Assembly (NCBI GenBank): GCA_040954595.2
Contig: CM082597.2
Coordinates: 2,120,422-2,184,421 of the forward strand
DNA length: 64,000 nt
Direction: 5' to 3'
Source of the DNA: Balanoglossus misakiensis
Taxonomy: Eukaryota > Animalia > Hemichordata
Positions 1 through 64,000 of this stretch are shown here, one piece after another. Each line of letters starts with the position of its first letter. The stretch's first letter is position 1. A program made the translations under genes and the position numbers. Below the pieces are notes generated by a model, which was given only the letters and a program-made list of their open reading frames with translations, had not been told where the DNA came from and searched no databases.

Positions 1-1646
1 AATGCTGTAATTTAAGTAATATTATGAAACATGGTTGGATTTTTGCTCATGATGTTTAATTGTAGCTACAATGAAACAGAAATGACATTCGAAGATATAG
101 TTAAGAAATGACTGGAATTCCTTTCCTTCAAGATCGATCACTCCCAGAAAGTTTTTCCCAAACAGGCACCTCACGTTTTCTACTTTACAAGAATTAAGAC
201 TAGTGATTTCAGCTGCTGTGCCTTGAAATGACAAATTCTGTGCACTATATGTTTTAACTGTCATCCACTGTAAACAGCTGTGCGTACAAACCTAACATTT
301 GCGTTTGTACATAACCCACAGCATCTATCCTGTCCCTCCCTATGCCAAAATCGGCCAAACCCCTTGAAAGTAGCAGTGATGTCATCTAACCAACAAAAGA
401 ACAGCAAAAGTAGGCATTACAAATTTACAGACTAGATATATAATTTTTTTATTTTGAGTAACACCCCAAAAATCTATCCACAGAAAATGAATTTGTAATT
501 GTATATAATAACTAATTTCTGTCAAGATACAAGAATAAATCTGCAGTACTTTTTCTGCACTTTTTTAGTTTAATTTTTTCACAAAACATCTACAAAGACG
601 GCAGAGGAAATTGTTTTAATTCTATTTCCACCTTTTGGCTCTGCAGTCTTTCAAACTAAACAACACCACCAAGTGGCAGATTTGAGTAAACACAGACAAT
701 TTGGAATTAAATCCCCTACACTAATAACACCCACCCCCTCAGCCATGTAAATTTAAAATATTACGCATCTGTACTTAAGAAACTAAGATGGTCTTAGTCC
801 CAGGTAAAGTTCTATAACCTGCATTCTGATTGATTGTTTTTTGTATTCCTATACAGTAAGTGACCAATCACGTTCAGTGAGTCATCTTAACTACACATGT
901 ACGACTTTTCTGTTTATAATCACATCTGCATAACTAATGCATGACTATGGTGGCTGAAAGATTTGTCAGTTTAATTAATTAAACCAAGAGCAGGCCTAGC
1001 ACATTATCTACTAAACACTTGGCATACATCTGAATTTTGGCTGAGAGGAAAAGTCTACTGACCAGTCTTTGGAGGGTTGACACTACCCATGTAAATAATG
1101 ATGTGATCCTATTACTAAGGAATAATCCATTTTAACCGTATCAGTAATGGGGTTCACACTTTGTATTTTCAAAGTGTTTCACACAATTATTTGGTAACAC
1201 CAAAATGCAAACAAAATAAAGTAAATTTTTTTTGTTTTGTTTTTTCAAGTCAATAAATCAAACAAAATTCTGCATAAATTTGACACAACATCAACGAATC
1301 ATAAATTGCTGTATATATATTTCTCTGTTAAAGAAAAAGACACTAGGGTTTACATCTTCATTCAATCGAACAAAGTTGCTACAAAAAGAATGAAAATAGT
1401 AGAGTCTGAACTCTTTATGTGCAGAATAGTTAAACTGGCATCAGATTCATTCTTCCGATGAATCTGCAAACAAAGAAAACTGGGCAGCTTTCTATGAGCA
1501 TTAATTTCTCCACACCCGGTGCATTTACCATAACTCTATCACCAGCATGCTTTGGTTCAGTCCGACTGCTTTCCATCTGAGGAGGATGGAGTCTTCCACT
1601 AGGACATGGGGGTGAAAGGGTTAAATTTGCACAGCTTGGGGGTTCT

Positions 1647-6393
<4,747 letters not shown>

Positions 6394-7327
6394 CTTGGAA
6401 TATTCCCTGCGAGACGCAGTTGGCCCTCTGAGAGACAACGTCCGATAAAGACCTTCACACCTGAAATATAAACAAACAAAGTGCTCGCCAATAATCGCTT
6501 ATTAGCCTATATAACGGATAACCGCTCTGCTCAACGCGAAAACCACTGGCAGCTAGATTATCGCGAACTACGCAACTACCGACCTTTCGAACTCGTCACT
6601 TTTTCACCCCAGCTGCTGACGAATACATACATGGAAAAACAACCCCGATAGATGAAATATTCATGATCATATACCCGTGCAAACATGTTTGATGAAACCA
6701 GCCGGCCCATCAAATGGTATCTTTAGAAGCTGTGCAATTATTTTCCCCTTCTTTCCCTCTTTTTCTTTTGCGTAATTACACCATCACTCTGCATCGCCAT
6801 TTTGAAACAGACATTTCGCAATGGATTGGTGATGTCCGTATCGAGAAAATTCCTTCTCGTTTTCGACGCACATCTCGCATAAACAAAACGAGATAACCTT
6901 TTAATTAGACAACTGTAGTTTATTGTTTCATATTCTCATCTCAGAAATCAATTTTACTGAAATTTTGGCCCTGGCGACGGCTTATTTCTTTACCTACCTG
7001 GTTCACATCCTTGACGAAGTTGCTCTCTTCTGTTTATGTCGCATAAATTATGACCGCCATTCACACCAAATAATTAGTTTCTCCCTTTTGCGAATGCGTC
7101 GAATTCAAAACATGACATTGTGCAACAACCTTTGACAGTGGCCGATTTCTTGGTTTTGTGGAAACATTGTCATATGAAAAGGGTACATTAAAATCGACAC
7201 ATTTCACAAAGCAATTCATAAATAAATGTAATTTAAATCGATAGAAATGAAATGGTGCGAAACTCATAAACTACATCATATGTCCCTTCGTGCGCCCTCA
7301 CAGACCAGTGCATTACAGGAATCCAAG
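6394..7327. promoter_or_regulatory. Probable bidirectional promoter region between DCAF8 and PSMD9
   Basis: Divergent start codons are ~0.93 kb apart and the region is relatively CpG-rich. A YY1-like AAGATGGCG sits at the DCAF8 ATG. An acceptor at ~6461 and a donor at ~6624-6629 suggest a DCAF8 5'UTR exon. Confidence 0.6.
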
Positions 7328-8730
7328 ATGTCAGCGTCCAGTGCTCGGGAAAGTGTCAAACAACTTATCCAGAAAAAAGACGACATGGAAAAAGAAATCA
7401 AAGAGCTGTACGAAGTGTTAGATTCGGTAGGACTCAGAGAACATTCTTCTATTGAAGTTGCGGTGGTGATCTGGTTATTTCGTGTATTATGGGCACTTTT
7501 TCATTGTTTTGTTTTGTTTTTCGCTAAAACTACATGATCATCATGATGTGTGTATATATGAACAGAGGTATACCGATCACGTCTGTATTCATTCGTTTAT
7601 ATATATATATATACACGACGTGAATCTACAGTAGCTCATACAGGGGACTCTGTTTTGCAGCAAAGAGGTGTTGGTATGAATGGACCACTGGTTGACAACG
7701 AAGGTTATCCTCGAAATGACATTGACGTCTACACGGTTAGAACATCAAGGAACAGAATCATATGTAAGCAGTAATAAACAGTGCCATGACTTTTGTACAT
7801 ATGTATTCATTTTCTATTTCACATTTATGATATTTGAATCATTGTTTTTGTAGCACTCCTATGGTACAGCAAATGTAACTTTAATGCTTGTCGCTTTTCA
7901 TTTAGGTCTTCAAAATGATCACAAGGACCTCATGAAAGAAATTGAACAAGGGCTTCACACGTTGCACAGTCAGGAGAGGCAGGCTGTCGACAGGGTGCCA
8001 GAGGAAAAGATGGAGACAGACAGTGCACGACCAAGACCGTTTGCAAAAATTGACACAGTTACGCCCGGGTCACCAGCTGCAATAGGGGTAAGGCCTCATT
8101 GACACCCAATTCCCCAGTGTAAAGGTCCAAAGTCATCAAGAAAACAATGAATTTGGACCAAACTATGCTAGTGAAGGGGTGAAAGGTCCACTTTCTGTAA
8201 CTTTTTGCATTTTCTAGTACTTAACATTTATTTATCATTTTTGTCAGGGACTAATTATTGGTGATGCTCTGCTAAAATTTGGTTCAGTAACGACAGAAAA
8301 TTTCCAAAGTCTACAAAACATTGCAGAAGTTGTGCAGCACAGTCAAAGGGTAAGTGTCTGTGAAATATTCTTGGAACCATGACAGTTTGCTGATTCTCTT
8401 GCTACAGGACGGACTTGTCGAGGGACTTAATGTGTTTTTGTTTTTTTAATCTTAATAGAGACCAGTTAGTGTTACAGTGATCAGAAACAAAGAGTTAATT
8501 CATCTTGGAATAACACCACAGCCTTGGTCAGGAAGGGGACTTCTTGGGTAAGTTTATTGGAGAAATGATATTAAAATAACCAGAGTTTGTGCTTATTCGA
8601 AACTCCAGTAGTAGTAATTAGTGTCATAATTTATATTAGTAGAAATAATTTACCGTGTTTATGAAATAGTCGAATTAACTTCCTTTCTTTTATTTGTTTC
8701 AGATGTAATATTGTTCCTTTGCCTCCCTGA
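7328..8730 (+). CDS. PSMD9: 26S proteasome non-ATPase regulatory subunit 9 (p27/Nas2, PDZ assembly chaperone), 6 exons
   Basis: Exons ~7328-7425, 7661-7763, 7907-8087, 8248-8349, ~8459-8547 and 8703-8730 give [90 protein letters not shown] and [25 protein letters not shown] at ~8928. Confidence 0.95.
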
Positions 8731-9357
8731 GTGCTTATGCTCTAATGCTGAAGGAGTTCCTGTGTATCTGCAGAAGGGTTTTTTGAATCAGAATTCAAAC
8801 CTGCCAGAGTCATCTCTATTCTTCTGGAGGCGTTTCCTACTTTTACCAGAAAATATACGACTCAACGTTGCTTATGTCCAAAAATGATACTCCGTAAGAA
8901 TGACTGATTGAGAGGATAGATTTTTTTAATAAAAAATCCATTCACATTATCTCTGTGTTCTAGTAATTTTATTTATTTGGTCAGTACTGTACATATATAT
9001 GTTGTTATTGTTACATCATGCAGTATCAAACATACATTTTAATAGTTTGACCGTTACAACATTTGTTAATCTTAAAAAAATGCTAATGTGCCTATAAAGA
9101 ATTATCTTGATTACTTGATATTCAGCTTCGTGCAAGTTTGCGTTGTCATTCCTACACTTCGTACTTCTTCACTGTTAATATAAACAGAAATTCAATTCAA
9201 GTTAAGAATATTGGAACTGATATTAAAAGTTATCTTAAATCGACAGCGTCATATTAAATTCATATATCAGAATCTAACTCTCCGTCTGGATGGTATAGTG
9301 CAAGTTCTGTAATGAGAATAATACCTAGTTCTCTGAATCCACATAAATAAAACTTAC

Positions 9358-10366
9358 AGCAGTGACTTCTTCTGGTACTTCACCACTATGTATTTCCTCT
9401 TTCATGTTTTTCTGCGAGGGCACACCCAGAAAGTTCTCCGCAACAGACTTGTCCTCGATGAAAACTGGAATTAGAAGAGTAAGGTTAGACAACTGGTCAA
9501 ACAAATTTTATGACATCAATCTGACGTAGCATAGTCCTATGGGCATGCGAGAAATTCCATCCAAAGACACCGATTAAAAATCACATACAGATTTTTTTTT
9601 ATACAGGTGACAAACAAACCTGGTTCCACAGCATTGACTTCTTCTGGTACTTCAAGAAGTTCTTGCTTCATGATAGTATTTTCTTCTCCTATCGTGTTTT
9701 TCAGAGTGGGTGCACGCATGCCCAGAAACTTCTTCGCATTGGACTCTTTCAGAATCAAAACTGAAAGTTGAACAGAGTAAATTCAACTTACACAATATTG
9801 CAAACTGATTCAAAACACTCAAGTGGATTTGTCTAAAACCTTCCGCAGAATATCATTTAGTCTTATCCCCTGCTGGTTGTGTCATACTAAAGGAAAGAAG
9901 TCGGGATGGGCTGCCATTTTGGTCTGCATTAATGGGTATGTGTAGAATACAAATTGCAAAGAACACAGTCTCGTCACTTACCATCGTTTTGTTCCAAGTT
10001 ATTCGCCTCTTTCGGAGCCTGCGCAAAACAAATATGAATTGTGGTTTTAGTTTCATCAATTTACAGCGCCGTTCTGTAACCGGTAGTGTGGTATGCGTGA
10101 GGAGTCTTTGATATCTGCGTTTGTTTGTCTGTCTGTCTGTCTGTCTGTCTGCAACCCACTATGAGTGTCCTTCAGTCTGTCTGCCACGCAAACACGACAC
10201 AAAAGTGTTCAATAGTAATAACACCCTAAGACCCGGATAACTGGGCATGCTAAATTAAAGTGAAACAAACTCTTACGAATTTCAAACGTTTGCCATCAGC
10301 AGGTGGTGACAAGACAGCACAGAGAGTGAACACTCCACACAGCAAGAACTTGACCGAAATCTTCAT
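9358..10366 (-). CDS. Small secreted Glu-rich protein with two paralogous exons (UCMA/augurin-like motif); 3' end uncertain
   Basis: Phase-compatible exons: 10277-10366 (MKISVKFLLCGVFTLCAVLSPPADGKRLKF, signal peptide), 9982-10018 (APKEANNLEQND), 9620-9760 (VLILKESNAKKFLGMRAPTLKNTIGEENTIMKQELLEVPEEVNAVEP) and 9358-9464 (VFIEDKSVAENFLGVPSQKNMKEEIHSGEVPEEVTA). TATA-like sequence at ~10499-10505. Confidence 0.7.
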
Positions 10367-11936
10367 ATTCTCTTTCTGGAATAAAGTGTACAAATAACAG
10401 AAAAGCAAGACGTGTGAGACGTGTACCATTCTCTGCCAAAATTAGCAACAACTCGCCACACAACAGGGGCAGTACAAACGCAGCCATGCATGTTAACATA
10501 TTATAGTTGTACTATTGTCCACCTGAATGTCAACTCAAACCATCTGATGAATGGCGATGCTATCGATAGCCGAACTCACAGACATGGAAGTCGAAGTTTT
10601 ATCCCTTCCATCTAAAATGTTACCTGTGTCGGACAGGAGGATAGGCAGTAATTTTCAACACTGTCATCTACAAGCTGGCAGTTGTCAGCGTGTGGTTAAG
10701 GTCAACAACCAATTCGATTCGATTGTGTGTATGTACATGTGTCACCTATGAATTTCTTTCAACCGCGACGGTTGTTGCCAAAAAACAGACAGTTTGTGAC
10801 GTTTTCCGAGCAAGTTTCTTCCTCTGTAAAAGGTCGTTTGTGGTGCCTCAGTGGAGATAAACTAAGGTGTAAATGTCCTTGAAAATGCCCAGGCTCTCCA
10901 ACACTATATGGGTGTGGCACGACACTCTAGATACATGTCCATATATACTACATGTAATTGTAATGTTCCATATCCATAAATATGTACTAAAGAAAAACGT
11001 GGCAATAAATGAAACGAAAAAGTTGACAATTTGATGTGTCGAGCTCCGAGAGAATTAACAGTGAAGCAAAAATTCGGCAACTTACTTTAGTATGCACCAA
11101 CGTTAACAGTTTCACTGTAGCGTCACGCTCTTTTGAAAGAAGTTTAGGCCTAGTGTGTGTCTTCGCCTAGCACCACCCACTTTCCTTCGGAAGAGAGGTT
11201 ATAACCAACACACATTAGCGTCTAAAAACTGGGTCCCCATTGTCAGGATTGTGGTGTTGAAGGACAGTTTACACAAAGGAGCTATAGTGGGATGAAGGTG
11301 CTTGGTTCAATGGATGTTCAGGTCATCAACATCACCGTGGATCTTTCCATTGTTACCTCATTTCCACGAGATTCCATGGTATAGACCCCCACCTTCTTGC
11401 AGAAATTGGTGTTGCCGATGGTGTATGAGTTTTAAGACATTATGATAACACGATTATTCTATTTTTGCTTAAAAATAATTTACATACGTCGTCTGTACAA
11501 AATATTCACCCGCACCATCAGCAGATCACTTTCCAATCACCAATGACATCACATTAAACATTATCAATACTGATGTATGGTTAAAACATATTTTAATACA
11601 CAATGCCATTTTCTCATTATTAAAGCTTACTACATCAACGAGTCAGTATGAGGTAGACCTTGTTAATGGCTTGGCTTGTGCTGAAAAAATGTGCATTTAA
11701 GAGGCACAGTATACATGTTCTGGTTCTTGTGTAGTTCCTGAATAATTTTGTAGGCTTCTAAGATTTTATACTTAGCCATTTGAAGATGGGAAGAATAAAG
11801 GATTCAGCTACGTGTTGCTTTGAGGTAGCAAGATTGAACATTCATATTGGTGATGAGCGTGACATTTACTCAAACATATACATTGCATTGGTATCAAAAT
11901 TGAGCTAAAATTCTCTGGCAGCCATTGAACGTATAT

Positions 11937-14038
11937 TCAAAATGGCGGCACCACATTGTACGCCATAGTGTCGTCATCATCCTCGTTCCCGGGTGGATAA
12001 TATTCGCACGCTATGTAGAATTGTGTCCAGTGTTTCTTGTATCGTAGAACTGCTCCACACCCGAGTCTTTTAGTTTCCTTCCATACTACTTGAGTAAAAT
12101 GACCTATGTAAAAGCGAGAGAAATCATATGTTTATCACACAATCGGACATCAAATATTCGCAGATATTTTATCTACTTTATACTTGAAATATTCTGTAAA
12201 CGCACACTTACCAGCCTTGTATGAAAATTTCGGATGTTTGAAATCAAAGAATTTGATCTCGTCGTAAAACAACTTGACGAATCCATAACCTTGAAAAAGA
12301 AAAATGTCATTAGAATATTACGGTGAGTCTACGAAGTACATGTATCTCTGAGTCTCGAAAAACAGCGAAAGAACTGAAACTCTAAATGTGACGTCATACC
12401 TGTTACCCTTTCCAGTCCGTGCAGTTCCTGCATGGCAACGTTTTCACCAAACTGAGCGAAATCCGAATGTTCAATCCGTCCAATATTAGCGTTGCTACGA
12501 GCTAGGTAGTCGCCGTATTTCTCCAAAGTTGTGTCCCATGTCAGTGGTGACACTCCGTGTAAACATCTGTAGTAATTATGCGCCTCTAGTATTTGCTCCT
12601 TGAGGGCGTGGAAACTAGCGACGCCAGTTTGGTTTGGTTTAACACAGAGAGTATTGTCTGGTTGACCGTAACCTGTAAAAAGTAGTAGACAGATAGAGTG
12701 TATATATACTTTTCGGAAATGAAGGAAGGAAGGAAAAAATAAATTACTGGTTGTTTGTTAGTTGCTTGGTTCGGTGGCCAGATGTCTCATGATGGTAATC
12801 AATTTTTGTGCGAGTGGAGGGCAGTCGTTCATATTATTGAACGCCACGGCAACACCTGGTGTAAAACGTGACCAATCATGAAGCACACACGGCGTTCTTG
12901 TAAGCCAATCATGGGTTGGAACGTGTACACCTGTCCATAAAGGTTTCCATCACGTGCATCACGTGGTTCAGTTTGTACGTAAACTTTGCTCATGGCGACA
13001 TTTTCACGGAGAAAATGTCGTCTCGGATACCGATGACGCGTTCGTTACCCAAAACGGGTTTGGAATTAACGCCAGAACGCGAGCAGGCTGACGAGTCGAG
13101 GACGACTGGTTGTGTGGTTGTTGTCTGAGCTTTGTGGAGAATTTTCTTGGAGAACATTTGCAGGATTGTGTGTGGAAAGAAGATGCCCTTCCTTCAGGAT
13201 TGTCGACGTGTGAGCCATCAAGCAAAAGGTGAGCATGCATACACCATACTATTATTTTACCGATAGTGTGGCATGATTACAGTTTAATGCTTCACACAGA
13301 GAGGTAGCATCTTTGCAAGTTCTTGATACATGTAAAAACTGCATAACTACACGTACCACAATCCCGTTCGTCGCTGTTATCAGCACACTGCTGAAACCCA
13401 TCGCAAATGTTGCTCTTCTTCATACACAATGGTTCACCATCTGCACATCTGTAAGGCGCATGTGGATAGTACATTGAACAGTCCTCGTCCACATAGGGCT
13501 CGTGTCGAATAACTTCAGCTGTCAAAGTAAAACAAAAACAAAAACATCTGGTGTGTATTTTCACTAGTTTCAAGGTTATAACTTTTTATGCAGCGTACAC
13601 CCGTACGTATAAACAAAACTTGGGAATTACCTTCCAATGCAAGAAGCGCGTTTCCATCCACCAAGTCGATGGGCAGTTTTTCGTCTGTTGGAAAGAAACA
13701 CAAGAATAGTGCATCATGTTTAGCCAGAGATAGGCACAGGGATTCATTGACAAGCATAGTCATCCAAGCTATAAAAAAATAAAACATCTAGCACCGTCAC
13801 TGAAGAACAGAATGCGTTGTGTATCTCAAAACATATTTTGTTTAAATTAACGATAACATTACCGCAATCATGTTCATCGCTGCCGTCCCAGCAGTTGACA
13901 AATCCATCACAAACGCAGAATTCCGGGAGACAATTCAGGCCGTCTGCGCATATATGGTCGAAGAAGGTGCCATATTTGTCCAGACATAACTTGGAGCGAG
14001 TTGCTACGAATAGCGAGCAGAAAACCATATTTTATCAA

Positions 14039-14132
<94 letters not shown>

Positions 14133-17017
14133 TTTTTGTACGCTGACCACGGCAATAGAATTGTTATTGACATTTTAAAAACTTAAACACAATTTTTGAG
14201 GGTTCTTACCTTTGTTTTTGGCCTCTACTTGCAAGTGGATTGATTTTTTAATCGCCTTGCCTAAATGACCTTCGACTGAGTTGACCTTTTACAAGGAAAA
14301 ATCGGAAATGGTCAGTTAAAATGAAATGAAGAGTAACTACAAAATGAAAGCAGAACACAATTTTTTTTATGATGAGAAGGAAGAAATTACAGGCGATATG
14401 TTTAATTACTGAAATTCGTCTGCTCTGATTTTACGTCTGGTGCAGCATGCAAATATTTAGAAAATATCATTTGACCTGTTTATTTGATTTCAGTATGCAC
14501 CTGATAGCACGGCGTATGGTCTACAGATGCCGTTATTGTTGGAAACAAAGACGCAGAGTAGTCATAACAACGAATTCGCAAGCTTCGCGCATAATAATGT
14601 ATATCTGATGGAAAATGATGGGTATTGATGCTTAGAGTGATTGTTATAACACAGCTAGAAATGACTTAGGGATGACCTTTAGTCTGTTCCATATTTTGTG
14701 AGTCTAAACAGATGGAAGAGAGGGAGCAGACATTTGGTCAAAAGTGTCGAAAAGGTTCTGAGATTTTCCTTACATTCCGGTATGTGCGCATATTGCAGCA
14801 CACAGAGAAACGTCCTCCATTTGCTCATTAACAAATCACGTGTTATTTTAGGAAATGACACTGACAGGTGTATAGATTGATAATTGATTGTTGATGGATG
14901 GATGGATGATTGTCGGATGGGTTGGTATGTGTGTGTGTGTGTGGACAAATGTTTTGGGTGGATTGATGGCTGGATCGTGGTTGGTTGGAGGGAGGGTACG
15001 AGTAATTATGGTCGGATGTGCTCGAGTGTGTACATGTATAGGTGGGTGGATAGAGATTCTGACAGACAGGTTAAACGCATACTTCATGTTCCCAGTCATG
15101 TGTGGGAAAGCAATTACAAGCCACAGAGGGTGCAATCGTTTAAATTTCGAATGATTGATGGCCGTCTCTTCAGACCTCGAGTAGCGCAGAAGGCAGTAAA
15201 CCCCACGTCTTCTGACGGCAGCGTGTGAGAAAATCATTTACCCGAGACCATGTTTGCAACAATTTGATCTGCACAGTTTGAAACAAAGCGTTGCCGCGCC
15301 GTCCTTGAGAAAGATTTATTTCGCTAAACGTAACTGCACACAATGCCTACGTGCAAAAATGTCAAAATATGGAATGGTGAACAGACGACTTTTGGAATTT
15401 TTGACGTGTCACCTTTAAGAAATATACTAACAAATTACAAGTAGAATGTTTTGAAAACAAAATTCTTAGGTCCTTCTTCCCTGACGTATAATATTGTGCA
15501 AACGCCAATGATATTTCGCAAGACTTTTAAATGTTTAAAGTAGTATGCGAGTGTGTGGTGAAACCTTGAGAAAAATATCCAACAAAAAAGTTTAAGACTT
15601 TGTGTTTTGAGGCGTATTCTATGTTTAATTTTTGTTGATAACTAAAGACCCAAGAAACTGAACGACGCAACAGGTTGAAGAACTTTTTCTAACTATATAA
15701 GACGCAGTATTTGGTAAGAATCTGTTACTATTGATGTTAGGTCACCACATAATTCATCCATGTAAAATGTTAAGGGTTTATCCGCGTTGAAGTCGACTCT
15801 TTTGATAGGACAACATTCTTTCAACGATGCCGCATAGCGCGAGTGAAGCGAACGGAACCGAGCTGACACCATCCTTACACAACCAGTGATGTTGTCAGAT
15901 TTTATCAAAACTGCTTTCACGGAACATCTTGTCAAAGGGTTTCTGCCACCTCCTGAATGAACACCAGATCCCCGTGTCTTATCATCACCATAATTCATCG
16001 CCACACCGAACACATGCCCTGTGTTTTCATTTTAAACTTCTCGGTGGGTTATGCGATACGGCGTCGACAGTAAAAACAGTGACTCGTGACCGTGTGTGCG
16101 CGAGGCAGCGCCGTCACTTGGCGGGATCCGTCACCACCCGGCATATCAAGACGTTGTCATGGCGATAGCTTTGGATGTTCCGCCAGGGGACGCCAAGAAA
16201 TTCGTCAACTTGAACTCTGTTTATTATTTTCATCATATACTTGAACTGTGTTTATTATTATCATGGTGTTTGGTTTTCACTCCCACCCACCCCCTCCGCA
16301 GACCGATAGTTCCATCTGGTCTCGATCCTTGGCCAGGTGATTTATATCAACGCGTCACTTTGAGCTCAGGGTCACTTGCTTCGAATTGGCGCATTGGTGA
16401 GTTGCACTCCATTGGAATTTGGAACGAATGTTAAGAGTTTCGCATAAACACATGCACAAAGCTTTTTATGTTATCTGCGATTGTACAGTTTTATCTGAAC
16501 CGTCGGGCCGAAAAACAGAGCAGACAGAAATATTCGGTCGGTAAATAGACGCAAACAAAGATGAAGTAAAGAAGCAAATGAGATTTGATAGTTCATCCGA
16601 CCGATAGTGTAACAACTCTCCAAGTGAACGACCGCCTTCGAGAGTTTGATGCGACAAATTCTAACGGGAGATTCCCAAATAAACGGCAAAACTAGCGCTT
16701 GGGAATGTAATTTTGTCTGTCACGCTTTCCGTCAAAAATTATGAACCTAGAAGGCCTTATACTGCTGGGAACTCCTTCAATGTAAAACTGTTTTCAAGAT
16801 CTCTCTTGAGCAATCTGTGGAAATTTTCCTGATATTTGCTAGAGTTTAAAATCAACTTTGGTCCATTTTAACAAGCAACTCAAGAATAATATTTGTCATC
16901 ATTGAAAAATGCAAAAAAAAAACTTACCAGGTCGTTGAAATTCTCGATCGCATAGCAGTTTCCTTGGCTGTGCATAAGGGCCTGCAATACAAGCAACGGG
17001 AAAAATGCAGAGACCAT
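11937..17017 (-). CDS. Secreted LDLa-LDLa-CAP (SCP/PR-1) protein, paralog 1
   Basis: Exons 16928-17017 (MVSAFFPLLVLQALMHSQGNCYA, signal-like), 14210-14285, 13863-14003 (LDLa, CDGFVNCWDGSDEHDC), 13631-13684, 13357-13518 (LDLa, CDGFQQCADNSDERDC), 12400-12672 (HNYYRCLHGVSPLTWD..HS..GEN), 12212-12289 (FYDEIKFFDF) and 11937-12103 (GHFTQVVWKETKRLGCG..CEYYPPGN..NVVPPF*). Confidence 0.88.
14039..14131. repeat. (CAT)n microsatellite, ~31 units, intronic
   Basis: Direct read; it produces the spurious poly-H/poly-M/poly-I ORFs. Confidence 0.97.
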
Positions 17018-18268
17018 GATCTGCTTTGCAACCAAGCACAGAGGATAAAGAAACACTTTGGCTGTGCGTTCTAAGGTGATTTATTTGCGCTGGTGTGTTC
17101 CCAGCCTAATATAGGCGAAAAGAAAAATATTCTTGAACGAGGTTATATGTTGCCACCCTTTGCGAGTACAGGTTTGGTCTCCACTGACCCGAAATGACAT
17201 AATCCTGATGGATCTGTTGAAGGCTCTTAATTTATGGGGCGTGTCATAACCCCTACATCGCTTAGCATCAACAGGGTTTCATTTCAGGGAGCGCACAGTT
17301 TCTTCTGCGGGCTGGTGGTCAACTTTCCTTCCCATAACATGCAAAAACTTTCTCCATGCCATTCATCCCACCAGCGTCGGTCCAGATTTCGTCTTCGAGT
17401 CGGCGCAGGAGTCTAGTGCATAATTTACCTCCGTGAGAAAAAATTAATACCTTTCTTCACGAAGATCCGTGTTACCGTTTCCACTCATGAATTCCCTATA
17501 TACAAAATACCTTTCGTCATTTTTTAAAATCCTGACAAGAGCGTTCCTGTGACAGCTTGATAGATAGATAGAAACAAAACACTATTTCCGGCAAAAGTCT
17601 TTATATGCGACCTCGTAACCTATAGTTGCTCAAGGAGAAGCCAATTTATTACAAGTTGGGATAGTTTTACAATATCTTTCCAGGAGTTTAAGGACCTCCT
17701 CCAAAGGGTTATGTAAAATTACACAATTACCAGAATCCTGTTGTGAGATCCAGCATAGTGACAGCTGCGTGTTCAATCTTGCTGCCAAAAGTATTACATT
17801 CACTTATCGATTTCGTAATGCCTGTCATATCTCATAAATGACATGCGAACAGTGTAGAATAGGGCTCTCAAGTTGTTGAGTTGGGGGCGTTTGGTTCAGA
17901 AGCAATCTGAACGCCCCAAGTTAGTGTCAAGCGCCTTCACATCCCAAACACATCCCCTCTACCTCCCTCTCTCCTCTCTCATTATTTCAAGGCCTTTCTG
18001 AATTATCGATGGAAGTCTGTTTACTGTTTGATTCAGCATAATGTGATGATGATTCCGAAGGGTGGCATTTGCGAAAAACGTATGTTTCTCCACAGTGACC
18101 CCTCTTTCCCTCCTGATGTTACCGGCCATGGGAAGCATAGTGATTACATATAACTGTCCATTACACGGAATACAAGCTGGTGTTATGATCGCAAAGGTAT
18201 ACAATAACGTGTTATGAAAACCTCAGACAGGTTTTCAAGCGGCATATGTACAACCAACCACGGCGAAT

Positions 18269-19943
18269 ATGATTGGTAAGTTGTTAGGTATAGTTCTGTA
18301 ATATTAGAGAAAAGGAATCAGTAACTGTAATGTTTGGTTACTTTGAGAAGTAATTTATAAATCATTCAGACGTGCTCAGAACTTTGTCTTATGGAGATTC
18401 AAACTTGCGTTGTGTGACATGTAAATAATTTGTAATGTTAACTATATTGCTCTTTTGTATATATATATTCCTGTAGCGAGAAAACAACGGAACATTGGGA
18501 TATGCTTCTTCATAGCCACGACTGCATTTATTGGATTAGTATTGATCAGCCAGAAACCACTTCTACATGAACGCATCAAATGGTAGGCACTTGTGTTTTT
18601 ATGTGAATCTCATGTAGCAATAGCTGAGTTGGTTAATTACAGTAGCGACGGACTGCTAGCTAGCCAAGTAACACAAGCCATTGCTTTGTATGAAACTAGA
18701 CTAGGTGCATATTATAACACAATTGTAATTTCTGTGGCGTTCAACTCGATGGGCCGTGTGTTGTTTTTCCTGTGTCTCGCCGCTTTGATTTGACCACGTG
18801 AACGGAAGTACGAGGATGTAAGGTCATGTAGGGGTCATGAAAGTGGCCAACGAGAGGTGACCGTATCATTCAACCATCAGGGCTCCTCTTAGGGTATAAC
18901 AATTTATTTATTTATTTATTTTATCCAGGAAAGGGTATTTATTAACACAAACAGTTGCGAGTACACGTGCACCACAAGCTCGTAGTAAGGCCGAACACCG
19001 ACAATCTGCTTCTTGCAAACCGCAGAGGGACTTCGTGTACATCAAGATACCCAAAACCGGAAGCAGCACCCTGTCGAAGATTTTATTCATGTACGGAATC
19101 AATCACGAATTAGTCGCAGCCATTGCTCCGAGGTCTCACTTCTTCATCCGCAGGGACGACTCCCTGGAACCACACATGCAAATGCAGGTGCTTCGATACA
19201 ACTGCACGTCATTTCCGGGGTACAACTACATAGCCAGCCACGTCATCTACAATCGCGAGGCTATGCAGGCACTGATCCCGAAAGCGAAATTCTTCACGGT
19301 CATTAGAAATTCATACAACCACGCGCGATCATGGTTCTATGCTGGGGATGATCATTTGTCTACAAAGACATCCAAGTCGTTTGAAAATTACATGCTTGAG
19401 TATTATTCAAAGAACCATGAAAACCTGAATAGCAAATGTCTCAAAACTGTAACGATGAGCCAGGCTAGTTTCTTGGGTATAAACCAAGAAGACTGCCCAA
19501 ACTCCACCTCATTAACTTCAACTTTTGAACAGTTGGAAAGAGAGATTGACTTGGTGTTGATCAACGAGTATTATGAAGAATCTCTGATCCTGTTGAAGAA
19601 GTTGATGTGTTGGGATGATGTTGATCTCGTGTACGTGTACACCCACTTACATGAGTATGTTCGGGCGCCTGAAGATCCCAAAGTGCGAGAGGTGATAGAC
19701 AAGGTAAATTATGTGGACGCCATGATGTACGATCACTTCAATCGCTCCTTCTGGAAGAAAATCGACGAGTACGACGGTGACTTTCAACAGGATTTGGCCA
19801 GATACCGACGGGTCCGAAATGAAACGCTGACAAAATGCCCGAAGGAGAGACCGCAATCGCCCTACTGTGTTCAGTTAACCAAAATTCCACAGCACCCCCT
19901 ACAAGGACAGGCCTACCAATACCAAATGAAATGGATGTGTTAG
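18269..19943 (+). CDS. Galactose-3-O-sulfotransferase family Golgi type II membrane protein, 3 coding exons
   Basis: Exons 18269-18275 (ATG ATT G), 18477-18582 (ARKQRNIGICFFIATTAFIGLVLISQK, TM anchor) and 18929-19943. The last exon carries the 5'-PSB FVYIKIPKTGSST, the 3'-PB FTVIRN..S.F.Y, DLVLINEYYEESLILLKKLMCW and D..MYDHFNRSFWKKI, all typical of GAL3ST proteins. Confidence 0.9.
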
Positions 19944-21876
19944 CAAACCGATATGAGGATATTACTAATAAATGTGCACTGAACGATATCCTAACATGAT
20001 ATGGTATCAGTGAATGGGACTTAGGGTCACAATCTCTTTCAACACACACCAACTCAGTAGATTTTTAAAACTGAAAACACGGTTTTACTTTCAATAGGGC
20101 TGTGTTCACGGCCTGGGAAAATGAGGAGGTGGAAGGGCGCTGAAAATATTTTGGTTTGATCGTTTCGCAGCCAGCATTTCTAAACCCTCAAATTTGGAAT
20201 CTTATTTGGTGGTGGTGGAGGTGGTGGAGGTTTGTGATAAGGCCATTAAATAATTGTAAACACTCAAAAGGATAGTGTCGTTTGAATTGCAAATGTGCAG
20301 ATATTTACTTATTAAAATATCATAAATATTATGACCAAATACAGATTTATTACACCCCGTGCTTACAGCAGCCTAAGGATAAAGATTTGGCCATTTATCA
20401 ATGATGTACTAATATAAGAACTTTGCATGTAATGACATAATGATTAAAAATATTAATATTAAATCATTTGAATATCACTGGTAGTGGCCTCAATATCTGA
20501 TCCCTCCTAAAAACGATTTTAAATGCATGCAGTATGGATTAACCCAAAACTCGTTATAATACTGAATCAAATCTGTTATTTTAATTTTGCACTATTGTTT
20601 TATGTGTTTTTATAAGTATACATTATTTATCTGTCTGCCTGCCTGCATACCTCTGTGGGACCAACATAACAGCTGTTTCAGCTCATCTATGTTTTACCGC
20701 TGTCCACATCTATTGCATCATCCTTTGTCGAACCTGGAACGTCACAACATGATCCTATGAGAACAAAACTATTTTTTGGTTACAGTCCTATTATTCTGTG
20801 AACTATTTTTTTTTCTTTAAAATATTTATGTATCATGAACATGTAAATAGTATGGATAACTGGTTATTTAGCATATTTCAATGAGTAGCACAACAAGAAT
20901 ATGAGTTACAGAGAAAACACGCCACACACCTGGCTATATGTTAAGACTAATCTTAATCCATGATTATTGTGTTAATCTAGATCTATCCGTGATAATGGAT
21001 TGAAACTAACAATCTTCTTACATTTCGTATGTTCACTTGCGTCTTCCATATGAGCGGTGTCGTGCGCAAATTCAATTCATATTGTAACATATTTAAAACT
21101 ACCACAAATATAGCACTTGCCTAGTAATTCAAAATATATTTAATATTACCAATCGTAAAATGAATAATAGAGATGCGCATTTGGGTGATGAAATGCAATA
21201 ACCCTGATTGTATATTCATTGGTATAAGTACCAACTCACGGTAGAATTACAGGTAACAGCTGGCGGTGTAAGAGCATTCAATTGGGATGGGAACATGATG
21301 TGCATATGCAACGTCCGAAGTTTGTTTCTTTTAATTTTAGGAGCAAAGGGTTGATTGTCAGTATATCTCGATTTTGAAAAACTCTTCCTCTCGAAACTTC
21401 AGGAAGAGATAGACTTCCGGTGACAAACGTCATTGGTGGAGACTTCCGGTGGGTGATGTGGGTTGTCTGGCAAAATAACACTTTCAGTATTGAACATACA
21501 GATTTGAGACATATATACGTAGACCATCGCAGCTGTTGCAGGGCATAGATAAAACGGATTAAAGTCCTGGGTCAAACCATTCTGCCAAGAGGGGTGGGAT
21601 ATTGTACTTCGCTTGCTTGTTTTGTCGGGAGAATGAAAATTCATGTTGTAAATTTCGTTATATTTCATTTATTTCGGCTTTCACCACTCTATATTTTTAC
21701 CCGAGATAAAATGTGCTCCATCAGTTCATTTTTCACCAACCAAGTCTATGCCTCTCCCCCTACTGTAGAAGTGGACGCACCGTGTTCATAAAATGCACCC
21801 ATTTAGTTTGCTTTCCCTCACATTCCTTTGATTCCGTCGTCACATCCAGATCTCGTTGACGATCCTCAGAGGACAA

Positions 21877-23897
21877 ATGAAGACTTTGACGCCCCTCCTG
21901 TTGCTGTTAGCAACAGCGTGCCTGTATGTTTCCGGTAAGCGCCCCTTCACCTTACCGACAAGGAATCCGTTTCTCATTAATCATGCCAAGCGATGTCCAC
22001 ATAATATAATCAAAGTTTGTTTTTGCTTGATTTAGTGAAAAATAATATCTGTTAAATAGGATAATATAAGTGAATGGCAATCCCGAGTAATACACGGTAA
22101 AGACCAAAATCGTATATTGTCACCACCTCACGTGCACATAGGGGTATAATCTCTTTAAAAACTGAAACAAATATTTCAGTGAAAATTCGCTGTGATTTTA
22201 ATATGATTTCATGTCACAATGATCAGCGCGGGCCGTTCGATACATGTAGATTTGTCGGTCTAATTTCCCGGACAGGGTCCCTAAGCTTCCAAAATGCTGA
22301 CTCAAACGTGTACGATGAGGACGTGGGCCATATTGTCAGAGATAAAAAATCCCGTACTAAGCGGTATCTGTGTTGTAACCCACAGTTCACCATGCCAAAG
22401 AACTTAATAGTCTCTCATAACAAAAGTCGAACAAAACATCCGCAAATATGGCCTTTTTTCTTATCCAAATGTATAAATTTCTTCTGAAATATAAATGGAA
22501 ACACGAAGCAAACATGCAACGTGGCAGAAAGCAAATTTGATAGTTTTTGGCAACAGGTGTCAGGAGTCCACTCCGTCGTGCAAACTGCGCCACGATTAAC
22601 TAATTGTGTCCACCTGTCTTGTTTGCAACGGAGGTCGTGACAGCGAGCATGCCGTTAAAATGTTGACCTCACGATTTCGAAAACAGGTTGACCTTTGTCC
22701 CCACAGCAACCTCTGCATGGAAATAATAAAGCATGCATCCTTCTGTAGTAACATGTTTTCTGCTTTTTATGTTAAATAGTCAGTTGAACTTTAATTTCCT
22801 CCACCACAACAACCACCACCACCACCACCATCTACAACAACAACAATAACAACATCGGAAAATTGTTCCTTTTGACAATTCTTCCTTCTGTTTCCTTAGA
22901 CAACATTGAATTGACTGGAAACAATTTCAACTTTCTCATTTTAGAGGCAAAATCATTGGTTCGAACGAACCGTGTGGCAGTGATGACCCAGAGCAAACCC
23001 ACAGCGGTAAAATCAACTGGTCAAAAGTTGTATGTAAAGGGTGGTTTGACTGCAAAGGTTTCTGATGACATGATTGGTCGAGTGTCCGACGACATGATTG
23101 GTCAAGTGTCTGATGACATGATTGGTCGTGTCTCTGATGATGAAGTGATTGCTCAAGTCTCCGATGACATGGTTGGGCGAGTCTCCGACGACATGATTGG
23201 TCAAGTGTCTGATGACATGATTGGTCGTGTCTCTGATGATGAAGTGATTGCTAGAGTCTCCGATGACATGGTTGGTCAAGTCTCCGATGTCATGATTGGT
23301 CGTGTCTCCGATGACATGATTGGTCGTGTCTCTGATGATGAAGTGATTGCTCGAGTCCCCGATGACATGGTTGGGCGAGTCTCCGATGACATGATTGGGC
23401 GAGTCTCCGATGACATGATTGGTCGTGTCTCTGATGATGAAGTGATTGCTCGAGTCTCCGATGACATGGTTGGGCGAGTCTCCGATGACATGATTGGTCG
23501 TGTCTCTGATGATGAAGTGATTGCTCGAGTCTCCGATGACATGGTTGGGCGAGTCTCCGATGACATGATTGGCCAAGTGTCTGACGACATGGTTGGTCGT
23601 GTCTCCGATGACATGATTGGTCGTGTCTCTGATGATGAAGTGATTGCTAGAGTCTCCGATGACATGATTGGTCGAGTCTCTGATGATGAAGTGATTGCTA
23701 GAGTCTCCGATGACATGATTGGTCGAGTCTCTGATGACATGGTTGGCCGAGTCTCTGATGACATGATTGGTCAAGTCTCTGATGACGAAGTGATTGCTAG
23801 AGTCTCCGATGACATGATTGGCCGAGTCTCCGATGACTTCCTCGGGCGTGTGTACGATGACGAAATCGGTGTAGCAACTGTTATTGACGATGAGTAG
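21877..23897 (+). CDS. Secreted acidic repeat protein / candidate multi-copy peptide precursor, (VSDDMIGR)n, 2 exons
   Basis: Exon 1, 21877-21934, is MKTLTPLLLLLATACLYVS+G with a GTAAGC donor. It joins in phase 1 to the acceptor ttttag at 22944/22945, giving EAKSLVRTNR... and ~33 repeats of 8-9 aa up to TAG at 23897. CATAAAA TATA-like element at ~21787. Confidence 0.85.
23056..23870 (+). repeat. Coding tandem repeat of 24/27-bp units
   Basis: Units gtctccgatgacatgattggtcga and gtctctgatgatgaagtgattgctcga, with mostly synonymous variation and no frameshifts. Confidence 0.95.
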
Positions 23898-24512
23898 TAT
23901 GAATAACATTGGTAATTACTGTGATAAAATAAGTAATGAATGAAATGTTGCTGCATGATTTTACATTAGTATATCGGTTATTTTTTCATTGACACTGATA
24001 AGTATAACTGAGATGATTTGTGCTTTTTTTCGTTTCAGAAATATAAGCGGTGACTGGCATAAAGTAAAACATAATAACTGCAGCAATCATGGTGTATGGA
24101 GCTTTGGTGAATCGATCGATCTCTACAGCACTCGCTACCGGGATTAATGTATCACATAGCCACGGTGTATAATATGTGGTATATTTTATTGTTAACACAG
24201 TTGAATAGAAGTCATCACTTCATTTACAGTGAATTATTTTGCCAAATATTCAAATTTGGTCTTCGGTGGACATTACCCACAACCGACTGGGTGTGGAGTA
24301 TTCTCTTGTGCAATTGCAATAGCTTCTGGAATAAAATGATGGTATAAAATGGAACTTGTCCGTCAGATGTTGCCTGGTATTAATCTAATATCAATATCTG
24401 GTGGCGCACTTTTGTGTGTGTAAACACAGATGACGAGCATCGTTATTATTTACTTAAACATAAGCGTGCAAAACCGACGTACACGCAGTTTTTCCTGCAA
24501 GACTAGTCGAGC

Positions 24513-27603
<3,091 letters not shown>

Positions 27604-27698
27604 TGTTGGTGCTCGCCTCGTTGCCAGGAATCCTCAAAATGCGACCGGCTGTGCGTATGTCGCCCTTGACTCTGAGATGCAACGCTGGACGCAGCCGA

Positions 27699-27705
27699 AT
27701 TTATA
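27699..27705 (-). promoter_or_regulatory. TATA box of CAP paralog 2
   Basis: TATAAAT on the minus strand, ~95 nt upstream of the ATG. Confidence 0.55.
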
Positions 27706-28560
27706 GCTACGCTGGCGCTATCCCACAATTCCCTGGGAGAATGGAAATGTGCCATTCTGTAAGTCAAAATACTTACAGTTGAACCATAAAAAATTAATAA
27801 CCATAAAACAATTTTTTTCTGATAGGCAATTTAATAATAATGGCAAAAGATAGCGACTTGTCTTTTACTCGATCAATTTCTTTATGATATTTGCACAGCG
27901 CAGAAATAATTGAGACCAAACATTATCGCCGTTCTTACGAAGTGAAAAATAATTATCAGTCGTCATCGTGCAATTAAATACCATCCGAAATTTCATTCAG
28001 GTATTTCAGAGAGATGAAATTAAACTATGCAGATCTGTCATTTATTGTCAACGACGCAATGAGACAATGTTTTAATATTTGGGTAATTTGGCGTGGGTCT
28101 GAAATTTTGAAATTTGACTTATACACCGTGGGAGATTTCTAAATACGGCATTGATTCTTAGCGGGTCTCATCCAATGGTTCGGTGCTTAGTTAGTTTTGG
28201 TGCCTGGTGCAACTTTTAATAATATTTTGCACCTGGACAAAAATAACTTATAATTTAAGCCTGTGTTAAGTCAAGAAACCCTTGGCAACTTAGCAACCGA
28301 TCCAGGTGTGTATGGCATTGTGTTGAGTTATGATAAAATATGAAGGGCGTGTATGGTCCCAATGGGCCGTGGTAACTAAAAACACGTGTACGATTAACGA
28401 CGTTCGGGCCGATTGGGTGATAGCTGTATTTCGATATAACTACAAGAAAGTTTTGCTGTAATTATTGTCACTAAATATCACAGCTTTATATACATGTACA
28501 AATGTACTCCATTTCCATAATGTTTTAATTTGCGGACAAAAGAAACTTTGTTAGGGGTGT

Positions 28561-28607
28561 CATTCATTCATTCATTCATTCATTCATTCATTCATTCATT
28601 CATTCAT
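28561..28607. repeat. (CATT)n microsatellite
   Basis: Direct read. Confidence 0.9.
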
Positions 28608-29726
28608 CCAATACATCTATCCATTCCTTCATCACAGGCAAGTCATTCACGATTCATTCTCACTCATGTTTATATATAATCATTTTCAAATTCTGCCGGT
28701 TATTATTGCCACTGTCAGTTTCGGAAATAAATTACGCTTTTGATTTACCACTGACATCGGCATCTGAAATATTTCTTATTATCATCATATATGTCATGCC
28801 CAAAATATGTCAATATCTGTGGCTTCGGTACCCCGTTCTGAATTAAACTTTGGACCTTTACATGTACTCGATTTTCAAGACAATGATAACAATGTTAACT
28901 TCATTTGGATGTGTTGATAAGCTGGTTCTGAGCCCTATGTAAAGTGCCAATATACTGACACACTTTCTGTGATGCATGTCATTTTAATATTATGCATTAA
29001 ACGATAAAAACTGAAAATGCCATTTTCCTCATTACTGAAAGATGCTACGCATTCTTCCCTAATGAAAATATAATTAATACCGCTAACATTTATTAGGACT
29101 GCTTAAAATAACTTCTTTAATCTAATTTTGATTGTATTTACTTTGAGAGGGAGAGGGCACGTTGCCAGTAGCTGCTCGGAACTTGGTAGAACGACATGCC
29201 CACTTTTTACTAGCATGTCTGTATCGACTACAGGACATGTTGCTGAACAGTCAATCTGTAAAGACAGGCCAGGCCAAGTTTATCATGTGTTCCCTATCTG
29301 AAGGTGAATGACCGTTGGTTTCATAATAATAAGCATTGTTCGATAGATCTCCAAAATAATTCTCCAACCATTGTGATAGTCAGATTATATCACCCACTGA
29401 TTGCTAAAGCGTGCAACATTATGAAATGACAACCTTCTGACCAGATGCATCGTAGATAGATATATTGCGACATCACATACATAGAGAAAAAAAAAACTCA
29501 GTCCACACAAGTCATAGTGTACACCCAATCAATGTTCAGTTTACTACAATTGAGTTCCCAGAAAATGTACATATCATTATGTAGAAATAGCAAAGTGTGT
29601 TCAGTGTTGTGGCGGAATTTCTGATCACAAATCGCGTCAACTTGTCAGCTGTCCTACAATTACTGCTTGGTGATGGTCATTACGTCACCGACACTCTGAC
29701 GTCGCTCCATTGTATCATCGTCCGTC

Positions 29727-29814
29727 TCATTCCTGTAAATAGATGAATGATATCTATTAAAGTGGATTTTATTTTCGATGAGTCACACACAATCAATTCA
29801 AACTGGTGAGAAGG

Positions 29815-29845
<31 letters not shown>

Positions 29846-32354
29846 GAAGATTCACAAGAAGGTATACTTACATGTACATCATCTCGGATGTGTATCATTG
29901 GGAATTTTCCTCGTTCTTTGGCAAGAAAGAAAGGACGATTTTACATGTTAGTGAAATAATGCAAGAAAATAAGATTCAAGGTACAGGAATTCGATAATTT
30001 TATGAAAATGCAATTTTTTTGTCACAAATATTGATGCAGTTTGAATTTATCACGGTGTTGGTGTTTATATAAAAATGGGAAACTTACCTTGAACAGCTCT
30101 TTCTACGTCCTATATCAAACAAGAAAAACGAACAAACAAATCCTTTATTTATCTGACACTTACACAGATATGAAGCCAACTTGAGTTGCAGGGACGGTCT
30201 TTACACTGTAAAAATGAAATTAGCCATACTTACCCGCAATCCGAGATGCATGCGACGTTTTTCTGCAAGCGAACAGACAGTTACAAATTTAGTTGACCCA
30301 CTGTGGTAGCAAAATTAAAAATACTTGAAAATATTTCAAAAAAATATTTCCTTACCAATGTCGGAATCGTAGATGTCGTCATCGCTTTCCTGAAAGAAAA
30401 CGACTTAAATTGTCAAAAACTCAAAACACTCGTGAAGGTCTGCGTGACCGATTTTTCTATTTCTCTGAATACTGAATTCTTATAAGAAAGAGTGTCGTTG
30501 TAATACTTACTCTAAGTCCGAGATGCATTCGTCTTTTCTCTGCAATGAAAGATGAGGGAGTTATCTTGGCAAATATTTCATATATGGGAACAGTGTGATT
30601 TTAGGAGCAGACAATCGGAATATTGTGACATAATCTATACTAATAATTAAGTTTTAATATAAAAATGATGTTAAGTTCAAATTAATACACAAGGGTCTCT
30701 ACGCGTGTGGAGATCTTTTTAAGTTTAAACCTACCTGGTTCGTCCTGAAGAAAGCGTGCAAAAAACACAGAAATAAATATTGCATAATTCACTAACAAAA
30801 GTACAGAGAGGAATGGTTAATATTTGATTGAACCCAACAAAGTTATGACCGAAAAGCATTTACAAAAAATGAAAGTAAACGTATTCTAGTGATGTTAGAG
30901 GGCGTCGTTAAGAGGGCGCTGTTCTCTACTTACTCTCAAGCCCAGATGCATACGACGTTTCTCTGCCAAGGAAAAATCATGAAAATGCAAATGAGTAGTT
31001 GTGAGACCACGTGATTACCTTATCGTTCAACGAGAGTAAAATGAGTGATAAAGTCATGGTTTAGTAATTGTCACATACCTGCTTCGTAGACCTCATCGTC
31101 ACTAGCCTGAAGCAGAACAGACAAGACATGAATGAATGATTCATGTAATTTATTAATTAAACCTGTCGCCATTTTCTCCAATTTTGAAACGAAGACTATA
31201 CGTTCATCCTCGCATATGAGCTAAATTTACTTACCCTAAGTCCAAGATGCATACGTCTCTTCTCTGTAAGTGAAGGGAAAACATTTAAGGTACAGTCGTC
31301 AACTTGAGAAGGTAAATGATTTAGACTTCAACTTCGCTGTGAGCTTGTCCAACGCATATATCCTTGACTTACCTAGATCTGGATAAGCCGCCTGTAATTT
31401 AATAAAAAAGAATAGTATATATAAGGGTTGAATCCAAATGTAGGCGAGGTATATCTTTTAATAATGTTGTGCGATTTACACCACTTTCTTCTGTAAAAAC
31501 CATACGCGGATTTTTTTACATTCTTTTACAAAATGATAGCCTTTAATATTCACTTTTATAAATGTATGCTATGAGTCTACGAAATTACTTACCCTGCTGC
31601 CGAGGCTGTAACGGCGTTTTCCTGCAAGAAGAAAAAATATCTGATCACTGTTTTGCAAATACATGTATGTATAAATTTACCTAAAACAGGAATTGTGAGT
31701 AATAGATTGGGCAGTAAAAAAGAACAGGTATAGTCTTGACCATTGTGAAGTCTCAACTTACCGAAATCGGGTTCAGCATCCTAAGAGCGAAGAGTCGCCG
31801 TGAAAAAAGAAATTGTACATATTGAACATGAAGTGAGGCAAAATGCAATATTTAGAACGTTTTGCACTATTTACACCAGAAACAACAATCACATCACAAC
31901 AAAAGTCAACAATAATAACAAAGTTTACAGAGCTGTACTCACCCTTAGACCAAGATGCATGCGTCGTTTTTCTATCATTAAAAGAAACGAAAATTAGTCT
32001 GGAGTAAGTATGGAGCTTCTTCAGTCACGTGTTAAGTAATTTGCATTAGATGTTAATCAAGCACTTTCGACAGAATTCGCCCCAAGTACTATAGAATGTA
32101 ATGGTAACTCACCGATTCCAGCATCCTGAATTGCCGGCATGGAAGAAAACAAAACAGACAGTGTATTAATTAATTTTATCACCAAGGTTTTTTGCATGGA
32201 ATGCCTTGGAATCTTGTAACGAAAAGCACGTATGGAATGTCACAACCTGTCTTGAACACAGAAGACGTATACTCACGCGTTCGGCAAGTTGAGCTGAGCC
32301 AAATCTCACGAACACGAAGAGGGCTGCCAACGTCACAAATACTGCGGCCTGCAT
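29727..32354 (-). CDS. Microexon-encoded prohormone/neuropeptide-like precursor (~148 aa; 5x RMHLGLR, 1x RYSLGSR), 16 coding exons
   Basis: Exons 32277-32354, 32113-32125, 31943-31971, 31762-31780, 31593-31621, 31373-31391, 31235-31263, 31079-31106, 30934-30962, 30735-30744, 30511-30539, 30356-30389, 30234-30262, 30088-30109, 29872-29915 and 29727-29732, joined by GT-AG introns and in phase. Product: MQAAVFVTLAALFVFVRFGSAQLAERDAGIEKRRMHLGLRDAEPDFGKRRYSLGSRAAYPDLEKRRMHLGLRASDDEVYEAEKRRMHLGLRDEPEKRRMHLGLRESDDDIYDSDIEKRRMHLGLRDVERAVQERGKFPMIHIRDDVHE*. The last two exons are less certain. Confidence 0.9.
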
Positions 32355-32416
32355 TTTGGCGGGAGGAATCGGCGCTGATCCGAACGAGAAGTGACATTCG
32401 ACCAGAAGAATTCTGG

Positions 32417-32444
32417 CTTTTATAGTTAGGCGAAATCTGATTGG
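32417..32444 (-). promoter_or_regulatory. TATA box (TATAAAAG, 32417-32424) and CCAAT box (32440-32444) of the peptide precursor gene
   Basis: Consensus motifs on the minus strand, 63-90 nt upstream of the ATG at 32354. Confidence 0.7.
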
Positions 32445-33890
32445 ACGCGAAGATGGGGGTAACCATGTGCTGATTTATTTTATCATCACCAACAAGGTCT
32501 TTGCACGTGTTTTTGTGATTAATGTCAAGAAAGTGGGGTTCATATATTCTGTATGAATATTAATATCTGTCTTACAAGTGTATAAGCTTGTTATCAACTG
32601 ACCTAAAGCTGTAATTAATCACCATGGCCACCAACACCTGCAGAGACAGTGGTGGTCATTTTTCAATCGTTGTTCCATGGAGACCACCAGCGATGACATG
32701 AACTCGTCTGTAGGGAATTATTTACAGCATAAACTGTCATTACATACTGATTAAGTAGATTGGATTAATGACATAGGTGAGATGGATTGGTTCGAATATA
32801 GCTGTTCTGTCGTCGCTTCGTCCATCTGTCCATGTCATGTGTACAACAGAAGGCAGACAATTTAGTTTTACAAGTTTTACAACGCACCCTCGCATGAAGT
32901 ATGGTGTACATGTAAAGTGAAGTGTCCTAGTGGCCTTTATTCACACTTCAGGATGATAATATAAAAATTCTACTTCACTGACAAGCGTGGTTACTAAAAC
33001 ACAGACAAAGTGACTGAAATAACCAATCAGCCATCATTGTAGGTCAGCCAAGATGGCGGATGTTGGTTATCACGTGATTCCCACAACTTAGCAACAGGTG
33101 TTAAGTTCTCAATATGTAAATAGTTTCGGGGCTTTGTGAACATGTGTTTTCTGTGCATGTCATTACAATACCATTAGCATATCGGTCGTTTTCTGAACAT
33201 GCGTGTCAATTATGTTTTCTGCAATTCAAAATGACGGCCTCCATAACCGCAGTAGTGAAGTTTTCAAGTCCCAAGTCTTGCACGTTGGTAGGTGTTATTT
33301 ATCTATTAAGGGTTAGCCACAACTGGTGGTCACTACACCTCTTGTCTCGTTTGCTTTGCTTTTATTCTAAGCGTGTGGCGTGTCGACAATGTCGAGAGGT
33401 TTTGGTGAGGTGATATGTGAGTCGGAATTGGAACGAGCTTCGCCTCAGGGTCAGGTTTGGTCTTAATGACCACACATAAGCTTTCTCTCAATCTTACCGA
33501 CATGACACAAACTAGGACTACCAAAGTAGTGAGGGTTTGGCCGAGTATTGATAATGTAGGGCTTATTTATTTACCCAAACTTGTGGAATTTCATTTTGTT
33601 GACTTGTTTATTCACTGTTAATCATTGTTATTACCAGTGACTTCGGCAAACAAAGCTGTAAATATTTTTGGCCATCATGCAAAAGAAGACATTTGAACAA
33701 ACATAATGACAGCTATGACGAAACAATGCACGGTTTAAAATTAATTGTTTATTTCAAACTCTTCCTGATCTGAAAAATGTACATAATACAAGATTCAAAC
33801 TCATATATTCAAAGTTGAAATTAATAACCGGAGAACTTTAATGTGTCTAGCTAAGAACAACTTTCAGTTGCACTGGCGAGAGACTGTTAT

Positions 33891-35340
33891 TTACAGAGGA
33901 ACGAGTACGTTCTTCTGGAACTCCTCGGTCGACATGACGTTGCCCGCTGGCCAATACTCGCAGACGGCGAAGTAGTACGTGAACGGCTCCAGTGTTCGGC
34001 TCGTAGCGAAGGCACAGCCAACCTTGTTAGTGTCAGCCCAGACCAGCTGTGTAAAATGTCCTGGAACAGAAAGATAAATAGTGTTAGTCATTTTGATGGA
34101 TATTGTACATTTGAAGATGGGATATGCGCGAGGTTTGCTATCCAAGTCCACTTGGATAACTGTGTTATGCTGACTCTGTGGTAAACCCCACCAGATGGAA
34201 ATTTTACTGCTTTCTTGTTTCATGTGAAAGTTCATTATCTACATGTATAATTACCTGCTAGATCTTGATAGCCGGGACTTGCCCATCGATAATCAGTTAT
34301 TTCCCGGTACCAGTGGAGAGCGAATCCATAACCTTTGGGGAAAAGAAAAGGGGTGGTGTTGTGACGTAACAACATGTAAAACCGATAAGTGACAGTGAAG
34401 TAAACAATGTACACACATTTTTTCTGAAAGGTGAAGATGCAATATACTCACCTGTCTGTCCCTTTTCATTGGACAGACCGATGAAATCGATATTCTCGCC
34501 GTATTTCATGTCCGAATGATGGATCTCGAACCGCCCAGCGTTGTCAAGGGCAACAAGCTTGGCTGCCCGCGCCAATTCGTCGTCCCACTCCAGTGGTTGG
34601 ACGCCGTGCAGGCACCGGAAGTAGTTCTGAGCTTCCAGGATCTGGTCTTTGAGATCGGCCGGACCGGAGTTGCCGATGGTGTCGGGTTTTGTGCAGCCGT
34701 TGGAGTCAGTCTCTCCCCATCCTGTGGAATTGAAAATCAATTAGAGTTTAGTTGGATTACCAGGTCCGCTTTAGTCAAATTAGGTCAGTCCAAATGAGAT
34801 TACAGGGAGTTATTTGTACCACACTTTTGTTTTTCATCGTCAGCTTCGTCACAGACAATAAAGCCGTCACATATCAAATCTTCTGACATACAATAGCCAC
34901 TGTAATCTTCACATTGCCAAGGGTGGTCTGGGTGAACGTAGGCGCATTCGTCGGTGCCGTAGATAATGCCTTCATATTTCCCTCCTGAAAAATGAAAAAA
35001 AGGATATATCAAGAATCTCTCTCTCCCTCCCCCCTCTCTAATATGATTCATTTTTCTTTCGACATTTTCTTTGTACTCACCGCGTTTTGAAAGGTCTTCA
35101 ATGGGTCCTACATCAAAGTCCTTAAAAAGCATCGGGAGAAGACAAAAATATGAGTTTGCTTAGTTCACCGTGTAATTTAGTTCCATTTTTTTCGACGTCA
35201 AAATTTCCCCCTTACACATGCTTATACACCCCTCTCACATGTAGTAGTTTCACCTGTCTTACTAAACTTAAAAGGCTTACCTCATCAGCAGCCGACTTTC
35301 CGACGATAAAAACCAACAAAACTACCGCCAAACAATGCAT
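33891..35340 (-). CDS. Secreted LDLa-CAP protein, paralog 3 (single LDLa, short acidic propeptide ending in KR)
   Basis: Exons 35281-35340 (MHCLAVVLLVFIVGKSAADE), 35081-35120 (DFDVGPIEDLSKR), 34820-34984 (LDLa, CDGFIVCDEADDEKQKC), 34452-34721 (QNYFRCLHGVQPLEWD..HHSDMKYGEN), 34255-34332 (HWYREITDY) and 33891-34060 (GHFTQLVWADTNKVGCA..CEYWPAGN..NVLVPL*). TATATAAG at 35428-35435. Confidence 0.92.
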
Positions 35341-37615
35341 GTTTCCGAAAAGAATAGACTTTCACAAAATGCAATCTGCTCCGACTACTGAAGAAGACAC
35401 TTAACACCAGGCCAGAACAAATTATGTCTTATATAGTCACTGCACCCATACCTATTCATCAAATTGTCTTATTTATTAAAAGTGAAAAGAGACAAGCGAT
35501 CTGCACGATCATTTATTTTCGGACATCTGGAGGTATTTTGTCCGCACCTGTTTAATAGTTTATGCAAAAATATTCTCCCTAGCGGTGTAATGATTTATTT
35601 CCCTGTGCGTTTTAGAAGAAATTAAAAGCAATGCCTTTATACATGTATTTTTACATTTCGTTCCAGTGTATTGAAACAATGACAAGACTAGCTGATACAA
35701 GAAACTACAGTTGGCACACAGCTCAAAATACTGAAAAGACCAATTTGGAAACTTACAGATATCTCGGGGATACGCACAAGGAGAGCGCCTCAAGCGACGG
35801 TTTTCAGCAGTGCACAACATATGCTGGTAAGTACAATGTAGTCCGCTTCCACTAATCCATTAAATAAATTTCAAACAGTGGATTTATTTAGACGAATGCT
35901 ACAGCAGGTTATAATTCCAGTCTTCGACAAAATGATTTTATGTAACAAGAACTAAAAGACGTGAAGTACATGTCGTAGGTGATCTATTAGGTAAATCGTG
36001 AGGAAGGGACTAACAAACGAAAGAAACGGACACTAGGGTCGCTTGGAGAAGAGTATGTAGGATAACTATCTTAGGGGTGCTTCTGACCCACTTAACTCCG
36101 TCAGAGAATCCGATGACTTCATTGCGCAATCGCAGATTACAATTGTCACTAGTGCGTTTAACTATCAGCACGTAATATCTCGTCGAAGTAGACACCGTAT
36201 TGTCAATAACAATCGCCCTGTCAAATATTGAGGAAAAAATCGATCGACTTTACATCGATCGTTATTCGTATCACTGGATGTCTCCTGTAAACTAAAGTCT
36301 TGTTTTTGTGGACTTTGACTGCCATACATTTGAGGTCGTAGCGCAGTGAAGCCGCGGGATTTAGTGAGCTCATATAAAGTAATATAAAGTAATTCCAACG
36401 TCAAACTTTCCGAAATAATTCCATCATCACCACAATCTATCATTCTGTAAAATCAATCCAGGACGGGGTTCACATATGCTCCTCGACGAAATAATTTCAT
36501 AGCCCCTAACAACTCAACAAAACATTGCAGAACATTTAGTGTGAAATGACCCGTGTGTGTTAGCACATGGCCCACTGCCCCGGAGCCTAGGATTTCGTCT
36601 GTCGTCAGATGATGAACAAGTGATTGTTATTACTTTATGTCATGCAGTGCCCTGATCTCGCTGCAGTTTTATGACACGTGCTTTCAAAGACAGTGTAGTT
36701 ACACCTGGGATAAACGCTTGTGGTTTAGTAGTTTTCAGACTGCCTTGGTACAGGGACTATGTAATGTCAACATCGAAGTGTTTAACCTTGTCAAGGACGA
36801 TAACATACTTGTATTGAACTGCAAATTTAATTTCGCGGCATTAAGAGAGCAATATACCAAAATTCGCAATTGCCACAAATCTTGGTTAATGCTGACCGCT
36901 GTGGCATGCGTGCCACATGTGAGTCGCTTTTTGTAAATAATAATATAACCAGAAGGAAACGCCCAAATCATTGATCGTACAATTGTTCGAACTGCTGTAA
37001 TATTCTTGCATGGTTTATTGTTCGTGTTTTCCCCGCTGGGGGCCACAATTTCTGCATAGTAGTAAACACAAGAGGATAATTCCCGGATATTGCCGATTGC
37101 CAATTGAACCAATCGGATATTGTTAACCAACCGATCAGTATGTCCTAGTGGATCCTGTCCTGTCGTGACGCGATTTCGCCCATTGTCTGCCTCCCGGCTA
37201 TGTCCGACAGACCATTAAATACTTTACAGCAAGTTTATCTGGAAAATATTGCGATTTCCCATTGTTGATCGATACAAACACGGATGTACTCAATGGGTCT
37301 ACTTGAGCGTGTCGAGTCCGTGTTTAGTAATATTTGAAATTGGCCCTTGACTGGCGAAGATAAGACCAACCATATTTGACGATAAGGTTCTCGAACACAC
37401 GTACTGATCTCGATGATAAAATCCGTTTATTTTGCCGAAAATAACACGGCGCAGTGTCATGTATTGGGGAAAAATAAGAAATGTTATTTGTATATATAAA
37501 CAATGGCCTTAGTTACTACGCTAAATATTATAATACAACCACACGATTTGTCTCCAAAACCCCTCGCGAGCCACCGTCCGACGACCAGCATATCTGATTA
37601 CTCTGATCATTATGC

Positions 37616-37676
37616 TGACGTCATCATCCGGGATCCTGATATAGCTCTGTAGTCAGGGAAAATCGGGGACTTTCCC
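37616..37676. promoter_or_regulatory. CRE (TGACGTCA) plus consensus NF-kB site (GGGGACTTTCCC)
   Basis: Exact motifs at 37616-37623 and 37665-37676, in the intergenic region between CAP paralog 3 and the dispanin gene. Function unproven. Confidence 0.4.
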
Positions 37677-39419
37677 TCGCCGGGTTATTATAATGCGATA
37701 CAATATGATAGTGCCGATGGAACAGCTGCTGTTGCCTACACATATCAATTATTTAAAATAAAAATAATCTGCAATTGTATTCGGCATGGTACAAATATCA
37801 AGACATATTGGTTCCTTATTTTAAAAAAATCCGCTAACAGATATGTCAGATGCAGAAAGGGCATTTACTGGATAGATGTTCCCCGTTGCCATTGGCGACG
37901 AATTGAATTATATGTCAGCTTTACAAGAAAATATATCTCGCTGTTCTTCCTCTTAATAAATAATCCATCACGATTAATCCATACTCACTATAGACACTAA
38001 AATCGAAACCTACTAGTACTAAACCCCAATAAATTATGAAATGGCAAAAATGAAGAGTCGTGTGATATTAAAACTCGGAAATGATAAGCGAAATTCTGTG
38101 TTAGCCGGGAAATGAATTTAGCTATATTTTGCATTAAGTTCCGAATCGGAAATGTACATTGTGCATCATGATGTATGTCGTTGTGCCCCTATGGCTACTG
38201 AATTCTAGGGTGTGCTTCAAATCCAGTTAAAAGATTTTCTGAACTCCAGACGAATTAATGTCGTGGATATTCACGTGACATTTACGTTATGCTGAAACAA
38301 AACCCCTCAGTTTGTCTCGTGGTTATGAAGTCACATGTCTATTTTTGGTTAATGATATTATGCGTTACTGCAATTTCTAACTAGGCCATGCCGCAAATTT
38401 ATTGGTAAATGTATGACCGGTATTTTAAAAAATGTCCTTGCCCTTTGGTACCCTACAGTCTTTGGCAAACATTTTGGGCATCCCGGGGTCCCGATAGACA
38501 TTATCATTTATAATTTGCAGACATACAAAGATTAACTTTAGATACCAGCCGGTTGAAGTTTGAACTTTTCCCTGCTCACGTGTTTCCGATGGCAATTGTC
38601 CATAATTAATTAAGTCATGATAGTCAAGTTATTAACTCGGTGCTCTATTTAAGCACGCCCCATCGTGTGCGTTAATTCTCCAGTAAAGTTTGTTTTCGTA
38701 CATGTATTTAACCCTATCCTCTGACTATTAGATTCGACGAATTGTCTTGTGCAGCGCACTGTACATTTGTATTCATACAGTGGCCTTTTCTTCAGACGGT
38801 TCAGGGATTTTCACAACAATGCGACGTTCCGGGTTAGATCAGGACAATAGATAGATCCGGTACATCTTGTTACGTATTACAGACTGGTGTAATCGGCGAC
38901 AAGGCACCGATCGATTTAGCGGGTGACCCGAAGTTGCATGGGTCACCACTGGAGTGACCGTGGTTTAACCTTGCCGTGCAATGCTGTGGCAAGCTCGATT
39001 TTTTTTACCTTTCCTCCAGTTCAGTTGAAATCACCCTCCGAGTCGTGCGTATCGATTACAGATAAACACGATAACATGAAAATCAATCAGTCATAGCTGA
39101 TATATTTATAAGACTACCACACGACGGTATTCCGGGTGCACGGCGTTTCTACGAACGCCGGATGGAACCATTCATGCAAAGGGGTGGTCAGCCCGCGCGC
39201 TATTCCCGTGTTGTTTACCTGCCTCGATAGGAATTCGCATTACCATAATTTGTGGTATAAAGTGTTTGATCCCGGCACGTCGCTGAGTCAGACACGAAGC
39301 AAAGTTAGCGGCCGGGACACACGACGCACAGTCAGTACCACACCGCGGGTAATTTTGTCAACTACAACGGGTGATTCGTAGGACACGCGTGGTGTTACCA
39401 TCATCAGTACAGAATCATC

Positions 39420-42400
39420 ATGGCAGAAGGTGGCGCAACGAACAACGGTAAGTAGAAAATTTTGGCTTTTTTATTTCTTGAGATGTGCAAGTTTTGCTCT
39501 TATATTTGTCTCCGTTCCTCCAATGTGACAGTTGCGAAAAATGCGTGATTTTGTTGTCATGTCACAGAGTTCCCCTTTTCTCGGACTTGCAATCATCAAC
39601 TTAAAACAAATATTGTGCCAAGTTCCGAGCAAAAAACGTTCAACTCCCAGAGTCCAATTTGTTGCCATGACGTTTTCTTTATCGCGCCTTATTGTTGCCT
39701 TTCACATCCCCTTTTGTCTACTTTTGTCATTTTCACTACATAACTACCATAACTATGCGTAACTAATCACAACCATCCCGAAACAAAATAACGTCTCAAA
39801 CGTGTCATGTGTCATTTTGGATTTACTTGTGTGAAGTACGATTTTATCCATGATACACTGATTGACTTCATAGCAAAGAGGGACGCTTACGCGGAACTTA
39901 CGGGTGTCCAACTGAACCGAGGCAAATTGACGATAGAATGAAAATAATACAAAGTACTTCTATTGCGCTACATCCATGTAACGTATTATATAGGCCTAAA
40001 TCTTCAACCGCAGACTATATTGAAAACAGTTTCTTCGAGTGTTTGAAGTAGTACAAGGCCGACAACAAAACCTAACAACACATTTTGGAAGTATTCCAAA
40101 TATGAATCACCCAACAAAGCAAGAAAAAATAAAATTGCAAATTTATTATTGTGTTCATCGGAATAAGCGAGTAATTACGTACCAGAGTATAAACACAAAC
40201 GTAATCAATCACGTGGTTTGCCTAGCGGCGCAGGAATTTGTGGGAAGTTGCCAGACGTGGTCAGCTATGGTGGCTGCATTATGCGTTGAGAATACTGCGA
40301 ATTTACGAACGAATCCGGGATGAAATCCGGTATCCGGGTTCAATATCCTTGTTCATGCGATTGAACCGGAACGTTGTGGTTATTATGCCGGCACTGTCAA
40401 CTGCAGCGGTTGTCCGTCGTCATAGCAACGACGTTGGCGTAATTTACTGACTGCCACGATGCAGAAGGTGGATATATACTAGTTTTATCTGTCGCGGAAC
40501 GAAAATACTCGATACATTTCCAGCGCTTCTGATGGGATATTGTTATGTATTAAAAAGAGGCAAAACATCGTACCGAAACTGACATGCTTATTTTTGTAGA
40601 TATTAATATTATATCTAAATATAGTTCAAAACGGTGCGATGACGTCGTGCAAAATATCGCATTTCCCCTTATTTTCCCCAGTCGCCACACGCAAGCGCAG
40701 TACGTTACTTACTGCAGACCCGGACACGAGTTATTTGCATAAGAATACGCTTTGCCTAGGGTCCGCTGTTTGAACTCGCTTATCCGGTTCAGTCTCTTGT
40801 CAAGGTTGTCTATTGTCGCGCCGATAGGCTCGTTCCGAAAACATCCATTCCTATCTATGTGTTTCAGGTGGCACATTTACATAACTCTGTCAAATGACAG
40901 TATCACCTGTCGGTTATTAACACCCCGTATAGGAAACAATCGATGTCATCTGCCAGGCCGTATGGCGCCTCCACAAGCCAAAGATGTACATTGTACAAAC
41001 TTTCGTTTTCACTAACATAGTACAATCCTGTACAAAACGCAACCACTGGTTTGAAGAATTTTTCGGCTACATTCTGTGTGTGGACCATGTTTCAAACATA
41101 TATGTCTACTTTTGATTACATATCAGTCATTGTACTTGGTCCAACTCTCATGAAAATGGTGCCATCTATAACACTCGTAACTTTTCCCTATAGATTTTCC
41201 CCAAGAAACTGATGTGTTGTACTTTTCTTTGCTGTAGCTTTCGCGGAAGAGGAACAGGCACGACTCGATGCTCGAACACCGCCTCCCTCCTATCCGGGCA
41301 CCCCAAATAACTTCACACGCAAACTGCACCAAGAGAATGCAGAGGAAAAGACCGGACCGCCGCCGCAAGCACAGCCGGTCGTGATGCCCGAGAAGGCGGG
41401 ACCTCCAACATCATTTGTCGAGGTTCCTATGACCATGATGATACCTGGAGCACTTCAATATGGCGATCCTTACAAGGTATGGGGGCGATCTATAGTCTTG
41501 TTATTCTAACAGCTAACCCAGCACGTCTCCTCTTCTGGTAGGTTAATATTCCACCCCACCCCTGCTCCATACACTAGCTTTCGGCAAAATGTCAAAACAC
41601 CATGTGCATGAATATATTGTAGGATTAAATACATCCAGTTAGGTGTAGGCAGACCCGCTGATAAAAATTTCACATCTGTCTGTATGTCTGTCTGTCTGTC
41701 TATCTATCTGTCTGTCTGTCCGATTCCATAAAGTTTGCCTGTCTTAGTTGTCACCGTGATGTCTCTTGATTGAATGACACTGTCACAACAATACACAGAC
41801 AAACACACATGCAAACGAACCCACCAACACGCCCTGCTTGGCTGTAATAACCCACCCCGTCGTTGTAATGCATGTATGTAGAGGTAATCCAACTAGGCTA
41901 TATGTGTGTCCTTGGTTTCTGACAGATTCAGTTTCCGCAGGGCCAGAACGTCACCGTCATCGACAGCAAGGAGAGCGGGAAAGAACCAGTCAAGAAAGGG
42001 AAGCCGACATGCTGTGACATCTTCACTCTGATTGTGGCCATTGCAGCCTGTTTCATGTTCTTTCCACTCGGCATACCAGCTTTGGTTCTGTCTAGCCTGG
42101 TAAGAATTTAAGAATTCGGTGTATTATTGTTGTTGTTGTTAGTGTTGTTTTCATAATTAGTTTTATTCAAATTTGCATCGTTGTTGCAAAAGCAGTACGG
42201 TGCAATACAGTAAAATACAACGAGAGACAAAACAGATCATAAAACAATATTTATTTATTTATTCATGGATTGATTGATTGATTGATGTTTTGTATCTTCA
42301 ACCAGGCTATCCACCATAAGAAGAACAATCGCACTGAAAAGGGCAGCAAATTCACCAAGATCTCAATCGTCTTGTCCATCATCGCCATTTTCCTTTTCGT

Positions 42401-42614
42401 CGTCTTGGTGGCGACCTACGGCGCCCGCAAAGACGACAGCCTGGAAGACTGTGGCGACAACTGCAACTCCACTTCCGGTGGCAACAGCGCCCCCTTCTGG
42501 GACTCCGGCGAAAGCAAGAACGCCGCTACTGATCGTTACGACGACGATATGGATCCAGACAATGACGCCCACGAGGAGACCGATAACCACGCTGATAACA
42601 TAGAACCGTGGTAG
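39420..42614 (+). CDS. CD225/dispanin (IFITM/PRRT-like) membrane protein, 4 exons
   Basis: Exons 39420-39447 (MAEGGATNN), 41238-41476 (Pro-rich, PPPSYP), 41926-42099 (CCDIFTLIVAIAACFMFFPLGIPALVLSSL) and 42306-42614 (AIHHKKNNRTEKGSKFTKISIVLSIIAIFLFVVLV plus acidic tail). The two hydrophobic segments with C..FPLGI.AL fit the CD225 pattern. Confidence 0.8.
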
Positions 42615-45600
42615 GCAGCAGGAAGAAAAGAAGACGACAAATCGAAGTCCTACGCTTCACGCCCTCAGTGGCGGTTACGCACATAATCATGAATTGGACG
42701 TCAGTAGAGCTTTGCATATATCAGGTTGCTGGATTTTCTATTCTAGTTATGTTTATTTTATTCCTTCTTTTATTCGACGTGTTCTGAAATGTTATAAGCT
42801 TACAGTGACCAGATTTTAAAAAATCATACATATGTGCGCATTTCGAAAATTCTCGGCACATTTTCTGGAGAGGTTGAACTAATAACGTGACTATTTAGAA
42901 TATCACGTATAACGTACTAGAAAATTTTTAATATATTTTAAGAAAACAATATGAAATGAGAATTGAGGAATCGTCAATCGAAAATTGCAGTCAATTAACA
43001 AAAACGCACATATTCGTTCATATTAATCAAGTATGTAAATCAATACGCGAGAATGAGAGAGAGAGATATCATTTGACTGACCACCTCGCCACCTCTCTGG
43101 ATTATACCATTCTGATTTAGGGAGGGTCAAGGGGTACTAGGGTGAGTGTGCAAAGGGTAACAGTGTGATATATCGTGCTGTGTATTGTTTCAACCATATA
43201 TTTACCGTTTAGATTTTTGTGTGACGTAATAGTGCTCTCAAAATGCTGACTTAGTAATAAAATGGCTGCAGGGTTAATGCTAACTCAAGTTGGGCTTTAC
43301 TGCTGCGTACGGTGTGAGTCTCTTTCATTTTTAGACGCAACTGAAAATTCAACTAAAGCAAAAAATCTCGACCCATTGCCATGGCGACTAATTTTTTTAT
43401 ATAAAAAAATAAAATCCCAAATAACGAGAGTTAAGCGTTTCTTTTTGTATATAACATATTTTTTTAACATTTACAATGTGCTTTCTTCGACTTTTAGGGA
43501 TATTTAAATACCAAGTCACTAAATACCTTCTTACCCATTATTTACATGTTATTCGTTTTAACACACTTGGCTGTATGTGTATGCTATTGTCACGGTGTAA
43601 ATGATGATAATCACAGAAACTGAGTTTCAATAAAAACCTGTACATTGTACATAGATTAACTTACCCCTTGCCTCTCATGGTAAATATATGAATCCGCGTG
43701 TATTGTAGATGATCTCGTGGTAATTTCAGTTGAGACATAATTCACCCATAAACCAGTAGTGTCCTTGAAACACTTTTGTTTTGAACGACGTAACAAACAT
43801 AAAATTTCGACAAACGTCGAAATGCTTCGTTCAAGAGTGCAACGTGTCCTGGTGTAAACGAAGTAAATCATATATTGTGATACCAACCTGTTTGAGGGCG
43901 CTGACACCGTTGGCGAGTCTCTGGTATCAGGCAAAACAGCAGATTTTGAACAAATGGTATGCGTTCAAGTTAACTTTAGTCTTTATTTAAAAGGATGGCG
44001 TTTGTTACGTCTTCTGTGACAGAAGAATGGGGAGACTTTTCAAATGATGGAGGCATTCAACAAACAAATTATGGTCTTATTAAACCGATCGCGAGTATAT
44101 TAGTTTGCGTTCTTTGATCGCACTATTTATAGCCGACTTTGTTGGCGCAAGATTGTATTGATCATCGTGTTTCCGAACGACCACTAAATATTATAGACTC
44201 GCGGCAAACACAAGCGATCACACAAAACAATATTATTTCAAGGCCAACTATTATTAGACTATTATAACAACGAAAATACAAGGACGCGTTTTAGAAGCAG
44301 GAAATTTGCTTCTTTATAGAGCAGGAAGTCGTGAAATTCAAACCCCGGTTTGTCCACTGCGCAAGTGCAAGATCAACACTGCCTGCGCGCGCACTAAATC
44401 TTGAATCTGCCAAAACGAGTTAGCGAACGATTTCATTACATGATTACAGTCATCTGCAACTTAGGCAAGTCAAACGGAAAGTATGCCACGGCGACAGCGT
44501 AGTAAATTACCAATGTAGCGATATTTATGAACCATATTTTGCTGGCATGTTGCCAAATCTTAGAACTCCCTGTAAAAAAAGACCGATAGTCACCGAGCCC
44601 GTTCTGACGTCCGAACAAACTAACGAATGACGTAACGGGGTACATGTTGCACCGTTTCCCGGTGTTTACACTATAAAAGAGCTATACACATTTAGCAACC
44701 TTTAAATCTATAGAATTCTTGTAAAAATTATTAACTGCCTCATGTTGATCTACCAGTCGATGCGCCTGATTGTCGGGTATGTTTGAGTGAATATAAATAT
44801 TTCAATGCAAACCGGAAAAACTGCGGAGTGATAATTGATTTTCGCTGCTCGGCACGTAGAACTTGATACGGTCAAATTGACGCAGTTGTTGCCAGGGATT
44901 CGCCAACTCTCAGTTCGGAATGAATAGCGAGAGAAAGGCGATAATTTTGTGAGTTTTTTTGTAGCACGTTTTATATGAGCAGATCACTTGATGGCAATGA
45001 ACGCGTTTCAACAAAACGCGGACTCTTATTTTATGTGCATAGCGCGATGCATATACATAATGCATTAGAGGAACAGTAACCATGGGAATTATTAATTCTC
45101 CTTTCTAAATGTTTAATTATCGCCCCCTATTCCCACTTCGCACCGACGGATGACAGCTGCTAAATCTTGCAACTTAGGACACCCCTCTATAATTATCTAG
45201 CTAATCTAGCAAGAAATCTCGATTAATTTCGATAAAATTCGAAGATGGGCAAATCCATCATCGCCATGTTCCATTTGCAACAGATGCCTCCAGTTATCAT
45301 GGTCTCCCATGGCAACCGATCGAAGTTTCTGAAGCTAATAAGGTTGCCAGGAAACAGGAGGTGGTAGCGTATAGACCCACCAATGAAAAGCGTTGATTCG
45401 GTATGGCGTGTGCTTTTGATAAACAGACCCATATAACAATTTTCATGGGAGATAAAAATAACTAAACGTCCAAAGACAAGATCTTTATCCACTTAAAGCA
45501 TGTAATTAGAATTATACGTACAGTGGATCTTATCATCCCAACTGTTGCTAATCGTTGCTGATTGTCATCCCTTAATGGGTACAGCCGATCTCAATCTAGC

Positions 45601-48298
45601 GTGACCAATCATACACATAGCATCGACCATCGTTTGCTTTTACGTCACAGGCTTTCAAATGGCCAGTGTGACGTCATAACCACGAGTCTATTTTTAAAAC
45701 TATTGAGTTATTCGTGGCGTTGATCTGAAAGGGTAATTGGGTAAGATATTATAATCCACTCGATATATAGTTCATGGCATGGACACCAATATTTCAACAC
45801 GGTGAAGTATCGTTACCATTAGCAATTTGTTAGCTAGATATAATACAAACACGAGTGCCTCTCAATTTATTTTCTAACTTTCAAGATTGGCATATTCGTT
45901 CTCCAGTCCCTCATGCATATGCAAATAATTTAGTCACTTTGCTTGATTACGTGGGCACTTACGCTCGAAAAACTATAGCTATCGTAATGTATTCTATGCC
46001 AGTAAATATTGAATAAATTCACTGAGTGAATCTGTCATGGTCAGCTTCTAATCAGTCGAGATACAGAAATATCACGTTAACTGAAGATGCAGAATTATAT
46101 ACCGATGCCCTCGCCTACGTAAAACATGACCAATCAGTTACTCAATGGGGTGTATTTTGATTGAAAAACTGATTTTAAGTAAGATCACGTGCGTCAAATG
46201 CATGTTAACAGACATGAGTCACACAGATTGCAGCTACACTTCCAAACTAACAGGGACGTAAACAGGATGTGCTGTTTTAGCCTAGATAGTTTGTTCGACA
46301 GTTTTGATGTCAGTTGGGAAAGGGTGCTGCCAACTACTGTAGGGGTCCCCGCTTGAGTAAGAACAGTAATCTCCAGCAACCTGTGGACAATGTTTTGAGA
46401 ATTGATCCTTTTCTGTTTGAAACCAATCTGCAAACAGGTGTTTGAAGAAACGATCACGCACAAACGCAAACAGGTAGCGATCAGGCGTATTTGGATATTT
46501 TACGGATGTTATTTTAGGATAGGATATCGCTTACATAATGACTTTGTTGTGATTGTCAGCTTTCTAATTGTTTCGTCGACCTGATAATTAGCACACTTTG
46601 CATGACAATGGCCATTGGCTCTGGTTGATGTAACACTATGTGACCATCTCAGATAGTAATTTGTGGGTAATTTTCCGTCGTTATTTTTGAAAATATAGCG
46701 GTACCTTTGTGTTGCCAGAATCAATACAACATCAAGGCCTAGAATTAATTCTTTCTCTCAGAGCCACAGAAGTACATTTAACTAGATTCTTACATTTATG
46801 AAACTGTCACTTTTGTTATGTGTTTACTGATCGATTTCGATGTTCCATCAGTATGCCAAATTAAATTCGCCTATTAGGCAAGGAACACATTATCTGGAAC
46901 CGGTGGGAAATCACGTTGCAGGATAATTAAATTTGTGCCCGCCGATTACCGTGAATGAATTAACTCGACCATGTGCATGCAAGGAAAGTCGAATTTGTCG
47001 TAAACTATAGGGGAACAATTGGGAAACGTTGCAGATAGCAATTTGTTGGTTAGTTGTCGCGTGTTTTGAATGAAATATCGTCATGATGTTAATGGTCTGT
47101 GTCGGTGTTTTTGTTTGAAATCTATCTGCACTTGACCTCCGGGGTCAGGTTCATTTTCGGTTTGAGAAAAGTCACTGACTCGGAAGGGAGTAAAACATCA
47201 GCGCGCATCTCAACCGACCTTGCATCTGTGGCCCGCTATTAACTAACGCTTGTTCCGATCTACAATACTCTCTGCGCGTGTTCAGGGGTTAATCAAGAAG
47301 GACCCCCGAGAACCCAATTATTCTGATCTTTAAGAGATGATTATTTGACAAAAGTACGGGGAATGCATATTTCTTGCGGATTATTACTGGAATTTGAATC
47401 GAAATCCCACGAGGGAAATATTGGATAACAAGTACGCTGGTTGCAAAGTGAAGTACAATTTTTGCCTGTGAACATACGCGACTCGAATATGACATCTGAC
47501 ACATTGTGAATGAACGCATTTGAGGAATGTCTGCCCCCCCCCCCAACATTCTAGCTTTGGTTGTACAATGTCACTATAAAGACATGCACTCCAGATTAGT
47601 CCTGTGTTACATGTATTCCACAGACAAGCAAATGTACCATACTATAAACTGCCGCAGGTCAAAAAGAATGTGTATATCACGAAACTAGACGTAGAGTAAT
47701 TTCGCTTTATGTTCGCAAAATATTGCTGGCAGCTCAATCATTTTTATTGTACGTTTGTTTTCCAGAAAGACGACGTCGTCAATCACAAATAATACTGCTA
47801 ACTGCTCTTGTGTCGTATTTTCGGTGGTTAGGGAAGCCCAGTTGAAACGGAATGATACATTCTAGCTGGTTTTGGGGCTCCAGGGAATTTTATTGCAGTG
47901 GGGAAAACTGGAGTCATAATTCATTACATAATTTTAAAGTAAGATTTGTTTCATAGCGAACCATTATAACAGCGCCTGGAGGTGAAATACTCGTGTACTC
48001 CGACGCTAAAATTCCCCTTCTCGTCACAGACAAAAATCTTTTCTTTCACTGTGTTCTCGTTCAGAAAATAGCGTCACGTAGACTGGTTCAGGGAGTTTTT
48101 CCCGCGCGTTCCACCGGAAACAATTAGCATAAAAATGCAACTTCCAAAACCTAGGGTGTCCGACGACACAAACCACGTTTGACGAGTAGGCGTTCCCGCG
48201 CAAAGTATTGAGTCCTGCCCCCGCGCTCAGACAGCGTCCAATTGCCGGTCGTCTGCATAACAACACACTCTGTCGGCGTTGCTCATTTGTCGAGAAGG

Positions 48299-48306
48299 TA
48301 TATAAA
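48299..48306 (+). promoter_or_regulatory. TATA box (TATATAAA)
   Basis: About 110 nt upstream of the signal-peptide ATG at 48415. Confidence 0.6.
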
Positions 48307-48414
48307 TCCGTCAGGTTGGGGCTCGAAACATTCAGAAACGGAGCTACAGCCGAAAGGAACACTTATTTACCCAAAAGCCAAGATTCGGAGATCGCTGCGT
48401 GCACGGCCGTGACA

Positions 48415-51400
48415 ATGAGGACCACAGTTTTGATAATAGCCACCGTTCTTTCATGTCTTGTATTATTTTCCAAAGCCGACAGTAATTTCGTGGTGAGTAT
48501 GACGAAGCAATTCATTTTGTTGTACTCACAGGTGTTTAGACAGTCGGAAAGCAATATATCTCAAATTTCGCTGGAGTATTTCACCATCCCAATCCTAGCT
48601 TAGTTTCTCATAGCGACCATAATTGCGGACGAATATAATTAATGTAAATTTATAATATCGATCGTGAATTGTAGTTCAATTAACCACTTCATTTTCAGTG
48701 TAACCGTCGACTAATGTCACGTTTCATCTGGGGTTGTACTGAATTCATATTTGTCAGAAACGAAATAGGGCGGAAATAATTTCCAATGTATGTGCACACA
48801 CGGTTATAGAGCAACTTTTGCAAAATAAATAGATGTATTCAAGATATCGGAAAGGGAAAGCGCGCAATTGGAGTGTGTGTAATTTAACTTAATTTCTGTA
48901 TTTGGGTTTCCAATTTCTGTAATTGAATCCGACGTAACTTATCTGCCAAACGGTCCCAGGGGTTATAAAAAGGAAATCTTACCACAAGACCGGTGGAATC
49001 TTCTTTTCCCAGGGTCTATAATATGTGTTATCTCTGTGTGATACATTTTGAGACAAGCCTCGTATTTTGATCGTTCAGTCTCTGCATACCACAAAGGCGG
49101 GAATTGTATCAAACAAAACGCGCGCTCAGTTTTTCGCGGGCAAACTCGTGGGAACATTCGAGTGATACATTTTGTGACAAGCCTCGTATTTTGATCGTTC
49201 AGCAGTCTCTGCACACCACAAAGGCGGGGAAAATGTATCAAACAAAACGCGCGCTCAGTTTTTCGCGGGAAAACTCGTGGGAACATTCGAGTGATACATT
49301 TTGTGACAAGCCTCGCATTTTGATCGTTCAGTCTCTGCACACCACAAAGGCGGGAAAAAATGTATCAAACAAAACGCGCGCTCAGTTTTTCGCGGGCAAA
49401 CTCGTGGGAACATTCGAGTGATACATTTTGTGACAAGCCTCGTATTTTGATCGTTCAGCAGTCTCTGCACACCACAAAGGCGGGGAAAATGTATCAAACA
49501 AAACGCGCGCTCAGTTTTTCGCGGGAAAACTCGTGGGAACATTCGAGTGATACATTTTGTGACAAGCCTCGCATTTTGATCGTTCAGTCTCTGCACACCA
49601 CAAAGGCGGGAAAAAATGTATCAAACAAAACGCGCGCTTAGTTTTTTCGCGGGAAAACTCGTGGGAACATCCGATATTCCTTGCACGTCGTGTTTTACAC
49701 CGTCCCCAAGTGACAAACTTAAATTATCCATGGCTATGAATATTTGCGATATGATAAGGGGCGTTCCAGTCCTTGAGCACAACTGGCGATGCGTTCATGA
49801 AACTGCGAAAAAGTACATATCTGCAGAAAAAAATTGACGATGGAAACAATTTATTTAGCTTGACATTAGGCGACATATTTTTGTTTCACTTGTTTCAAGT
49901 CGGGCGGACAATTTTTCTTGGGCGAACAAAGGGTTTACGAATCGTGTATTCGAAGAGTCCCAACTGTCCCTAAAACGTTTTAAAACCCCAGCCCTGATTG
50001 GCCAGAGTCGGTGAAAAGATATAGTGGTACGAAAACCGTTAGCGGTGTGACATTTATGTAGTCGGTTCATTGCCCCTTACGGTGAAAATACGTTCCTGAT
50101 TTTAAAAGTTCTCGTGCGCCAACCGATGACTGACTTTACGCAGAATAATAATTCCACTTAACCAATTTCACTACAAGTGGAAATATTTCTACGAAGACTG
50201 ACTCATCGTACTGCAACCTTAGAAGTAACCACTTTGCCGGAATCCTTTCCCCCTTCATATCTCCTCAAACATATTAATGCATTCTGCATTTATCTGTACG
50301 AATTTTCCCCAGGAAAACGTCAATGCAAAATTTAATTATCTTAAAACGAGTGTAGTAATCTGACCATCATTCGCCTAAGTGAACCACGAGTAATAATAAC
50401 CATCTTACTTGGAAGTTGTGAGCAGGTGAACTTTATAAGCAAAAAGGGAAATATCTCCAATATGTGCTTATATCACTTGCTTATCACGGTAAACGCTCCC
50501 AAAATAGTTCTCTCTTGCAGATTTTAGATACAAGATACAAATCATTCCGATTTTACCAATATCTGAAATTATAAAAGCCTGTAGCAGAATTCAGTTAAAG
50601 TATGATCGAAAAAAATATGCCACGAGCACGCCTAAGTGAGTTGTTATTGATTCTCGCCTTTTCTAATTACAGGGTGCTGGTAGATCAGAGAAAATACCGG
50701 TAAGTCACGCAAATATTGTAGTTACTTGTTAAGACAATATATTTAATAACGTAGGCCCACATATCGATGAATATTGATATGCGTGGATAGAGTGTGTAGT
50801 TATTTCATTGATTTATCTGCTGCCAATTTTGACAAGAAGAGAAAATTCAGCACGTTTCGTGCGAAGAGTTGTGGGTCTAATCTGACGACACCCACTTTGT
50901 GTCTTAGTTATCTTCAGAACGTCATTCTGTCTCCAAAGTGGTGACCTTAGTTCATTGCGCTGAAGGAGATCGTGATCTTTTGAGCCTCGACAGTCTTGCA
51001 CATTTTCGTTTAATCTTCCTAATCTTAATGGACTTAGGAGTGAAAAAGGTGCACCGCCTTTCTACAGCTAGTTATCCATGCACTTTGCGTTGTCGAATCT
51101 TTCCGGAAGTCTGCAGATATCAAACATGCTTGCCTGTTTCGCATGGGTCACCTAGGGTGGCCTCTTAGTTCCTTCTGCAACCAGATAACCTAAGTTCACT
51201 GTCTTTCTGAGCCGCCCTAGCTTACTCTCTGAGAGATAAAACCAACCGTTCTTCATACGCCTCGCTGAGCTCATCATACCTTCAACAAATTACACGTTCT
51301 AGTTGAAAGATCACATTTTCGCCAAGCCTCTGAATATAAATCAACGTCCCATTTATTGGCTTATCTGTTAACGGAGATCTACAGTCTTCCGGGAACCTCT

Positions 51401-54400
51401 AATCTAACAGACCAATCAACGCCTTGTGCGCTATTTATATGATGTGCACACATCCATCTTTATCATAGCCGTTAGTTGTAAATCATGATGGAAGAAAAAT
51501 ACGAAAAATTAGATTTGCAAACAATGTGGTTGTTCCTTTTTATTACACTGTACATTATGGCAAACAAAGCGACGTTATTTTTTCACGTTTTCATATTTAC
51601 TTAGATATAACATGTATTGGTTGGCGTGTCTCCCTGAAAAGTAGAAACAATGCTGATTGCTTCTTAAAGTCGCATATGTGGAATTCAGACGACCCCCCTT
51701 TAAAACAGTAACGAATAATTCCGCCCCGGTATGAGATGATTCATGACATTGATTGGCATAATTACCAACTAAATAGATTCTGAAATATTGTTACTGGGGG
51801 CATGATTACTTTGTGCGCTGTTATTAGTGATCAGGACTTTGTTTGGTGTATAAAGATCAATCAATCAACGATGACAGTCCCCCCTTTTCAATCACTAGGT
51901 GTCACCGCTATTAGTTTATTAAAATTCTATTGCTTTGGTAATGATTGATAGAGCAGTCACTTATAAACTGGTAATTATTTTACACTGTACATGTCAAGAA
52001 AATGTCTCAGACGAGCATATTAGGTTACATATCATCGTTCAAGTTTGACATACAATGTCAAAATAAGCGTTCTCCAAGTGATAGATTATACTGGTGTTTT
52101 CCATAACACCTGCCAAATAAATAAGACTCGGGTAATTGGTCGCAAGGCCTCATAGGATCACACCGTGCGATTCGTTGATATGTTCCAAACAAATTCATTT
52201 ATCTCTTTTAGTTTGCAATTACCACTGTCATTTGTTGGAGGTGGAACCGGTCAAGCAGACACAGGTTCCACTGAATTCACCCTTAGGAATGTCAGAAATA
52301 GTATGCATGTAGTAATCAACTCACCAGTCAATCAATCAATCAATCAAGCAATCATTTAAGAAATCTATTTCTACACAAAGGTAATTTGCATATGACACGT
52401 ATCATTGCATCTACGGTTGTTTTACTTCATCATATGTGACTCAATGTTATTTCGGTTCATATACCTCAAACTCCCCACAATTCCAATTTGATGCACGTCT
52501 GCTGAAGGTAACCATTATGGGGAAGACAACGATCCCATGGTGAGATTTCAATTTTAAAAGAGAGTACATTAAACGCGCTCGCCGAAATTATCTTCACGAT
52601 GCAATTAAACGGAACAGACCAATAATAGAGTTATGTATTATCGTTTCGCCGTGTGTGCTTCAAATCCATCGATTAAGCCCCAGGAAAGAAACGAGGTTGG
52701 CGACGCGATTTGGCTTACTAAGGTCCCGCTGTCCCCGGGGAGCATTTCGGGGAATAGCCAATGTCATGAAAACTCTGAACTGTCCAAGATTGTCTCGGAT
52801 TTGCAATACCAAATGAAATTGGAAAGTTAAAAAAATTAGTTTTCATAATATTTGTCAGTCTGCCGAGCATTGTTAATGAAGACAGTGCGCGGATATAGAA
52901 CACAAAATGTCCTGATATCCAAGAAGTGTGGTTTTATGTCTAAATTTTTCTTGTAACCAAATGACGTGTTTCTACTTTTACAAACTCACACCGTACAAAA
53001 GCACTAGGAAACTTCATAATGGCCTTTGTGACAGTGATGGATCGGATTGTCTTTAAAACTAAAAAGAAGCAATTAATCTTTATGGACAAAGGTACATAAA
53101 TTGTGTGTAAATAATTGATAAAGAGTGCATGAAGTATTTACTTCACGTGTTGGCTTCAGCTAAGTGAGCAAACATACTATGAAAATGTACACCACTTCAT
53201 GATTTCATCGACAATTAAGTACACAGCATCTCAGGGAAATGAAATTCTTCCGAATCGAGATATCCTGTTGAATTCATGTAGAGCCATCATAAAAATTAAT
53301 TATAAAACGAAAAGTGGGTGTGTACTATGAAGTTCGGAATAGCAACAGTTTTCAATTTCCCTGATAGAGGTGAATGTAGAGCAGAGCAATTACTATGAAA
53401 TGCATATCTAAATTAAACTGGCGCCATTGGCCGTCGCGATGTACGTTGTTAGTCAAACAGCGAGCGATCAACGAACTGCACGTGAGGCATTGTTCCCACT
53501 GTTGAGGGAGACCCTGCCAACCAATACATATTATGTCAAAGTAACTTGGGTATGTGATAAAAAATGACTACACATTGTTTACCATGATGTACAGTGTAGC
53601 AGTTACAGTTTTGCCCATACCTGCGCAGTCGCAGAGGGGACGACACCTACCCTTAAATTTTCTCAATATGCATGTCAAAAGAAAACTTTCTTTGTCCCTG
53701 GAATCCCTTGAACCAACACGACTTGAAGCTTGCAGTATACTTTTAAATTAGACATCCGGGATAGTGGCAATCTTAACTGACTAAGTGAGCGAACATTGAC
53801 AAAATGTTAATATTTCGTATCCAATTACACTTGTCGATACTCTGAGATAAATGCCATGATAGATAAGCTGGGAATGGTCACATAATGGCAAGCGGATATT
53901 AATATTGATGATAGATGTGTGGCGATAACAGCGGTCTAAGATTATAGATGACTCGTTTCATTTTTGTCCTGGCTCTAAATTTAATTAGGGCAATCTGTGT
54001 TGAAAATCGAAGGCGAGAGCAGAATATTTTTTTTCCAGAGGTAGTCAGCCCAGGGTTCATTAGCGCATGAAATATGGAAGGAAGCGAAGACAGTTCACTA
54101 TTTGAATGCGTCAAACGCAAAATTTGCAGAACATTTGGATTGGACGTAATGTTTGTACACACGAAATTGCGCACATGCGCATGAGACGATCGTCGGCCTT
54201 TTAATGAAATCTCTACAATTCTGGTAGAAAATGAACGTGCATATTCCGCTAAGTGGAACTTTTGATTCGTTCGTCCTCTACACGTCGGACATATGGCAGC
54301 GACGAGACCGCGTTGCGTTCAATAAACGCGGTGATTGACGGTGACATGGGCTGTCGTGCGCTGAGTGAGTGTCTAACGTAAAACTTGGTGTTCATTTTTT

Positions 54401-57400
54401 TATATTGCTAATAAGATCAAGAGTGACGCTAATCATACTACAGTTTGTCATGCCATTAAGAGCTTTCACTTAAAATCGAACAAATGAATCAGGAACGCAA
54501 TTTACACTTGGGGGAAACTCTAATTTCAGTAAATCGACGTGTCTTTCAACTGCGTTTTACCTCGATGTTTAGTTAATGAAAATGTCTTGATTTACTTAGT
54601 GTGCTTCCAAAAGGGAAGCGTAAAGTGTAGGCAAATGAATGAAAATTGCCACAGTAATGTCGCAGATCGGTGCTTTCACGTCTTGAACGTGGTTGGAATA
54701 AATTAACCTACACCAAACTTCCTGTTTTCTCGTTCCTCGCAAGCCTGCTTGTTCTATCGACACAGAAGTCCAGTTTCTTGGACGTAGCTGTCAGTACTTC
54801 ACAGGAGGGTGTGCAAAGACCGAGAAAATTAATAGCATCACATCTGTACGCAGCGCGAATGTTCCCCTAATGGTGATTAGAAAGAACAAGGATATCTCCC
54901 CACGGCGTTTTTAGAAAAATTCAAAACATTTACCTTTCGACGTAATTTGTGAGCGATGACTGCGTGGATATTTTCAACACCTGATACATTCTCAGGAATT
55001 AGACTCGCTTGATATTGAATGAAACGACCCGGAGAATGGTAAGGTGACCCATCGGAAAATAAATGAGTTTTTATACCATCGTGTTAACGTTACCTCGCTG
55101 TATCACGTAATGGAACACCTGGTTTGCAAACAGTTCCAGTCTCATGTGTGTCGGAATCGATCTTATCAAGTTTCATAATTAGTAACTTGAGACGTCACAT
55201 TTTCAAACTCATTTGATTTGTGATGTCAACGATTCATTGATTAAGGGACTGGGGATGGTGTGCACGAGGATGCCATATTAGACTCCGGAGCGGAAAATTC
55301 GTTCATTCATTCACTCACTCACTAACTCACTCGTTGGTTGGTTGGTTTGTTGGTCAATCAAGCAATCGAGCTATTGATCCATTGATCATCGACAATACCC
55401 AAGTCACCACAGGCAAATCAATTAACCGGTTAACCGGTTAAAAGTCTAATACTAGAGTCACATCTGCTCCCCTGGACCTGCGAGGCAGTTTTAACAAAAT
55501 AGGCAATGACTGTTGACCTCTGTGGAATATACAGCTGAACCAGCCCCTTTTTAATAACAAAAACACACTTCAGAATCAAATAATGACGCATAAATATTGA
55601 AATGATAGAAAGATGAAAACTTCTGAATAATTGACCAGAACACCAGATGGCACGTTCACAAACTATAATGAAAGATATGAATAAAACAGTATCTTGTATG
55701 GTATGTATTTTGTACCAGAATTATTTTCCGGTTTAATAAACTGCGGGACGATAGATAAGTCGGACATGCGCAGTTTGGACGACCCCCACCCTTTAAGTGT
55801 TAGACCAAGAAATAGCTACTTGTGAAAGCGTTTTCAATGTTTGCGTGTGAAACAAAATACCGGTGCTTCAATGCAAAAACGGACAACTTCCTGAATCGTC
55901 AAAAAGCATCTACTGAGATTGCTCAAGGGGAACCGGATTTTAAAAGTTGAAGTGATCAATATTTCACGTTCAGATAACAATATGTTTTCGTATAAATTCA
56001 CACAAAATGAGTTGGCCTGGGGAAATTCTGAATGTCGTTTTTGAGATGGAGAATAAGCCCATCACTCACCTCAAAATATCAATGATTGCATTTTAAATTT
56101 TGATATCCGACAAAAGCCTGTGGAAAAAATCCATTATCGTGGTTTCTCGGAGAAAAAGAGTTCTTAACACTCAAATTTGTTTGCTGGCCTCTATGTCATG
56201 AAGACTACACGCGAAGTATCGCAAGTTTGTAACGATTCCGACGTTATCATATTATGAGTTTCATGTGATAAAATGCCAAATGTAATCAGTGTGGAAGCAC
56301 GCAAGAGGCAAGCAGGCGTAATTGGCGAATCTGGTCCACAGTGAGGGGGTCCACAGCAATGAATGACGCAATTAATCGCTAGCGAAGAGACTAATACAAT
56401 TTACAAATCCACCCCACGACAGCTCGACGGGCGGTTATTCAAATAACGATGCGGTGAAATTATCGCTTTCTTCTTATCCACTGAAGTACACGACGCTAAT
56501 CGGGGAGTGAGTCGATACTGCCGGTCTGGCATCGTGATTTCTTGTCGGTGGCTTTGACACGACACTCCAGAATGGTGAGGGTGTCATTACCACAATTCAT
56601 GCAAACAGCGAGGCGTCTTGCCGGTACTCAAGTCGTAAAACATGCTGAAGGATCAACTGTTTGAATAAAAACGCAACCGAGCGCGACTCGTCTAGTTATT
56701 GGCAAACACGAACGCTGGGCTGTAAAACTGTCGGTATGGCCAACCTAAATGTTATCGAAGTGCTGTGATTCACGAGTCTAAAGTTATTTATGTCACTCTA
56801 TCTTAATGCTGTACAGTGTATACCGCTTTCCAAGACGACATAAGAGCTGTCGATATTGGACAAACCAGGAAAGAAAATTTACACCGTTTCACGTATCTCA
56901 GACGGTAGAGGGTATCGATATAACCCTCATCCCCAAATTCTCATACTCTACAATCTGTCAACATTTTAGCTTGTAAATTCACAATTAAAACAACATTTCT
57001 ATTCTGTTGGGAGTCGTAAAGTCCTGGGCTTACAGTGAGTAAAATAAAAACGTTCCAACGGATCGCTAGGGAACATTTTGTTCGTTGCAGATACCTAAAG
57101 GTTGCAATAAATCGAAACGTGCCTTTGTGATTAAAATACTAAAGGTGACTTTATAGCGTCAATAGACATAAAAATAACTCATGTGTAATTATATTTGCAC
57201 AAGCATTGCGTCGTTATTTCAAAACGTGGAATCACGTCTGACGAATTAATTGTTGAGTAGAGGCAAAAAATCAAGACGAGAGGCAATAGATTTTAAGTGG
57301 CGTTCAGCGTCGTCACTTCCGGGCAAGAAGGAAGAAAGATTGTAACAGGAAGTTCATAAGTGCGTATCATCTTGAAAATGACGCATGTTATATATGGTAT

Positions 57401-57994
57401 AAGAGATAAAAAAAAAAATTCCGGTTCGTCCCCTTTTCCCAAGCTAATTTTATCCGCCGTCAAGTTTATCTCGTGTTTGATCTATTAATTGACCAATTCA
57501 TTACTTAACAAGCAAGGCCATTACTGGCAAAGAGATCAATTAACCACACTTTGGGAATCTTTGGCCTATGTATGACGTTAGTGCCTGTACTGGCGGTCTT
57601 TGACGCTTGCGCCTGTGATAAAGCCGTGATTGGCAGATATGATAAGTTCATTTCGGTGCGTTGGCACATTTTATAATTTGGCATTCTGTGTCCACGGAGT
57701 CCCGGAGCGTTAATTATGAAACTGACGAAAGGTTCATCAGGCATGCGGAGACACGTAGGCACCGACACGTACACCGAGCGAAAATTTGTAAAACAAAAAC
57801 CACGATCATAACTATTAATAACCACTCTCTTTTTCTTTGTAGTGTGAAAATGATAGTTTACTGGGAAAGCACGAAAAATGCATGGGAGGTTCCAGATTTC
57901 TGCAGTGGAAATGCAGATGCGAATGGCCGTATGAGTGTGACTACTCTCCTTCCCACAAGGCGTACGTGTGTATGGCACAAGAAGATTACGACAG
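48415..57994 (+). CDS. Putative small secreted 6-Cys (cystine-knot-like) protein with long introns; 3' end not located
   Basis: Exon 48415-48492 is MRTTVLIIATVLSCLVLFSKADSNFV (GTGAGT donor, phase 0). A 27-nt exon at 50673-50699 is GAGRSEKIP (cag/GTAAGT). Exon 57843-57994 has the strong acceptor ctctctttttctttgtag and a GTATGT donor and encodes CENDSLLGKHEKCMGGSRFLQWKCRCEWPYECDYSPSHKAYVCMAQEDYDR. Joining is inferred from phase only. Confidence 0.65.
49038..49670. repeat. ~128-bp tandem repeat (alternating 127/129-bp variants, ~5 copies), intronic
   Basis: gtgatacattttgtgacaagcctcg recurs at about 49162, 49291, 49418 and 49547. Confidence 0.92.
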
Positions 57995-60900
57995 GTATGT
58001 AAAAGTCTTCTCTTACTATTGTATGGTTTGTTTGCATATACATGTGTGTGACGTCATGTCCAATTTCTTGTACGTACATCAGTATGCAAGAGTGTGATTG
58101 GTCGTCTTGGCTCCATTGAGTGATGCTTATTAGTCGGCTTTCCCCGCAAATTTGGCACATTGCCATAATAGACTGTTTTCCGAACCCCGCGAGACCCTAC
58201 GAGATTTCGCGTGGCTTGGCAGTTTACATGGGAGGTTCTATGTGACAGAGGATGACATAAGCTGTTCTTGCTCGCCCGCGCTTCGCTCACTCACTCACAA
58301 CCAAAACACCCAAAATCCTAACCACCCACCCACCCACCCACCCACTCACTCACTCACTCGTTTACAGTAAAATTCATTCGTTTCAACATTACCGTTTCCC
58401 TAGCTACTCGAGGAATATTGACAGTAACCTTCAAGTTATTGTAAAACAAATTAATTAATTTTAAATTGCAAGAATAGGAAATTAAAATTCGGGAGAGACC
58501 ACCAAGATAGTGTATTTTACACAATGTCACAAAGGACGGAAATTCTCTCACATGAGCGCAAACAATTCATGAAAAGAAAACAAAATGGTGTTAGTTTTCC
58601 TTCAAGAGCTTACGTCACGTGCTTACATGTTGGAATTTTGAGGATCGAGGGGCAAACAAAGAATTTAATCAAAATTTGCTCAATGCAGTTACTGGGATCG
58701 CTTACCGTGTGTTTTCTTAGGTTTCTGTACATCCGGACAATACACTCGTCCGCCGATAGCAACATATTAAAAATAGAGAGAATGGAATGGATTAATAGCA
58801 ATAGACAGGCGGGTTCCAGTCCCGAGGTAAATGCTTACGAAACTCAAAGCAATGCGTACCAGTTTCAGTTAAGGCGACACTAACATATACATACATGTAC
58901 AATAGATAAGTTGTAAAATGTGTAATGAAGTAGGTATGTCGGGCGAGTTTAGTAACGGGCCAATATTGCTGGTTTGATTTGTAGAGGAACGCTGTTCGAT
59001 TCAAGAATACCGCAGCGTCAGGCGGGTTCCAGTCTCGAGGACACTCAAACGGACGACACTTTGCCAGCGGTTTGCGACGTATGTTTTGCATTAAGAGAAA
59101 CGTGTAACTTAGTTGAAGAAAGCCAGTCACGTGATTAATAGCAATAGACAGGATGGTCCAAACGGCTCAAATTCCACAAGAAACCTGTAAGTTTCGACTT
59201 CCGATTTGATTCATTCAATTTCGCGCATGCTCATTTTTGTCATGATCCCTCCCTAGAAAGACGACAATTTATTGTTGCCAACATTTATGATTTTTCAATT
59301 ATTAAAAAAATGGCGGCTTTCGTTCCATCAAAATTAATTCTGAAAAAATAAGCCCATATAAGTTTCACTACTAACCTCATTTCTTGTCATAATTCATCTC
59401 ATCTCTAGTTGTTGCACGGTTCTCATTAAGGTTTCATACATTCATACTTTAGTGCGGTGGCAACCGAGCTGGCTTCTGGCAGGAAATTGGAATTAATTCA
59501 TTTCGTCTCTCTCGTCTCGCCAATAACAGATCAAAAGCCAGGGTATAGAGAAAATCGCACGCCACGAGTGAAGCACGTTTGACATTTACCCAAAGACAAG
59601 AAAGATTGCCCGGTGGTTTGACCGCTACTAATGGGGTTTAACTTGCGTTTGACGATAAAGAGACTCTTGACAGTTTTTTTTTATCAGTGATGACAATTTA
59701 CAGCAGATTTATGCTTTTGATAAACAATGTAAATCTAGATTACGCTTGTCTTCATGATGTGATTGCTCTGTATGTAGATTCCAATCGCGCAGGGAGCTCT
59801 CGAAGCGTCCGGTCAAACTTGACGGAAAGTGCGCCTCAGCTAGGAGTTTAATTTGTCGCAGTTGATATTTCTAAATAACCGGATCTCGCTAGACATCCGC
59901 GTCATTTATTTCGGTCAGTGATTTTAATTTCAAACGGAGGCTGCCCGCGCAGATCTTTAATGCGAGCTCCATAATAATTGCGCCTGAAAAAAAAACCTTC
60001 ATAAACTTTATCGGTCGGTATAGATGCTTTAACTGCTTATTGGAAAAATATACATGTTAAACTTTCGTCCTCAGCTGGGTGGGTTGTTATGCGTTTGCGT
60101 AGCAGTGTCGTAAAGTGTGTGTTTTGTCACGTGACATGTTGTACAAAACAGGAAAAATAACGTTTAGAATACTGTTCGAAGTTTAGGAATTGGAGTGAAT
60201 GTTATACCACGCTACCACGAAGGATTTCGTGCGTTGAATTCAAACTCCTCGGTGTAACCCTCGCATCTTGGAATACGGAGTAGGTTTGTAAAGTACGCGA
60301 TTTTTACACTTGCAGTTCTAATCTTGTCGACATCAGCGGCTACGCGAGACGAGAAACTCCACCCGGAATGTGTTAGAGTAAAACACTGGCGATTAATGAA
60401 TGTAAATGCGGGTATTTGTCTCACATGATTTCAACAAGAACAGATAAGACAGAAAACACACCTGATAACATCTCTATTCCTCTCAGTTCCCTCAAGATTA
60501 CTATCACTTTTTTCTTTCGACATACCGTGAATACTGTTAACCGTTAAAATAAATTTCTCATCTCATCTATGGGGTCGCTGGGTCAGTGTCTGCTAAATTT
60601 AGTCGCGGCAAAATTTTGACAAGTGCCTAATTGAATTTCCGATCGTAAATTTCATTATGGTTCGTTTTCTCGCTAACTGCGGAGGGGGGAATATTAACAA
60701 AATGTGCATTAGGACATTCGTGGTTTGATTGAAGTTGTCGTGTGTCTGAATTAGCAAGTTGTGGTGCTGCGATTTTTTATAACTTCAACGTGATTGTGTT
60801 TTCTGACGAAAAGGCCAGTATCGTCTAATTACACGTCCTGTAACCTTGCTGTGTGTCTAGGCTGTGTCTTGTTCACCACATAAGTGAATAAAAGCCCACG

Positions 60901-62769
60901 ATTGTAGTAAGGGTTTTGTCCCGGCGAAAGCATTGTAAAAGAAACATTATTACATGACGGGGGAAGTACACACATAGTCATGCCCCCTGACCTATGCCGT
61001 TAATGTGTGAGTCGATTTGCCGTAACATGACGCAAATTAAAAAGTACTTACTTTCCAGAGGTACGCACGCTTTAAAGGAAGTCCCAGCGGGCAATGCGCG
61101 ATCCTAGTTCCTGCTTTTATTTTATTCGTCGACAGTCGACCAGATAGTAGAAATTATGTCGCTAGAGTAAGGCGTAAATTGATTCATGTATTTTAGAGTT
61201 AGTGAGCGAAAGTGCCGTTTTGATTCTGCGCCACGCAACAGGCGGCAAGGAAATGTTTGCGATTTCTTGTTAAATTTGTGCTTGCTTGGTGATTGTGGAG
61301 AGTGTACGTGTCATTGTGTGCTTCACATATGCTTGGGGTAAGGATGAGAGCGCCATCATACGAGCACATAATAACTCTCTTCTGTTTGAAACCGAGGGGC
61401 ATAGCCTCGTTTTCGACAGACAGAGACCATCAGAGATGCCTATAAACCAATGTAGATCGATTTGGGCCAACCAGGCATATACAGAAAAGAGATTTACCTC
61501 TACGAACAGATAACAAGTAAATCGAAAGTGTTCACATGCTACCGGCATAAAGTTTACTCAAAATGGAGGTATTTACTTGTTCATTTTATCATCTTTATGC
61601 TCTTTGTGTCTTTTGTCCACACAGTGACCTACGGGAAGCACTCAAGAGATTCGTGTTATAAAATGGTCGTCCTCCTCCGGTGATTGCCATATTTTATCAG
61701 AATACAGAAAAACTGGTGAAAATCTCACCGATTTTTAGATTATGCTGTCGTGACATTTGTATTCTTGTTATTTGACTTTAACGTTGATGTTTTTAATGTT
61801 ATTTTTAAATAATTTGATACACTTTTATTGAAATGACTGACTGTTGATGGTATAGTTAATTATTTTGTGACGTACGGTGAGGGCGCACTTTTGGCTTCTA
61901 AACTTCCTTTTGTCCTTCGGATATTGTTAGTACAGGTACAAAAAATGTTTCGAGAAGGTACTTGTCATTTTGCACACGATCGCAGATGAAATAATCAGTT
62001 ATAACATTTAACTCGCTGCATTCGAAGACAAAGAAAATGATTTAAACAGTTGGCTGTTCCATGCATGACCTGTTCTCACGATTCGCACAATGTGAAAAAA
62101 ATTATGAAAGTACTGTATTTGGAATTACAAGCTAGCAGCAAACACGGCGCCAATTATGACTAAGTGCAATAAAAAATAAAATGGTTATACATAAATGCAA
62201 TATTTTCCACGAGGGTATGGCTCATGGATTCCATTCCCTGGTCTACATGAAATTGGCAATAGCTTTCAAATTGTCTGTTAGTGTTATTATATTCAGTAGA
62301 AGTTCGGAGAACGAATGCTTTTAGATGTAAAATCTCAGCCACGCATGCACACACTGTAAATATCATTAAGATATCTATACTCCGAGGCTGCGTCACCGAG
62401 TTCATTAAAATCTTGGGTTATGGATGAGAGGTGTTGTCAAACAGTTTAACAACCGTTTCCCCTTGGATTTATAAATCACTACAGCTGTCTGTTATCTAAG
62501 CTGGAAGCAGACAGATGAAGGGGGTTAATCCTTGGTATTACAGATGTGTCCGTTTGGCCATTTAACATTCAGTTCTGTTCGGGTCAATTACCAACGACCT
62601 GATCGGTAAATCAGGTAATTATCTTACTGCCCTTATGATGCTGTACACTATTTTTTCATAGATGGAATAAATGTATTTCTTTCACTTTCATATTGAGTCT
62701 CGTCGTCTTTGTACAGTCTGTGTAGCAAAAACGGTAGGTAATAAGTAAGAATTTTGATTTTTTGGGCCA

Positions 62770-64000
62770 TTTTGAACATTTTTCATGGGTTATACATCAT
62801 GATTTTTTTTTCAAAAAATGACAAATTTTCACTTGCCGAATTTTCATATTTTGGGCCTCTTTGGACATTTTTCATGGGTTAACCATCATGGTTTTTGTCG
62901 AAAAACCACGAATTTTCGAGTTGCCGGATTTCGAGATTTTCGGCCTTTTTCAACATTTGTCATGGGTTAACCATCATGGTTTTTGTCGAAAAACCACGAA
63001 TTTTCGAGTTGCCGGATTTCGAGATTTTCGGCCTTTTTCAACATTTTTCATGGGTTAACCATCATGGTTTTTGTCGAAAAACCACGAATTTTCGAGTTGC
63101 CGGATTTCGAGATTTTCGGCCTTTTTCAACATTTTTCATGGGTTAACCATCATGGTTTTTGTCGAAAAACCGCGAATTTTCGAGTTGCCGGATTTCGAGA
63201 TTTTCGGCCTTTTTCAACATTTTTCATGTGTTAACCATCATGGTTTTTGTCGAAAAACCGCGAATTTTCGAGTTGCCGAATTTCGAGATTTTCGGCCGAT
63301 TTGAGCATTTTTCATGTGTTAACCATCATGGTTTTTGTCGAAAAACCGCGAATTTTCGAGTTGCCGAATTTCGAGATTTTCGGCCGATTTGAGCATTTTT
63401 CATGGGTTAACCATCATGGTTTTTGTCGAAAAACCGCGAATTTTCGAGTTGCCGAATTTCGAGATTTTCGGCCGATTTGAACATTTTTCATGGGTTAACC
63501 ATCATGGTTTTTGTCGAAAAACCGCGAATTTTCGGGTTGCCGAATTTCGAGATTTTCGGCCGATTTGAACATTTTTCATGGGTTAACCATCATGGTTTTT
63601 GTCGAAAAACCGCGAATTTTCGAGTTGCCGAATTTCGAGATTTTCGGCCGATTTGAACATTTTTCATGGGTTAACCATCATGGTTTTTGTCGAAAAACCG
63701 CGAATTTTCGAGTTGCCGAATTTCGAGATTTTCGGCCGATTTGAACATTTTTCATGGGTTAACCATCATGGTTTTTGTCGAAAAACCGCGAATTTTCGAG
63801 TTGCCGAATTCCGAGATTTTCGGCCGATTTGAACATTTTTCATGGGTTAACCATCATGGTTTTTGTCGAAAAACCGCGAATTTTCGAGTTGCCAAATTTC
63901 GAGATTTTCGGCCGATTTGAACATTTTTCATGGGTTAACCATCATGGTTTTTGTCGGAAAACCGCGAATTTTCGAGTTGCCGAATTTCGAGATTTTCGGC
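62770..64000. repeat. 88-bp satellite array, ~14 copies, continuing beyond the window
   Basis: Unit catgggttaaccatcatggtttttgtcgaaaaaccgcgaattttcgagttgccgaatttcgagattttcggccgatttgaacattttt. ORFs recur every 88 nt, and the first copy is degenerate. Confidence 0.97.

Follow-up and report, generated by a model that had tools for sequence, protein, structure and literature searches.

A conserved acorn-worm gene of alternating microexons encodes a predicted multi-copy peptide precursor

Convertase cleavage followed by carboxypeptidase trimming is the established pathway of precursor processing, and one peptide per exon is known from the proglucagon, VIP and tachykinin genes. In the available part of the published description, pipid frog skin-peptide genes (magainin, CPF, caerulein, hymenochirin) combine tandem duplication of two exons with acidic spacers, in repeats of 138-147 bp that are often near-identical in DNA (PMC3899252). 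Within hemichordates, the achatin (GFGN) precursor of Saccoglossus has a signal peptide, acidic spacers and a repeated non-amidated peptide flanked by KR on both sides, as given in the consulted portion of PMC6188537. Hemichordate neurons express the processing machinery, and the neuropeptidome is described as incompletely annotated for lack of peptidomics in the accessible text of a preprint (bioRxiv 10.64898/2026.04.13.718258).

The locus studied here lies in a 64,000-nt stretch of the Balanoglossus misakiensis genome (contig CM082597.2), referred to below as the window, and is a real, conserved, previously uncharacterised acorn-worm peptide precursor gene with an extreme microexon layout. 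It shares the acidic spacers and, in all likelihood, the two-exon duplication of the frog genes, but its units measure 39-63 nt, its synonymous sites are saturated and its peptide has 5-6 residues; the likeness implies no homology. With achatin it shares acidic spacers and a repeated non-amidated peptide at basic sites, and exon 1 may encode a signal peptide as well, whereas its peptide sequence is unrelated and its cores carry KRR before them and a single R after them. The sequence-only reading of this DNA had called the layout unusual, which holds for the size of the exons (14 consecutive exons of 10-38 nt); in kind the layout is not new, given the frog exon-pair precedent in the part of PMC3899252 available. 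The gene comprises 16 minus-strand exons between 32354 and 29727, forming a single open frame with a product of 146-148 aa, and its features are as follows.

32440..32444, minus strand: CCAAT box, predicted promoter element 90 nt upstream of the ATG (sequence match only)
32419..32424, minus strand: TATA box (TATAAA), predicted promoter element 70 nt upstream of the ATG (sequence match only)
32277..32354, minus strand: exon 1, coding portion of 78 nt ending in phase 0, with a predicted signal peptide (about residues 1-21) and 5 further residues (hydropathy; spliced contig over 32321-32277)
32113..32125, minus strand: exon 2, spacer microexon, 13 nt, phase 0 to 1 (model; between-letters of spliced contig)
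31943..31971, minus strand: exon 3, core 1, 29 nt, phase 1 to 0, KRR + MHLGL + R (model; spliced contig)
31762..31780, minus strand: exon 4, spacer microexon, 19 nt (model; bin coverage)
31593..31621, minus strand: exon 5, 29-nt variant core with a Gly/Ser polymorphism, KRR + YSLGS + R (model; spliced contig)
31373..31391, minus strand: exon 6, spacer microexon, 19 nt, 5 of 6 residues as in the Ptychodera flava spacer after the variant core (model; P. flava comparison)
31235..31263, minus strand: exon 7, core 2, 29 nt (model; spliced contig)
31079..31106, minus strand: exon 8, acidic Tyr-containing spacer, 28 nt (model; between-letters, one synonymous difference)
30934..30962, minus strand: exon 9, core 3, 29 nt (model; spliced contig)
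30735..30744, minus strand: exon 10, spacer microexon, 10 nt (model; between-letters)
30511..30539, minus strand: exon 11, core 4, 29 nt (model; spliced contig)
30356..30389, minus strand: exon 12, acidic Tyr-containing spacer, 34 nt, matches two P. flava spacers best (model; spliced contig)
30234..30262, minus strand: exon 13, core 5, 29 nt (model; contig joints)
30088..30109, minus strand: exon 14, spacer, 22 nt (model; contig joints)
29878..29915, minus strand: exon 15, 38 nt as spliced in the contig, coding for the divergent last peptide (model; spliced contig)
29524..29732, minus strand: exon 16, with the last codon, the stop (29729-29727) and a 3' UTR reaching 29524 or further (model; spliced contig)

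All 15 introns are GT-AG and 93-201 nt long, and 11 of the 15 donors in the transcript-based model read GTAAGT or GTGAGT. Phases alternate strictly, the spacers (10-34 nt) running from phase 0 to 1 and the 29-nt cores from phase 1 to 0; five core exons encode (E)KRRMHLGLR, one encodes (G)KRRYSLGSR, and exon 15 holds the divergent last peptide. The alternation of spacers and 29-nt cores that the sequence-only reading had described was recovered across the internal exons, together with the CCAAT and TATA boxes that it had noted upstream of exon 1. As a control for chance, two identical 9-mers bounded by AG..GT appeared in none of 500 shuffles of the 4-kb region, which in reality has five, and in one of 15 other tiles of the window.

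The gene stretch is covered by three public runs (X1, X2 and X3), all from one sample. X1 and X2 cover the introns and behave as DNA, and X3 shows exon coverage without intron coverage, with one 635-nt contig that follows the gene model base for base. A spliced transcript joining the exons had been proposed as a check on this gene, and the X3 contig carries the 16-exon model, with 13 exons appearing as aligned pieces and the letters of exons 2, 8 and 10 falling between joints. The joint table lists eight joints, of which five read directly CT..AC in plus-strand orientation (= GT..AG); the four junctions that connect exons 3 to 7 lie outside it and are placed by bin coverage (within 2 bases) and by record arithmetic, which is exact (X3 contig position 611 = base 29524). 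Because the introns have no coverage in X3, we infer that the contig is cDNA, this transcript support consisting of a single contig of one sample, whose run type was guessed as 'DNA?'. The contig runs on beyond 29524 with a loose end of 24 nt, which is no poly(A) tail, and the minus-strand AATAAA nearest to its end is at 29094.

The exon set proposed earlier agrees with this contig except at the end of exon 15, which falls at 29878 and not at 29872; a 44-nt exon reaching 29872 would apply if the window haplotype uses its own GTAAGT donor, and the X2 haplotype lacks the 6 nt that separate the two forms. Exon 5 proved polymorphic, both X2 and X3 carrying Gly to Ser in the variant core. Three of the 31 listed allelic differences within the gene span fall in exons, which make up 17% of the span, so that no clear depletion in exons is seen among those listed (51 further rows exist); none of the 31 falls in the five identical cores.

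Several other genes and repeats were observed in the window. DCAF8 (2.3-6.5 kb, minus strand), 23 kb from the peptide gene, stands head to head with a Nas2_N-domain gene (7.2-8.1 kb, plus strand), which we take to be PSMD9-like; over 100 residues DCAF8 is 91% identical to its counterpart in P. flava and 86% to that of Glandiceps talaboti, with at most 59% identity to the other 75 of 77 matches. At least three paralogous CAP-domain genes flank the peptide gene on the minus strand (about 12.3-14.0, 24.5-26.6 and 33.9-35.2 kb), two of them with Pfam LDL-receptor class A matches, and a degenerate tandem repeat (22788-23915), open for 300-369 codons on both strands, adjoins a CAP gene. A galactose-3-O-sulfotransferase-like gene occupies a long single frame at 18900-19943 (plus strand), with 32-38% identity to Glandiceps and Saccoglossus proteins, all four of its matches being enteropneust. 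By the DCAF8 and sulfotransferase matches the host falls near Ptychodera among the enteropneusts. An ATG exon at 48415-48492 (plus strand) has a signal-peptide-like stretch, a GTGAGT donor, and CCAAT (48238) and TATAAA (48301) upstream, and possibly belongs to another small secreted-protein gene; a strict scan to 58000 found no convincing exons after it. Tandem DNA repeats lie at about 49.0-49.65 kb and 62.8-64.0 kb, the terminal one with an 88-nt period by ORF spacing.

Relatives were sought by scanning a repeat profile with HMMER over 1.84 billion representatives, a library in which relatives within 50% of a representative are hidden. The profile scores the window's own protein at E 4e-19 and returned five matches, among them one true relative, the P. 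flava protein XP_070550968.1 (P0083; E 4e-11); the other four were rejected as unrelated repetitive proteins. A word-indexed homologue search with the repeat alignment had given nothing, a false negative in view of the HMMER result, and the profile scan of that library gave no relative from Saccoglossus, Glandiceps or echinoderms. Gene models are likely to miss such exons.

XP_070550968.1 is a 105-aa protein annotated as 'uncharacterized protein', in a model without a signal peptide, and its ends seem to read like intron read-through at the window's splice positions. KRRMHLGLR occurs in it four times unchanged and a variant core once, the spacer behind the latter being almost that of the window; over 87 columns it is 67% identical to the window protein. 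Its remaining spacers have diverged, one apparently duplicated and one moved, although the motifs AAYPD and YDSD are conserved and Tyr in an acidic context occurs in three spacers of each species. XP_070550968.1 and P. flava DCAF8 sit on equally long contigs, DCAF8 being also a neighbour of the gene in the window. Compared in this way, the protein qualifies as the orthologue of the window gene, with an MHLGL core conserved between two acorn-worm species, which strengthens the earlier view of purifying selection on the peptide; across the two species, all 11 cores follow the pattern [M/Y/F]-x-L-G-[L/S/G]-R. Other searches named no family: a PDB sequence search with XP_070550968.1 gave one weak unrelated match (E 0.026), Pfam assigned none to exon 1 and the Atlas structure rows named none. 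Five of the ten Atlas feature rows shown are multi-copy neuropeptide precursor families, all scoring below 0.9 and serving as leads only; they reflect architecture rather than kinship.

The five identical cores differ pairwise at 4-8 of 27 bases and have undergone at least 14 changes in 10 columns, every one of them synonymous (pS 0.97, pN 0; naive probability about 2e-9, mutation bias ignored). Their intron flanks are only 23-39% alike, and recent duplication or conversion is therefore not the cause of the identity. The core is under purifying selection, in agreement with what the synonymous variation had suggested at first sight. Taken singly, all 14 internal exons shift the frame, whereas every spacer and core pair is a multiple of 3, so that copy number can change only by pairs; copies were likely gained and reordered via duplication of two-exon modules, a manner of change that fits the reordered spacers of P. 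flava. A TGC motif upstream of acceptors is a mark of neural microexons, and no enrichment of it was found here (4 of 15, P 0.30).

As in multi-copy precursors, a repeated short peptide is bounded by basic sites and separated by acidic spacers, and the peptide is conserved while the spacers diverge. Exon 1 reaches a hydropathy of 2.7 over 9 residues and has a small-residue site near residue 21 (judged by hydropathy only), and every core has KRR in front of it and a single closing Arg behind it. A basic residue at P8 favours a monobasic cleavage context, and the closing Arg has such a residue at P8, together with Asp, Glu or Ala at P1', in seven of seven cases. Mass spectrometry in spiralians has recorded monobasic sites that have another basic residue 3-6 positions upstream of them, according to the accessible part of PMC8557429. 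The prohormone architecture proposed from the DNA alone holds and is strengthened by the spliced contig and the P. flava orthologue. We consider it probable that the spliced gene yields a secreted prohormone of 146-148 aa that is cut to five non-amidated (R)MHLGL peptides and two variants, acting as neuropeptides on a GPCR. Exon 1 would route the precursor into the secretory pathway, a convertase would cut each core free at the KR/RR in front of it and the single Arg behind it, and a carboxypeptidase would trim the C-terminal Arg, the acidic spacers being discarded. The expected products would be five non-amidated RMHLGL or MHLGL peptides and two variant peptides, with no amidation glycine in the cores, unlike in the comparable families consulted. 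Neuropeptide function would then involve signalling through a GPCR, the default target for such peptides.

The partly conserved spacers, with an acidic Tyr in three per species, count against pure filler and hence against this reading, as do the missing amide signal after the cores and the absence of any relative beyond the two species in the profile scan, within the limits of that library. The conserved spacers would be accounted for if cleavage took place only at KRR, giving longer peptides whose conserved N-terminal MHLGLR head is followed by a variable, acidic tail that may bear sulfated Tyr, with amidation in those copies where a Gly stands before KRR. The conserved motifs AAYPD and YDSD agree with such tails, as do G-KRR at one window site (residue 47) and at two of five sites in P. 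flava; the echinoderm AN peptides have a conserved N-terminus and are in some cases amidated, in the portion of PMC4772807 at hand. We nevertheless regard these longer peptides as unlikely, since the tails range between 3 and 11 residues in length, the Gly sits at a non-orthologous position (before the variant core the window has G and P. flava E), and the Arg that ends the core is invariant and lies in a monobasic-site context.

Cleavage on both sides of the core could also serve non-neural secretion, as an epidermal or mucus-gland defence peptide, a pheromone or a spawning cue. A peptide of 5-6 residues is too short for an amphipathic antimicrobial helix, and identity across two species speaks against a species-specific pheromone or an arms-race peptide. 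In favour of such a role, the closest architecture is that of the frog skin host-defence genes, in which exons 2 and 3 are duplicated (the seen part of PMC3899252), and several CAP+LDLa genes lie among the neighbours. On balance a non-neural role appears improbable. That there is no peptide precursor at all, and that the locus represents an unprocessed repeat protein, a chance reading or a retrocopy artefact, is very improbable, for although the 'DNA?' label of X3 leaves room in principle for the spliced contig to come from a processed copy, and the Atlas model of the orthologue has low confidence (pTM 0.12), the introns are without coverage in X3, as for RNA, selection, orthologue and shuffles exclude chance, and conservation is limited to the basic site and the peptide.

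The peptide had not been recognised as a member of any family on first inspection, and on comparison it belongs to none of those tested (allatostatin A, kisspeptin, TRH, tachykinin and galanin), at most appearing to echo allatostatin-A, kisspeptin, TRH and tachykinin motifs; membership in these four is rejected because the defining amide and aromatic residues are missing. Tachykinin-related peptides carry FxGxRamide or FxGLMamide motifs, and galanin/spexin is a single long peptide with an N-terminal Trp-containing motif and the core YLLGP. GxR is present in the window cores, but they have no Phe at -5 and no amide Gly, and the Atlas tachykinin row (0.81) is a lead only; the listed units have no Trp-containing motif and just a five-residue echo of the YLLGP core. 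Starfish tachykinin is amidated, as stated in the available section of PMC4772807. Allatostatin A is Y/FXFGLamide and kisspeptin NXFGLRYamide (PMC9263205, seen in part). Allatostatin A is likewise multi-copy and the cores recall its xFGL/FGLR; allatostatin A/buccalin was rejected, however, since each of the 11 cores in the two species has Leu in place of the Phe before Gly, and none has an amide, the last core residue being directly followed by Arg, not Gly. For kisspeptin, GLR in the window is followed by Asp, Glu or Ala, with neither a C-terminal NXFGLR(Y/F)amide nor an aromatic residue after Arg, and S. kowalevskii, to judge from the literature text at our disposal, already has a kisspeptin precursor with two peptides. 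TRH has pyroglutamate and an amide (pQHP-NH2) and, in echinoderms, a two-exon coding structure (PMC11890989, in the passages available), whereas the window cores have neither N-terminal Gln nor amide and the gene has 16 exons; the Pfam TRH match (E 0.015, 15.5 bits) is below the cut-off of 27.8.

Searches of the literature with the peptide motifs and XP_070550968.1 gave no match, in sources whose figure sequences are not searchable and whose Saccoglossus precursor tables and 2013 surveys could hold a relative. The motifs did not occur in the accessible main text of PMC10508912, PMC9793003, PMC5627052 and PMC8557429, and the viewed portions of the supplements of PMC10508912, PMC6188537 and PMC8557429 gave no precursor match, the motif places shown lying in GPCRs and unrelated precursors (two of three SLGGR places shown). 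Literature pairing microexons with a neuropeptide precursor was, by its titles, schistosome work. The gene represents a peptide family not described before, in a kind of system that is itself well known.

Sea urchin galanin-type receptors were reported without a ligand in 2017 (PMC5860471), and hemichordate kisspeptin-type receptors were awaiting ligands in 2022 (PMC9400282), both according to the available excerpts. The [M/Y/F]-x-L-G-x(R) peptides might be the ligand that ambulacrarians are missing for the allatostatin-A/galanin/kisspeptin receptor group, lacking the amide and standing in sequence between YxFGL-amide and the galanin core; we hold this for a doubtful, speculative proposal, under which the ligand would have been overlooked because exons of 10-38 nt defeat gene prediction. 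If true, it would also imply that acorn worms possess a hidden class of neuropeptide genes encoded by microexons. The gene itself shows one way in which such genes escape notice, the only database record found being a fragment without a signal peptide, and its two-exon module is a simple genomic mechanism for altering peptide copy number. Chordate neuropeptide systems are traced with hemichordates as a key outgroup, and the gene offers a concrete, synthesisable peptide, identical in two acorn-worm species, that can be screened against orphan hemichordate GPCRs.
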